A stretch of 64,000 nucleotides of DNA from Coleofasciculus chthonoplastes F2-STO-03 (GTDB lineage Bacteria; Cyanobacteriota; Cyanobacteriia; Cyanobacteriales; Coleofasciculaceae): assembly GCA_040222015.1 (NCBI GenBank), contig JAVJWO010000171.1, forward strand, positions 1 through 64,000, read 5' to 3'. Below, in pieces: positions 1 to 64,000 of this stretch. The position numbers and the translations under genes are program-made. Under the pieces are notes generated by a model that did no database searches, was not told where the DNA came from, and was given only the letters and a program-made list of their open reading frames with translations. Each line of letters starts with the position of its first letter. Position 1 is the first letter of the stretch.

Positions 1-324
1 GTTGTTAACACCGGGAAACTAACCGCACCAGGAGGAAGCATTACCGTTGCAGCCGTTCCCGGTTCCAATTTAGTCAAGATTTCTCGCCCTGGGGGATTAT
101 TGTCTCTGGAAGTTGAACCCCCCAGAACGCCAGACGGGGAAGTGTTGCCAGTCAAACCTGGGGATTTAGCCGAATTATTAACGGGTTCGGGGGAGGAGGT
201 TGATACAGGCGTCGAGGTTAACCAAGAGGGCGATGTACAACTGGCAGATACTGGAGTAACTTTACCAAAAGAAACAGGAGTTGCGATCGTATCCGGTGAA
301 ATTGATGTATCTCACACAGGGGCT

Positions 325-349
325 GTAGGGGCGCAAAGCCTTGCGCCCT
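325..349 (+). repeat. GTAG-type REP hairpin in frame inside the haemagglutinin-like gene
   Basis: GTAGGGGCGCAAAGCCTTGCGCCCT; arms GGGCGCAA/TTGCGCCC; translated as VGAQSLAP. Confidence 0.75.
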
Positions 350-1729
350 CATCCTCAACCGGGGGCGAGATTAATGTTATTGGCGATAGAGTAGGTCTAA
401 TTGCCGCCAATGTAGACGCATCAGGAACTAATGGTGGCGGGACAGTACGAATTGGCGGAGGATATAAAGGTCAAGATGCCATCCCAAATTCCGAGGTCAC
501 TTTTGTCCGTGAAGACTCAACCATTCATGTTGATGCTTTAAATCAGGGGAATGGAGGAAGTGCATTTGTTTGGTCTGACCAAACAACCCGCTTTTACGGA
601 ACCATCACAGCTAGAGGTGGTACTCAAGGTGGGGATGGTGGATTTGTTGAAACATCAGGTAAACAAAATTTAGACTTTAATGGTTGGGTCGATGTAAGTT
701 CCCCCTTAGGAGAAGGTGGTCAATTACTGTTAGACCCCGCAAACGTGATTATTGGCACAGATACCGCCAACAACACAGAGCTTGATGATGGCAAAATTCT
801 TGCAGCAGAAGCAGATGATAGTGACTTCAACATTTCTGCGAGCAAAGTAGTCACAATGCTAAATAGTGGCGATGTATTAATTGCCGCAACTAATCAGATT
901 GATGTCAATAGTGCGATTGATTCGAGTAGTAACGCCAACAGCCATAATCTGAGTTTGGATGCCGCCACTGTAAATATCAATGCCGACTTAACTCTCAAGG
1001 GAGGTCTAAGTATCACCGGAGCCGTTTTCTTAGGTAGCGATATTACCACGCAAAATCAAAACATTAGTTTCAACAGTCCAGTTAGGATCACTGAAGATGT
1101 CACACTAAACACAGGAGACGGTGGCGGGAATATCACCTTTAACAACACAGTTAAGAATAAACCGAACCAAACCAATGCTCTGATCGTAAGTAGTGGTACA
1201 GGGAATATTTTATTTAACCAGTCAGTCGGTCAAGAGAATCGTTTGGGAACTCTTGAAATCAATAGTGATGGCACAACAGAATTGCATGGCAACGTCACCA
1301 CCCACAGCAACCAAACCTACAACTCGGCTGTCACTTTGATGAACGACGTAGCTCTCACGAGTAACCTAGGTAACGGTTCCATTAGCTTTAACAACACAGT
1401 AAATGGTACAACTGCTGGCACTCAAAGTCTCACCGTCACATCAGGTACTGGCAACATTACCTTCGACAAAGCAGTAGGCAGCAGCAGCGGTCATTTAGCC
1501 AGTCTCACTGTCAATAGCAGTGGTATGAGCGAGTTCAAATCCACTGTTGAAGCCAATCAGTTAACAACCGATGCGGCAGGTACAACTAAGCTAGGTGGTG
1601 ATGTCATCAGTCGAGACAAGGACACTGACACTGGCACTCAAACCTACAATGACTCAGTAGAAATCACCAATTCAGTAATCCTGACAGCCAACGAGATTAA
1701 CTTTAATAAAGACAAAACTGTTAGTGCAA

Positions 1730-1758
1730 CAGAATCAGAATCAGAATCAGAATCAGAA
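1730..1758 (+). repeat. (CAGAAT)n hexamer microsatellite encoding ESESESESE
   Basis: About five tandem copies, in frame. Confidence 0.9.
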
Positions 1759-2455
1759 ACAATCAACCTGACCTTACGACCAGCCGATGCCAGTCGAAAC
1801 ATCGCCCTAGGTGGAAGCATAGACAAAGATAATACACTCAACTTGCAGAGTAATGAACTCGATGTGTTGCAAGATGGCTTCGGAAGTATCACCATTGGTC
1901 GTGCTAATAGTTATGGTGAAGTAACAATTGATGGAGCGGTGACATTCCAAGACCCCGTTACTATCCAATCTCCTGGCACAGACCCCAAGAAGGGAACAAT
2001 TAGCGTTAATCATGCCATAAATGGTACAGATAATGCCTCGATTACTCTCACTGGACCAACAACGCTAAACGCTGGGATAACTACAGAAAATCAGAACATC
2101 ACGATTAATGGTCAGACGAGGGTTGGTGGCGATGTTGCCATCAACACAGGAGACGGTGGCGGTGATATCAGCTTTAACGGCACAGTTGAAAATAAAGAGA
2201 ACACAACTAACAATCTGACAGTAAGTAGTGGTACAGGGGATATCCTATTTAACCAGTCAGTCGGTCAAGCCAATCGCTTGGGAACTCTTGAAATCAATAG
2301 CGATGGCACAACACAATTGCATAGCAACGTCACTACTCACAGCAACCAAACCTACAACTCGGCTGTCACGTTGATGAACAACGTAACTCTTGATAGTAGC
2401 CAGGGAAACGGTTTGATTAGCTTCAATGGTGCAGTAAACGGAACAACTGCTGGCG

Positions 2456-4146
2456 GTGCAAGCGGCTAGCTTGACAACTACTGGTGGCGGTACTACCCAA
2501 CTAGAAGGTAATATCATTACCACAGGGACAGAAGGTCAAAGTTATGGAGATAAAGTTCTCATTGGTAACAACCTAACCCTCAATAGCAACAATGCAAATG
2601 TGAACTTTGAAGATACTGTCGATAGTCAATCGAGTAGTACAAACACATTAGGGGTTGATGCTGGAGAAGGCAATATCGAAGCCACTATAATTGGTGGTGA
2701 AACGGCTCTGAGGGGTCTAGAATTAAGGGCTAATGAAATTGCAATCGTCGGTATTGGTAATTCTGGAACAGAAGGAGTTAGTGGTAACACCCAACTGACC
2801 GCAGAAGAAATTAACTTTACTGGCGCAACCTACAACGCCAACCAACAAACCTACACAGCTAGCCATCTTATTAATGTTAATAGTATTGGGCTAACTAGCT
2901 TTACTTCAAGTAACGATGATATCAGCTTTGAGGGAAATGTTAATCTCGCACAAAATATCAAAGTTGATACGGATTCGGGTGATGATACGGATTCGGGTAA
3001 TGGGAATATTCATTTTCAAACTATTACAGGCGCGGGTAAAAATATTGAACTGCTTGCCGGGATGGGCAACATTAATCTTGATGGTGTCGTAGGAAGCAGT
3101 GAAAACCCTGTAGGTAATCTAACAATTACCAGTGGGAACGACGTGACAGCAGCCGATATCACTGCGGCAAGTATCACCCAAAATTCAGGCACAGGCATTA
3201 CAAGTTTCAATGGATCAGTCGAAACCAGTGCAGGAGGTATTAATTTAACAGGCAATAGCTTCAATCTACAAGGTACGATTAATACGACTGGTGGGGGACT
3301 CACAATCAAAAACAGTGGTCAACTGACTCTGAACTCTGGCGCTGATATGAATTTAGAGGGAGCCTTTGTACAGCAGGGTACGGGAACCGTTTCAACTGGT
3401 GCAAATATCGAGATCACGACTGAAAATGCTGCTATTACCTTCAAGGGTAGTGGAACAGTAACCCAAACCGAGGAGATAACACTTAATGCGGGAAATGGAA
3501 CAATTAGCCTAAAATCCTGGAATGCCGGGAACAACCCCCTGAACTTAGTTGCTGATGAAATGGACTTTTTAGGCGGAGATAACTCAGTAGTCGGTCAGAA
3601 TAGCTTAACTCTTAAGCCAGCAACGCCTGATCTGGATATTGCGATCGCGGGTGCTGAAGGTACAGCGGCTTTAGATTTGACAACAAACGATTTAAATGCT
3701 CTTGCCAATGGTTTTAACCAAATCACTATCGGACACGCTCAGGGAACTGGAGCAATCACTATTGAGAATAGTGTCGAATTTAAAGATCCAGTAACCATTC
3801 AATCTCCTATTGCATCTGATGCAACTGATGAATTTGGCCCGATTAAAGGTTCAATAACCGTTGAGGGAAATATTCAAGGGTCAGATGATGCTTCAATTGA
3901 CCTCGTTGCACCGAGAATTAATCTCAATGCTGACATTACTACGGCAAACAAAAACATTACTTTAGGTGAAACTGATCCATTGGCTGCTGAAAGTGCTAAT
4001 GTTTTGCTTGGCATAAGCGAAGTTTCTATCAGCACAGGTCTTGGTTCAGGAGATATTACTTTTAATGCCAATGTTAATGGTGTTGATGATAATAAACATG
4101 GTTTGCAAGTTCAGCCAGGTACAGGACAGGTCTTGTTTAACGGTGA
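2456..4146 (+). pseudogene. Haemagglutinin-like repeat/CHAT protein, fragment 2
   Basis: Frame 2 continues the same repeat style (VQAASLTTTGGGTTQLEGNI...GTGQVLFNG). Repeat-like coding stops at ~4146; the ORF tail to 4276 is out-of-frame read-through. Confidence 0.8.
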
Positions 4147-7100
4147 GTACAACTGGATGCAACTAATAACATCACAACGGCTGATATTACCTCAACCGAA
4201 GGAGATATTAATCTCACCAGTACAACAGGTAATATCAATAGCAGTAACGGTAAGATTACAGCAACTCAGGGTGTAGCGAATCTAACCGCCAATGAAGGCG
4301 AGATCACCACGGGTGATGTAAACGCACAGACAGTAGAACTGCAAGCACAGAATAACCTAACCACGGCAAATGTGACTGCCACTGAGGGAGATGCTAATCT
4401 CACCAGTGATACAGGTAGTATTGATACGACTAACGGTACGATTACAGCAACTCAAGGTGCGGTAAATCTCACTGCCGATGCAGGAGACATAACTACCGCT
4501 GATATTACCTCAACTGAGGGAGACGCTAATCTCACCAGTGACACAGGCGATATCAACACGACTAACGGTAAGATTACAGCCTCTGAGGGTGCAGCAAATC
4601 TCACGGCAACCGAAGGAAGTGTCACTACGGCTGATGTAGAAGCACAGACGATAGAACTTCAAGCGAATGATAATCTGACTACGGCGAATGTGACAACTGA
4701 AGGTGCAGCAAATCTTACCGCAACTGAAGGAAGTATTACTACGGCTGATGTAGAAGCACAGACGGTAGAACTTCAAGCGAATGATAATTTGACTACGGCG
4801 AATGTAACCTCAACAGAGGGAGACGCTAATCTCACCAGTGCCACAGGTAGTATCAATACCAGTAACGGTAAAATTACAGCCTCTGAGAGTGCAGCCAACC
4901 TCACAGCAAATCAAGGAAGCGTTACGACTGGTGACGTTGAAGCACAGACCGTACAAGTTGAGGGAAATGATAACATCACTACCGCTAATGTAACCTCAAC
5001 CAACGGCGTAATTAACGTTACAAGTGAATCCGGTTCTATCGCAAGCGGCGATTTGACAGCTAAGGGAGAGACTCCAGACAGTGGAGTGACTCTGAACGCC
5101 CCAGGTAATATTACAACAGGTAATATAGATACATCCTCAGAAACTGATCAAGGAGGTGCGATCGCACTCAATAGCGAGACAGGTGCGATCCAAAGTGGCG
5201 ACTTAACCTCATCCGGAGCAACGGGGGGTGGAGATGTCACCGTATCGGCTCCTAACACTATCACCACAGGTAATATCGACTGTTCATCCAGCAACGGGAA
5301 TGGTTGCGCGATCGCACTCACCAGTGAGACAGGAGATATTACAACCGGGAATCTGAACTCATCTGGCGCTTCAGGCGGAGGTTCACAGACTATTGCCACA
5401 TTGAATCAAATTATATTAGGAGAACTCAACTCCAGTTCAATATCGGGTTCACCCGGTCGAATTACCATCAACAATCCTCAACCAGAATTCCGAGAACAAG
5501 CTCCCGGAATTGAACTGACTTTTATCAATGCTCAAGGTTTACCCACCCCTGTAGGAACTCTTCCACCGGAAACAGGCTTGATTGATATTACCACTGACGG
5601 TTATTTCAGAGCGACAGGAACTTTCCCCTCTCAAACAGGTGTACAAGCCAGTATTGCCACAGGGGGTGATCCGATTATTATTCGTCACGGTGGTGGCAGT
5701 GCCTTAGATCCCTTTGAGGTGGGTAATCCTGAACAAAACGGTACAGCTGGTGCAATTACCAATGGCAACGGATTTACCGGAACAATTGCACCTCTGCAAT
5801 CCTTTACCCGTCCCGTTCGCCAGGATAATATTCAAATTATTCCCCGCCAACCCTCTACATCCAATCTACCGTTTAACACAATTTATCCGAACCTCTCGTT
5901 CACCACTCAAATTTCTGATGCTGATCTGGAAATCACAACATTAGATAGTGTTCTTACCGATGCCTTTTCGGGATACCTAGGACCAAAACCTGATCTGGAA
6001 ATCACAACATTAGATAGTGTTCTTACTGATGCCTTTTCGGGATACCTAGGACCAAAACCCAGTGTTAATAATCCGGCTGATGCACCTAAAATTCTGGCGC
6101 AAATTGAGAAACAAACGGGGGTAAAACCAGCATTTATGTATGCCACATTTGTTGGCGGACGCCTGGAACTGAGAATGGTTTCAGCTCAGAATAAAAAGAT
6201 TGTCAGCCTTCCTGATGTAACCCAAGAAACAATTGTACAAACGGCGACAAAATTACGCCGCGAAATCACTAATCCCATTAAACGGAGAACTACCAGTTAT
6301 TTAGAACCCGCTCAACAACTCTATAAATGGTTAATCGCTCCCTTAGAAGCTGAGTTAGAGGCGCAAGGCATTCAAAATCTGGTGTTTATCATGGATAATG
6401 GTTTGCGTTCATTACCTGTAGCGGCTCTCCATGATGGTCAAAACTTTTTAGTAGAAAAATATAGTGTAGGGTTAATGCCGAGTCTTAGCATTACTGATAC
6501 AAGTTATAAAAATATTCAGGAGGCTCCAGTGTTAGCTATGGGAGTTGCCAGCGTCAGTGATCTGGCGAAAGAGCTGAATCTGAGTCCTTTACCTGCTGTA
6601 CCCCTGGAACTGCAAACAATTGAAAGTATTCGCGATGGAGAAACATTCCTGAATGAAAAAGTTACCCTAGAAACGCTCAAATCACAAAGCCAAGACGCCA
6701 CAATTGTGCATTTAGCCACTCACGGTGAATTTAAATCAGGTCCTCTGGAAAATTCCTATATCCTATTATGGAATGATCTCCTGCGCCTGGATCAACTGCG
6801 AGAATTAGGCTGGAATGAGCGTCGCACCCCAATTGAGTTGTTAATTCTATCAGCATGTCGTACAGCCGTGGGTGATGAAAACGCGGAGTTAGGGTTTGCC
6901 GGATTAGCAGTGCAAGCGGGTGCCAAGTCAGCGCTGTCGAGTTTGTGGTACGTCAGTGATGAAGGAACTTCTGGATTGATGACAGAGTTCTATCGGAAGT
7001 TGCAAACCGCTCCGATTAAATCTGAAGCTTTACGACAAGCACAGTTAGCGATGCTCAAGGGTGAGGTGCGCTTAGAAGGCGGACAATTACGAGGAAGTGG

Positions 7101-7203
7101 ACAACCTGTTCCTTTACCATCAACATTAGAAAGTCAAGGTGATCAGTCTCTCTCACATCCCTATTATTGGGCAGCATTTACTATGATTGGAAGTCCTTGG
7201 TAA
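4147..7203 (+). pseudogene. Haemagglutinin-like repeat/CHAT protein, fragment 3 with C-terminal CHAT (caspase-like) domain
   Basis: Frame 1 is open from 4147 (VQLDATNNITTAD...). CHAT motifs: HLATHGEF (catalytic His), LSACRTAVGD (catalytic Cys), SLWYVSD, HPYYWAAFTMIGSPW. Confidence 0.85.
5921..6059 (+). repeat. 69-bp tandem duplication, in frame (DLEITTLDSVLTDAFSGYLGPKP x2)
   Basis: Copies start at 5921 and 5990 and differ by one synonymous base (accgat/actgat). Confidence 0.95.
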
Positions 7204-7280
7204 GTATAGCGCTACGCGCCAGGGAATAGGCAATAGGCAAGAAAGCTCGCTACTAATACCCAATTTAAATGCATGACAGC

Positions 7281-9740
7281 TTATGTCGATGGCAAGGGTA
7301 TCGTGATTGTCATCGTTGTACCGACTCCCACTTCACTATTGACCGAAATCGTACCCCCTTGTATATCTAGGCATTTCTTGACCACAGCTAATCCTAATCC
7401 GGTTCCGGGAATATTGCCAATATTCGTACCGCGATGAAATATACTAAACAATTTTTTTTGATCCTCTATAGGAATCCCAATGCCTGAATCTTTGACTTTA
7501 AACGTCGCTGTGGATTGACTACAGGTGACGATTAAATCAATTTGACCCCCTACCGGAGAATATTTAATCGCATTAGACAGTAAGTTGATTAAAACAGAAC
7601 GTAATAACTTCTCATCTAAGCAAACAATAGTCAATTCATGTTGACTCAGTAAGTTAATCAAATAGTCTGAGCCAGCATTTAATTGCATCTCTTCAACCAA
7701 CTGGCGGCAAAAAATATCTAATTTAATCGGGTGAAGAGTAAACTCTAACTTACCAGTTTCTGCTCGGCTAATTGTTAAAATGTCGCCCAATAGCTGCGTC
7801 ATGGTTTTAGCGGTTTTCTCGATCCGATCAATGTTGCGAATAATTTTATTGTTTAATTCTTCTGAATAGTAATATTTCAGTAATTGAACACTTGCTAAAA
7901 TGGTACTCAATGGCGTGCGAAATTCATGAGATGCCATAGCAAAGAAATTAAGCTGGAGTTGTCTCAGTTCCTGCTCTTGTGCAAGTGCCAGACGGATTAA
8001 TTCTGCTTGTTTGTGTTCGGTAATATCTTGGGCAGTACCGAGAATTTGTTGGGGTAAACCATCAGCCGTGCGAGTGAACACCATTTCGCGACTATACAGC
8101 CAACGCCATTCCCCGGATTTATGTTGGATACGATAGTCTGTCTCAATAATTTCTCCTTCTTTGGCGGTAGCAAATCGTTGAATAGTAGTAATCAGTTTGA
8201 CTTGATCATCGGGGTGAATTAGATTTTGCGGAAATGTCGGTGCCATGGCTTGGATTTCTTCCGGGGAGTAGCCGATAAATTGAGTAATTTGTTGATTGCT
8301 GTAAATATTTCGCTTTTCAACTAAGTCATAAAGATACAAAGCAGTTGGCATCGCGTGAGCAATGCGTTGAATAAACCGTTCACTTTCCCGAAGTGCTTGT
8401 TCCCGAATCCGAATTTGAGTAATGTTGGTGGCGGCACAGGTAATACCAATAACGTCTTTGGCGTGGTTTCGTAACGGTTCTACAGTTAAATCGTAGTACC
8501 GAACATTGCCATCTACGATAATCGATATTTCTTTACGCTCAGCGACTCCTGTGGTTAAGACGCGATGTTTAATCGGAATGAGCTTTTGGGCATTTTCTGG
8601 GGCAAACATTTCTGATTCTAGTTTACCGATGAGTAAGTCAGTATTAATCCGACTTGCCGGATTATAAACCCAGGTGTAGCGCAGATTTCTGTCTTGATTA
8701 AATACTGTGATAGGTGAGTTATTCAAGGCTACGCGAAATCGTTCTTCGCTAATTCTTAAGGCGGCTTCGACTTCTTGGCGTTCATGAATTTGCGTCTGGA
8801 GATCTGCATTTGTCTGCATCAGTTCCGCCGTCCGTTCTTGAACTCGAATTTCTAGTTGATCACGGGCTTGACGCAGTTGATTTTCAATCGATTGGCGTTC
8901 AATTAATTCCGTCTGAAGCTGTTGATAGAGTTGGGCTTGGTGAATAGCAATGGTAACTTGTATGGCGAGTTGATAGAGTAAGTCAATCTCTAAAGAGTGC
9001 CATTGTCTGGGTTGAGAACAGTGATGGGCAATCAGCAGTCCCCAGAGCTTTTCTTGTTGTAGAATAGGTACGACGAGTTTAGATTTTACGCCTAAGTGCT
9101 GGAGGAATTCCACTAAGCAGGGTGTCACGTCATCGGTTTCTGGATTAACGACAGTGCGAATTCGTCCTTGACAGTACAATTGATGCATCTGTTTGGGAAA
9201 TACTTCCGCCGGAAATGTTTGTCCTAGAATGGGAGAGATATCAGAAGAGACAGATTCTGCTACGGTACTTCCTGTACCATCAGACCAAATCCGATAGATT
9301 AACACTCGATCAACGCCTAGAAATTCTCGGACTTCGGTGACTGTGGTGTCGAGAATGGTTTCTAAATCCAGGGTTTGGCGGATACGTTGAGCGCTACTGA
9401 GGATCAGTTGTTCGCGTTGTGCGATATGTTCTGGGGTAGTCTGTGACTGTTGGCGATCGCAAATTTGTTCTATTTCTGCTTTCAATCGAGAATGCTGCTT
9501 CAGAAGCAAACCGCACAACACGATTAGTATGGCTAGGCTGCTACTATGCCCCAAAATCATACTCAATTGGGTTCTCTGCATCTGAGTGACTACAGCCGCT
9601 AACTGTTCCTGTGACTTGTCACTATAAAGTTCCATCAATTGAGTCAGGTGGCTATAGGCAATAACGCTAGTACCTATAAAAATAAGTAATGCCAGACAAA
9701 CACCTCCGATAATGCTTTTGACACCGATAGATTTTGGCAT
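7281..9740 (-). CDS. ccaS: Green/red cyanobacteriochrome sensor histidine kinase, CcaS-type (TM-GAF-PAS-PAS-HisKA-HATPase)
   Basis: GAF reads DRVLIYRIWSDGTGS..ESV..ILGQTFPAEVFP..Y..G..PCLVEFLQHLGVKSKLVVPI, with the EVFP and C-L motifs of CcaS/RcaE GAFs. H-box SHEFRTPL; N/G boxes present; AGGAG precedes the ATG at 9740. Confidence 0.8.
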   Translation of the reverse strand: MPKSIGVKSIIGGVCLALLIFIGTSVIAYSHLTQLMELYSDKSQEQLAAVVTQMQRTQLSMILGHSSSLAILIVLCGLLLKQHSRLKAEIEQICDRQQSQTTPEHIAQREQLILSSAQRIRQTLDLETILDTTVTEVREFLGVDRVLIYRIWSDGTGSTVAESVSSDISPILGQTFPAEVFPKQMHQLYCQGRIRTVVNPETDDVTPCLVEFLQHLGVKSKLVVPILQQEKLWGLLIAHHCSQPRQWHSLEIDLLYQLAIQVTIAIHQAQLYQQLQTELIERQSIENQLRQARDQLEIRVQERTAELMQTNADLQTQIHERQEVEAALRISEERFRVALNNSPITVFNQDRNLRYTWVYNPASRINTDLLIGKLESEMFAPENAQKLIPIKHRVLTTGVAERKEISIIVDGNVRYYDLTVEPLRNHAKDVIGITCAATNITQIRIREQALRESERFIQRIAHAMPTALYLYDLVEKRNIYSNQQITQFIGYSPEEIQAMAPTFPQNLIHPDDQVKLITTIQRFATAKEGEIIETDYRIQHKSGEWRWLYSREMVFTRTADGLPQQILGTAQDITEHKQAELIRLALAQEQELRQLQLNFFAMASHEFRTPLSTILASVQLLKYYYSEELNNKIIRNIDRIEKTAKTMTQLLGDILTISRAETGKLEFTLHPIKLDIFCRQLVEEMQLNAGSDYLINLLSQHELTIVCLDEKLLRSVLINLLSNAIKYSPVGGQIDLIVTCSQSTATFKVKDSGIGIPIEDQKKLFSIFHRGTNIGNIPGTGLGLAVVKKCLDIQGGTISVNSEVGVGTTMTITIPLPST

Positions 9741-10011
9741 TTGAGTTCTCCTAAGAGATAACAACAGCTAGTGCATCGCAGCAGCAAATAAGCTGTTCAG
9801 CATTTAGATTAGGATACCTAAATTTTTTAAGGAAACAGAGAATTATTTACCTAAAACGGGAGTTAACAGCTCCCAGACGTTCCACCGGAACGTCTCTACA
9901 CCCTCGGCTCCCTCGCTTCCCTTCATCGAATAATATCGTTTATTCTCTTGATGCCATTTATTTTGAGGCTACCTCATGATAAATTCATAAAAGGGAATAG
10001 TATGTTTATAC

Positions 10012-10692
10012 GTGAGAATTCTTCTAGTCGAAGATGATATCTACCTGGCTGAAGCGCTGGCTGAAGCGCTGGCTATACAACGGTATGCTGTTGATACCGT
10101 TTCCGATGGAGAGTCGGCTTGGATACAAGTGAATACCCTTGATTACGACCTCATTTTACTCGACATGATGCTGCCGAAATTGGATGGGATTCATTTGTGC
10201 AAACGCTTGCGTTCCCAGGGTTATCAGATGCCAATATTGATGATCACGGCTCGCGATACCAGTACGGATAAAGTTATCGGTTTGGATGCGGGCGCCGATG
10301 ACTATATGGTTAAACCTCTGGATATTCCGGAGTTACTGGCTCGAATTCGAGCGCTACTGCGACGAGGGCAAACAGTTTCACCCCCGATTTTAGAATGGGG
10401 ACAATTGCGTTTAGATCCAGCTACCTATGAAGTCTGCTACGGCGATCAAACTTTACGCTTGACTCCCAAAGAATATAGTCTTTTAGAATTACTTATCCGC
10501 AATGGACGGCAAATCATGAGTCGGAGTGCCATTATTGAGCATGTTTGGTCACTAGAGAATCCTCCGAAAGAAGATACGATTAAGGTTCATATTAAAAGCC
10601 TGCGCTCCAAACTTCGAGCCGTAGGCGCTCCAGACGATGTAATTGAAACGGTACACGGTTTAGGTTATCGTCTAAAATCTCTTTCTGAATAA
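10012..10692 (+). CDS. ccaR: OmpR-family response regulator, CcaR-type
   Basis: REC domain (LVEDD, LDMMLP, TARD, KP) plus winged helix (LTPKEY..SRSAIIEHVW..IETVHGLGYRL). Closely resembles CcaR and is divergent from the ccaS-like gene. Confidence 0.75.
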   Translation: MRILLVEDDIYLAEALAEALAIQRYAVDTVSDGESAWIQVNTLDYDLILLDMMLPKLDGIHLCKRLRSQGYQMPILMITARDTSTDKVIGLDAGADDYMVKPLDIPELLARIRALLRRGQTVSPPILEWGQLRLDPATYEVCYGDQTLRLTPKEYSLLELLIRNGRQIMSRSAIIEHVWSLENPPKEDTIKVHIKSLRSKLRAVGAPDDVIETVHGLGYRLKSLSE

Positions 10693-10732
10693 TTCTATTC
10701 CCTGTTCCCCATTTCCTGTTTCCATTAAAATA

Positions 10733-10762
10733 CCCCAGCGCTAAAGCTGGGGCATTCCTTTA
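10733..10762. terminator. Hairpin between convergent genes, probable terminator
   Basis: CCCCAGC-gctaaa-GCTGGGG stem-loop. Confidence 0.45.
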
Positions 10763-10844
10763 TTAAATTTTTTCTGTTATGGATTGGAAGAGTAGACTCT
10801 CTGGCTGAATGCATGATAGTCTGGAGTAGACCTCAACAAACAAG

Positions 10845-11105
10845 TCATCGTCTTTTGGTCGGAGAAAGAGTAACCAATTCAGCGGCTGTTTTCCGGAAAG
10901 GATATAACCGTTCGATGCCTAGGAGCGACAGAACAATCAAAACCTGAATAACCCACGGTGCCATAGCAAACCCAAAGATTAAGCAAAATATGGCGCTACC
11001 TATAGCTAAAACTCGGGAAACTTCGTGAGAGGCACGTAAAGACAGCCAGAGACTTGCAATGGCGCTGAGCAAAAGAATCAGGAAGATAGGAAGCATAGCG
11101 ATCAC
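10845..11105 (-). CDS. Small hypothetical membrane protein (2-3 TM)
   Basis: Hydrophobic 86-aa ORF; GAGG upstream of the start region. Confidence 0.65.
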   Translation of the reverse strand: MIAMLPIFLILLLSAIASLWLSLRASHEVSRVLAIGSAIFCLIFGFAMAPWVIQVLIVLSLLGIERLYPFRKTAAELVTLSPTKRR

Positions 11106-11254
11106 CTCTTAAAAGTTCCTAGAGGGCTTCCATCCGATTCAACGACTGCGAAACCCTCTATGTTATCTACGCTAACATTGATTGATTAGAGAAAATTGTA
11201 ATATTAATAACGAGTTCAGGTTTTTTCAGAAATCTTTGCATAACTTCGTATTCT

Positions 11255-12877
11255 TCAGGCAGAGGTGGGAGCATTTGCCTGCAAAAATCCGCATAACCAG
11301 TCCTTCAAGTGATAAGTAGCACGGCAATCATCTTCATTGTAGCGTTGAATAATCTCCAGTACCGTGCGATCGCCTGTTGTCAGCCACTGTTCATAGAGAC
11401 AAACGCATTGAGAACCTGTTACCGCCGCATCGCGCCACTCAAAGCCTAACCACCGAGCTAAATGTTTGAGTGAATAGCTTTCCACGGGTAGGGTTACTGT
11501 ACTCATAACCTGCTGATGCACATCGACAAAGCGCGACAGTAAGGGCTGTAGCTGGGTGAAGGGGGTTTTGTAAAGTTTAGCTAAGCGCTTGACGGTTTCG
11601 ACTTCATAATCAGAAAAATGAAAGATGGGAGCATCGGGGTAGAGCCACACCAACTCTAAAAATTGCTGCCAGATGAAGCCTTCGTCGTCGGGATGTTCTG
11701 CCAAGAAGGGATGAAATGTCTCGGTATTGGTGGAGCGATCAATCACCAAGATACCCAGTAAATAGTCCAGGTTTAAGTCGGGTTGAGCCTCGATATCAAA
11801 GAAGAGTTCGACAGAGGCTTGGGGTAATCGATTCATATATCTCATGGAAGGCTGAAACTCTGAGTAAGAATTAACTCCAGCACCATTTGCATTGTTCTCC
11901 GATTCTGTCAACCTGTCGAATGGTGGAGTCTCCTTACCTGGATCAACTCTTTGACGCAGAATCACCCGATTGTGCTGAATCGATTGAGCCTGTTGCACTA
12001 AATTTAATCCCACTTCGCTGCCAAACTCAGATGCCAAGGTGCTAATCTCAGCTTGGGCAAGGGATTCTACCGTCGTTATCCCTAACTCCTGTAAACTCTG
12101 GTAGCGCTTTGGCGTAACTCCGGGTATCAACGAAATATGCTTTTGAGATTGCGCGATCGCATAACAGCTACTATGCCAATGGCAAAGACTGCATTTTTGC
12201 CGTGAGATAAAGACTTCCGGCGCTTGAGCTTGTCCCAAAGTTTGGATACAGTCTGCCAAATCCGCTTGCATCAGGGGTAGCCATTTATCCAGAGTCACCG
12301 AGTAGGCATTTTGACGACGTAAAATTAACCAAGCCTGACTGGGCAAACTTCCCTGTATTTCAGCCAAAAGATGGGCATGAAACGCGGCGATGATTTGATA
12401 ATCTGCCTTAGCCCGCCTGCCGAATTTAATGGATATTGGAACATACATCCAATCCCCGAAAATCGACTGTCCTGGCTGTTTGAGCAATAAATCAGGAGAA
12501 CCCAGCAGCGTGACTCCTTCAACCGTTTGCCGGAACAAAACTCCCTTAGCAATACAATCAACGCCTTGCTGCATCAACTCCCATGTCGCATTCGCTCCCG
12601 CTTGCCAATCATCTCGCCTATAGTTAGGGGTTTGTATCGGTGTCAGGTTTACTCCAGTAGGTAATAAGGATAGGAGTGAACTTTCTCCGGCAGAACCATA
12701 GCTTCCCTCATATTCCACGCTTTTGAGGATAGCTCGCCGATGCGCCGAACTATCTTGGCGCAGTTTCAGCAGAAAATCTTGGGGCGGATCTTTTTGACTC
12801 GGATCACCATAATAATCGAGAAACGCTCGACGCCGACAGCGTTTGTAATAGAGGAGCAATTCATCCGTCAGCAGCAT
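11255..12877 (-). CDS. TM0106-family RecB-like putative nuclease (C-terminal RNase H-like domain)
   Basis: C..R..LD N-terminus, PDLL..Y.PISIK nuclease motif, CSLCHWHSSC, FFDIE, YSLK, YNEDDC. Start placed at MLLTDE; upstream ATGs to 12979 are possible. Confidence 0.85.
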   Translation of the reverse strand: MLLTDELLLYYKRCRRRAFLDYYGDPSQKDPPQDFLLKLRQDSSAHRRAILKSVEYEGSYGSAGESSLLSLLPTGVNLTPIQTPNYRRDDWQAGANATWELMQQGVDCIAKGVLFRQTVEGVTLLGSPDLLLKQPGQSIFGDWMYVPISIKFGRRAKADYQIIAAFHAHLLAEIQGSLPSQAWLILRRQNAYSVTLDKWLPLMQADLADCIQTLGQAQAPEVFISRQKCSLCHWHSSCYAIAQSQKHISLIPGVTPKRYQSLQELGITTVESLAQAEISTLASEFGSEVGLNLVQQAQSIQHNRVILRQRVDPGKETPPFDRLTESENNANGAGVNSYSEFQPSMRYMNRLPQASVELFFDIEAQPDLNLDYLLGILVIDRSTNTETFHPFLAEHPDDEGFIWQQFLELVWLYPDAPIFHFSDYEVETVKRLAKLYKTPFTQLQPLLSRFVDVHQQVMSTVTLPVESYSLKHLARWLGFEWRDAAVTGSQCVCLYEQWLTTGDRTVLEIIQRYNEDDCRATYHLKDWLCGFLQANAPTSA

Positions 12878-13009
12878 AGCTTCATTGGCGATGGGGGATG
12901 GGGGATTGCTCATACTCGCGAAGCGCCAAGCACGCTCCGTCATTTTTCGTAGCACAGGGAACAAGGACTTTAAATTCATAATTCAAAACTCATAGCTTAA
13001 AACTCGGTT

Positions 13010-13074
13010 AGGGCGGGTTTTGAATAAACGTTATCATTAATAGCTTGTGCGAAAGTTCATAAACCCGCCCCTAC
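13010..13074. repeat. REP doublet GGGCGGGTTT-N~40-AAACCCGCCCCTAC (dispersed family)
   Basis: Same arms recur at ~15108, 19397, 21357, 26422, 36896, 43323, 59843, 61007 and 63151; single arms at 13933, 22398 and 45373. Confidence 0.9.
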
Positions 13075-13343
13075 ACAATTAAAACTCAACCTGAATCGCG
13101 GGAATCCCCCCTCCAGCGCCATCACGGGGAGGGATAGCGGGGCGACGTAGGTACGGAGTCGCTAGTGCAGCGCGGCAGAAATACTTGAGCCGCTCATCTT
13201 AGGGTAAAATGGAACAAAGAAAACGGTACTGTATTAAATTTTGTAAACACCCCTGCAACCCTACGAACTTCGCTGACATCGGTGCTATTCGTTCTCAACC
13301 TTTCCCTACTATCCTCAAAACTTAAATCTTTTTTCCACACAGG

Positions 13344-13934
13344 ATGGAACTTTTCGCAGTTATTATTAATGGTCACTGGCAACCCGGAATCGGTGATCCT
13401 ACGTTTATGGGCTGGTTTACAGTCGTAGCGTATTTGATCACAGCGTTATTGTGCCTGATCAGTGCCTTACCTCATCGGCTCGTCTTCCCTCTACAGCGAG
13501 TGAGTCAAATTCGTTGGCTATGGGGATTCTTCGCCATTCTTTTATTATTGCTGGGTATTAATAAGCAATTAGATTTACAGTCTTTGGTGACTGTAGTCGG
13601 CAAGGAATTAGCGCTATCTCAGGGTTGGTATCAGCAGCGTCGGATGGTTCAGACGCAATTTATTGTAGGAATTGTGATTGCGGCGTTACTTTTAGTTTCG
13701 GTAATCGGACGCGCCATTTATGCTGAACGGCGAACCTATCGGTTAGCGCTTTTAGGTTTAATTTTCCTTTCTTGTTTTATTGTCATTCGCGCCTCATCCT
13801 TTCATCATATTGATGCCTTGATCGGTTGGCAAGTGGTTGGATTAAGGATGAACTGGATATTAGAAATAGGGGGTATCGCTTGTATCGCTATTGCCGCCAT
13901 CAGGACTATTTTTAAGCGAATGTCACTGACTTAA
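13344..13934 (+). CDS. Conserved hypothetical membrane protein (WxPGIGDPT..GW motif)
   Basis: 196-aa ORF, ~5 TM segments, motifs LGINKQLDLQS and RASSFHHID. Confidence 0.75.
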   Translation: MELFAVIINGHWQPGIGDPTFMGWFTVVAYLITALLCLISALPHRLVFPLQRVSQIRWLWGFFAILLLLLGINKQLDLQSLVTVVGKELALSQGWYQQRRMVQTQFIVGIVIAALLLVSVIGRAIYAERRTYRLALLGLIFLSCFIVIRASSFHHIDALIGWQVVGLRMNWILEIGGIACIAIAAIRTIFKRMSLT

Positions 13935-13957
13935 ACCCGCCCCTACACACTCAAAAC

Positions 13958-14665
13958 TCAGACTAAGGGAAATAGTTGATGAAGGTAAAACGCCAAAGCA
14001 GCACTGGCTACAGGTACGGTAAGATTATCCATGCCCCACTTTGAGAACATTTCTAAACCGGTAGCCCCTAACGCCACAGCGATAGGGAGTAACCACGTTT
14101 GCCAAATATTACCCTGAACCCCAAGTAGAATTAAACAACTGACCCCATAGCTGATTAGAGTCATCGTCAAAGAACCTTCCCAGCTTTTTGTCATCCCCCA
14201 GATTTGGTACTTATGCTGCCCAAATCGCTGACCAATTAATCCCGCTAGTCCATCTCCCCAGGTCATGATTAAAATTCCAATTGCAGCATAGTGGAATTGA
14301 TGGGGTGACCAAAACCAAGCGATGAGGATGCCCATACTCACTGCATAGAAAAACGTACCAAAACTTCTACGTCCCACACTGTTGATACCGGGCAGAAATG
14401 GCACATAATACGACAAAAGTGCGATCGCGCTAGCGATGATAGATGCGGCTATACCCACCCAGGCGGGAATTTGTAACCACCAAGCCACCAAAATCACATT
14501 ACCCGTACCGATGTGAACGACTTTGCGGGCTAATTCTGAACTCGTAGAAGTCCGGCGATGGAGTGTCTCAGCAGAGAACACAATCAGACTTAGCCCCAGC
14601 GCCACAATACTAATGTGGAGCCATAACGCCGGAATTGATTCAAACCAAGGTAATGAGTCAAACAA
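13958..14665 (-). CDS. Phytol/dolichol (polyprenol) kinase, CTP_transf_1 family
   Basis: [26 protein letters not shown] and DNLTVP motifs. Confidence 0.85.
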
Positions 14666-14709
14666 GAGTTAACACGAATAACAGAGGAGTGCCAATAACA
14701 CTCTATTAC

Positions 14710-15111
14710 ATGATGAAAATTTTATTACTCTGGCTGATTCGAGCCTACAGAACCTTAATTTCCCCTATCTTTGGGCCCACCTGTCGATTTCATCCAACCT
14801 GTTCAACCTATGCCCTACAAGCCATTGAACGCTTTGGACCGTGGCGTGGAAGTATCCTCGCACTGCGGCGCATCCTACGCTGTCATCCATTTCATCCGGG
14901 GGGTTATGATCCGATTCCGGACGCAACTCCCAAGGATGAGAGGGGAGCTGGGGGAGCTGGGGAAGCTGGGGGAGCTGGGGGAGCTGGGGGAGCTGGGGGA
15001 GCTGGGGGAGCTGGGGAAGCAGGGGGAGCTGGGGGAGCAGGGGAAGCAGGGGGAGCTGGGGGAGCAGGGGGAGCTGGGGAAGCAGGGGGAGCTGGGGGAG
15101 CCGATCTGTAG
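14710..15111 (+). CDS. yidD: Membrane protein insertion efficiency factor YidD with repeat-derived Gly/Ala tail
   Basis: [24 protein letters not shown]...[15 protein letters not shown]; frame runs on through the 9-mer repeat. Confidence 0.9.
14941..15100 (+). repeat. 9-mer STRR (GGGG[G/A]AGC[T/A])n
   Basis: About 17 tandem copies. Confidence 0.95.
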
Positions 15112-15304
15112 GGACAGGTTTTACCAATAACGTTTTAGCTCAAACTGATAACTTAACTCGCGCCCGCCCAGTTGTAGAGGTGAGTTTTACAGATTTCGCC
15201 AAGAGAGATAAATCCGCTAAATCGCGTATTAAGATTCATTACTATTGCTGAGGAAATTACGTAAGTAGAAATACACAATAGTAGTTAAGCACATACGACT
15301 TATC

Positions 15305-15362
15305 AAGGACTTACGCCATTGAGTTATCTAAGCAGTATCTCCGTGTCTAAACGTAAGTCCTT
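15305..15362. mobile_element. Short MITE-like element, ends AAGGACTTACG...CGTAAGTCCTT
   Basis: Perfect 11-bp terminal inverted repeat. Confidence 0.55.
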
Positions 15363-15659
15363 TTTTCTTGCGGGTCTTACCGTGAAAGTCCGCCATCTTT
15401 AATTAATTTAATATTTCTTTATAAAAAGATACAATACTCTCCGTGTTTCTACGGTAATACAAACGAACTAGCCAGCAAATTTCCGGAAATATACGGATTA
15501 TTTCGCTCTTTGAGTTGGATATGTTCTAAGAGGAAACACTGTATTCTTTAGCCCCTGAACGCTTGTTCTGACGGTCAGGGGATTTTTTGTACCTGTCTTG
15601 AGTCATTAGTCTGATGGCGGTGCTAGAAAACAAAGGACTAATGATCATGGATAAGAACA

Positions 15660-16364
15660 ATGAAACCCTATTACCAGATTCAGATTCGAGACTGTGGAGA
15701 ACCCCTGGTTCCCATACCCTTGGAGCGGTTCGCGGTGGAATCCCTTCATCCTTATGAAAAACTGGGCGCTCCTTATGGGAAGACGTCTCCCTACCATTTG
15801 CGCCAGACGGTGTTAGAGGCACTAATGACAGCTCAAAATGACCTGCAACAGCGATGTCCGGGCTGGCGTATCCTGATTTTTGATGCCTATCGTCCTGTCG
15901 CGGTTCAGGAATTTATGGTTAACCATACATTTGCTGAAGTTGTGCGATCGCAAAACCTAAACCCAGCGATTCTATCGGAATCAGAACGCCAGAAAATATG
16001 GCAGCAAGTGTATAAAATCTGGGCATTACCGAGTCTTGATCCATTGACCCCGCCGCCTCATAGTACGGGTTCCGCCGTGGATATTACTCTGGTCAATGAG
16101 ACAGGTGAGACGATTGACATGGGATCGGAGATTGACGAACTCTCACCCCGATCTCATCCCGATTATTATGCCCACGCATTGCATCTCCCTTATCATGCCC
16201 ATCGGCAATTGTTACGGGATATCATGCAAAAGGCAGGATTTCAGCGTCATCCGGGGGAGTGGTGGCACTTCTGCTGTGGCGATCAGATGTGGGCATGGTT
16301 GTGCCATCAACAGAACCCCAGCCAGAGGTTTATCGCTCGTTATGGTCGAGTGGCTGGTGATTAA
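15660..16364 (+). CDS. ddpX: D-alanyl-D-alanine dipeptidase (peptidase M15D, VanX/DdpX family)
   Basis: IFDAYRP, PPHSTGSAVDITL and EWWHF motifs. Confidence 0.85.
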   Translation: MKPYYQIQIRDCGEPLVPIPLERFAVESLHPYEKLGAPYGKTSPYHLRQTVLEALMTAQNDLQQRCPGWRILIFDAYRPVAVQEFMVNHTFAEVVRSQNLNPAILSESERQKIWQQVYKIWALPSLDPLTPPPHSTGSAVDITLVNETGETIDMGSEIDELSPRSHPDYYAHALHLPYHAHRQLLRDIMQKAGFQRHPGEWWHFCCGDQMWAWLCHQQNPSQRFIARYGRVAGD

Positions 16365-16433
16365 GGGAATTAAACCGATATTCTGGGTAAAGACGATTTT
16401 TTTGTCTGTCGATCACTCCCATCTGAATAGGTT

Positions 16434-16808
16434 ATGGTTGCACCGAAACAAGTCTATGTTCTCTTATTCAATACTCGTAGCGAAAACGAGGGGATTCACA
16501 CCCTGCAAATCAGCGATCGCAATGTGGTGTTGATGTTTGAGTCAGAGGATGACGCCATCCGTTTTGGCGGGATGCTGGAAGCCCAGGATTTCCCCAATCC
16601 TTCTGTGGAAGCGCTGGAGGTTGAGGAAATTGAAGAATTCTGCCAAAGTGCCGGCTATGAGTGCCAACTCGTTGAAACCGGGATGTTGGCATTACCGCCG
16701 GAAACAAATGTGGAAAAAACAGACTGGCAACCTAATGGGACGCCAAATCAAGAACCAGAGATGTCTGATCTGGATCGAATTCGCCGTCAGCTAGAGGGAT
16801 TGTTGTAA
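16434..16808 (+). CDS. DUF3110 family protein
   Basis: VYVLLFN....EGIHT...VLMFESEDDA.RF..MLEAQDF; ends RRQLEGLL. Confidence 0.8.
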   Translation: MVAPKQVYVLLFNTRSENEGIHTLQISDRNVVLMFESEDDAIRFGGMLEAQDFPNPSVEALEVEEIEEFCQSAGYECQLVETGMLALPPETNVEKTDWQPNGTPNQEPEMSDLDRIRRQLEGLL

Positions 16809-17731
16809 TGAAAAAGTTGGAGGAACGGGGTTATCTGCTAACGGAACAGGTAAACCCTCAAAGTCAAAATCTCGACCAGCTCACCTCGCTAGAGTTAGTG
16901 GATTTGTTTAATCGCGAGGATGAGGAAACGATTCGTGCGATCGCGGCCGTTAGAACTCAACTAGCACAAGCCATTGATCGCACGGCAAAAGCCCTGAAAC
17001 AAGGGGGGCGTCTCTTTTATGTCGGTGCAGGGACTAGCGGACGCTTAGGAGTATTGGATGCGGCTGAATGTCCTCCCACCTTTTGTACACCTCCCGAACT
17101 GGTACAAGGCGTTATCGCTGGCGGCGCCGGGGCGTTAATCCGAAGTTCAGAAAACTTGGAAGATAGGGAAGAAGATGGCAGTGACGCGATCGCGCACCGT
17201 CAGGTGACGGAATTAGATGTCGTGGTGGGTATTACCGCAGGTGGGACAACACCCTATGTACGCGGGGCATTGCAAGCGGCAAGACAACGAGGCGCCACGA
17301 CAATTTTACTCGCCTGTGTCCCCGCCGAACAAGTCAGTTATGAGGTGGATTTAGATATTCGCTTACTTGTTGGTCCAGAAATTCTTGCGGGTTCGACACG
17401 CTTAAAAGCCGGAACAGTGACCAAAATGGTATTGAATATCCTGTCTACAGGTGTAATGGTGCAACTGGGTAAAGTTTACGGTAATCGCATGGTCGATGTC
17501 GCGGTTACCAATAAAAAACTCCATGACCGTGCCTTACGAATTCTACAAGACCTGACTGACCTGAGTCGAGACGAAGCCGGATTTTTACTCGAACGCAGCG
17601 GACGCCGGGTGAAACTGGCACTGTTGATGCACTGGACAGGAGAAGATGTCCCAGTCTGCGATCGCCTGTTGAGTCAACAGCAAGGAAATCTCAGACAAGC
17701 GTTACTCAGTTACCAGAACAGTAGTGAGTGA
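16808..17731 (+). CDS. murQ: N-acetylmuramic acid 6-phosphate etherase
   Basis: GAGTSGRLGVLDAAECPPTF, GSTRLKAGT, GKVYGNRMVDV. Confidence 0.95.
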   Translation: MKKLEERGYLLTEQVNPQSQNLDQLTSLELVDLFNREDEETIRAIAAVRTQLAQAIDRTAKALKQGGRLFYVGAGTSGRLGVLDAAECPPTFCTPPELVQGVIAGGAGALIRSSENLEDREEDGSDAIAHRQVTELDVVVGITAGGTTPYVRGALQAARQRGATTILLACVPAEQVSYEVDLDIRLLVGPEILAGSTRLKAGTVTKMVLNILSTGVMVQLGKVYGNRMVDVAVTNKKLHDRALRILQDLTDLSRDEAGFLLERSGRRVKLALLMHWTGEDVPVCDRLLSQQQGNLRQALLSYQNSSE

Positions 17732-17814
17732 TTCATCAACAGCGACTTTCCGCAGCTTCCCGTACTCAGCTACAGTAGAACTATTGGCTTTTGCTGCTAC
17801 AAGTTTCATTAAAC

Positions 17815-19350
17815 ATGTTCAACGGATCAGAGACGACTGCAACAGTTTTACTTCTCCTTGTCGCCCTTGGTGTCATCGGTTGGGGATATAGGCGTGCCAG
17901 AACTTACGGCAAACTCGGCATCCTCGCCTGGTTGCAGTCCCTCGTGTTAACGGTTCCCTGGCTGATATTTTTTGTCCTATTAGCTGCCGGAATTTATCTG
18001 AATATTGTTGGTATCTTATTGTTATTGGTGGTTTCAACCGGGATCTATATTTTCCTCGGTAAACGGTTGCGGGAAGAAGGTCAAGATGCCGTCTTGCAGA
18101 AGCGTGCCAACCAGTTACTCCATGAGAAATCTGATCCCAACGACAGTCAAAATGCATCACCGCAAGAAGACACCTCAGCAACCGCCCCATCACCAGAGAG
18201 TAGTAGTTCCGCCGGAACTGAAGTGATACCCATTTCGCCAGACGATCTGAAGACTATCCAGGGAATTTTTGGTATTGATACATTCTTTGCCACAGAAACC
18301 ATTCCCTACCAGGAAGGGGTGATATTTAAGGGGAATCTGCGTGGCGGTGAGCCTGAGGCGGTGCATTCCCGTTTATCTGCCAGTTTAGAACAACGGTTGG
18401 ATGATCGCTACCGACTCTTTTTAGTTGAAGATCCCGAAGGAAAACCTGTGGTGATTGTTCTACCCAGTAGCAATGATCCGCAACCGCTAACGATTCCCCA
18501 GAAGATTTTGGCAGGAGTGTTGCTGGTGGCTACCATTGTTACTAGCTTAGAAGCGGCTGGATTTTTGCTCAATTTTGATTTATTTACCGCACCTGAACGG
18601 GTGAAGGAAACCTTGCCCTTAGGTTTGGGGATTTGCACAGTTTTGGCAGTTCACGAACTCGGTCATTTGTGGGCAGCACGGCGTCATCAGGTTCGCTTGA
18701 GTTTCCCATTTTTTATTCCCAGTTTACAAATTGGTTCCTTTGGGGCGATTACCCGCTTTGAATCATTGGTTCCTAACCGTAAAGCTTTATTTGACATTGC
18801 CTTAGCTGGACCGGCGGCGGGTGGGATTGCGTCTGTTTTCCTACTGCTGTTGGGCTTGGTTTTGTCTCATCAAGGCAGTACCTTTCAGGTTCCGGCTCAA
18901 TTTTTCCAAGGTTCGGTTTTGGTTGGTGGGTTAGCCCGGATTATTTTGGGAAATTCTCTGCAAGCACCCCTTGTTGATGTTCATCCCTTAACGATTATGG
19001 GTTGGCTGGGGTTAGTGATTAGTGCGTTGAATTTAATGCCAGCCGGACAGTTAGATGGGGGGCGCGTTGTACAAGCTATCTATGGACGCAAAACAGCTCG
19101 CCGCACGACGATTGCGACGTTGGTCATCTTGGGAATTGTGGCATTAGCGAATCCCTCTAATCCATTGATTTTGTATTGGGCAATTATCATTTTGTTTTTG
19201 CAACGTTCTTTGGAGCGTCCGAGTCTCAATGAAATTACCGAACCGGATGATACGAGAGCAATTTTAGGCTTAGTGGCGCTATTTTTAATGGTGGCAACAT
19301 TGATTCCCTTCACGCCAGCGTTAGCGGTGCGTTTGGGTATTGGTAGCTAA
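17815..19350 (+). CDS. Site-2 protease, peptidase M50 (EGY-like)
   Basis: HELGH zinc motif, AGPAAG, NLMPAGQLDGG, multiple TM segments. Confidence 0.9.
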   Translation: MFNGSETTATVLLLLVALGVIGWGYRRARTYGKLGILAWLQSLVLTVPWLIFFVLLAAGIYLNIVGILLLLVVSTGIYIFLGKRLREEGQDAVLQKRANQLLHEKSDPNDSQNASPQEDTSATAPSPESSSSAGTEVIPISPDDLKTIQGIFGIDTFFATETIPYQEGVIFKGNLRGGEPEAVHSRLSASLEQRLDDRYRLFLVEDPEGKPVVIVLPSSNDPQPLTIPQKILAGVLLVATIVTSLEAAGFLLNFDLFTAPERVKETLPLGLGICTVLAVHELGHLWAARRHQVRLSFPFFIPSLQIGSFGAITRFESLVPNRKALFDIALAGPAAGGIASVFLLLLGLVLSHQGSTFQVPAQFFQGSVLVGGLARIILGNSLQAPLVDVHPLTIMGWLGLVISALNLMPAGQLDGGRVVQAIYGRKTARRTTIATLVILGIVALANPSNPLILYWAIIILFLQRSLERPSLNEITEPDDTRAILGLVALFLMVATLIPFTPALAVRLGIGS

Positions 19351-19548
19351 GGTAGGGGGAGTTTTGACCCTTCACAACCGTCAGGAAACCTGGTTTGTAG
19401 GGGCGGGTAATCGGATTTTCTTTTCGCTATTGATAGTAACCTTTGTACAAAACCCGCTTTGATATCATGTCCGCCGAAATAACCGTAATATCCTTCTTCC
19501 TTGCAACAAAAGCTCCTTTCCTTGGAGCCCTTTGCCTTTTTCTATATC

Positions 19549-20100
19549 ATGAGTCCAGTAATCACTACCCCACTCGCTGAGTTTCTGTCTCAACCCAATA
19601 TCGAGTCTTCTCCGGCTTGGGAGTTCCTAAATGGGTGTGCTATCCAAAAGCCAATGCCGACTCTGTTTCACTCGCGCCTACAACGCAATCTGGTTAATTA
19701 CATCAACCGCCATACTGACGAGTTTGAAGCGGTTCAAGAGTTACGCTGTTTAGTTCCTCCCTACTCACCCGTGCCGGATATTTCCATTATTGCGATCGCG
19801 CGTCTTCCTGATCAGGATGGACCGTTCGATGGCACACCAGACTGGCTGATTGAAATTCGCTCTCCTGACCAAAGTACCCTAGACTTACAGAAGAAGATTC
19901 TCCATTGTCTGAGCAACGGCACACAATTAGCTTGGTTAATTGACCCCACCCGTCAACAGATATGGGTTTGGCAGGGGGATGATCTGCCGCTGGTATGCTC
20001 AGGATCGGACACCTTGCCCGCTTTGGGTAATTTGCCTGAACTTACTGTCAATGCGGTAATGGCAATGACCCAGCGACAGTCAGGAATTGAAGCCGTTTAA
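19549..20100 (+). CDS. Uma2 family endonuclease (DUF820)
   Basis: E..NG...KPMP..HS..Q, VPDI, PDWLIEIRSPDQ, WLIDP. Confidence 0.9.
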   Translation: MSPVITTPLAEFLSQPNIESSPAWEFLNGCAIQKPMPTLFHSRLQRNLVNYINRHTDEFEAVQELRCLVPPYSPVPDISIIAIARLPDQDGPFDGTPDWLIEIRSPDQSTLDLQKKILHCLSNGTQLAWLIDPTRQQIWVWQGDDLPLVCSGSDTLPALGNLPELTVNAVMAMTQRQSGIEAV

Positions 20101-20479
20101 CCCGGCGGCGGCTAATTACTGGTTAATTTTAATAGCTAATCCCAAAAGAGATCCAGTAGATAATGAATTAATTAGTTTGCAAGCTGTAGCTGCTGTGAAT
20201 TGGAGTTATCATTTCAAAGTAAGAAACTACAAAGACAAGAAAACAGCTTACAAATCATCTTATTACTTAATCGAACAGAAAAATGTAATATTTACTGATA
20301 TAGTAATTTTGGAATTAGTTGTTGAAAAAATTAAATAGTAGGCTCTCCTGTAATGAGTATAAATAGTGCGATCGCTTGATCGTGTAGGGTGCGTTAGCTA
20401 AAAGCGTAACGCACCTTCTCAATTGCCGATGGGATGTCCACGAATCCCTAACCCCAAGAGCGATCGCATTTTGTTTGAT

Positions 20480-20776
20480 TTATTGACAGGAGTGCAATGG
20501 CGAAACACCCATACTTTGGAGTTCGCCTTCTACTACCGTCATGCCATTTTTCCAAAGCTCATACTCACTCAGATCGATATCTTCATTCCACACAATCCCG
20601 TAGCCCCCTTGCTCAACCTTAAAGTTCTTGAAAAATGCAGGTTTACGAAGTGGAGCAAACTGAGGATTTCCGAAAAGATGAATAATATCATATTTCTTAA
20701 CTTCTTGATTCGTAAATTCAATCACCAAGGTGTGATCGTTAATGGCTTTTGCTTGGCAAATTTTTGGGTATTTCAT
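20480..20776 (-). CDS. DUF2442 family protein (putative antitoxin)
   Basis: L.IEFTN...K.YD...F..L....FF....V..GGYGIVWNEDIDLSEYELW. Confidence 0.8.
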   Translation of the reverse strand: MKYPKICQAKAINDHTLVIEFTNQEVKKYDIIHLFGNPQFAPLRKPAFFKNFKVEQGGYGIVWNEDIDLSEYELWKNGMTVVEGELQSMGVSPLHSCQ

Positions 20777-20792
20777 ACTAGCTATTTTTAGT

Positions 20793-20830
20793 CTACTTTA
20801 AAGTCCGTAGAACCGGGCAATCTCTGGCAT
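20793..20830 (-). pseudogene. Remnant of DUF4160 gene (putative toxin partner of DUF2442)
   Basis: Minus strand reads ATG CCA GAG ATT GCC CGG TTC TAC GGA CTT TAA = MPEIARFYGL*, the typical DUF4160 N-terminus, just upstream of DUF2442. Confidence 0.7.
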
Positions 20831-20886
20831 AATTTATTCAATCACGATTATTGACTTACCCTAATTTTATAGGTAACATTGCAGCC

Positions 20887-21354
20887 ATGGCAATCGAAAT
20901 TGAACGAAAATTTTTAGTTAAAGGCGATCAATGGCGCACCCTTGGTCAAGGAATGCTCTATCGTCAAGGTTATATTGCTACTCATAACCTGACGACGGTG
21001 CGCGTGCGTTTAGTTGGAGATCAGGGCTATCTGACGATTAAAGGGAAAACCGAGAATTTTTCCAGAGTCGAGTACGAATATCCGATTCCCGGATCAGATG
21101 CTCAAGAGATGCTAGAGACATTGTGCGATCGCCCTTTGATTGAAAAAACGCGCTATAGGATAGAGTGTAAGGGTTTAGTCTGGGAAGTGGATGAGTTTAT
21201 GGGTGAGAATGAAGGATTAATTTTTGCCGAAGTCGAACTAACTGATGAAAATCAAGATGTAGAGTTACCGGATTGGATTGGTCAAGAAGTAACTGGAGAT
21301 CCTCACTATTACAATGCTAATTTAGTCCGGCATCCATTTAGTCAGTGGTCATAA
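20887..21354 (+). CDS. CYTH domain protein (triphosphate tunnel metalloenzyme)
   Basis: EIERKFLV, QGY, VRVR, EYEY, IEKTRY, WEVDEF, AEVEL. Confidence 0.9.
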   Translation: MAIEIERKFLVKGDQWRTLGQGMLYRQGYIATHNLTTVRVRLVGDQGYLTIKGKTENFSRVEYEYPIPGSDAQEMLETLCDRPLIEKTRYRIECKGLVWEVDEFMGENEGLIFAEVELTDENQDVELPDWIGQEVTGDPHYYNANLVRHPFSQWS

Positions 21355-21473
21355 ATGTAGGGGCGGGTTTAGGGACTCAATTCACATATTCACCCATAAA
21401 TTTACAACAAAACCCGCCCTGCCTCTCAAAATTGCCGTATGTCTCACCCATAAATTTACAACAAAACCCGTCC

Positions 21474-22361
21474 TTATTCATAAGTAAACTGCTGTATATA
21501 TTCTGCTGTTATTTCCGGCTTTTCCAGGTGCGGGACATGACCACAGTCATCAATCCATATTAGTTGAGAATTAGAAATAGCCGCTTCAAACTTGTGAGCA
21601 TATTTTGTTCCCAAAATTCGGTCATCTTTTCCCCATAAAATCAAAGTTGGCTGCTGAATTTTGCTCAGTTTTTGGGCAATGGGCGGATATCCTCCACTTT
21701 TAGTAAATGAAATTAATGCCCGATGCCATCCCGGCATTTCTAGATGAAGCGCAGCACAAAGTAAAGCATCAACAGAAACAAATCTGGGATCACAATAGGC
21801 GTTCTTACTAATATTTTCCCGCACCTTGGGACGCCGCAGAAACTCAACCGCCCAATAATCCAAGGGGGGAAACAACAATTTGCCAATGGGCGGGGGACTG
21901 GTGAAACCTGCACTATCCAGCAATACCAGCTTTTTCACGGCTTGGGGATAGGTTAAGGTAAAATCAATCGCCGCCGCCCCTCCCATCGACGCCCCAACCA
22001 GAATTACGGGGACTTCTATTTGGGTTTTCCAGAAATAATACAGATGAGTTGCGATCGCGCTGGCGCTAAACGTGATCCCAGATATCCGATCCGTAAAGCC
22101 AAATCCCAGTAAATCTACCGCCCATGTTTCCTGGTGTTCAGCTAATTTGGGAAACAGGCGACGGAATTCAAAGATGGAACTATCAAAGCCATGTAATAAC
22201 AGGATGGGTGTTCCCCCTTTTCCCTGGTGGACATAAGTGGTGGCAATGGGTTGGGGGTTCAGGGGTGTGAGAATATCTTGGCGTGCGATCGCCTGGGCTT
22301 GGGCAATTGAGGTAGACTCAGTAAGCTGCTGGGTTTGGGCGGGAAGGAAATTGGCAAACAT
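21474..22361 (-). CDS. Alpha/beta fold hydrolase
   Basis: LLHGFDSS, GASMGG nucleophile elbow, WG..D, CGHVPHLE. Confidence 0.9.
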   Translation of the reverse strand: MFANFLPAQTQQLTESTSIAQAQAIARQDILTPLNPQPIATTYVHQGKGGTPILLLHGFDSSIFEFRRLFPKLAEHQETWAVDLLGFGFTDRISGITFSASAIATHLYYFWKTQIEVPVILVGASMGGAAAIDFTLTYPQAVKKLVLLDSAGFTSPPPIGKLLFPPLDYWAVEFLRRPKVRENISKNAYCDPRFVSVDALLCAALHLEMPGWHRALISFTKSGGYPPIAQKLSKIQQPTLILWGKDDRILGTKYAHKFEAAISNSQLIWIDDCGHVPHLEKPEITAEYIQQFTYE

Positions 22362-22568
22362 GAAGTGAAAGTGAGTTTCGACCCAACACTAGGCTTAAGG
22401 GGCGGGTTTGGGAACAAATATTAGAGATTATATCAAGTCTTGTTCAATTTTGCATTCATCGGTAGAAGCAACCTTCACTTAAATCATTTGATAACTCTAA
22501 CAAAAGTAAAGTTTCCAATTTGTCAAGTATAAAGTTAAATTGGCTTACTAAAATCCCTTTAATTCAAA

Positions 22569-22718
22569 TAAGTAGGTTGGTGGAAATAAGCTTAATTAGA
22601 TTAGTTTTTGTAAGCACGCCTCAAACCCTTATATAAACGTAGATTGCTTCTTGATCGGGAAGCGAGTATTACGAATGACAATCCCCACCGCCCGCCTTTA
22701 ATTGTTCCTACCTACTTA
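22569..22718. mobile_element. MITE with TAAGTAGGT...ACCTACTTA ends
   Basis: Terminal inverted repeat; the same end (TAAGTAGGTAGGCACAAT) recurs at ~40355. Confidence 0.6.
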
Positions 22719-22848
22719 CTCTGTTAGTCTGTCTGGTGCTAATGGCTACAGCAATCCTGAATACAAACTGACACTCTAGGGGATGTTAGTCTGAAGTAGA
22801 GTTTTGATTATCTATGCACCTCCTATGTATATCAGAACAATATACCAC

Positions 22849-25665
22849 ATGATTGCCCAGGAGTTGAGGCAAACGTCCCTGGGAACCATCCTGATTATCC
22901 TCTTTGTTGTGCCAATTGCAGCAATGGTAGGGTCAGTGGGATATTTGACTTTCAGCAATGGACAAGCTGTCAATGAGGTAGCTGCTCAATTAGCTCACGA
23001 AATTAGCGATCGCGCTCAGCCCGGCAATTCCTCTAACCATTTAATTTTAGCTAAAACCAACAAATTTTTCCAGCCTAACGCTATTAACACGCGCATGACG
23101 ATTATTTTATGTCTAGGACTATTCGTGAGCACGACATGGATGATCATTTTGATCACACGTTGGCTAAGAAAGTCAACCTCCCAGTCATTTAGCACAGTCC
23201 AAGACAATACTCGTGCTAAGGACTTATTTGAATCGATATTTAATGAATCGGCTGATGCCATTTTTATCGTCAATGCCAAAACTTTGGTGATTTCAGATTG
23301 CAATCACCGTGCGGTGGAACTCTTTGAAGCCCAAAGTAAGCAAGAATTACTCAATACCGAGGGGCATCTTCTCCAAAAAAAAAGATTTACGACCGGACAA
23401 CTCCGTTCTATCGCCAATCAGGTTAAGCGCTATGGCTTTTGGCAGCAAGAGTTAGAATATGTCAGTAAAAAAGGTAACGTATTTTGGGGTAACTTGGCAA
23501 TTCGGCAAATTGATGTGGCAGGTCAGCCAATGCATCTGGTACGGGTGACCGATATTACCCCACGCAAACAAGCCGAAGCAGCGCTACGGATTCGCCAACG
23601 CCAAGACGCCGCGATCGCACAACTGGGTCAAGAGGCATTAATTGAGGCAGATTTATCACTCTTAATGGATTGGACAGTCACTCTAGTTGCCCAAACGTTG
23701 AATCTAGACTATTGCCAAATTCTGCAACGTTTACCCAATGGTGAGGAATTGCTTCTTGTCGCCGGATTCGGTTGGCAAGCGGGATTAGTGGGTCAAGCTA
23801 CAGTGAGTGCTGGAAAAGAATCCCAATTCGGTTATAGTTTGGTCTGTTGGGAACCGATTATTGTCACCGACTTACCCACAGAGACACGATTTCAGGGTTC
23901 ACCTTTACTCCAGGAACATGGGATTGTCAGTGGGATGAGTACGAGAATTCCCGGTCAAAATCAACCCTTTGGCGTATTAGCGGTTCATACCACCCAAAAA
24001 CGCCAATTCACCGATGATGATATTTACTTTTTGCAAGCCATTGCCAATATCATTGCCACAGCCATTGAACGCAAACGCACAGAGGAAGCCTTACGGGAGA
24101 GTGCGGTGCGGGAGAGGGCGATCGCGACAGTCTTGCAACGGATGCGTCAAACCCTGGATATTGACAAGATATTCACAGCGACAACAGAAGAATTGCGCCA
24201 TGTCTTGAGGTGCGATCGCGTCGCCATCTATCGGTTCAATCCGGATTGGAGTGGCGAATTTGTCGCCGAGTCTGTGGCGGAGGGTTGGGTGACGTTAACT
24301 ATTGAACAGCAAAATAACCCTGATCTCAAAGCCGATGCTTTAGAAGAAGAACGTTGTACCCTTAAAACCTTGGATGGCTCAGAAAACCTCTCGATTTCAA
24401 GTTTCTATCCCCAACTTTACCCGCCTTATTCTTGTCCAAACCCTAACATTACCAATCTCCAATCCGATAACTCGCTACAGGATACCTATCTAAAAGACAC
24501 GCAAGGTGGTGCTTACAGCCAAGGTGCAAGTTATCGAGTTGTCGAAGATATTTATAACGCTGGATTTACTCCCTGTTATATCGAACTACTGGAACAATTT
24601 CAAGCCCGATCCTACATTATTGCTCCCATATTTTGTGGTAAAAAACTTTGGGGATTACTTGCTACCTATCAAAATTCCAGTCCTCGCGCTTGGCGAGAAT
24701 TGGAAATCAGTGTCGTGGTACAAATAGCCACTCAGTTTGGCGTCGCCGTACAGCAAGCGCAATTATTACAGAAGACTCAGGAACAAGCCCTAGATCTGAA
24801 ACTCACTTTAAATCAACTCAAACGCACCCAAGCCCAATTGGTTCATAGCGAAAAAATGTCCAGTCTGGGGCAAATGGTTGCGGGTGTGGCACACGAAATT
24901 AACAATCCGGTTAGTTTTATTCATGGTAATTTGACTCCTGCTAAGGACTATTTTCAAGATTTAGTTCGTCTGATTCAAACTTATCAAAAGACCTATCCCA
25001 CTCCCACAGCAGAACTTCAACAACTGATTGAAGACATTGATCTAGAATTTCTGCTCAAAGATTGGCAAAATTTGCTCAACTCCATGCAAATTGGCACCGA
25101 TCGCATCCGTGCCATTGTTCTATCGTTAAGAAACTTCTCCCGCTTGGATGAAAAAGAAATCAAGAAAGTTGATATTCATGAAGGTATTGATAATACCCTT
25201 TTAATTTTACAGCATCGATTGAAAGCAGCAGGTAATGTCCAAAATATTCAGGTGGTTAAAAACTATGGTAAACTGCCATTAATAACCTGTTATGCCAGTC
25301 AGTTGAATCAGGTGTTTATGAATATCCTGAATAATGCGATCGATGCTTTGGAGGATCAACCGTCACCACGATTAATTACTATCTCTACTGAAATCGATAC
25401 GGATAAAAAACAACAGTCAATGGATAATGCAAAATTGACAAGCGACTGTATTGTTATCCGAATCATTGACAATGGTTCGGGTATAAACGAAGATATTAAG
25501 CCAAAAATATTTGATCCATTTTTCACCACTAAGCCTGTCGGTAGTGGTACAGGGTTAGGATTATCGATTAGCCATCAGATTGTCGTCGAAAAACACAAAG
25601 GGCAAATCTATTGCACTTCAACTCTTGGGCAAGGAACCGAATTTATCGTAAAAATTCCATTGTGA
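22849..25665 (+). CDS. Sensor histidine kinase TM-PAS-GAF-GAF(insert-Cys cyanobacteriochrome)-HisKA-HATPase
   Basis: Second GAF reads [23 protein letters not shown]-[Cys-containing insert][32 protein letters not shown]-box AHEINNP; G boxes DNGSG, FFTTK, GTGLGL. Confidence 0.85.
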
Positions 25666-25667
25666 TT

Positions 25668-25702
25668 GGTCATTTGTCATTTGTCATTTGTCATTTGTCA
25701 TT
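25668..25702. repeat. Heptamer STRR (TGTCATT)n
   Basis: Tandem copies; same family at 26320-26390, 34961-35004, 55965-56012 and (ATGACGA)n at 62489-62544. Confidence 0.9.
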
Positions 25703-25770
25703 ATCTCCCCCAGCTTCCAGACGTAGCATGCTACGTCTCTACATTGCTTCCCCAGCTTCCCCTGCACCTT

Positions 25771-26256
25771 TTACCGCCAGCGCAATTGTAAATAGCCGCG
25801 TTCAGGTTGTTTCAATTCCTCATCGGTGAGCCAATCCACAGGCTTATACGTTCCAAAAACTCGATCCCACCAATCGATAGCTAAACCAAAATTGTGATGC
25901 CACATTTGATATTTGTGGTGAACATAGTGAACCGGCATTTTCATCCAGAAACACTTCGTTGGATTTTCGTGCTGTAGCTGATGAGCATAAGCAGAAAAGG
26001 CAGCATAAACCAGTCCGCCTAGGAACCAACCCAGTCCAACTTGCCAGGAATAGAAAAATAAGAGGCACATAACAATAAAGCTACCCCGCACATAATCCCG
26101 AAACTCCCACAAAACCCCCTGTCCTTCGTTGCGGCGGTGATGATCGCGGTGACGTTCACCAATGCGAGCATTAGCGTGCATCAAGCGGTGCATCCAGTAT
26201 TCCACGAAAGAAGCGAGGACAAATGCCAAAACAAAACAGATGATTGGGCTAATCAA
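25771..26256 (-). CDS. Sterol desaturase / fatty-acid hydroxylase family protein
   Basis: His boxes EYWMHRLMH, HRDHH, YAHQLQH, HYVHH; NFG....WWDRVFGT. Confidence 0.85.
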   Translation of the reverse strand: MISPIICFVLAFVLASFVEYWMHRLMHANARIGERHRDHHRRNEGQGVLWEFRDYVRGSFIVMCLLFFYSWQVGLGWFLGGLVYAAFSAYAHQLQHENPTKCFWMKMPVHYVHHKYQMWHHNFGLAIDWWDRVFGTYKPVDWLTDEELKQPERGYLQLRWR

Positions 26257-26546
26257 CTCTTTTTCCTCACACGTTCAACTAATAAATTGAGCGACAATTT
26301 GCTTATCAGTATATTATCGGTCATTTGTCATTTGTCATTCGTCATTTATCATTTATCATTTGTCATTTGTCATTTGTATTTTGTCTTTTGTTATACTCGC
26401 TTCCCGAAAAGCACTCTAATCGGGGCGGGTTTAGTTATATCAGGGTGACAAGCAAATGTTAATGGTAAAACCCGCCCCTACAAAAGACGTTCCACCGGAA
26501 CGTCTCTACAATTTCTCCCCCATCTCCCCTATCTCCCCTATCTTCC

Positions 26547-27887
26547 CTACCCCTGTGCTAAATTCCGGGGTGGAATCGTTCGCCCTTCGTAGAATCGCCG
26601 TTCCAGCAGACTCAATCCGAACCAGCCGAAGCCAGAAATTAATGCCACTCCACTGGAGACAATAGCGGCTACCGTTGCCGTTTTGTCAAAAAATAGTGCT
26701 AGTAATGGGATAATCGCCCAAGCCATTGCCCCCACAACGGCAACACCTCTACGAATCTGGCGAATTCTAGCTAAGGCGGTGCTGCAACTCTTACACTTAA
26801 CCGTATGAGAGTGATAGCGATCCAGTAAAGTCTCCTGTGATAATCGGGGAGGTAAGGGTTGGTCTGGAAATGGGTCTGCATTGTACTGATTTACCCACTG
26901 GCGCAACTCCAACACAAACCGATCAGCTTTAGTGGGTAAGTAAAACGCTTTGCTGAAATTGGCACTCCCGCCTTTGGGCTCTAGATAGCGTTCCTGATAA
27001 TGGAGAAAAATTTGGTCATCTTCCAAAACCCCATTCTGCCCAATGTGAGAATACCAGCGAGGCGTGAGTTTAATCAAGAAACTGGGAAGTTTAGATGCAA
27101 ATTTAAAAGGAAAACGAGCAAATAGGCGACATTCTCCCTTGCGAATCGGCGTCGCATACACCACCGTCATGGTTCTGCCAAACTGTTTCGAGGTGAGGTC
27201 ATGCCACATTAATGTGGGAGCAATAAAGGTGGTGTCTTGGCGTCCTAGGGTTCCTTTCCGGGGTCCTTGTTCCCAAACCCCTTTAAACCCCTGTTTGCCG
27301 GATTCGGTGACTTCTAGCTCAACCGGACTGGCATAGGCGCGATCGCTCACCGAGCGATGATGGGTAAAGGGTACGTGGCTTACATCTAGCACGTTTTCCA
27401 GCAATGTTAAGGCATCATAGGGTAAGTCCCGAAACGTATCGATACAAACCCATTCCTCTGGGGAATCGTTTAAGGGTTCGACGATAGGAACTTTGACATT
27501 GGGCGCGTTTTCTGAGTTGCCGGGGTAAACAAATAATAGCCCTTGACATTCAGTCGTGGGTAAGGCGGTAACGCAGGCGCGTTGAGAGGTTTGGGCGCTA
27601 CTGTCTTCAGTTTGTTGCGGAATGCGATCGCACTTTCCTTCTCCGGTGAATGCCCAACCATGATAGGGACATTCCAGCAGTCCATCTTCAGCAATCCTAC
27701 CCTGGGACAGAGGCGCGAGTCGATGAGGGCATTGATCATCAAAGACACGCCAGCGATCGGTAACCTTGTCCCACCAGATGACTAAATCTCGACCCAGCAG
27801 CGTGAATTGCGTGGGTTGAGACTGATCTAAATCCTTAAGGTAATAAACAGGATACCAGGCTTCTGCGTGATCGAATGAATGGGTCAT
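26547..27887 (-). CDS. Rieske [2Fe-2S] oxygenase, pheophorbide a oxygenase (PaO)-like
   Basis: CPHR...CPYHGW Rieske ligands, ENVLDVSHVPFTH mononuclear Fe site, C-terminal CxxC and two TM segments. Confidence 0.9.
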   Translation of the reverse strand: MTHSFDHAEAWYPVYYLKDLDQSQPTQFTLLGRDLVIWWDKVTDRWRVFDDQCPHRLAPLSQGRIAEDGLLECPYHGWAFTGEGKCDRIPQQTEDSSAQTSQRACVTALPTTECQGLLFVYPGNSENAPNVKVPIVEPLNDSPEEWVCIDTFRDLPYDALTLLENVLDVSHVPFTHHRSVSDRAYASPVELEVTESGKQGFKGVWEQGPRKGTLGRQDTTFIAPTLMWHDLTSKQFGRTMTVVYATPIRKGECRLFARFPFKFASKLPSFLIKLTPRWYSHIGQNGVLEDDQIFLHYQERYLEPKGGSANFSKAFYLPTKADRFVLELRQWVNQYNADPFPDQPLPPRLSQETLLDRYHSHTVKCKSCSTALARIRQIRRGVAVVGAMAWAIIPLLALFFDKTATVAAIVSSGVALISGFGWFGLSLLERRFYEGRTIPPRNLAQG

Positions 27888-28052
27888 GGGTTAGTCTACA
27901 CGGTATTCTCAAAGGTTCCTTGTTTCATCATAAAAAATATAGTCCCCTTCCCTCCCCTTGCAGGGGAGGGCTAGGGAGGGGTCATATCATCTCCCCCTCA
28001 AGAGTTATCATTTCCTTGTTCCGTCTCTTCGGCGCTGGAGCCTTCTGCGATA

Positions 28053-28523
28053 TTACATTTTGCTGATAATCTTCTGCACAATCTGCATTCCCGTCACCGC
28101 TTGCCAGCCAAACAGTCCTAAAAGCCCTGCATTCAGGGCAATATGGCTATAACGTGCCCAATTATGCCCTTTTTGCATAAAGGGTGTCAGAGACGCTGAA
28201 GTGGCAATGATGGCAGTCATCCCCAAGCCCACCAGCAAATGGGAACCGAAAAATAATTTGCCGTTGTTGATGTAAGTGACTGCCATTCCTCCGACGGTGC
28301 CAATCACCATAAAGGCTAACAGGGCTGAACCAATTTGATGGTGTTTGATGTTGTATTTGCCCTTGACTAGCTCTTTGCGGAGTTCACCTTCTGCTGTTCT
28401 CGTCTGTTGAATTTTGATCCCCAAATACAGGGCATAAATAGCAGTTGCCAGCAGCAGCCACATCACTATAGGGTGAAAGAATTGGGAGTAAACTTTAATC
28501 GGTTCTGGGATGTCGAAGTTCAT
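28053..28523 (-). CDS. DUF4079 membrane protein
   Basis: HP..MW...YA.YLG, HHQIG, H...G, R..H..LN pattern. Confidence 0.8.
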   Translation of the reverse strand: MNFDIPEPIKVYSQFFHPIVMWLLLATAIYALYLGIKIQQTRTAEGELRKELVKGKYNIKHHQIGSALLAFMVIGTVGGMAVTYINNGKLFFGSHLLVGLGMTAIIATSASLTPFMQKGHNWARYSHIALNAGLLGLFGWQAVTGMQIVQKIISKM

Positions 28524-28652
28524 AGCTTCTTGGAGCAGTTTTAATATAGTGACAAAAGTTAACATAGCATAGCTGCGGTTTCGTCTAAAGTCTGATCACG
28601 AAACTGGCTTCCCTCCCAAGAGGTAGATTTCCCCTGCAATTAGACAACAGCG

Positions 28653-30122
28653 ATGATCCAAAACACTGATGGCTTACTGCTGAAAGCCGCCCAAAGTGGT
28701 AACTTGACCCAAATCAAAGCCCTACTGAGTCAGGGGGTGAATATCGATTTAACCGATGGCGATGGCACAACAGCATTGATGATCGCGGCTCAACGGGGGT
28801 ATACAGAAATTGTGCGATCGCTAATTGCCGCAGGTGCTAAGGTTAACCTGCCGCGAAAACGATACCATTTAACCGCACTCATGCTAGCCGTTGCCGCCAA
28901 TCAGGTGGATGCAGTGGAAACGCTAATTGCGGCAGGTGCTGATGTTAACGCCAAGAATGAAGATGGTAGCACCGCGCTGATGGTAGCGGCACATAAAGGT
29001 CATCTCACACTGGTGCAACGCTTACTACAAGCAGATGCCGATGTCAATATCCAAGATAAAGATAACGATAACGCCCTGAAGCTAGCGGCGGAAAGTGGTC
29101 ATCTTCAAATTGTCAACATCTTACTTGAAGCCGGGGCAGATGGCACACTCAGTTCAGAGGCATTGCTGCTGGCGGCGAGTGAGGGTCATACTCAGATGGT
29201 GAACCGATTGCTGGAGGGTGGGTTTGATGCCAATACTCGCAACATTGATGGCAGAACCGCACTCATCCAGGCGGCGGAGTTAGGTTATTTATCGATTATT
29301 CAGTCATTGTTGGCGCATGGTGCTGATGTCAATTTGCAAGATGAGGATGGTGAAACGGCGCTGACGTTAGCAGGGGATCAAGGGCATACGTTAGTGGTTC
29401 AAGCTTTAGTCGCGGCGGGTGCGGATGTGAATCACCCCAATCCCAGGGGGGGAACGGCACTAATGGCGGCAGCAGCCGGGGGTCATTGTGACATTGTGAA
29501 AGTATTACTGGATGCAGGCGCAGAGATTAATCTCCAGGATGCGGATGGGGAGACAGCCTTACATTTAGCCTCGGTAGAAGGGCATAGGGCGGTTGTGGAG
29601 GCGTTACTCCCGCGTAATGCTAACGTAGACCTGAAAAATAAGCTCGGTGACACCCCACTGATGCTAGCCGCTTTACATGGTCACACAGAGATTGCGATCG
29701 CGCTAGTGCACCATGGTGCTGACGTAAATACCACCAACCAAGGCGAAACCCCACTTACCCTTGCCCTATTTCAGGGATACCCCGAAACGGTAACAGTATT
29801 GCTCAAAGCGGGGGCAAATGCCAATCTGACCGATATAAAAGGGAAAACCCTGTTAATGAAGGTGGCTGATCAAGGGGATAGTGAACTGATACGCTCATTA
29901 TTAGCAGCCGGGGTTGATGTGAATCAGCGAGATAGTGCCGGGGCGACAGCCTTAATGTGGGCAGCCCATCGAGGTTATATCCCTGCTGTGAAATGTTTAT
30001 TAGACGCGGGTGCGGATGTCACCCTCAAAAATCGGGGGGGCTATACGGCGATGATGATTGCTGAATTTAATGGGTATCCGGAAGTCGTGGGTATCATGAA
30101 AGCTGCAGGGGCGGCTGAGTAG
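28653..30122 (+). CDS. Ankyrin repeat protein
   Basis: About 14 G.TALM.AA..GH..IV..LL.AGADVN repeats. Confidence 0.95.
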   Translation: MIQNTDGLLLKAAQSGNLTQIKALLSQGVNIDLTDGDGTTALMIAAQRGYTEIVRSLIAAGAKVNLPRKRYHLTALMLAVAANQVDAVETLIAAGADVNAKNEDGSTALMVAAHKGHLTLVQRLLQADADVNIQDKDNDNALKLAAESGHLQIVNILLEAGADGTLSSEALLLAASEGHTQMVNRLLEGGFDANTRNIDGRTALIQAAELGYLSIIQSLLAHGADVNLQDEDGETALTLAGDQGHTLVVQALVAAGADVNHPNPRGGTALMAAAAGGHCDIVKVLLDAGAEINLQDADGETALHLASVEGHRAVVEALLPRNANVDLKNKLGDTPLMLAALHGHTEIAIALVHHGADVNTTNQGETPLTLALFQGYPETVTVLLKAGANANLTDIKGKTLLMKVADQGDSELIRSLLAAGVDVNQRDSAGATALMWAAHRGYIPAVKCLLDAGADVTLKNRGGYTAMMIAEFNGYPEVVGIMKAAGAAE

Positions 30123-30253
30123 TCGCACAAAGATTATGTCCGGTCAAACACCCCTGAATAAAAATGTCTGAAACCCTGACAATACAATAACGACAACGAC
30201 AAAGCACTCAGGGAGACTATAAGAAGTAAAAAAAAGGGTAATTTAGCGTAGGA

Positions 30254-31438
30254 GTGACAGCCGTGATAGATGGCAAAGCTATTTCTATTTCTCTGTTTTC
30301 AGGGGCTTTTGGTTTAGACCTAGGTTTAGAGTTAGCCGGATTTCATACCGTAAGCGTGGTTGAGAAAGACCGGGATTCGGTAAAAACCATAGCTCTCAAC
30401 CGACCCTATCTTCATGAAAGTGCTATCCCCAGGGCAATTGAAACAATCAGTACCCAAGATTTACTTTTAGAAGGGGGTCGAGTTTTAGGGAAGGGGAGAG
30501 CATTACGCCCGAATGAGGTGGACTTGGTGGTGGGTGGCGCACCTTGTCAGCCTTTTAGTACAGCAGGAAAAAGGGCTTCAGTCTTGGACCCTCGTGGCAG
30601 TTTATTTATGGAGTTTGTCCGCGTTGTTCGAGACATTCAACCCCGATTTTTCGTAATGGAGAATGTGAAAGGATTACTTTCTGCTGCTATTCGTCACCGA
30701 CCCATTAACCAAAGGGGTGCAGATTATCCACCGTTAGAACCGGACGAAATGAGAGGTGCAGCCCTTCAGGTGGTACTAGCAGAAATGCACGAACTTGGAT
30801 ACAACGTGGTTTACAACCTTTTAGAGGCTGCCGATTATGGGATTCCTCAAAATAGAGAGCGTGTTGTGTTTATTGGTTCCAGAGATGGTGAATCTGTTAC
30901 ATTTCCTTTGGCTACCCATTCTCAAGGCGGTAGAGATTTACCCAAGTGGCGTACTTTACGAGATGCTTTAACCAATTTAGTTGAACAAAATCCAGAGTTT
31001 ACACCTTACTCAGAAAAGCGCTTAAAGTATTTGATACTCCTCAAATCAGGACAAAACTGGAGATATTTACCGGAAAATTTGAAAGAAGAGGCAATGGGAG
31101 GTGCTTACAAGTCAGGTGGTGGTAAAGTTGGATTTTACAGGCGATTGTCCTGGGATAAGCCTTCACCTACTGTGACGACAAGTCCACAGCAAAAAGCCAC
31201 AGATATGTGTCACCCTGTCGAACTGCGTCCTTTGACTATGCGAGAGTGTGCGAGAATCCAAACTTTTCCTGACGACTGGATTTTTTGTGGGTCAATAACG
31301 TCTAAATATAAACAAATTGGTAATGCTGTACCTGTTGGATTAGCAAAAGCCATTGGTACTTATCTTTACAGTTTGATTAAAGGAGATAAACCGCGAGGGA
31401 AAGAACTCGTTGAACAACTCTCACTTTTCCCTTTATAA
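30254..31438 (+). CDS. DNA (cytosine-5) methyltransferase, type II R-M style
   Basis: Motifs I LFSGAFG, IV GGAPCQPFS, VI ENVKG, VIII QNRER, IX RECARIQTFP, X QIGNAVP. The TRD GGGKVGFYRRLSWDKPSPT resembles GGWCC/GGNCC methyltransferases. Confidence 0.92.
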   Translation: MTAVIDGKAISISLFSGAFGLDLGLELAGFHTVSVVEKDRDSVKTIALNRPYLHESAIPRAIETISTQDLLLEGGRVLGKGRALRPNEVDLVVGGAPCQPFSTAGKRASVLDPRGSLFMEFVRVVRDIQPRFFVMENVKGLLSAAIRHRPINQRGADYPPLEPDEMRGAALQVVLAEMHELGYNVVYNLLEAADYGIPQNRERVVFIGSRDGESVTFPLATHSQGGRDLPKWRTLRDALTNLVEQNPEFTPYSEKRLKYLILLKSGQNWRYLPENLKEEAMGGAYKSGGGKVGFYRRLSWDKPSPTVTTSPQQKATDMCHPVELRPLTMRECARIQTFPDDWIFCGSITSKYKQIGNAVPVGLAKAIGTYLYSLIKGDKPRGKELVEQLSLFPL

Positions 31439-31482
31439 AATTTATGCCATTTCATTTACAGAGCAGTGATTAAAAAAGGCTA

Positions 31483-31609
31483 ATACAAAGTTGCGTTCTA
31501 TCATGTCATTCTGAGCGAAGCGAAGAATCTGGACAGATGCTTCGCGTCACTCCGTTTCACTGCGTTATGCTCAGCATGACAGATTCTACCTTAGACTGCA
31601 ACTTGGTAT
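31483..31609. mobile_element. MITE-like element (ATACxAAGTTGC ends) carrying the palindrome GTCATTCTGAGC...GCTCAGCATGAC
   Basis: ATACAAAGTTGCGTTCTA versus reverse complement of right end ATACCAAGTTGCAGTCTA. Confidence 0.65.
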
Positions 31610-31651
31610 AAGATTAGCTTTTGTCTCAGCTAATTGCACTGATCAATCAAG

Positions 31652-32112
31652 TTAAGAATTATTTGAAGTTTCGCTGGCAGCCAATTGAGAAAAAGCTTTG
31701 TCAATTCTCTGCAACATGGTTCTGACATGGTTTTCAACAAAATTATAATCCATACAAATCTTCTGCCAAAATTCTGAACCTGCGATTCGAGGAATTTGAC
31801 TGCTATTTGAGAATGTCCATTGACCCAAATCAAAGGCAGCTATGAATAGGGGGTTTTCCTGAATACTTAACTCCTTTTCAGCTCTGGTTTTTTGGGAGCC
31901 TGTTAATGTATAGCAGTAGACACATCGATTAGGACAAACGAACTGTTGTAGAGACGTTGCATGCAACGTCTCTACTAAATGATGCGTCCTAACCGCTATG
32001 GCGATTGCTATATGTGAGTAGCATCAATTAAAGAGGCGTGTTCTAAAATTAGTGCTTTCCGCTCCTTGACAGAATGTTGTCTGAGAATCTCAGCAGTTAA
32101 CTCACTCGGCAT
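31652..32112 (-). pseudogene. Disrupted putative type II restriction endonuclease convergent with the methyltransferase
   Basis: N-terminal piece 32112-32013 (MPSELTAEILRQHSVKERKALILEHASLIDATH) and C-terminal piece ~31910-31652 (TLTGSQK...IAGSEFWQKI...) are separated by a MITE and remain out of frame when it is removed. Confidence 0.55.
31909..32012. mobile_element. TA-flanked MITE (TATAGCA...TGCTATA) containing a GTAGAGACG REP
   Basis: Inverted ends TATAGCA/TGCTATA, inner TTAGGAC/GTCCTAA, central GTAGAGACGTTGCATGCAACGTCTCTAC. Confidence 0.75.
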
Positions 32113-32225
32113 AAGCGTTTCTTGTCATAATTGTGCGTTCTTAGTATCCCAAAACTATCCCAAAATTCACAATTCTAATTAATCCTTAGAGTGCCATGTA
32201 GTGATTAAGTGACTGACAAACATTG

Positions 32226-33848
32226 CTAAATGTCTAATCCGATCACCCTAAATTCCGGCAAATACTCCACCGTAAACTGATAGGATAACTCCTGACAAGC
32301 AAGAGAAGGTAAAGTCAGCCACCATTCCAACACACCCAACTCACCGATTTCCATTGAGGGATTAGCATCAGTCAGCCGAACTTTCAGTTGAGAATGACAA
32401 CTCACCGGCAGTTGTTCCATCACCTTAACCTGTGCATCTTGCTCCCGTAAATTTGCCACCGTTAACCGATACCCATACGTCGCTACTTCCCGCTGTTGAT
32501 TGCCAATCAGCTTCTTATCCATCTGTCGTTCCACCAGATACCGCTCAATTTTCAGCCCATCGTCCACACCCAAATCCATTTGAAACTCTTGACCTGGGGC
32601 AATATTCGGGATTTCGCTGATGCCAATAAACCTATTATCGCGAAAGATGGTTATCTGTCCTGGTAATAAAGTAACGCCATTCAACGGATTCCTAACCGCG
32701 GCTTTCAGGTAAGCAAAATTAAGTTGGCGCGACATCGCCACATATTCAGCCCTACAGGGATAATCATCTCTGTGGAAAATAGAGACCTTATGGCTCACCC
32801 CGTCACTGGGAATCGTTGCTTTACTGTCAAGAGTAAAGGTAACAATACCCTTTTGTCCCGGCTGTTCCCCCAGTTTCTTTTGGGCTCTCAACCGCTCTAA
32901 CTCGTCATCTATCGTCGGTTCAGGTTCTGGCGCTATCCCCGCAAAGGGCATATTCACCAATGTGGGGCGAGGTGCGTTATGCTCCTTTGGGTTGGTTGTT
33001 GTCCGATTCGCCAAAGCGCTAGGCTGTTGCAAATCAATATACCAAGGCGTAATTGGGGGAATTTGCCGCCCTACCCCCGGTTGAGCGGTGGAAAGAGTAA
33101 GCGCTACACCCAACCAATCCTCACCCGTGTTTTGGGTAATTTGAGCCAGGTAACTGAGTCGGGCGGTTTGCTGGCTATCTTGCCAATGGACATCATAGAC
33201 GGGTTGCCAACTTGCCCCCTTCACTCGGTAAGAAACTAAGAGCGCCAATTCACCCGCCCCCGCTGGTTCTAGGGTGACAATGATATTAAAGCTGTCATGA
33301 ATCTGGGGAGTAGAGAGCTGCTGAAACTGCCCTCGCACCGCTTGTAACTGAGTGTTGACCTGTTTTTGATCCTGATCCTGTTGCGCGATCGCACCCGATA
33401 AATTCTGCCACCGTTCTCCGACAAAATCCAGCAATTCCCCGATTTGAGTCAAGTTCAACGGTTCAGGATTTTGGGATTTTGTCAAGCGTTCCAGATACTG
33501 ATTGCCTAAATTTTTGATAAAATTCCGCTGTAAATTCAGCAACGTCAGCATATCTTGTCCCTGACGTCTTTGATCTTCTAACTGACCAATTTCTTCAGAC
33601 AGTTGGCTAACTTTGGGATGAGTCCCTTCACGAGTGCTGGTTTTTTCCGTCCGTACCTCCAATAATCGCCCCCCTGCATGACCCGTACTCGACACCTGAA
33701 CGGACTCACTCAGAAGCGTTACGGGCAAATTAGCAATCACCAGTTCCCGTTCCTCACCCGTTAGCTGCACAATCCCTCGGCGCGTGACTAGCGCCTGGTT
33801 ATCATACACTGTAACGTTACAAATTTCGGTATCTACCGTCTTATTCAT
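32226..33848 (-). CDS. DUF4140/DUF4139 (MuiA-like) protein
   Basis: VTVY...ALVTR, coiled coil, ASWQPVYD, QNTGEDW..V.LTLSTA, LLPG...FRD..FIG. Confidence 0.85.
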   Translation of the reverse strand: MNKTVDTEICNVTVYDNQALVTRRGIVQLTGEERELVIANLPVTLLSESVQVSSTGHAGGRLLEVRTEKTSTREGTHPKVSQLSEEIGQLEDQRRQGQDMLTLLNLQRNFIKNLGNQYLERLTKSQNPEPLNLTQIGELLDFVGERWQNLSGAIAQQDQDQKQVNTQLQAVRGQFQQLSTPQIHDSFNIIVTLEPAGAGELALLVSYRVKGASWQPVYDVHWQDSQQTARLSYLAQITQNTGEDWLGVALTLSTAQPGVGRQIPPITPWYIDLQQPSALANRTTTNPKEHNAPRPTLVNMPFAGIAPEPEPTIDDELERLRAQKKLGEQPGQKGIVTFTLDSKATIPSDGVSHKVSIFHRDDYPCRAEYVAMSRQLNFAYLKAAVRNPLNGVTLLPGQITIFRDNRFIGISEIPNIAPGQEFQMDLGVDDGLKIERYLVERQMDKKLIGNQQREVATYGYRLTVANLREQDAQVKVMEQLPVSCHSQLKVRLTDANPSMEIGELGVLEWWLTLPSLACQELSYQFTVEYLPEFRVIGLDI

Positions 33849-34061
33849 CCGTCCTTCTTTGTCCTCAAATCAAGCCCCCTACATTCATGTCGGAACCTGA
33901 ATATAAACCCAAAAATTACACGCCAAAATACTTAATGTTCAAAACATGATTTTTGCTACACCTGATTTATCCTCATTCCCAGTCGGTCAATCAGGACATT
34001 GCCTGGCACATCTGTAACATTGCGATCGCAACCGAAAACATTTCGGTCTATGAAATTCATT

Positions 34062-34967
34062 TTACCGATTTAGGGGTGCGATTCCCGCTAAATCCAGAAT
34101 CTGGGGAATCAAATCTTCTCGCTTAATCACCATAATATGCACACCCTGACATAATTGTCTCGCGAGTTGGATTTGTTCAGCGGCAATTTTCATCCCTTCT
34201 TGCAGTGGATCGGCGGCTTCTGCCAGTCGATCAATAATTGATTGGGGAATATTAACACCGGGAACGTATTTATTCAGAAATCGAGCATTTTTCGCCGATT
34301 TAATCAAAAATATCCCCGCTAAAATCGGCTTATCGGTGTCAGCCGCAATTTTATCCATAAACATTTCCAGCCGCTGGAAATCAGCAATCAGTTGACTCTG
34401 GAAAAACTGGGCACCCGCTTCTAGTTTACGCTCAAACCGACGTTGTAATCCAGACCAACTTTTTAACTGAGGGTCAACGGCGGCTCCAGCAAATAACTCT
34501 GTCTTTCCATCGGACAATGGCTTGTCATTAGCATCGAAACCGTTATTGAGTTTACTGATTAGCTGGAGCAAACGTACTGATTCTAGATCAAAAACGGGCT
34601 TGGCGTCAGGATGATCACCGACTTTTACCGGATCACCGGTGAGGGCAAGAATGTTACGAATGCCCAAAGCCTGCGCCCCCATCAGATCCGCCTGTAACCC
34701 CAATCGATTGCGATCGCGGCAAGCGATCTGACAGATCGGTTCTATCCCATGTTGGACTAAAATAGCGGCGGCGGCTAAAGAAGACATCCGCAACACTGCC
34801 CTAGATCCATCGGTAAGATTAACGGCATGAACGCGATTCTTTAGCGGTTTTGCCAAGTTAATCATCTGGCTAGCGTCACCTCCCTTGGGGGGGCTAACCT
34901 CCGCCGTAATTAAGAATTCCCCTGATTTAACGGCGTCTCGGAACGAGGGTTGAGTAAGGTTTGTCAT
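34062..34967 (-). CDS. metF: Methylenetetrahydrofolate reductase
   Basis: [37 protein letters not shown]. Confidence 0.9.
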
Positions 34968-35011
34968 TTGTCATTCGTCATTTGTCATTTGTCATTTGTC
35001 ATTTGTAATCC

Positions 35012-35137
35012 GCTTCCCCTGCTTCCCCTGCTTCCCCTGCTTCCCCTGCTTCCCCTGCTTCCCCTGCTTCCCCTGCTTCCCCTGCTTCCCCTGCTCCCCC
35101 TGCTTCCCCTGCTTCCCCTGCTCCCCCTGCTTCCCCA
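35012..35137. repeat. 9-mer STRR (GCTTCCCCT)n
   Basis: About 14 tandem copies; reverse-complement family of the yidD repeat. Confidence 0.95.
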
Positions 35138-35163
35138 TCTCCCAGACGCGCCATGGCACGTCT

Positions 35164-36174
35164 CTACAGAGGTGTAGAATACCCCATAGCTGCCTTGACT
35201 CGGGAGAGGGTTGAGAGAGCGATCGCTTCTGCTTTCTCCCGCCCTTGACGTAAGACTGACTCTAGATAACCCTTATCTTCCATCACGGCTTGATAGTTTT
35301 GCTGAATGGGTTTAAGGGCTTCAATTGTTGCCTCACTTAACACCGTTTTGAACTGTCCCCACCCCATATCCTGACATTCGGCGGCGACAGCTTCCTGGGT
35401 TTTCCCCGACAGTAGGGTATAAAGCGAGAGCAAGTTATGACACTCTGGACGTTCGGGATTGTCAAATTCTAGCCCCTTAATCGGATCAGTTTTACAGCGC
35501 TTAATTTTCTTTTGTATCTCCTCTGGAGAATCCAGCAGATTAATCCGACTCATCGGGGAGGGGTCAGATTTGGACATTTTTTTCGTGCCATCGGTGAGAC
35601 TCATCACCCGCGCTCCTTCTTTGCGGATTAAGGGTTCGGGCAATTTCAGCACGGGCTTTTTCTTGCTGCCATACTGGTCATTAATCCGAATCACAATATC
35701 ACGAGTCAGTTCGATATGTTGCTTTTGGTCTTCTCCTACGGGTACTAAATCCGCATCATACAGCAAAATATCGGCTGCCATCAGCACCGGGTAGTCTAGT
35801 AAACCTGTACTAACATTTTCGCCCTGCTTCACCGCCTTTTCTTTAAACTGAATCATCCGTTCTAGCCAATTTATAGGCGTGACGCAGTTAAACAGCCAGG
35901 TGAGTTCACAATGAGCGGGGATGTGAGATTGGACAAAGATGGTGGAATCGTTCAAATCAACCCCACAGGCTAGATATAACGCCGCGATGGTGTAGGTATC
36001 AGCGGCTAGAGTTGCTGGATTATGGGGCACCGTAATCGCGTGTAAATCGACGACGCAAAAGAAATTTTCATACTGACTCTGGGCTTCTACCCAATTACGG
36101 ATTGCTCCGAGATAGTTACCCAGGTGAAGATTTCCAGTTGGTTGAACTCCAGAGAGAACCCGCTTTTTGCCCAT
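35164..36174 (-). CDS. trpS: Tryptophan--tRNA ligase
   Basis: HLGN (HIGH), [26 protein letters not shown]. Confidence 0.97.
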
Positions 36175-36518
36175 TGATATTGGTTAAGGATGATGATCTG
36201 CTCTATCAATTTTGCCATTACCTCGGTCGTTATGGCAGGAAAACGGTATTTTTTTGTTAATTGTAAAGTTTTTGCTAAAATCACTATGAAATCTAAACGC
36301 CAAAATCGCTTGCTGTTCCCAGGTAGGACTAGATGGGCGGAGATTAAACAATCGGTGATCAGTGTCTGGATGCTCAAGACGCAGCAGTTCCTCGGGGTTG
36401 GACGTAGAACTGAATTCACACCTTGAGGAAATTTCCAACTCCAGTCCTTGTGCAAATGGCAAGCACGGCTGATCATTACAATTGGTGATAACTTTCTTAA
36501 ATTTTGATTGAACGGCTC

Positions 36519-36854
36519 ATGGCTAAAATTCAATTTATTAGAGGCATTGACGAAGAAGTTGTACCTGATGTGCGCCTGACTCGCTCTCGTGATGGCAGCA
36601 ATGGTACGGCAACATTTTATTTTGATAATCCCAAGGCGCTTAATGGCAACTATGGTGAAGAAATAACAGGTATATACCTGATGGATGAAGAAGGAGATCT
36701 GGTCAGCCGAGAGGTTAAAGGCAAATTTGTCAATGGACAACCGACGGCATTAGAAGCAATTGTGATCATGAAATCGCAAGAAGAATGGGATCGTTTTATG
36801 CGTTTCATGGAGCGCTATGCTGAGGAGAATGGTTTAGGATTCAGTAAATCTTGA
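36519..36854 (+). CDS. psb28: Photosystem II assembly factor Psb28
   Basis: [25 protein letters not shown]...[19 protein letters not shown]. Confidence 0.95.
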
Positions 36855-36978
36855 TTCTCCAGTAGCCACGACAGAAGTTTTCCACCCGTTTTTTCGGGGC
36901 GGGTTTCACCGATAACACTGGGGGAAAAACTGATAACTGTACTAAACCCGTCCCTCTAGGGAAAATAGAGGATATGAT

Positions 36979-37482
36979 ATGACTCATCAGCCTCATCCCA
37001 ATATAGGCTCAAGATCGATCGCGACTGCTGTGGTGACAGTCAGTGATACGCGATCGCAGAACTCTGATCGCAGTGGTTCGTGCATCCAGCAATTGCTGCG
37101 TGATGCGGGTCATGCGGTTGTCGCTTACGAAATTCTCAAGGATGAACCGAACCAGATTCAGACTTATCTGCAAGCCCTCGCCCAGCGTTCGGATATTCAG
37201 GCTGTCGTGGTTAACGGGGGTACGGGGATTGCGGCGCGAGATACCACCTATGATGCCTTAGCGAGTTTATTAGAGAAGACCTTACCCGGATTTGGTGAGG
37301 TCTTTCGTTGGCTCAGTTACCAAGAGATTGGCTCACGCGCGATCGCTTCACGGGCTGTCGCTGGAGTGTATCGCCGTAAGCTGGTTTTCTCCCTTCCTGG
37401 TTCTACGGGAGCGGTCACACTCGCCATGGAGAAGCTCATTTTACCAGAGTTGATTCATCTAGTCACTCAGTTGGAGAAATAA
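36979..37482 (+). CDS. moaB: Molybdenum cofactor biosynthesis protein MoaB/MogA
   Basis: TVSD, D.SG, GGTG...RDTT, LPGFGE.FR, SRA.AG, FSLPGS. Confidence 0.9.
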   Translation: MTHQPHPNIGSRSIATAVVTVSDTRSQNSDRSGSCIQQLLRDAGHAVVAYEILKDEPNQIQTYLQALAQRSDIQAVVVNGGTGIAARDTTYDALASLLEKTLPGFGEVFRWLSYQEIGSRAIASRAVAGVYRRKLVFSLPGSTGAVTLAMEKLILPELIHLVTQLEK

Positions 37483-37512
37483 ATTTTCCCGATTAATTTG
37501 TTGGCTCAGGAG

Positions 37513-37541
37513 TTGACAAGCCCAAAAATGTTCGTTATATT
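37513..37541 (+). promoter_or_regulatory. Sigma70-type promoter of tRNA-Glu
   Basis: TTGACA-17 bp-TATATT, 20 bp upstream of the tRNA. Confidence 0.75.
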
Positions 37542-37561
37542 TATTAACGTCTGAGAAACAA

Positions 37562-37634
37562 GCCCCCATCGTCTAGAGGCCTAGGACACCTCCCTTTCAC
37601 GGAGGCGACAGGGATTCGAATTCCCTTGGGGGTA
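37562..37634 (+). tRNA. trnE: tRNA-Glu (TTC)
   Basis: Acceptor GCCCCCA/TGGGGGT, anticodon arm CCTCC-CTTTCAC-GGAGG, T-loop TTCGAAT; CCA not encoded. Confidence 0.97.
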
Positions 37635-37790
37635 TCAAAATATTAAAGGTAGAGGTGTTACAGGTAACGTCTCTACTATTCTTTTGTGTACTATTTTGGG
37701 CGTTGTGGCTTGGAACTGGAGTTTATACCAAGTTTGTAGTCCAAATAGACTGACTCGATTTGGTTTTAGATCATTTGCCGCAGTGCTACC

Positions 37791-39620
37791 CTACGATCCT
37801 GGTGTCTCTGGCGTTTCCGGTGTCTCTGGTGTTTCCGGTATCTCTGGCGTTTCCGGTATTTCCGGCGTTTCCGGTATTTCCGGTGTCTCTGGTGTTTCCG
37901 GTGTCTCTGGTGTTTCTGGTGTTTCCGGTGTTTCCGGGTTCTCTAGCTGACTGGATATGGTTTGAAACCGCTCAGGCGAACCCAGGGAGTAATCCTCTAG
38001 GCGAAAATCCCCAAAGGGTGTCTTTTCCAAGCGCGATCGCAAGGCTTCATCGACGATTACGCCAGGGGTTTTATTTTTCACGCCAATAATAATCATACTC
38101 CGTTGGTAAGACGTGGCATCTTGATCCGGCTGACAATTGTCTCCGTTAAATTGACCCAAATTTAATAGGCGATAATTTTCGACTGAGGCTACATCCCGAA
38201 ATAACTTTTTGGCTAACAGTTGGATTTGTTCGGCACGTTGAAAGGCTCGCCGTTCTTCTCCCACTGGTGTTCCTTCACAGGAAGCGGTTCCCACGGAAAT
38301 AATTTCACTGGGATTTTCCATCAGACTCTGTATCCCTTCCTCCTCCAAATTTGACCGTAACGCATCAATAGGGATCATCTGCTGATTATAGTTAACTTGA
38401 AACGTACTCCCCAGTTTCCATTTATATTCCCGTGAAAGTACCGCGACACTAAATTCAGCCGTTCTCCCTTCACTATCGGCTCCCTCCACGTAAGGAAAAT
38501 AATCCACATCTCCCTTTCTTTGCGGCGCTTGTGCTGGGGTAAATATCCAAACCCATTGGGAATTTAACCCGCCTGAACCGATAATCCCAATCCCTAAAAT
38601 GACCAGTATTGCTAACACTAAAATTAGCACTTGCCAGCGCCCAGAGTGGCGTTCTGGGGCGGGTTCGGGTTGAGGGAGGGGAGCGACTCCCACTTTCAGG
38701 GTTTCCGTCAATGTGGCGGGTTGATGCTCTAAGGTATCTAGGCGTTGTAAAATAGCTTGGGCAGTTGGCGGGCGATCGCGAACCTGTCGTGCCATTAATT
38801 CATCGATAAATTGCAATAAGTTTGGGGAAATCCCGGTGGTGTGATTCCGCCAGTTTAATTCATCGGTTTGAGCATCATACAACTGGCTGGGATGATGTCC
38901 GGTTAACAAAAAGACGAAAGTACGTCCCAAGGACAAGAAATCCGATTGTCTTACCGCTTCCCCATTCATTTGTTCGGGGGCGGTATACCCGGATGAAATA
39001 ACGGCTGTAATCCCGCCACCTGCGCCCACTTTAGCTAGATAGGTGCGGGTGACTTCCCGCGCTGTACCAAAATCAATTAACACCAACTGCCCATCAGGGC
39101 GGAGCATAATATTAGAGGGTTTAATATCCCGATGCAGATACTGCTGATCATGAATAAGCTGTAGAATAATCCCAAGCTGTTTTAACCACGCGATCGCTTG
39201 CGCCTCAGAAATGGGTCGATTGTGCTGTTGTTCTAACCACTGCTCTAAGGTGGGTCCGTCTATCTTTTCCATCACCAAGCAGTGCAACCCCAACCCATTC
39301 CGCGTCTGATAGAGGAACGAACTATCAACTTGCGGAATCCCCGGATGATTCAGTCGCCCTAACACAACCGCCTCTTGTTCAAACAATTCCACCGCCTTGG
39401 CGTCACTGTTGAGGTGATCCTTGAGAACTTTGAGGATTTTCGGCGTACTTCCTTCGTAGACTTCGTAGATATTGCCAAAGCCACTCTTATCACTAATCAG
39501 GCGCATCACCCGATAACGCCCATTCAGCAGCAATTCTGAGCCACAGCTTTGACAGAAGCGCTGATGCTCATTCTCTGAGGTGTCGGGTTTTGGGCAAGTG
39601 GGGTTAATGCAAAGGGGCAT
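37791..39620 (-). CDS. Ser/Thr protein kinase (4-Cys prefix, TM, extracytoplasmic domain, PET-repeat tail)
   Basis: CINPTC...CQSCG prefix, HRDIKPSN, DFG, GYTAPE, one TM helix, (PET)n terminus. Confidence 0.92.
   Translation of the reverse strand: MPLCINPTCPKPDTSENEHQRFCQSCGSELLLNGRYRVMRLISDKSGFGNIYEVYEGSTPKILKVLKDHLNSDAKAVELFEQEAVVLGRLNHPGIPQVDSSFLYQTRNGLGLHCLVMEKIDGPTLEQWLEQQHNRPISEAQAIAWLKQLGIILQLIHDQQYLHRDIKPSNIMLRPDGQLVLIDFGTAREVTRTYLAKVGAGGGITAVISSGYTAPEQMNGEAVRQSDFLSLGRTFVFLLTGHHPSQLYDAQTDELNWRNHTTGISPNLLQFIDELMARQVRDRPPTAQAILQRLDTLEHQPATLTETLKVGVAPLPQPEPAPERHSGRWQVLILVLAILVILGIGIIGSGGLNSQWVWIFTPAQAPQRKGDVDYFPYVEGADSEGRTAEFSVAVLSREYKWKLGSTFQVNYNQQMIPIDALRSNLEEEGIQSLMENPSEIISVGTASCEGTPVGEERRAFQRAEQIQLLAKKLFRDVASVENYRLLNLGQFNGDNCQPDQDATSYQRSMIIIGVKNKTPGVIVDEALRSRLEKTPFGDFRLEDYSLGSPERFQTISSQLENPETPETPETPETPETPETPEIPETPEIPETPEIPETPETPETPETPGS
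37798..37940. repeat. 9-mer tandem repeat encoding (P-E-T/I)n
   Basis: About 15 copies of a GGTGTTTCC-like unit. Confidence 0.9.
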
Positions 39621-39854
39621 AGGTGGCGATAGAATAGCGACAGTCTACCTATCTCACTATAAATGAATCGGGTTAAACCGCTTCACCGTTTACAGCTCAA
39701 CAGCCAGGGGAACCCGCCGCCATCTGTCCCACATCACCCATTCGCAGCAGCTCACAGCCTACCATTGGTGTAGGGGTTCTTTCATTGCCGTGTCCTTACT
39801 TTCATCTACCCCTTGTTAAAATTCAATAATCGACATCTACATAAAAAGAGAGCT

Positions 39855-40253
39855 ATGAATCAACGACCTGGGGAAGTAATTGCTATCTCTATTGCTTGTA
39901 TCTACTTGAGTATTTATTGGCTAATAGTTTGGTTTAGTCTACTCCTATTACAAACATGGGGCAATATAGAGATGGAGATACTTGTCGATTCGCCATTACA
40001 TTTTATAGGACAACTTATTTTTCGTATATTACCCGTTACTGCTGGATTATCAACGATAATTGTTTGTAGTTTTTTTAATTTAAATACCTGGTCATGGTTC
40101 GCAATGTTTTCGCTTCAAATTATCTATATTGCTTTTGCATTTTTCACGATGTTAATTGGCTTTGGTTTAATCATAATTATCAGCATTTTTGTCCCAGTTA
40201 TAATTTTAATCTTACTGAATAAATCAAGTGTGAAAGAAGCATTTAAATCTTAG
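39855..40253 (+). CDS. Hypothetical membrane protein (4 TM, AT-rich)
   Basis: Hydrophobic ORF starting MNQRPGEV and ending VKEAFKS. Confidence 0.65.
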   Translation: MNQRPGEVIAISIACIYLSIYWLIVWFSLLLLQTWGNIEMEILVDSPLHFIGQLIFRILPVTAGLSTIIVCSFFNLNTWSWFAMFSLQIIYIAFAFFTMLIGFGLIIIISIFVPVIILILLNKSSVKEAFKS

Positions 40254-40445
40254 CATTTTATACTAGAAAAATCTAGCTTTTCTAATATAACAAAAATTTC
40301 CAATAATCAAATTTGATATTGCCCGGAATTGGACACCAAAAGCGTTGCGATTTATAAGTAGGTAGGCACAATAAAAGTTAATGAAGCAGATCATCATTTG
40401 TCCTTAATGATGAAAGTCTTGTAGTGCGAGCATCTTGCTCGCTAC

Positions 40446-40548
40446 TATAGCAATCCTAAATAGGATGCAACAAGCGAAAAGCTCGAAAACCAGGCATAGC
40501 AAGGGTTTCATTTTTGAAAATTGCCACAACCTAAATAGGATTGCTATA
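40446..40548. mobile_element. TA-flanked MITE (TAGCAATCCTA...TAGGATTGCTA) nested in another repeat
   Basis: Terminal inverted repeats plus TA duplication; the empty site is visible at 7245-7283. Confidence 0.85.
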
Positions 40549-40958
40549 ATAGCCAATTTAAATGCATGACAGCTTACTTCGATACTAACCATATTAGCAA
40601 CTTGCCCAGCCACGCGATCGCACGCACCACGCACATTGACGCCAGCCTATCTCACCAGAAACTAGGGGTTTTGTCCTCCACGCGATCGCACAATCCTCTA
40701 TAGTGGTGTAATGCCTCATGCTGAGTCAATCCCTGGCGTAGTGGAAACAGAAGCACCATTTCATCGAGCTGTGCGATCGCGCTACTATGTATGGATAGTC
40801 AACTTAAGTCCTGTTGAAAAGGAAATCACGGCTAAACACAGTCCGCCTACGCGGACTAATGTGTCTGTGGAAACCCGCGCAGGCGGGTTTTGTTTGTGTA
40901 GCTGCGGTTTCAACCGCTATTAACTAATAAACCCTATTCCCTATTCCTTATTCCTATC

Positions 40959-43166
40959 ATGTCCAATCGCGCCGAAACCCTAGCTAAAATTATAGAACAA
41001 CGCCAACCCTTAGTTCAGAGCATCGCTGATGTCGAGGAACATCTGAGAAATCTGACCAACTTGCTCCGCTCCCTAGATCAACGGCGTCATATCTTAAAGG
41101 ATAAACTAGACCAACCCGAATTGTGCGATCGCCTCACCAAAATCGACTTTTCTCCATTGCGCTTACAGATTAGCACGCAACTGGAGCAGTTGCATCAACT
41201 TCGCGATCGCTTCTCCCGCCCTACCTTAAATATTGGCGTCGTTGGACTCATGGGTCAAGGGAAAAGTACCTTCCTCCAGAGTATCAGTGGACTCTCCGAT
41301 GACGAAATCCCCGCCCTCCGAGGTGGTGCTTGTACCGCCGTTCGCAGCACCATTTATCATCAACCCGGAGACACCTACGCCGAGGTAACCGTTCATTCTG
41401 AACAAACCTTTTTACCAGAAGTCATTCAACCCTATTACCAGGAATTAGACTTAGGCAATCCCCCCAACACCATAGATGAATTTGCCGGAACCTTGCCAGA
41501 ATTTTCGGGAACCGATGCAACCAAAAAGTCCATGTATGAGCATCTCAAAGAAGATTATCATAAACACTTACCCATGTACAGACATTTACTCCTGTCTGGC
41601 GCCCCCCGAAAACTCCCCCCCATTCCCAAAGAACGGATTCATGAATATGTCGCCCAACGCCGCTTTCCCCAAGGCGAACTAATTACCTTTGACCATTTAG
41701 CCGTTCGCGAAGTTAAAATCTTCTGTCCATTCAAAAATTCCGACGTCGGTAAAATTGCCCTAGTCGATGTACCCGGTTTAGGAGATACTCGTTTAGGCGA
41801 TGAAAAACTTATCCTAGAAACCATCGGAAAAGAGGTAGATTTAGTAATTTTTATTCGCCGCCCCGATAGACTCCGCTACGGATGGGAAAAACGAGATACA
41901 GACTTATATAATACCGCAGCCGAAGCATTAAACAATCTAGAGAATCGCTCGTTTATGATTCTTAACCATGTCACCGGAACCGATGATAACCTAGAAGCCT
42001 GTCAGAAACATCAAACCAGTATCCACGATAAACATATTGATGTCATCCGCTGCAAAATTGCCGATTGTTCTAATCCAGAGGAAACCAATGCGATACTCGA
42101 CTTAGTTCTCAACTATCTGGCAAATAACATCACCTACTTAGATGAACAACACGCCCGCGTTTACCAGAAAAAACTGAAGGAACTGCAAATCTTGATTAAT
42201 GCGGAACTAGAGAAAGCCCGTCTGGTTTGGTCAGGTGGCTTAATTGTTGATGATATCAATGAGCAAGGCAAATTTTTGCGCCTATTCAATAAACTATGGG
42301 CAAATCTAACGCGGGGACTAGAAGAATTATTAGATCAGCTCGATATCGCCAAGGATCGTGATGAACAAGATATCTTTAAACAACAGGTTGAATCCATTAT
42401 CCAAACCTGCAAAAGTGATACAGGCATCCCCACCGAGGAACCCATAAACGAAATCATTGCCCGACGCTTTGAAGAAGGAGATTGGCAAACGACTTATGCC
42501 AAATATCTCCATGAAATTCGCAATCATCTCACTCGCCATTTTCACGCTATGGACATGGGACTAAAAGAGTACGTGAAACAGGCAAAATCTCAAGTTACAG
42601 AGGTACTGGTAAATCAAGGAAATTTCGGAGAACTCACCCCAGCCAGAGGATCAGAATTTCTTAAAGCCATGGCAGAAATCATTCCTGATAATTTAGTCCG
42701 ACTCAAGCACGCTTTCCAAACCCTATCAAATTTTGAAATGTCCTATAAAGCCAACTTTCACTATCGGATTCGTCCTCATTTAGATAATCTTAATCCCGAT
42801 AAAACCAATCTCCGTTTGTCGGCATCAAATGCCATGGACTCGCGAGAGATTAAGGCACAGGAAATCTTCACCTATTTGGAAACATTACAAGAAGAAGCCT
42901 TGTTTAAATGTCAACACGCCTTAGAAGATTTTTACGGTGAACCGGGTCAAGCTGCGTTTGCTGAAGTTGAAGAATTTGTTGATCAGGTACTGCGAGCCAA
43001 AGATGTCAAGAATGAATGGCAAATCTTTTTATTCCAAGAAAAAGCTCAGGTTTGGTCGAAGGAATTTGGCGATAATCAAGAAGGTGATGATCGTCAACAA
43101 TGGTTATCATTAGTGGATCAATCAATAGCCGCTAACTCCCTAAAACAACTCCAGTTTTTGAATTGA
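40959..43166 (+). CDS. Dynamin-like GTPase
   Basis: N-terminal helical neck; G1 GLMGQGKST, G2 ACT, G3 DVPGLGD, G4 region ILNH; long helical C-terminus. Confidence 0.8.
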   Translation: MSNRAETLAKIIEQRQPLVQSIADVEEHLRNLTNLLRSLDQRRHILKDKLDQPELCDRLTKIDFSPLRLQISTQLEQLHQLRDRFSRPTLNIGVVGLMGQGKSTFLQSISGLSDDEIPALRGGACTAVRSTIYHQPGDTYAEVTVHSEQTFLPEVIQPYYQELDLGNPPNTIDEFAGTLPEFSGTDATKKSMYEHLKEDYHKHLPMYRHLLLSGAPRKLPPIPKERIHEYVAQRRFPQGELITFDHLAVREVKIFCPFKNSDVGKIALVDVPGLGDTRLGDEKLILETIGKEVDLVIFIRRPDRLRYGWEKRDTDLYNTAAEALNNLENRSFMILNHVTGTDDNLEACQKHQTSIHDKHIDVIRCKIADCSNPEETNAILDLVLNYLANNITYLDEQHARVYQKKLKELQILINAELEKARLVWSGGLIVDDINEQGKFLRLFNKLWANLTRGLEELLDQLDIAKDRDEQDIFKQQVESIIQTCKSDTGIPTEEPINEIIARRFEEGDWQTTYAKYLHEIRNHLTRHFHAMDMGLKEYVKQAKSQVTEVLVNQGNFGELTPARGSEFLKAMAEIIPDNLVRLKHAFQTLSNFEMSYKANFHYRIRPHLDNLNPDKTNLRLSASNAMDSREIKAQEIFTYLETLQEEALFKCQHALEDFYGEPGQAAFAEVEEFVDQVLRAKDVKNEWQIFLFQEKAQVWSKEFGDNQEGDDRQQWLSLVDQSIAANSLKQLQFLN

Positions 43167-43193
43167 TTTAGACTTGGCGCGATCAATTCGCTC

Positions 43194-43407
43194 GTAGTGA
43201 GCGCTTTAGCGCCGTTCGTAGTGAGCGCTTTAGCGCTCTTTCATAAGAACTGGATTTCAGCGACTCACCCCTACATCCTACATGAGATACACAGACTTGT
43301 TCTAGAATTATATTAAAATTAAAGGCAGGTTTTGTATAAAAGTTAAAAAAACAATCAATAGTAATCCCTAAACCCGCCCCTACAGACGTGTTATGGCGCG
43401 TCTCTAC
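43194..43407. repeat. REP cluster between the two GTPase genes
   Basis: Two GTAGTGAGCGCTTTAGCGC copies, one AAACCCGCCCCTAC doublet, one AGACG..CGTCTCTAC. Confidence 0.8.
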
Positions 43408-43424
43408 CCAAAGTATGGAGAAAG

Positions 43425-44414
43425 ATGCCTAAAGAACTCAATATAACCCTGCTTGGTGCGAGTGGTGTCGGAAAGACGACATTATTAACCTCAATGTATG
43501 AACAATTTGAAGCAACCAGTCGTCAAGCCAATCTACACTTAAAACCCGATATCGAAACAGCAGCCATTCTAGAACGGTATCTGGCTCAACTCAAAAGTTT
43601 AACCTACGAATTTAAGGCTGATGAACGCACCAAAGGGATTCGCGGCACCCTAGCCGTCGCTGGACCCGAATCCTTACCCTCTTACCGTTTTGATTTAGGC
43701 TTAAATGACAAAAAAGATGACCTGCGGCTACAGTTTCGAGATTATCCCGGCGGCTATATTTTACCCAGTGATGTAGCGGGAAGGCGATTTGTGCAGAAGA
43801 TGTTGCGGGAATGTGCCGCAGTTATCGTGGCAATTGATACGCCAGCATTGATGGAACTGAATGGCAGATGGCATGAAGTGAGAAATAAGCCCGATGAGAT
43901 TATGGCATTGTTTAAAACAGCCTACCAAAAGTTAGACGAACCCAAGTTGGTCATTTTGGCTCCTGTAAAGTGTGAAACCTATATGCAAGATGAAGTATCT
44001 GCCAACAATCTGATCAAACAGATTCAAGAAAAATATGCACCGTTACTGAAATTTTTTCAAGAGCCAAGACGAGCCGATAAAATTGCCGTCGTCACAACTC
44101 CGGTACAAACTGTTGGCTGTGTAGTATTCCTCAAAATAGAGGTCGAAAATTTGAATCAACCCCGCTTTTATTTTCGCAAGACGAGTTTTGATGCCAAATA
44201 TAGTCCCCAAGATAGCGAACAGTTGCTGCGGTATTTATTGCGATTTTTGTTAAAAGTCTATATTCAAAATCGAAATTGGTCAATGTTTAACGTCGTGCGG
44301 GAATTGTTCAACCCTGATGCTCAACTCAAGCAAGCGGTAGAGCAGTTTGCTCAAGGGTGCAAAACAAACGGAGGATTTGCTGTTCTCCAAGGTAAATCAC
44401 TATTAACACTGTAA
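43425..44414 (+). CDS. TRAFAC-class P-loop GTPase of unknown function
   Basis: G1 GASGVGKTT, G2 RGT, G3 DYPGG, G4-like VKCE. Confidence 0.75.
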   Translation: MPKELNITLLGASGVGKTTLLTSMYEQFEATSRQANLHLKPDIETAAILERYLAQLKSLTYEFKADERTKGIRGTLAVAGPESLPSYRFDLGLNDKKDDLRLQFRDYPGGYILPSDVAGRRFVQKMLRECAAVIVAIDTPALMELNGRWHEVRNKPDEIMALFKTAYQKLDEPKLVILAPVKCETYMQDEVSANNLIKQIQEKYAPLLKFFQEPRRADKIAVVTTPVQTVGCVVFLKIEVENLNQPRFYFRKTSFDAKYSPQDSEQLLRYLLRFLLKVYIQNRNWSMFNVVRELFNPDAQLKQAVEQFAQGCKTNGGFAVLQGKSLLTL

Positions 44415-44472
44415 TATTCGTCATTTGTCTATATAAATAAATCAAAACTATTTTACAAATAGGGATTAACTG

Positions 44473-45273
44473 ATGGATATCTATATCCAGAGTCGCGGCT
44501 TTGAACAAGATTATGATTATCGTTGGCTACAGGTTAGTCACGATGGGTCAATTCAACCCAAATTACCCCCCATTGGATTAACAGTACCCCATTTAATCGA
44601 TCGCGAAACACCAACGGTTGTGTTAGAACGATTAGTGGATAACCAGTTGCTGCTGCTACTGACAGGGCTTGAACCCAAAGGACGAGTCGATTTTCTAGAC
44701 CGCCAAATCCGCATCGCCATGGCTTGGGTGGGTGCAACGGCTGACGAACCCCTGCTGCGAAGTTTAGCTGCTTCTGCATTAATTGACGAAGACTATCACC
44801 GCCTCGTGGAACAACTCAATCAAGCGGTAGGTTTAGGGGGTGATTATGGTTTTCAGGTATCATTACCAAAGATGCAGCAATTGGTTACCATGGTACGAAA
44901 TCCCCAGCAACTGTCCAGTCAACCACCGACGCTCACCCCAAAAATTGGACGGAATATTGCGACACTGAGACATGAATTAGCCGAAGAACTACAAACCTGT
45001 CATTTACCACCAACTCCCGGTATTCTCATCGTCGTTACCGGAATTAAAAAGCCAGAAGCGCTGCAAGAGGCTGGTGTGTGGCGCAGTTTATCAACGCTAG
45101 TCGAGGGCGAGAGTTGGCAGGAGTTCTCCCCTAAATCCTGGTTTTTACCTGCTAATTTTCAGGAAGGAATCCCATCTAAGAATCCCCTAATTTGGCTTAT
45201 GGTATTGATATCGATTCTCTCCTATTGGTTAGCATCCCTCGTAAAACTACTCTCTAGCCAAAAAGATACTTAG
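44473..45273 (+). CDS. Hypothetical protein with C-terminal TM anchor
   Basis: Starts IYIQSRG..QDYDYRW; motif RVDFLDRQIR; hydrophobic tail LIWLMVLISILSYWLASLV; AGGGA upstream. Confidence 0.75.
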   Translation: MDIYIQSRGFEQDYDYRWLQVSHDGSIQPKLPPIGLTVPHLIDRETPTVVLERLVDNQLLLLLTGLEPKGRVDFLDRQIRIAMAWVGATADEPLLRSLAASALIDEDYHRLVEQLNQAVGLGGDYGFQVSLPKMQQLVTMVRNPQQLSSQPPTLTPKIGRNIATLRHELAEELQTCHLPPTPGILIVVTGIKKPEALQEAGVWRSLSTLVEGESWQEFSPKSWFLPANFQEGIPSKNPLIWLMVLISILSYWLASLVKLLSSQKDT

Positions 45274-45411
45274 TCGGGGTGGATTTAATTGCATCTGGGT
45301 AAGGTAAGCTGATATGTATTTAAATTGGATATTCCCTATTTCCTGTTTCCTTGTCCTCATGCTCAAATAGTGAAACCCGCCCTTACACACAACTCATCAC
45401 TCAAAACGAAT

Positions 45412-46668
45412 ATGAATCGGAGTATTGGTTACCTGCTTCCCGAATTTCCCGGACAAACCCACATTTTCTGGTGGCGAGAAATGAACGCCCTGACAAGTAT
45501 GGGTATCGATATTGATATCGTCTCCACGCGGCGTCCCCTCTCAAAACTCATGTCTCATACCTGGGTTCAAGAAGCACAACAATGCACCACTTATCTCTTT
45601 CCTCCCAGACCAAACTTATTAGGTATTCTTATCGAACTACTACGCTGTGGTATTCCCGGTTGGTTCCGTTGCTTGCAAGCAATCTTAACCGCTAAAAACG
45701 TTTCACTATTTCAGAGGTTGCGACTGTGTGCTTTAGCCTTAGTTGGGGCGGAAGTATCCAACTTAGCCAGACGCCGCAATTGGCAGCATTTGCATGTCCA
45801 CTCCTGTGCAGATGCGGCAAATATTGCCATGTTTGCGGCTTTAATTTCAAAACTTTCCTATAGCCTCACACTTCATGGTCCCCTGAAAGACTACGGACCC
45901 AATCAAGATCAAAAATGGCAGCACGCCACATTTGGAATGGTGATTACCCAACAGCTATATGAAGAAGTCCAAAACTCTTTGGCAGGTTATCTCCCGAAAA
46001 CGATAAAAGTTGCCCCAATGGGCGTTGATTTAGATGTGTTTACCCGAACAAGCTCCTACTCTCCCTGGCGGGGAAATAGTGTTTGCCGGATTTTTAGCTG
46101 TGGGCGTCTCAATTTTTGCAAAGGGTATGTCGATTTAATTGCGGCTGTAGATATCCTGAGAAAACAAGGAATCAATGCCGAATTAAAAATTGCTGGAGAA
46201 GATGAACAAGGTGGAAACGGATATCGAAAGGAGTTAGAAACCCTGATTCAAACCCTAGGTTTAACCAACTCCGTTTCTCTGTTAGGCGCTGTTTCAGAAG
46301 ATACAGTTAAAGCCTGTTTAGAAGAAGCTCACATCTTTGCTCTTGCCAGTCTGCGTGAACCCTTAGGTGTCGCAATTATGGAAGCCATGGCGATGGAGTT
46401 ACCCATTGTTGTCACAGGTTCTGGTGGCGTTAAAGAACTTGTGGAAGCGGGAGTCAATGGGCTATTGGTAGAACCCCAAGCTCCCACCCAACTTGCCGAT
46501 GCTATCTGCCAATTATTACACAATCCTGAACTATCTATACATTTAGGTCAAGCCGCACGAGAAAAAATAACTCAACAGTTTCAAGCCAAACGTAGTGCCA
46601 AAGTCTTGTATGATGCCATCACCGAACTATGTCCTACTCCCATAGAGACTCTAAACGGTAAATCATAA
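45412..46668 (+). CDS. GT4 glycosyltransferase (EpsE-like, exopolysaccharide)
   Basis: IGYLLPEFPGQTH, HLHVH, GRL...KG, EPLGVAIMEAMA. Confidence 0.85.
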   Translation: MNRSIGYLLPEFPGQTHIFWWREMNALTSMGIDIDIVSTRRPLSKLMSHTWVQEAQQCTTYLFPPRPNLLGILIELLRCGIPGWFRCLQAILTAKNVSLFQRLRLCALALVGAEVSNLARRRNWQHLHVHSCADAANIAMFAALISKLSYSLTLHGPLKDYGPNQDQKWQHATFGMVITQQLYEEVQNSLAGYLPKTIKVAPMGVDLDVFTRTSSYSPWRGNSVCRIFSCGRLNFCKGYVDLIAAVDILRKQGINAELKIAGEDEQGGNGYRKELETLIQTLGLTNSVSLLGAVSEDTVKACLEEAHIFALASLREPLGVAIMEAMAMELPIVVTGSGGVKELVEAGVNGLLVEPQAPTQLADAICQLLHNPELSIHLGQAAREKITQQFQAKRSAKVLYDAITELCPTPIETLNGKS

Positions 46669-46733
46669 CCTCAAAAAGGTTCGTAGTTGCGCTGTCTTCG
46701 ACTCCATCGCTCCCATCGCCCACGACAAACCCT

Positions 46734-46857
46734 TAAGCCCAATGGCACTGCAATAAGCATTTTGTAATCACCAAAACCCTTGATATACCGTAGGGTGGGC
46801 ACTGCCCACCAGCCTTAAATCAATGCCATCCCCCTGAAGTTAGTGTCATTCAACTAA
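46734..46857. mobile_element. MITE with AATGGCACTG-type ends and GTAGGGTGGGCACTGCCCACC REP core (copy 1)
   Basis: Inverted near-copy at 47992-48096. Confidence 0.75.
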
Positions 46858-46867
46858 ATATCAAAAG

Positions 46868-47953
46868 TCATGAGAATAACTTTGAATCATTTTCTTTATT
46901 AAGCAATTCCGCTTGAAAACGCGGATACCACTCTCTTAATTGCTGCTTATCCATCTGCATCAGCTTAGGTACTAATTTTACAGCTAACCATGCGCCGCGT
47001 GCATGAGGAAACCCTCGATTCGGATTAGCACAATCTCGCAGAAATTCTAGCAAAGCGCGGCTGAGTGCAAATTGGACAACCAATATATTGACCCCATGCT
47101 CGACTGTTCGGTGCGCCAAAAATAAAGCAATCGGATTTAAAACAACCAACACAGAATTTTTATACCGATGAATTCGGGAAACGGCTGTCTGTTCGTGAAA
47201 AAGTTTGGCTCGACGAGCTAAGACAAGAGCCGAGGTTCGAGATACACGATAGCTAACATCCAAATCATTAACTGTACGACTAATTAATTCCTCAAATCCG
47301 CCAATTTCTTTCAGTGCTGACGTCCGAAATGTCATCCGACAGCCATGAAACAGCACCACATTATTAATTGAGGTTTTCTTTGCTAATTCAGAAATGTCAT
47401 AGCGATGATAGGTTCCGTCATAAGGGATAAAGAGGTTTTGTATATGCCAAAGCTTATGGAATGGTTTAAGGAAATGATCCCATAAATTTAATTGGTTGGG
47501 TTGCTTGTTAGTTTGAACCAGATTATCAGATGGGCTGTTTTTCTGATCCTTTTCCCTGGTGGACGGTGGCTGAGGAACCATTAACGCCATCACTCCACCC
47601 ACTAAATCTTCCTCATCTTGCTCATAAACTTCCATGATTTCTTCCGCACAATCAATGTACATAAAAGAATCATCGTCTAGATAAAATACGACATCGCTAT
47701 CGCAGAAATTTAGCCCAATGTTTTGCTGATAAGTTAGGGATTTTTTATCAGAGCCTACATAAATTAACTCAATAGACTTAGCGGTTAGAGCGAATGAAGT
47801 TAAAATGCGAGTTTTCGACAACTCCCACTCATCGCTCGCATCAACAACGATGATTTGTTTTGGAGGACGAGTTTGAGCAACGATTGTCGGCAAAGAGCGC
47901 TCTAAAATTGCTCCTCTATTTAAAGTGGGAATAATAGCTGACCAGCTTAGCAT
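46868..47953 (-). CDS. GT2 glycosyltransferase
   Basis: IIPTLNR, IIVVDAS, FYLDDD, GCRMTFR, GGFEE. Confidence 0.88.
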   Translation of the reverse strand: MLSWSAIIPTLNRGAILERSLPTIVAQTRPPKQIIVVDASDEWELSKTRILTSFALTAKSIELIYVGSDKKSLTYQQNIGLNFCDSDVVFYLDDDSFMYIDCAEEIMEVYEQDEEDLVGGVMALMVPQPPSTREKDQKNSPSDNLVQTNKQPNQLNLWDHFLKPFHKLWHIQNLFIPYDGTYHRYDISELAKKTSINNVVLFHGCRMTFRTSALKEIGGFEELISRTVNDLDVSYRVSRTSALVLARRAKLFHEQTAVSRIHRYKNSVLVVLNPIALFLAHRTVEHGVNILVVQFALSRALLEFLRDCANPNRGFPHARGAWLAVKLVPKLMQMDKQQLREWYPRFQAELLNKENDSKLFS

Positions 47954-47991
47954 AATTTTTATCCGAATATTTACTACCTATAAATCAAACT

Positions 47992-48096
47992 TAAACTTGA
48001 ATATCACTGACTTAAGTCTGGTGGGCAATGCCCACCCTACGGCATATCAAAGGTTTTGGCGACTCACAATGCTATATTTCAGTGCCATTCAACTTA
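47992..48096. mobile_element. MITE copy 2, inverted relative to 46734-46857
   Basis: Reverse complement reads AATGGCACTG..CCAAAACCTTTGATATGCCGTAGGGTGGGCATTGCCCACCAG. Confidence 0.75.
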
Positions 48097-48140
48097 AACT
48101 TAGCTTAGATAACTAAACACAAATCATAACTTTATCTGCA

Positions 48141-49427
48141 TTATTTATCCAGGCTCCTTTTTTCACTAATCATTTGTTCATAAATTTTGACTATCTCAAT
48201 GGCTTTACGTTCCCAGGTAAACTGTCTAGCTCGCTCAATCGACTTAACTGACATAGATTCTCGTAGTTGATCATCTTCAACTAAGATTTGAATTTTATGA
48301 GTTAACTCCTGGGTCAAATACTCAGGCGAAATTGGCTCGATTTTGAACCCTGTTTCTTCAGTGACATATTCACCAATACCACCATAATTGGCGACAATGC
48401 AAGGCAGCCCATTTGCCATGGCTTCTAGGACAACAGCACCTCCAAATTCTCGGATAGAGGGAAAGCAAAAAATATCAGCTTGCAGATAATAATCAAGGGT
48501 TTGGGATTGAGGCACCCAACCAATAAATTGAACAATATCGTTTAACCCTAGTTTCTGTACAAGTTTTTCCAGTAAAACTTTTTCTGAACCATCTCCGACA
48601 ATAGTCAAGTCAATTTTATTTTGAATAGTTTGATTTAATCGGCTCAGAGATTTAATGACAATATCTCCACATTTGTAAGGGACTAATCTACCGACAAAAA
48701 GCAAATGAACTTTAGAGTCTCGTTTGGGCGGCTTTTGTGTCAATACAAAATTGGAGTCAATTCCATTTTCAAAAAATAAGCTAATTCGAGAATCGGGGAG
48801 ATTAAATAAACGTTTTAACAGATTTAATGTATACGTTGATCCTGCCAATATTCTGTCTGCTTTTTTATAGGTTTCTCTATAGCCAGGGATTAAAAATCGA
48901 CCGATGGCTCTCAAGAAATTTAGGTAAGCAAATTCTTCTCTAGCTTTTTCCCTAAATCCTGGGGGAAAAGGAATACCCCCATTGACAGGTCCAAGTAGAA
49001 AGGGAGTAGAGTGACATGCCTTAACTATTTTGTAGGGATACCGGGGTATCATGGGGGTTATCGCATGTACAATATCATAATCACCGTTGATTATTTGTGC
49101 TTTAAACTGGCGATATACTTTATGGTTAAAATCTGCATAAATTGGATAAGTTAAGCTATTGTATAGTTGCCAATTAACTTTATTTTTAAATGCTAAACGA
49201 TCAACCAAATTATAATAACGTTTCAACAAATCCATTTCATGTATATAAACAATATTGTTATGATTGGATAGTTGTTTTAAGTCTTTTTCATTTCTATCAT
49301 GAGTCACTAGAGTTACATTAACTATTTTGCTAATTTCTTGACAGTATTTATATCCTTCTAGGGGGACAGACTGCCAAGCGGGATTACATTGTTCTATTAT
49401 GAGTAATGCTTTGATTCTATTTTTCAT
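48141..49427 (-). CDS. GT4 glycosyltransferase (AT-rich)
   Basis: FVGRLVPYK, FPSIREFGGAVVLEAMA. Confidence 0.88.
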   Translation of the reverse strand: MKNRIKALLIIEQCNPAWQSVPLEGYKYCQEISKIVNVTLVTHDRNEKDLKQLSNHNNIVYIHEMDLLKRYYNLVDRLAFKNKVNWQLYNSLTYPIYADFNHKVYRQFKAQIINGDYDIVHAITPMIPRYPYKIVKACHSTPFLLGPVNGGIPFPPGFREKAREEFAYLNFLRAIGRFLIPGYRETYKKADRILAGSTYTLNLLKRLFNLPDSRISLFFENGIDSNFVLTQKPPKRDSKVHLLFVGRLVPYKCGDIVIKSLSRLNQTIQNKIDLTIVGDGSEKVLLEKLVQKLGLNDIVQFIGWVPQSQTLDYYLQADIFCFPSIREFGGAVVLEAMANGLPCIVANYGGIGEYVTEETGFKIEPISPEYLTQELTHKIQILVEDDQLRESMSVKSIERARQFTWERKAIEIVKIYEQMISEKRSLDK

Positions 49428-49852
49428 TTTATTCAGACACGTATCCTTAATACATTAGGATTATACCGAATCAACTCTTACTGGGGTAAAATAGGGTAAT
49501 TTGTCATAAAACGGGTGTTTACACTACATTTGTACTTTTTTACAGGGCGTCGCTGGGGTCTAGATGTCAAATTATGTAGAGACTCATACCAATCAATTAT
49601 CTATGATGTTGCGCCCTATTCGACCTCTTGGCGATAGTCGGCGGTGTATTCGTTGCGCGATTCCAGAGAAATGGTATCTGCATATATCGCCAAATGCTCC
49701 AATGCTCCAATGCGCCAGTAGTCGCCAGAGCCGTTAAAGAAAGTCCTAACCTTGATCACGACAGCAATACATCTCTATCGTTTCCCACCAGTATGCTCAA
49801 CAGGGCAAGCCTGGAAAGACGTGCCATGGCACATCTGGGAAGCAAGGGGAGA

Positions 49853-49938
49853 AGCTTTACACAAACTTCATATAGATTTTATCGAAACTTTATAAAAAAC
49901 AGCTCAATCCGATCTATTATTTATTTAGGCGAATAAAA
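49853..49938 (+). promoter_or_regulatory. Conserved upstream block with 11-bp-period boxes before PEP-CTERM gene 1
   Basis: CTTTACACAAA CTTCATATAGA TTTTATCGAAA CTTTATAAAAA...TATTTATTTAGGC; paralogous block at 51430-51523. Confidence 0.55.
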
Positions 49939-50133
49939 ACGCCTGAGTGCCACCAGCCTTGTCTTAATAGATAGAAAACGCTGAGAGTCTCATTGGCTCA
50001 ATGAACCTTTAATATAAATAAACAAACAGCAAGAGATTCTCCTCAAGCAGACGTTTTCTAAAGATATAAGTCAGCGGAACTCTTGGTAAATAACTACCAA
50101 CCCATCGGTACTCATCGACTAAGTTACTGCATT

Positions 50134-50202
50134 AGACATCTCCAGAACGTCAGTTTCAGCTCAAGCAGCACAAAGATTTCAGAGGAATTCCTGGAGACGT
50201 CT
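50134..50202. mobile_element. MITE AGACATCTCCAG...CTGGAGACGTCT flanked by ATT duplication
   Basis: Terminal inverted repeat; absent from the homologous leader of the second PEP-CTERM gene. Confidence 0.7.
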
Positions 50203-50245
50203 ATTGGTACAATCTACGTCTTCAGAAAATAAAAGGAAAAACATC

Positions 50246-50995
50246 ATGAAATCTCTCTCAACTCTTTTGGGCAATTGTGTTACCCTCGCCTCGCTTATTG
50301 CTGCTTCTACAGTAACCGTAGGTCTCATGGCGTCTTCAGCTTCTGCTTTGTCCCTGGTTCCTCAAGAGGAAGGTGAAGTTGAGCTTGTGAATATTAATGA
50401 TATTACTGCTTTTGATCCTGCCGGTCTGATTGGTCCAGCCGTTACACTTCCTGACCTAATCGCCAGTGTAGAGAGTATAGCCAATCCAGATGGCAAATTC
50501 AGCCGTCTATTTGTTGATGACTTAACAACTGATAGTCCCTATGGCATTGTTCATCTCCGAGCCGGAGATATAGGTACAGTTCCAGAAGGATTTTGGTATC
50601 GTCCCTCGGAAATAGAAGAAGAAAATGGGCAACTAGAAGTCGGTACGTTCAAGTTTATGTTCACTGAAACGCTTCCAGAACTAACTGTTCGATATTTCGA
50701 TACCGAGTCTTCTAACACAACTGGTGTTCCTGACTTCTTCTCTGAGGTTGTCACAGACGGAACGTTGCTCTCCGGCGAAAATTTTGTTCCTGCAGGAGAA
50801 GATGGAAATATCTATACCCAAACTTGGGGAGATGTTAGCTTCATTACCTTAAAGTTGGGTAAAGATACGGCAGCCACAGGTGACGGCGTTGACTTCCAGT
50901 TAGAAACTGTACCAGAACCTGGAACCGTCTTGGGCTTAGGTACTCTGGCTATGGCAGGTGCTTTCGGCTTACGCAAGCGTAACAGAAAAGCCTAA
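50246..50995 (+). CDS. LEVG-family PEP-CTERM surface protein
   Basis: Signal peptide (..ASSASA), EENGQLEVG, TGDGVDFQ, VPEPGTVLGLG-TM-RKR. Confidence 0.9.
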   Translation: MKSLSTLLGNCVTLASLIAASTVTVGLMASSASALSLVPQEEGEVELVNINDITAFDPAGLIGPAVTLPDLIASVESIANPDGKFSRLFVDDLTTDSPYGIVHLRAGDIGTVPEGFWYRPSEIEEENGQLEVGTFKFMFTETLPELTVRYFDTESSNTTGVPDFFSEVVTDGTLLSGENFVPAGEDGNIYTQTWGDVSFITLKLGKDTAATGDGVDFQLETVPEPGTVLGLGTLAMAGAFGLRKRNRKA

Positions 50996-51429
50996 TGCTT
51001 CCTAAATAGCGCCAGCAGGTGCTAAAACTCTCAGCCTTTAGCACCTGAATACAGATTGTGTTAGAGCGGTCATCCTCTCTAATACTACATCTTTTGCAAA
51101 AAACAGTAATATAAGTTACAAAATACCTCATTTTATCGAGAGACGTGACCTGTCGCGTCTCTACTCTTTTTTTCACCACCAACAACCATTACTCGATAGA
51201 CTATACCCAATCGGGGTTAGCCACCCCCTTTATAACCCAAGTCCGCTCTCGTCGGACTTTGTTTGTGTAGTTCCGCGATTTTAATCGCCGTGGCAAAAGG
51301 GGGTTACTTTGTGATTCCCTCTGTTAAAGCTTCAGGAAGAGGAACACTGGGGGGGGATAAAAGTAAGTTTGTGGAGTTATTGCGGCTGTCATCAACGAGA
51401 TTAGACACCCTGAGCGGAAAATTAACACA

Positions 51430-51523
51430 AGCTTTACATTAACTTCATAAAAATACGCTAAATTTTATCAAAACTTTATATAAAAACACCAAGTTTAACG
51501 CTACTATTTGTTTAGGCAAAAAA
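51430..51523 (+). promoter_or_regulatory. Conserved upstream block before PEP-CTERM gene 2
   Basis: CTTTACATTAA CTTCATAAAAA-9 bp-TTTTATCAAAA CTTTATATAAA...TATTTGTTTAGGC. Confidence 0.55.
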
Positions 51524-51746
51524 ATCATGGGTGCTAAAAGCAACATTTTACATCTATAAATTGCCCATAGCTTGATTTGCTAACCAGCAATTGATAGAGA
51601 ATAAAAAAGCAATAATCTATTCTCTTATAGCAGAGGCATTCATGGATCTAAATGGGCTTAATTATGGGTAAATTGCTGACCCTAATCAGTCATCATCAAG
51701 CCCTAGCATTGGGTTAATCTACTTTTTTTTTTCAGGAAATAACTTC

Positions 51747-52493
51747 ATGAAATCTATTTCAACTCTTTTGGGCAATTGTGCTACCGTTGCCTCGCTGATT
51801 GCCGCATCTACAGTAACTGTAGGACTTGTGGCTCCTTCGGCTTCTGCTTCTTCCTTGGTTCCTCTACAGGAAGGCGAAGTTAAGCTTGTGAATATTGGTG
51901 ATTTTACCCCTTCGGGTCTAGTTGGTCCAGAGGTTACGCTTCCTGAGCTAATCGCAAGTGTAGAGAGTTTAGCGAATCCAGACGGCACATTTAGCCGTCT
52001 ATTTGTTGATGACCTCTCCACTGCTAATGACTATGGCATTGTCCAGCTCCAAGCCGGAGACGTGGGTACAGTTCCTCCAGGATTTTGGTATCGTCCCTCG
52101 GAAGTAGAAGAAGAAAACGGGCAATTGGAAGTCGGTACGTTCAAGTTCAAGTTCACTGAAATTATTCCCCAACTAACTGTTCGATATTTCGATACCGAGT
52201 CTTCTGACACAACTGGTGTTCTTCCATTCTTCGCTGATGCTGACACAGACGGAACGTTGCTCTTCGGCGAAAATCCTGTTCCCGCAGGAGAAGATGGAAA
52301 TATCTATACCCAAACTTGGCAAGATGTTAGCTTCATTACCTTAAAGTTGGGTAAAGATACGGGAGGCACAGGTGATGGCGTTGACTTCCAGTTAGAAAGT
52401 GTACCCGAACCAGGAACCGTCTTGGGTTTAGGCGCCTTGGCGATGGCAGGTACTTTAGGCTTGCGCAAGCGCAACAAAAAGTCTGATGTCTAA
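51747..52493 (+). CDS. LEVG-family PEP-CTERM surface protein (paralogue)
   Basis: Colinear, highly similar paralogue of 50246-50995; VPEP-TM-RKR. Confidence 0.9.
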   Translation: MKSISTLLGNCATVASLIAASTVTVGLVAPSASASSLVPLQEGEVKLVNIGDFTPSGLVGPEVTLPELIASVESLANPDGTFSRLFVDDLSTANDYGIVQLQAGDVGTVPPGFWYRPSEVEEENGQLEVGTFKFKFTEIIPQLTVRYFDTESSDTTGVLPFFADADTDGTLLFGENPVPAGEDGNIYTQTWQDVSFITLKLGKDTGGTGDGVDFQLESVPEPGTVLGLGALAMAGTLGLRKRNKKSDV

Positions 52494-52584
52494 ATTGGTT
52501 CAACAGCTACGACGAGCTTAAAACTTTAGCTCCTGAACAAATCATTCGTTAACTCCACTATTAGAATAAAACTAAAGGAATTCC

Positions 52585-52617
52585 AGGGATTGGAGATGTC
52601 ATCTCCAATCCCTTTTT
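52585..52617 (+). terminator. Rho-independent terminator
   Basis: AGGGATTGGAGATG/CATCTCCAATCCCT stem followed by a T run. Confidence 0.75.
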
Positions 52618-52884
52618 GGTTGTCCCTGTTGCCTGTTGCCTTTGTCTACCATCGAGAGTTTCACATCTCAAATCATACCAAATCCGGCATACCTAACCCT
52701 GTTATGTCCAGATTGTAGAGACTAGGCATGTCTAGTCTCTACAGGGTTTTGGTGATTTACCCAAAAAGGGAGTGGCGTTCCCCGGATTTTGGATCAAAAA
52801 GCTATATGTTATATGTGATATCTAGAGTACACTTAACAATTCTTAATCCCATCTTGCTCAACCTGCGGACTGTAGGGACTTTAG

Positions 52885-53748
52885 ATGTCTATTTATAACC
52901 GGGTGGCAAAAACCATTAAACTATTCATATCGGGTCTCTCGGCAATATGCCCCAACAAACAAAGGGCTACCCCGCCGAGCGCTCCACCTATTGTGCATCA
53001 AGCAACGATTATTGAAACCCAAAATCAGGGTGTTATTCAAAAAGGGGATTCTATGCCAAGTAAAAAACTTTTTAACCGAGATGTTTTCATGCTCATCGAC
53101 CAAAGTGGGTCAATGGTGAGACGAGATCCAGAATTTAATAATAATATTCGCTGGAAAGTTTTACCAGAAGTCATTGAAGGACACGTCTATCGCATTCTCA
53201 ATGAAACCAGTCTGGATGAGGACAAGGTTTGTCAGGAAATTGCCTTAACCTTTTTTAGTCCTAATCGCCCCTGTGACAAAATTATCTACATTGAAGATAC
53301 GGCTCAGGTTCCTAGTGTCTTTGATGAAAATCAACCCGATAGTAGTACGTTTATTACACCAACCCTTGAGCAAGTGATTAATCAATGGTTTGCTAATCGT
53401 GAGGCGAATCGGGAAGCGTTTATTATTATTTACACAGATGGTCAGTTTGATGACCGAGATAAGTTTTTGAACTTGATTCAGACAACCAGTGCTAAACTAA
53501 AGAGTCAGGATGAACTAAAAATTGTGATTATCGGGTTTGGTAGTGAATTGAATCCCAAGTTTTATCTGGAATTGGATAAAAATGTCAGAGGATTCACCGA
53601 TTCTAAGGGATTAGATTGCAATATTGTGGTGTTTGACTTGTTAAGTAAGATGCCCAATATTATCGAGCTACTAAATCGCCAGCTTGAAAATCCAGCCGCC
53701 GGTTTACCGATGTGGGCTAAGGAGCAATATCCTGATTTGTTTGCTTGA
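52885..53748 (+). CDS. von Willebrand factor A domain protein
   Basis: MIDAS DQSGSM...T...TDG; the start may instead be the ATG at 53053. Confidence 0.8.
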   Translation: MSIYNRVAKTIKLFISGLSAICPNKQRATPPSAPPIVHQATIIETQNQGVIQKGDSMPSKKLFNRDVFMLIDQSGSMVRRDPEFNNNIRWKVLPEVIEGHVYRILNETSLDEDKVCQEIALTFFSPNRPCDKIIYIEDTAQVPSVFDENQPDSSTFITPTLEQVINQWFANREANREAFIIIYTDGQFDDRDKFLNLIQTTSAKLKSQDELKIVIIGFGSELNPKFYLELDKNVRGFTDSKGLDCNIVVFDLLSKMPNIIELLNRQLENPAAGLPMWAKEQYPDLFA

Positions 53749-53857
53749 AAATAGTTTGTAGTGAGAACTTTAGTTCTCTAACGTCTAGCTGGACAGGGCT
53801 AAAGCCCTCACTACGAACCCAATCTATTGCACGAAATATTGTACTCCTACAGGTCGC

Positions 53858-54550
53858 TTAATCTGAATTTCGCGTTGCTTCTAAGAGGTAAGAAAAGTAA
53901 AACTGGGTACTGGTCATTTCCGTGCGTTGAATGGAAAAGCCGTTACGCTCCAATATTTTGATAATATCAGTTCTACGGTGTAGATAGGCACGAGTGGTTT
54001 TAGAAGGACCGGGAAATAACTCGCCAATTTTTTTGAGCAAACTGTATACAAAGTTTTTGGGAGCAAAGCTAAGAATTAAGCGCGACTCGGCTAGACAAGC
54101 AAGATGGGAGATCATCTGATCAGCTTTATCTTGGGGATAATGAATCAGCACATCCAGACAAATAACCGTGTGATAACTCCCGCTCAAGTCTTCCAAATCC
54201 TGTACGGCAAAGCTAAGATTGTCAGTATTATCCAAGCTAGCGCCTGCTTTGTCTTTGGCTTCACCGACCATTTTTTCTGAGATATCACTGGCAAAGACTT
54301 TCGCACCTGCTTCAGCTAGGGGAATGCTGAGACTTCCCACACCGCAACCAGCGTCACAGATGGATAACTCGGCTAAATTGCCATCAGCCTTGAGCCAGCT
54401 TAGGACAGTATCGACGGTTTGCTGGTGTCCGTTACGGATATCCAGTTGGACTTTATTGACCTCGCCCTCGCCATAAATTCGCCGCCAACGGTCAAATCCG
54501 GTGGCGTTGAAATAGTCTTTAACTACGGTTTTATCATCAACGGTGTTCAT
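53858..54550 (-). CDS. chlM: Magnesium-protoporphyrin IX methyltransferase
   Basis: YFN.TGFDRWRRIYG, VQLDIR.GH, DAGCGVG, CLDVLIHYP, FPGPSKTTRAY. Confidence 0.95.
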   Translation of the reverse strand: MNTVDDKTVVKDYFNATGFDRWRRIYGEGEVNKVQLDIRNGHQQTVDTVLSWLKADGNLAELSICDAGCGVGSLSIPLAEAGAKVFASDISEKMVGEAKDKAGASLDNTDNLSFAVQDLEDLSGSYHTVICLDVLIHYPQDKADQMISHLACLAESRLILSFAPKNFVYSLLKKIGELFPGPSKTTRAYLHRRTDIIKILERNGFSIQRTEMTSTQFYFSYLLEATRNSD

Positions 54551-54731
54551 AGAGTCAGGTTGGATGGAGGAGTTAGGACGATTAATTACTTTACCATGAG
54601 CTAGGGGTGTTACTGCCATCATGTCTTTCTCAAGAAACATCAGCCAGAGGGCAAAAGGCAGAGAACTTCTAAAACATGATGAGACATTTGATTAACGTAA
54701 TGTTCTCATAAAATGGAAATAGAATGTAAAC

Positions 54732-55883
54732 CTAACACCTATTGAATTGTAAACGCTGCCAACTCAATTTTGATGTGTCCTCATGCCAATGCCAACGCAA
54801 CAAATTAGCAGGTTGTCCTACCCCAATTCCTGGTAAACCGATCGCGTGTCGAGGGGACTCCGTTGCTAAGGCGATCGCACTCTCGATTTCACACAGTCCC
54901 CACTCTACCAAATTCTGCACTCCCACTAATAACGGTAAGGTGGTTCCCGCTAATGTGCCATCCGCTAACCGTGCTGTACCCTGTTTCACTTCAATCTGAC
55001 GCTCATCCCAAGGATAAATCCCATCGCCTAATCCTAACGGCGCTAACGCATCACTCACCAGAAACAATCCTGCTTCATCCCCACTCGCTTGCAGTAGAAT
55101 CTGTAACATTGTCGGACAAACGTGCTGTCCATCGGCAATCACCCCACAGCGCACTTGAGGATGAGTGATGGCTGCACCCAGTAATCCGGGTTGCCGATGG
55201 TGTAATCCCGGCATCGCATTAAAAGCGTGAGTCACCATTGAAGCACCTAAGGCAAAGGCTTCCTCCGCTTCAGCCGCCGTTGCTTGGGAATGACCTAAAC
55301 TCACGGTAATTCCTAATGAACGCAAATAACTAATTGCCTCATCCGTCTCGTCTAACTCCGGCGCTAGCGTCATCACTTTAACCAGTTTGCCATAATCCCC
55401 CAAAACTTGCTTGACATTTTCCAAGTTTAATGGTAATAAATATTCCTGAGGATGCGCTCCTCGCTTCTGAGGATGTAGAAAAGGTCCCTCTAAATGCACC
55501 CCCAAGATTTGCGCCATGCCTGCCTGATCGGAAGCGGTGGTTAAAAAATCTGCAATCACCGCCAGGGATTGTTGAAATTTCTCAATCGAGGTGGTTACCA
55601 AGGTGGGTAAAAACTCATCAACCCCCTGATTCCCTAGAAATTGACAAATCTGTTGTAATTTCTGGCTATCCCCCAGAGTTAAATCCGGAAACGCCAAACC
55701 CAGCGCCCCATTAATCTGTAAATCGACCCCAGCTAAGGAGAGCCGATCGCCTGTAACATCGATATTAGCGCCATTTTGAGCCATATCAGCCATGGGTGCG
55801 ATCGCGGAAATTTTTCCCTCAGCATCAACCCTGACTTGTTGCAATCCTTGATAACCTGGCACTCGTGCATTAATAATAATCAT
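54732..55883 (-). CDS. nagA: N-acetylglucosamine-6-phosphate deacetylase
   Basis: DLQING, GVHLEGPFL...RGAH, TLAPE, GHS, THAFNAM, ADG.H, LAGT. Confidence 0.93.
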   Translation of the reverse strand: MIIINARVPGYQGLQQVRVDAEGKISAIAPMADMAQNGANIDVTGDRLSLAGVDLQINGALGLAFPDLTLGDSQKLQQICQFLGNQGVDEFLPTLVTTSIEKFQQSLAVIADFLTTASDQAGMAQILGVHLEGPFLHPQKRGAHPQEYLLPLNLENVKQVLGDYGKLVKVMTLAPELDETDEAISYLRSLGITVSLGHSQATAAEAEEAFALGASMVTHAFNAMPGLHHRQPGLLGAAITHPQVRCGVIADGQHVCPTMLQILLQASGDEAGLFLVSDALAPLGLGDGIYPWDERQIEVKQGTARLADGTLAGTTLPLLVGVQNLVEWGLCEIESAIALATESPRHAIGLPGIGVGQPANLLRWHWHEDTSKLSWQRLQFNRC

Positions 55884-55972
55884 GTTCTTTATCATTAATC
55901 CTATGTCATTGTGTTATAGCAGAAGGCAGGAGGCAGGAGGCAGGAGGCAGAAGGGTTTTTAAAGAATGACCA

Positions 55973-56521
55973 ATGACAAAGGACAAAGGACAAATGACAA
56001 ATGACCAAGGACAAATTGGTATTATCATGGGTAGCGATTCCGACTTACCCACAATGCAGGGTGCGATCGCAATTTGTGAAGAGTTCGATGTTTCCTGTGA
56101 AGTCGCGATCGTTTCCGCGCACCGAACTCCCCAACGTATGGTAGACTACGCCCAAACTGCTCATCAGCGTGGACTCAAGGTGATTATCGCCGGAGCGGGA
56201 GGGGCGGCTCATTTACCCGGTATGGTGGCGTCTCTGACACCATTACCCGTCATCGGCGTTCCTGTTTCCACTCGCCATTTACAAGGGGTAGATTCCCTCT
56301 ACTCGATTGTACAGATGCCAGGTGGAATCCCTGTCGCAACGGTAGCCATTGGCAATGCTAAAAATGCCGGGTTGTTAGCCGTACAGATTTTGGCATCCCA
56401 ACAACCTGAGTTACTCGAACGAGTGCAGCAGTACCGCCAGACTTTAACCCAATCCGTCATGGATAAGCAAGCGGCGCTAGAAAAGTTGGGATATCAGCAA
56501 TATTTATCACAAATGTCGTAG
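55973..56521 (+). CDS. purE: N5-CAIR mutase
   Basis: [37 protein letters not shown]; the start lies in the heptamer repeat (ATG at 55973 or 55994). Confidence 0.95.
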
Positions 56522-56897
56522 AGACGTAGCATGCTACGTCTCTACATCACCTCAAAGGGTGAACCCAGGCAGCAAGCAACCCGCCTTACGGCATTAAAGT
56601 ATCACCTCTGAAGCATTTCTCAGAAAAGATTAGCTATAGCGATCAAAACTTAACACCAAATAAATTTTTATTAATTAATTAAGACGTTATTTGAGAGACC
56701 TAAATTATTAGGCTTATTTAAACTTAATCATTGTCAAATTAATAGGCTTAGGCAAAATCAAAAGGGCGGCTCGCTCTCGCGTAAAAAACCGTCAACTCAG
56801 ACTACCAAACAGGTGACGGGTTGACCCAAGTCTTGATGACACAAGCTCTCAGCTAGGGGGCTACCGCAATATATTTTAAGGAATTACGACACAAAAA

Positions 56898-56911
56898 GTA
56901 TATTTTGTTAC
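56898..56911. promoter_or_regulatory. NtcA binding site upstream of amt1
   Basis: GTA-TATTTTGT-TAC with A-rich flank; amt1 is an established NtcA target. Confidence 0.75.
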
Positions 56912-57238
56912 AGAAATATCCAGCCAGAAAATTGAAGATTTGAGAATTTCCTAAAGATAATGAACCCAGTTATTGAGAAGAATTGAGGCTCTTGACTATC
57001 TGGCAACTTATTTGTAGGGTTTTGTCTAACGTAGACACGCCAACTTCCAAAACTCCCGATTCCTTAATCAGGCAGCACTATTTAAAAGCTGGCAGTAAAC
57101 AAAAGAAAATAGGCTAGGAGTTCTGTCATACTCAGATACTTACCCCCTCTTCTACGTCATACTTCCAATGACTTTATTTACCGCTTCTTAGCTCAATGTT
57201 AGGATGTGTTCCACCACAAATACAGGAAAGAGAGCGAA

Positions 57239-58792
57239 ATGATGTCTAGACGAACGTTTGAGAAAACTTCCGACCGAAAAAAGTCTCCCCCAAAAACTAG
57301 ACAAGTTGATTTACCAGGATTTTACCCATCCTTGTGGGATTCTCCCTATTTTGACCCCTTAAAAACCATAGCCCAATATTTTTCTCCCTACTGGCTAGCC
57401 TGTATTCCGCTAACGGCGATTATTGTCGTGGTTTGGAATACGGCAGCCGTTGCTCAAACTGAGGCAGTTGACGCCGATGCTGTTGCCCAACTTCAGGGAA
57501 CGTTAAACGCAATCTGGGTTTTGATTGCTGCCATTCTGGTGATCTTCATGAATGCCGGATTCGGGATGCTAGAAACCGGATTCTGTCGTCAGAAAAATGC
57601 GGTTAATATTCTCGCCAAAAACCTGATTATCTTTGCCCTAGCAACCATTGCATTTTGGGCGATTGGGTTTTCGTTCATGTTTGGTGCAGGAGGTGGATTT
57701 ATTGGTTTAGGTGGATTTTTCTTAAGTAGCACCGATCCGGGTACTTATGGACTTGATCCATTTCCTACAGGCTTACCCATATCTGTATATTTCCTGTTCC
57801 AAGCTGCCTTCGCTGGCACCGCTGCTACTATTGTTTCCGGTGCGGTTGCTGAACGGATTAGGTTTCTTGACTTTCTGATTTTCAGTCTTCTGATCACCGG
57901 AATCTCCTACCCCACTACCGGACATTGGATCTGGGGTGGTGGCTGGCTAGGAGAAATGGGCTTTTCCGACTTTGCTGGCTCAACTGTAGTTCACTCAGTA
58001 GGTGGTTGGGCTGCACTAATGGGAGCTGCTTTTCTCGGACCCCGTGAAGGGAAATATAGAGACGGTCAAATCAATGCCATTCCCGGTCACAATATGAGTA
58101 TTGCCACACTGGGATGCTTGATTCTGTGGATCGGCTGGTTTGGGTTTAATCCTGGCTCCGAACTAGCAGCGAATGAAAATGTGCCGTATATTGCTGTAAC
58201 AACTAACCTCGCTGCGGCGGCTGGCGGTATTTCTGCCACGATTACCTCTTGGACAAAAGACGGTAAACCTGACCTTTCGATGATTATCAACGGTATCTTA
58301 GCCGGCTTAGTGGCAATCACCGCCCCCTGTAACAATGTCAGCTATCTGTCAGCGATCATCATTGGTTTGATTGCGGGGATTATCGTAGTTTTTGCAGTGT
58401 CCTTCTTTGACAATATCCATATTGATGACCCCGTAGGTGCAATTTCCGTTCACTTAGTGAATGGGATTTGGGGAACCATTGCCGTTGGTTTATTTGACAT
58501 AGATGGAGGTCTTTTCGTCGGTGGTGGTGCAAATCAACTGGGTGTTCAACTCCTGGGTATCCTCTGTGTAGGCGGTTTCACCGTTGTGTTTAGTTCCGTT
58601 GTTTGGCTAGCCCTGAAAGCGACTTTGGGACTCCGAGTACACGCCGAAGAAGAAATCCACGGCTTGGATATCAGTGAACACGGGATGGAAGCCTACAGTG
58701 GATTTGTTAAGGAATCGGATGTGTTGACCAGTAGCTCTTTTGGTAGCGTCAGTGGTAGCACGGCTGATATTCCTCGTGGCTCGGAAGTTTAA
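57239..58792 (+). CDS. amt1: Ammonium transporter Amt1
   Basis: [48 protein letters not shown]. Confidence 0.95.
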
Positions 58793-58944
58793 TTGGAGCG
58801 CTTCAGGTTCGGGACGCTAGTTAATTGATCAATACCATCCTGTAGGGGCAATTCATGAATTGCCCCTTTGTCATGGTTTTTGTGATCGGCAAAAGTGGAA
58901 TAGGACTACAATCTGATGAGAGAGCCGATGCTGAATCTAGACAA

Positions 58945-59778
58945 GTGTCCACAACCTCGAAAAGCTTTCCAATTTGGGCGGTTTTCTCCCTCGCTGTCAA
59001 TGGCTTACTGGTGCTAGCGATCGCGGGGGTAGTGCTGCGCCAATACCAAGGAGCTATCCCTTCTGCGGTTAGCCAGTCTCTAGCCACTGATGCGACTCCA
59101 GAAGCAACTCCTACCCCTGTACCCGAACTCGGACCCCGCCACCAGTTCAATTACCAGCAGTGGGTGGCGCTGCTGGAGCAAGAAGCTGAGGTGATGGTGG
59201 AGCAGAAGCCAGAGGATTTAGCCATACTCCTGGGAGATTCCATCAGTCTCTGGTTTCCCAATGAGATGCTACCCAGCCAACGAACGTGGCTGAACCAAGG
59301 AATTTCTGGCGAAACCACAGCCGGATTGCTGAATCGCTTGGATGTGTTGGATCAAACCCAGCCGGATATCATCTTTTTGATGATTGGCATCAACGACATC
59401 ATTCGAGGCGTCACAGATGAGACGATTTTAGCCAACCAACGGCTGATTATTCGCTACCTACGGCGCAATCATCCCCAAGCCAAAATTATTGTCCAATCGA
59501 TTTTGCCCCATAGTGGGGAAAACGCCACCTGGGAAGGGCGCGATCGCCTCTTGGAAATCCCCAACAGTCGTATTTTAGAGATTAATCAGCGATTGCAAGC
59601 GATCGCGGAGTCAGAAGATGCCATTTACCTGGATCTCTATCCCCTATTCGCCGATACCGAAGACAATCTAAACATGGAATTGAGTACCGACGGTTTGCAC
59701 CTAAATCCTCAAGGCTATTTAATTTGGCATTATGCCCTACAAGTTACGGATCAACTTGTTCTTGATAGCGGTTTGTGA
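58945..59778 (+). CDS. SGNH/GDSL hydrolase with N-terminal TM
   Basis: LGDS, NQGISGET, IGIND, DGLH blocks. Confidence 0.88.
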   Translation: MSTTSKSFPIWAVFSLAVNGLLVLAIAGVVLRQYQGAIPSAVSQSLATDATPEATPTPVPELGPRHQFNYQQWVALLEQEAEVMVEQKPEDLAILLGDSISLWFPNEMLPSQRTWLNQGISGETTAGLLNRLDVLDQTQPDIIFLMIGINDIIRGVTDETILANQRLIIRYLRRNHPQAKIIVQSILPHSGENATWEGRDRLLEIPNSRILEINQRLQAIAESEDAIYLDLYPLFADTEDNLNMELSTDGLHLNPQGYLIWHYALQVTDQLVLDSGL

Positions 59779-59969
59779 CGAGGGATGGGGTGAGGGAGAT
59801 GGGGGAGATGGGGGAGATGGGGAGTTATCTCAACACTGAGTTAGGGCGGGTTTTGGACCAAGGTTACTATCAATAGCTATAAGAGAGTCCCTAAACCCGC
59901 CCCTACAAACCAGGTTTCATCTAGCGAAGCGAAAGGTCAAGACTTTTCTAATTACCATAAAAAACAGCC

Positions 59970-60962
59970 GTGAATGAGCCTTTAATTTCAGTCATTATTC
60001 CCACTTACCAACGCGAAGAACCCTTGCGAGATACCTTAGAAGATGTACTCAAGCAAGAGTATGCCGTTGTTGAGATTTTAGTGGTTGATCAAACTCAAAA
60101 CCACAAGCCTGAAATCGAAGCCTATTTACAGCAACTGGCGAATGACCAGAAAATTAAATGGTTTCGGGTGAACTGGGCGAGTTTACCTGGGGCGCGAAAT
60201 TATGCCGTGCGACGGGCGACGGGTGAAATTATTGTGTTTATCGATGATGATGTGAAAATGCCTGCTGGGTATTTGCAAGCCCACGCCCGGAACTATGAAC
60301 GTCAGGAGGTTGGGGCGGTTGCGGGGCGAGTGTTTGACCGAATGAAGTTAGCCGATTCTAAGAAAAAACATCAAGGAGACTATGAAATCGAGGATTTACC
60401 TCCTCAAGCGATGGACCCCGGAATTGCCTGGTATCACATTGACTTAGTGCATACGATTAAACCGCAGTGGGTGATTTCCGCTAGAGGTTGTAATATGTCC
60501 TACCGCCGGGAGATTTTTACCAAGCATGGGATATGGTTTGACGAACGATTTCGCGGGAGTGCGGTACGGGAAGAGTCGGATTTTTGTCTGCGATTACGGC
60601 AAACGGGGTATCAGATTTGGTATGACCCCGATGCCTATTTGGTGCATCTAGGCGAAGAAACGGGCGGTTGTCATGATATTAGTACGCGATCGCTAAAATA
60701 CCAAGTCACGTTTTACCACAATCATTTTCTGATGGCGCTGAAAAACCTAACCCCCAGTCAGCAGGTACGCTTATTCGCCAAGCTTTTTGATTGTCACGTT
60801 CTCGGAAATCCACCCTGTAACAAGAGTGGTTCCCCTATTAAAATTGTGACTCGTGCAGGGTTCTACACGATAGGATTTATGGACGCCCTGAAAACTCAAA
60901 TCAAGTCCATTTGGGATCAGGGGCAAATTTATACCAAGTTGGATGAAAAAGTTGATGGTTGA
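59970..60962 (+). CDS. hpsN: GT2 glycosyltransferase, hormogonium polysaccharide HpsN-like
   Basis: SVIIPTY.RE, VVDQT, FIDDD, GCNMS, REESD; syntenic with hpsO/hpsP-like genes. Confidence 0.75.
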   Translation: MNEPLISVIIPTYQREEPLRDTLEDVLKQEYAVVEILVVDQTQNHKPEIEAYLQQLANDQKIKWFRVNWASLPGARNYAVRRATGEIIVFIDDDVKMPAGYLQAHARNYERQEVGAVAGRVFDRMKLADSKKKHQGDYEIEDLPPQAMDPGIAWYHIDLVHTIKPQWVISARGCNMSYRREIFTKHGIWFDERFRGSAVREESDFCLRLRQTGYQIWYDPDAYLVHLGEETGGCHDISTRSLKYQVTFYHNHFLMALKNLTPSQQVRLFAKLFDCHVLGNPPCNKSGSPIKIVTRAGFYTIGFMDALKTQIKSIWDQGQIYTKLDEKVDG

Positions 60963-61161
60963 TTGGGGACGTTTTGACCCTTGGCAACCTTCAATGGGCA
61001 TGGTTTGTAGGGGCGGGTTTAGGGACTCTCTTGTCGCGATTGATAGTAACCTTGGTACAAAACCCGCCCTAACTCCCTATGTCCCTCATCTCCCCCATCT
61101 GACACACCGAGCGAAGTCGAGGTGTCCCTCATCTCTCCTATTCCCTGTCCCCTCTAAAAAA

Positions 61162-62331
61162 ATGAAAATTCTAGTTGCCAGTCATACCTATATTGTTGAT
61201 CTTAACTGCGAAAAGCTACGGGAACTCGCTAAGTTAGAACCTGATATTGAAGTCACCGTAGTCGTACCCCGTCGCTGGCGTCCAGGGGGCGTACAAAATA
61301 AAATCATTGAAACTCAACCGCGTCAAGAGGGTTCATTTCGAGTTGTTCCTGTCTCGAACTTTAGCCAAAACAACCAAGGATTACTTACATTTGGCACAGA
61401 TATCCTTTCCTTATTACGTAAATTTAGACCCCATATCATTCAAGTTGAACAAGGCGCAAAGGCATTAGGATATGCCCAATTCATTGCCTTGAATCAAGTT
61501 TTAGGGCTAAAGGCAAAAAATGTATTCTTTACCTGGTGGAATTTACCCTATCAGGTTAAATTTCCTTTATCGATATTGCATGATTATAACCTTCAGAATA
61601 CCCACGGACTGGTTGCGGGAAATCAAGATGCGGTGGAAGTCCTCCAGCAGCATGGTTATCACGGGGCTTATACTGTTATGCCTCAATTGGGTGTGGATGA
61701 AAGCCGATTTCGTCCCCAATCTCAAGCCGCGTTACAAAGCAAGTTAGGAATTCAAGAGGATGAATTTGTCGTCGGATTTGTGGGGCGGTTTGTTGAGGAA
61801 AAAGGGTTGTTAACTCTAGGGGAAGCCTTGGCGGGGATCAAGGATCATCAGTGGAAGTGGTTACTGCTAGGACGGGGTTCTCTGCAAACTGTGTTAATGG
61901 AAAAGGCGGTGGAATGGGGAATTAAAGACCGGATGATTTGGGTGGAGAGTGTGCCTCATGACGAAGTGCCAAATTATATTAATTTGATGACTGTTTTAGT
62001 TTTGCCCTCTGAGACGACGTACAAGTTTAAAACTCTAACGGCGGCGGGATGGAAGGAACAGTTTGGTCATGTTTTGATTGAGGCGATGGCATCAAAGGTG
62101 CCTGTGATTGGGTCGGATTCCGGAGAAATTCCAAATGTGATTGGGGATGCAGGTTTGGTGTTTCCGGAGGGGAATGTAGAAGCGTTACGGGATAAGTTGG
62201 TATCGCTGATGGAACAGCCGGAGTTGGCGAAGCAGTTGGCAGAGTTGGGGTATGAACGAGCGATGAGGCAGTATACGAATAAGGCTTTGGCGCGGAAGTT
62301 GTTGGAGTTTTATCAGAGACTTATTGAGTGA
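61162..62331 (+). CDS. hpsO: GT4 glycosyltransferase HpsO-like
   Basis: MKILVASHTYIVDLNCEKL, FVGRFVEEKG, WKEQFGHVLIEAMA. Confidence 0.75.
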   Translation: MKILVASHTYIVDLNCEKLRELAKLEPDIEVTVVVPRRWRPGGVQNKIIETQPRQEGSFRVVPVSNFSQNNQGLLTFGTDILSLLRKFRPHIIQVEQGAKALGYAQFIALNQVLGLKAKNVFFTWWNLPYQVKFPLSILHDYNLQNTHGLVAGNQDAVEVLQQHGYHGAYTVMPQLGVDESRFRPQSQAALQSKLGIQEDEFVVGFVGRFVEEKGLLTLGEALAGIKDHQWKWLLLGRGSLQTVLMEKAVEWGIKDRMIWVESVPHDEVPNYINLMTVLVLPSETTYKFKTLTAAGWKEQFGHVLIEAMASKVPVIGSDSGEIPNVIGDAGLVFPEGNVEALRDKLVSLMEQPELAKQLAELGYERAMRQYTNKALARKLLEFYQRLIE

Positions 62332-62546
62332 TGAGACGGGGGAGAAAAATTATAGTTTTTAAACGCAGAGGGGCGCAGAGGTTTACGCAGAGGACGCAGA
62401 GGGGGTTATAGGATGGGTATTTTATTTTTATAGGGTTGGGAAATAATTGGCGATGATATGATGTAGCTTTCTTTTTAAGGGAGCGAGTATGACGAATGAC
62501 GAATGACGAATGACGAATGACGAATGACGAATGACGAATGACAAAA

Positions 62547-63806
62547 ATGCGAGTTTTACAAATTGTTCCTTCTATTTCGCTGGTTTATGGGGGTCCGAGT
62601 CAAATGGTACTGGGACTTTCTAAGGCGCTAGCGAATCAGGGAGTAGATGTTACGATATTGACGACTGATAGTAATGGGGATTTTGGTCAACCGCCACTGG
62701 ATGTTCCTTTGGATAAACCTGTTTTCCAAGAGGGTTATCAGGTAAGATATTTCCGGTGTTCTCCATTCCGGCGTTATAAGTTTTCTCTCGATTTATTACG
62801 TTGGTTGTGGCAACATGCAGGGGAGTTTGATCTGGCGCATATTCACGCCCTGTTTTCGCCTGTGAGTACGGCGGCGGCAACAGTCGCCCGAAAACGGAAT
62901 TTACTGTATCTTTTGCGTCCATTGGGTACGCTTGATCCGGCGGATTTACAGAAGAAGCGACGCTTAAAACAAGTTTATGTGGGATTGTGGGAAGGCGCTA
63001 ATTTAGCTGGGGCGGCGGGTATTCATTTTACCAGTGAACAAGAGGCGAAGATTTCTCAACGGTTTGGTACAGATGCGCCAGATATTGTGATTCCTTTGGG
63101 GGTTACGCCTCCGGAGGATGTAGAGACGCGCCATGGCGCGTCTCTACGTCAGGGCGGGTTTTGTACAAACGATATCATCAATGGTGAAACAAAAGTTCCT
63201 AAACCCGCCCCTACAGATGTTCCAGGAAACGTTTCTACCCAATTGCCAATCCTATTATTTATGTCTCGAATTGATCCAAAGAAGGGATTGGATTTATTGA
63301 TTCCAGCTTTAGAAACGCTTTTAGCTGAGGGGTTAGGGTTTCAGTTTATCTTAGCGGGCGCTAATCCTCAAGATCCAGAGTATGAACGTAAAATTCAACG
63401 ACAGATTCAGGCGTCGCCGCTATCGTCTCAGACGACAATTACGGGGTTTGTTGAGGGGGAAGTAAAAGCGGCGTTGCTACAAGGGGCGGATTTATTTGTT
63501 TTACCCTCTTATTATGAAAACTTTGGTATTGCTGTCGCCGAAGCGATGGTGGCGGGAACTCCTGTGGTAATTTCAGATCAGGTGCATATTTGCCCAGAGG
63601 TGAAGGGGGCGGAGGCGGGATGGGTTTGTGGGTGTGATGTAGCGTCGTTGACTCAAACGTTACGGGAAGCATTAAGGGATGCTGGGGAACAAAAGCGGCG
63701 TGGGGTCAATGCTAGAGACTATGCACTAACATATTATAGTTGGGATGCGATCGCGCAGACTATGATTGAGGCATATCAACAAATCCTTGATCATGGCAGA
63801 CATTGA
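62547..63806 (+). CDS. hpsP: GT4 glycosyltransferase HpsP-like, with in-frame REP insertion
   Basis: MRVLQIVPSISLVYGGPS, FMSRIDPKKG, PSYYENFGIAVAEAM. Confidence 0.75.
   Translation: MRVLQIVPSISLVYGGPSQMVLGLSKALANQGVDVTILTTDSNGDFGQPPLDVPLDKPVFQEGYQVRYFRCSPFRRYKFSLDLLRWLWQHAGEFDLAHIHALFSPVSTAAATVARKRNLLYLLRPLGTLDPADLQKKRRLKQVYVGLWEGANLAGAAGIHFTSEQEAKISQRFGTDAPDIVIPLGVTPPEDVETRHGASLRQGGFCTNDIINGETKVPKPAPTDVPGNVSTQLPILLFMSRIDPKKGLDLLIPALETLLAEGLGFQFILAGANPQDPEYERKIQRQIQASPLSSQTTITGFVEGEVKAALLQGADLFVLPSYYENFGIAVAEAMVAGTPVVISDQVHICPEVKGAEAGWVCGCDVASLTQTLREALRDAGEQKRRGVNARDYALTYYSWDAIAQTMIEAYQQILDHGRH
63120..63238. repeat. Composite REP array inside hpsP
   Basis: GTAGAGACGCGCCATGGCGCGTCTCTAC + AGGGCGGGTTT..AAACCCGCCCCTAC + AGATGTTCCAGGAAACGTTTCTAC. 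Confidence 0.9.
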
Positions 63807-63957
63807 TAACCTGCTTAACGAAATAGCCGCCCAAGAAACCCAACTTCAGGATACCGAGTTTCTTGCCCCCTGTGTTCAAGGGGGAAAGGTTCGCACATCA
63901 GTGGCTAATCTGATTTATACCTTTACCCCCCAACCGCCTGATTTTGAAAAACGGTAA
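63793..63957 (+). pseudogene. Short, probably truncated hypothetical protein
   Basis: MADIDNLL..IA.QE.QL..TEFLAPCV.GG.VRT.V..L.YTF looks like the start of a longer protein but stops after 54 aa, where AT-rich sequence begins. Confidence 0.45.
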
Positions 63958-64000
63958 CAGAATATACCAAATAATCCCTGTCTTGACGTTTTACTTTGAA

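Follow-up and report, generated by a model that had tools for sequence, protein, structure and literature searches.

What is the function of three consecutive genes of the cyanobacterium Coleofasciculus chthonoplastes F2-STO-03 that encode a dynamin-like large GTPase, a small GTPase and a protein with a predicted membrane helix? The genes lie in the window, the 64,000-nucleotide stretch of contig JAVJWO010000171.1 that was analysed as a whole. An initial annotation, made from the sequence alone, had described them as three co-directional genes, and open reading frames of 735, 329 and 266 amino acids (aa) on the forward strand were confirmed (Table 1). The trio likely serves in conflict with invaders, as a module at the cell membrane that is switched by GTP, with a probability of roughly 0.55.

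Table 1. Positions in the window of the three genes and of associated features.
Feature	Positions	Strand	Basis
Gene 1, dynamin-like large GTPase, 735 aa	40959..43166	+	ORF, Pfam Dynamin_N
Gap between genes 1 and 2, 258 bp, widened by multi-copy repeats	43167..43424	.	genome repeat matches
Gene 2, small TRAFAC-type GTPase, 329 aa	43425..44414	+	ORF, motifs, predicted model
Gene 3, third protein, 266 aa, unnamed family	44473..45273	+	ORF, predicted model
Predicted membrane helix of gene 3, residues 239-257	45187..45243	+	Kyte-Doolittle (KD) 2.26; model helix 238-263
Multi-copy repeats of the variable upstream slot (context, not core)	40354..40934	.	

Gene 2 was found in 24 of 401 cyanobacterial genomes searched and was missing, with this query, from the remaining 377; within genera its presence was patchy (1/5, 2/9, 1/6 and 0/19 genomes). 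In all 24 genomes, and at each of the 27 places, a dynamin-like gene immediately preceded gene 2, and gene 3 came next after gene 2 at all 26 places examined. This co-occurrence is far beyond chance and answers the question, raised in the initial annotation, whether the three genes occur together elsewhere. The trio was kept in eight of the nine genomes of the window's genus, with 89-92% identity for gene 3. It was also present in Nonomuraea, on a Streptomyces plasmid and in metagenomes, where the dynamin accompanied 25 and gene 3 accompanied 23 of 30 loci, and no copy was detected in 220 genomes from 12 further families. Copies are carried on plasmids, one of them typed as conjugative, and components were expanded in tandem at four loci (L082, L090, L096 and L097). 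The 25 fetched loci showed no conserved fourth gene. The trio is thus a conserved, patchily spread unit in cyanobacteria and some other bacteria.

The dynamin could be an independent passenger beside a two-gene module of GTPase and partner, functionally uncoupled from it. Members of the same dynamin family are often solitary (seven of eight additional loci, as well as a paralogue located on contig C76), and at L007, L009, L011 and L085 the dynamin and the GTPase are separated by other genes. The invariable upstream position described above, which extends to actinobacteria, and the occurrence of the same dynamin family in front of a second kind of DO-GTPase (L072 and L113) make this explanation very improbable.

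Of the nest of MITEs reported upstream, the multi-copy repeats were recovered (at about 40354-40574 and 40814-40934, with up to 74 other matches in the genome), but not their identity as MITEs. Repeats with up to 40 genome matches also occupy the gap between genes 1 and 2, a spacing of 91-372 bp at six same-genus loci and mostly below 80 bp in other cyanobacteria. At four of five informative same-genus loci the upstream slot holds a type I RM system, a NACHT protein, a YhcG nuclease or DUF1828, and the upstream kinase (37791-39620, reverse strand) borders the trio site only within the genus. The downstream exopolysaccharide genes are unrelated to the trio, as had been proposed, because four of five informative relatives lack the glycosyltransferases at this site and the fifth keeps only a remnant of 148 aa. 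A possible role of these enzymes as GT4-conflict proteins was rejected, the match being weak; they are ordinary GT4/GT2 enzymes and are not kept beside the trio. Scans for promoters (14 versus 10.6) and terminators (4 versus 5.5) stayed at chance level. Four metatranscriptome assemblies span each of the three genes, and three join gene 2 to gene 3; since intergenic DNA is covered as well and contigs of more than 70 kb occur, a DNA source is possible and this coverage is no proof of transcription.

The product of gene 1 passes the Pfam model Dynamin_N (PF00350) with 30.3 bits at a cut-off of 27. It consists of an N-terminal helical region, a GTPase domain (P-loop K102, T126, D270-x-x-G) and a long helical C-terminal part. 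The G1 (GLMGQGKS), G2 (T126) and G3 (DVPG) motifs show little or no variation among 47 homologues. The earlier description of dynamin motifs G1 to G4 was slightly overstated, because G4 is degenerate and retains only the asparagine N336, without a conserved K-x-D. No hydrophobic membrane segment was detected (best KD value 0.79). A profile search of the PDB gave no bacterial dynamin among the best 60 matches listed, which include Era, IRG GTPases and apolipoprotein helices.

Relatives of gene 1 differ mainly at the N-terminus. An AAA_35 domain was found on 17 and a Swt1-like HEPN domain with R-x4-H on three of the 120 dynamin homologues listed, and locus L061 encodes an AAA_35-HEPN-dynamin fusion with the GTPase and gene 3 immediately downstream. 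The N-terminus in relatives is thus a swappable slot for a HEPN RNase and/or an AAA_35 STAND module; in the window's copy the slot is empty and no recognisable toxic domain is present. The window's dynamin falls in a clade with 100% support whose other four members are all fused. A single clade was rejected for the HEPN-fused (p-AU 0.00036) and the AAA_35-fused forms (p-AU 3e-57), in quick trees, with the groups set by domain content after viewing the first tree and long-branch sequences omitted from the second clade tree and the topology test. These trees suggest that HEPN and STAND modules were gained or lost repeatedly on the dynamin. Such fusions favour a role in conflict, that is, defence.

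The GTPase core reported for gene 2 (GASGVGKTT, DYPGG, VKCE) is present as claimed, with K17, T75, PVKCE and PVQTVG, and the predicted model has a Ras-like fold with insertions. Its G4 motif, like that of gene 1, is deviant. The protein itself scores 21.4 bits against PF19993, below the cut-off of 27 and over the P-loop only; 55 of 57 family members match this model at E<=1e-3, and divergent members exceed the cut-off over about 200 aa. The first atlas matches (0.96-0.98) are families in which 62-82% of the members carry PF19993. An hhalign comparison of the gene 2 family with one canonical DO-GTPase member was not significant. At the Walker B position, glutamate occurs in four of 57 family members; the window's protein has DYPGG and two canonical DO-GTPase members have DTAGE. 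By these sequence comparisons gene 2 appears to be a divergent relative of the DO-GTPases (DO-GTPase2) without the Walker B glutamate, in agreement with the kinship to paired-GTPase conflict systems suggested at the outset. No relative of gene 2 was found on viral contigs.

The family of gene 3 has no name and counts at least 482 clusters. A conserved core of about 220 aa is followed by a linker, the membrane helix and a very short tail. The C-terminal helix noted in the initial annotation proved to be typical of the family (113 of 142 members), and the tails of the family range from 11 to 310 aa, some bearing WD40, Ig or peptidoglycan-binding domains. In the predicted model (pLDDT 93) the core comprises a weakly longin-like N-terminal domain and a small alpha/beta domain. 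The best fold match (Z 5.2, rmsd 4.4, 134 residues) lies below the level that the tool regards as meaningful; most top matches are longin domains of Rag/Rab regulators (Z 4.4-5.2), and TagF aligns with Z 3.5 over 169 residues. Foldseek returned nothing at E<=0.001 and PDB profile searches nothing useful. Membership of GAP1 was considered and rejected: at E<=1 the GAP1 Pfam models matched neither gene 3 nor the N-termini of 26 further partner proteins (canonical control 70 bits), and hhalign and local hmmsearch against GAP1-N were negative with shallow templates of one to three sequences. A remote kinship with GAP1-N is conceivable: GAP1-N2 is found in 16% of the members of the atlas match (0.84), and a D-x-x-(G)-R hairpin motif aligns with GAP1-N by eye only.

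These folds bear on another explanation, in which the trio serves Rag/Rab-like signalling or trafficking during development of complex bacteria, such as remodelling of septum, hormogonium, vesicles or thylakoids. The best fold match of gene 2 is an Asgard RagA-like GTPase (LokiRagO; Z 14.1, rmsd 3.1, 177 residues), tied with YcjX and Arl2, protein 3 resembles longin domains of Rag/Rab regulators, and the trio was not found in the 12 other families. Z values of 11-14 for gene 2 are, however, common to many unrelated Ras-like proteins, those for the longin domains do not exceed 5.2, most related genomes are without the trio and toxin-type fusions fit poorly, so that a developmental role seems improbable. 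The predicted folds are alike to those of Rag/Rab GTPases with longin regulators (FLCN-FNIP, Lst4, GATOR1, DENN and the Asgard roadblock-longin proteins), but there is no sequence similarity, the partner's Z lies below the tool's trust threshold, and the trio is bacterial, with a single membrane helix and coupled to a dynamin-like gene.

The trio corresponds to no named system, as the initial annotation had stated: neither PADLOC nor NCBIfam yielded a match that exceeded noise, PADLOC LeoBC reaching only E=0.0085, and no description was found in the open literature searched. The closest known are the 'GTPase-centric' DO-GTPase/GAP1 systems, which are predicted conflict systems (Kaur 2020, PMC7159879). 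As in the part of that paper considered here, a TRAFAC GTPase gene is followed by a dedicated, often membrane-anchored partner gene, and the units are mobile, at times with paralogous GTPase copies. The trio differs by its constant dynamin-like gene ('dynamin' occurs 0 times in the main text of PMC7159879), by a GTPase with Walker B DYPGG that lacks the glutamate and carries neither zinc ribbon nor transmembrane segment, and by a short partner without GAP1-N/M/C match. Among its neighbours scanned in Pfam no GASH or FNIII gene was seen, whereas an fn3 protein is encoded at the canonical control locus. Effector domains sit on the dynamin, in relatives only, with none in the window's copy. The trio is here mainly cyanobacterial, while the described systems are said in the same part of the paper to be 'nearly completely absent' there.

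Dynamins provide a second comparison. Eleos/LeoABC, a two-dynamin system, protects against phages according to the part of Millman et al. (10.1101/2022.05.11.491447) consulted, and Bacillus subtilis DynA does so in the corresponding part of PMC8844932. Both share with the trio a dynamin-like GTPase and offer a precedent of membrane-related phage protection, and Eleos/LeoABC also has two GTPase genes in a row; the trio has a single dynamin, and its second GTPase is a small relative of the DO-GTPases. Among the cyanobacterial dynamin-like clades named in the accessible part of PMC5827413 (KGK, Tandem A/B, HSR1 and chaperone), which are likewise Dynamin_N proteins with conserved gene contexts, none is described with a small GTPase and a membrane partner downstream.

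Enrichment near defence genes, proposed as a check in the initial annotation, was not observed: PADLOC matched 15 of 135 flanking ORFs at 25 loci and 12 of 131 in 20 control stretches, with ORFs chosen mechanically, kin that are non-independent and controls often on the same contig. Most of these matches were generic kinase, ABC or Uma2-like. Eleos, in contrast, adjoins defence genes in 60% of cases (10.1101/2022.05.11.491447, in the part consulted). The lack of flank enrichment, the frequent solitary dynamins, the weak longin match and the many copies without effector domain, which are the majority, speak against a conflict module, as does the retention in eight of nine genomes of the genus, a high stability for a defence system.

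The lack of flank enrichment, the stability within the genus and the effector-free copies are in line with a module for general envelope stress or membrane repair (under osmotic, desiccation or antibiotic stress), comparable to membrane surveillance by DynA or to the PSP-linked YcjX GTPase, in which defence would be secondary in the HEPN/STAND-fused lineages. YcjX(-YcjF), a GTPase of PSP-linked operons, pairs with a membrane protein; we know of no dynamin partner for it. YcjX gave the longest structural alignment with the gene 2 model (247 residues, Z 13.8, rmsd 4.7). No PspA or PSP context was seen at the trio, and a marginal DUF463 match occurs in a distant relative only. For a PSP-linked DO-GTPase, a function in membrane stress has been predicted (10.1101/2020.09.24.301986, in part). 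The absence of gene 2 from most genomes, the patchiness within genera, the repeated gain or loss of HEPN/STAND modules, the tandem paralogues, variable tails and plasmid copies fit a stress module less well, and we regard it as a tentative alternative.

Returning to the conflict module, the analogies suggest that the trio probably limits infection damage, with a regulator and a GTP switch controlling a predicted dynamin-like effector. Both GTPases share conserved P-loop, G2 and G3 motifs, and the gene order is fixed. The patchy occurrence, the plasmid copies, the tandem expansions, the variable gene 3 tails and the contents of the upstream slot at same-genus loci also speak for this reading. 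Longin-type domains dock or regulate Rag/Rab GTPases. Protein 3 would be embedded in the membrane, its conserved core facing the cytoplasm and its variable tail the outside, and would dock or regulate the small GTPase. Envelope damage or entry of an invader would flip this GTPase, which may then recruit the dynamin, itself without membrane segment, and allow it to polymerise on the membrane. The polymer would seal or cut off damaged membrane or the damaged cell; in fused versions it may cluster the HEPN RNase, leading to cell shutdown, and the window's copy would depend on the dynamin alone. A more specific version is possible but doubtful: a longin-type anchor and a Ras/Rag-like switch would control a dynamin with exchangeable HEPN/STAND N-terminus, as a pathway for immunity or damage control. 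Regulation of a dynamin by a small GTPase is otherwise characteristic of membrane traffic in eukaryotes and of interferon-induced GTPases.

DO-GTPase systems are so far only predicted. With 4.3 kb and no toxic domain, the compact trio offers a simple test case for them and for the activation of bacterial dynamins. It adds the unnamed gene 3 family, with no fewer than 482 clusters, and brings GTPase-centric systems to the cyanobacteria. If protein 3 is a longin-type GEF or GAP, a bacterial small GTPase, a longin regulator and a dynamin would be united in one pathway.

The trio was found to be a unit, as the initial annotation had claimed. The small GTPase turned up in 24 of the 401 cyanobacterial genomes sampled. 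It has 27 sites in all, and at each of them the dynamin-like gene was located directly 5'. Gene 3 followed the GTPase wherever this was checked, in the window and at 25 fetched loci (26 places, with G341:C100 left out), counting a weak match at L066 (E=2.6e-5) and a copy interrupted by an insertion at L064. The dynamin itself occurred in 31 of the 401 genomes, including all 24 with the small GTPase, and stood without the other two genes at seven of eight further loci. It is very improbable that the dynamin is an uncoupled passenger.

At least 30 metagenome loci were matched with the GTPase; of the 30 listed, 25 had the dynamin upstream and the other five end there, and 23 had gene 3 at E<=1e-3. 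Nonomuraea and a conjugative plasmid of Aulosira also have the trio, and a Streptomyces plasmid has a version whose third gene is divergent. Components were tandem-duplicated at four loci (L082, L090, L096 and L097). Within genera the trio was patchy (0/19, 1/5, 2/9 and 1/6), and with the window's GTPase as query none was found among 220 genomes from 12 other families.

Features of the window and of comparison loci (L-numbers, fetched loci; G-numbers, sampled genomes; C-number, contig)
Feature	Position	Strand	Description
Short tandem repeats	window:~34950-35200		resemble the ETP repeat tail of the kinase
Ser/Thr kinase	window:37791-39620	-	membrane helix, unrecognised C-terminal domain, ETP repeat tail
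Upstream slot	window:39621-40958		between kinase and dynamin
Gene 1, dynamin-like	window:40959-43166	+	735 aa ORF
Gene 2, small GTPase	window:43425-44414	+	329 aa ORF
Gene 3, third protein	window:44473-45273	+	266 aa ORF
Upstream-slot contents	window and L004		146-aa membrane ORF
Upstream-slot contents	L001, L002, L005, L006, upstream of 8001		DUF1828+DUF6978, 1440-aa NACHT protein, YhcG nuclease, or type I RM system
Symploca/Caldora loci	L007:10272-14367; L009:5766-12897		dynamin and GTPase separated by two oppositely oriented genes with nucleoside-phosphorylase domains, one of them fused to TPR
Second cassette type	L072:6989-14895 (Stanieria plasmid); L113:6567-14917 (G263)		dynamin of the gene 1 family, then a different GTPase
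Lone dynamin paralogue	G000:C76:4807-7173		43% identity; adjoins a filamentous-haemagglutinin-like gene near the contig end
Lone dynamin	L108:591-11315		inside a vWA / PP2C phosphatase / kinase-TPR operon
Lone dynamin	L109:428-8953		directly 3' of genes that look like contractile-injection (phage-tail-like) genes, sequence judged by eye
GAP1-N2 DO-GTPase system	L106:5116-14822 (cyanobacterium G289)		canonical; second GTPase fused to an ARC6-like IMS domain

The positions, shared direction and sizes first noted for the three ORFs were borne out. Homologues with 93-96% identity were found in Coleofasciculus genomes, which places the window in or close to this genus. Multi-copy repeats are located 5' of the cassette and inside the 258 bp that separate genes 1 and 2. 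The downstream genes, said to be unrelated to the trio, indeed are: the glycosyltransferases are absent at this site in four relatives (L001, L002, L004 and L005), with a remnant in L006. A dynamin / filamentous-haemagglutinin-like pairing similar to that on C76 was seen on a Calothrix plasmid (L071).

A plain defence role was not favoured by the surroundings. The upstream slot is an insertion hotspot in the window's genus, occupied by a type I RM system, a NACHT protein, YhcG or DUF1828 in four of five informative same-genus relatives, whereas the trio is stable there (retained in 8/9 genomes), which was counted against this reading, as was the lack of an effector in most cassette copies. The suggested enrichment near defence genes was not observed, with PADLOC matches at E<=1e-15, mostly generic, for 15 of 135 flanking ORFs versus 12 of 131 control ORFs from the same genomes. 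That the trio is a general envelope repair module is possible, though we hold it to be unlikely.

Gene 1 scored above the Pfam Dynamin_N cut-off (30.3 bits vs 27). Of the G1-G4 motifs assigned to it, G1 to G3 are kept across 47 aligned homologues, but G4 is reduced to N336. No hydrophobic segment was found in the protein (best 19-residue KD 0.79). Among 120 dynamin homologues listed, 17 carry an N-terminal AAA_35 domain, which we take to be of the STAND family, and three a Swt1-like HEPN with R-x4-H. Five loci (L010, L011, L014, L061 and L095) share a block of AAA_35 protein, AAA_35-dynamin, GTPase, gene 3 and AAA-vWA-like protein, with the dynamin split in L011 and the last gene shortened in L014. 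The dynamin of L061 is an AAA_35-HEPN-dynamin with R-x4-H; in L095 the HEPN has decayed. In quick trees the window dynamin clustered with four fused forms at 100% support, and a 16-row quick tree rejected a single clade for the HEPN-fused (p-AU 0.00036), AAA_35-fused (3e-57) and all fused forms (1e-6). These rejections mean that both modules were repeatedly gained or lost. The HEPN-dynamin P0318 and the small-GTPase paralogues P0060, P0061 and P0076 all have a longest contig of 160,021, perhaps one expanded locus.

In the second cassette type the dynamin is followed by a DO-GTPase1-like GTPase (above the DO-GTPase1 cut-off in L113, 47.7 bits), a protein of ~1000 aa and one of 470-510 aa; neither large protein had a Pfam match in L072 or L113.

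The core motifs proposed for the small GTPase proved to be conserved (K17, DYPG and P-V-K-C-E), as did T75. The window protein matched DO-GTPase2 (PF19993) in the P-loop only, under the cut-off; 55 of 57 family members matched at E<=1e-3, and divergent members exceeded the cut-off across ~200 residues. The Walker-B glutamate that defines DO-GTPases was present in 4/57. The predicted model is Ras-like (pLDDT 86), with an Asgard RagA-like GTPase (Z 14.1), YcjX (13.8, 247 residues) and Arl2 (13.8) as tied top fold matches. The protein is read as a divergent DO-GTPase relative. YcjX, the GTPase of PSP-linked operons, pairs with a membrane protein.

Gene 3 belongs to no Pfam family. The C-terminal membrane helix ascribed to its product was confirmed as a single hydrophobic helix at residues 239-257. 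A profile search gave a family of 482 clusters at 50% identity, conserved over the first 220 residues. The tails are 11-310 aa long, and 113 of 142 contain a hydrophobic helix (KD>=2.0). Among 35 hand-picked long-tailed members, six carry WD40, one each Ig, peptidoglycan-binding and DUF6174 domains, and 26 nothing recognised. In P0171 the core occurs in two tandem copies. The predicted model is confident (pLDDT 93). Its best fold match was a Lokiarchaeal roadblock-longin (Z 5.2), followed by the longin domains of FNIP2/FLCN, Lst4 and DENND10 (Z 4.4-5.1) and by TagF (Z 3.5 over both domains). Longin folds recur but all these scores are under the tool's trust level, and a longin-like fold is therefore a lead, no more. 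An Atlas lead to GAP1-N was weak (0.84), and direct tests against GAP1-N2, with shallow templates, were negative. Longin domains regulate Rag/Rab GTPases; that the trio is a developmental trafficking module seems improbable.

The trio would work like the predicted DO-GTPase conflict systems, but departs from the features by which Kaur et al. 2020 (PMC7159879) define them: a Walker-B Glu, a GAP1 of three domains, and either a GASH or an FNIII gene. That paper describes them as nearly absent from cyanobacteria, and 'dynamin' does not occur in its main text. Neither 'dynamin' nor 'GAP1' was found in the available text of Kaur 2021 (PMC8195603). Eleos, the LeoABC-type anti-phage system, differs in having two dynamins, according to the accessible part of its description (10.1101/2022.05.11.491447). 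Unpublished profilin-longin/GTPase systems are mentioned in the available part of a 2026 ParA preprint (10.64898/2026.10.19.760177), and the idea may therefore be in preparation elsewhere. In the open full-text literature, with subscription papers outside the scope, no description of the dynamin/GTPase/gene 3 trio was found.

The best reading, to which we give a probability of about 0.55, is a GTPase switch anchored by protein 3 that recruits a membrane-remodelling or membrane-sealing dynamin, which in fused forms also clusters a HEPN RNase. The analysis established directly the order of the genes, their motifs, the membrane helix and the fusions. Binding, trigger and output we infer: protein 3 would anchor and regulate the small GTPase at the membrane, and this switch would bring in the dynamin-like protein, which would remodel or seal the membrane, while fused dynamins may gather the HEPN RNase into clusters.
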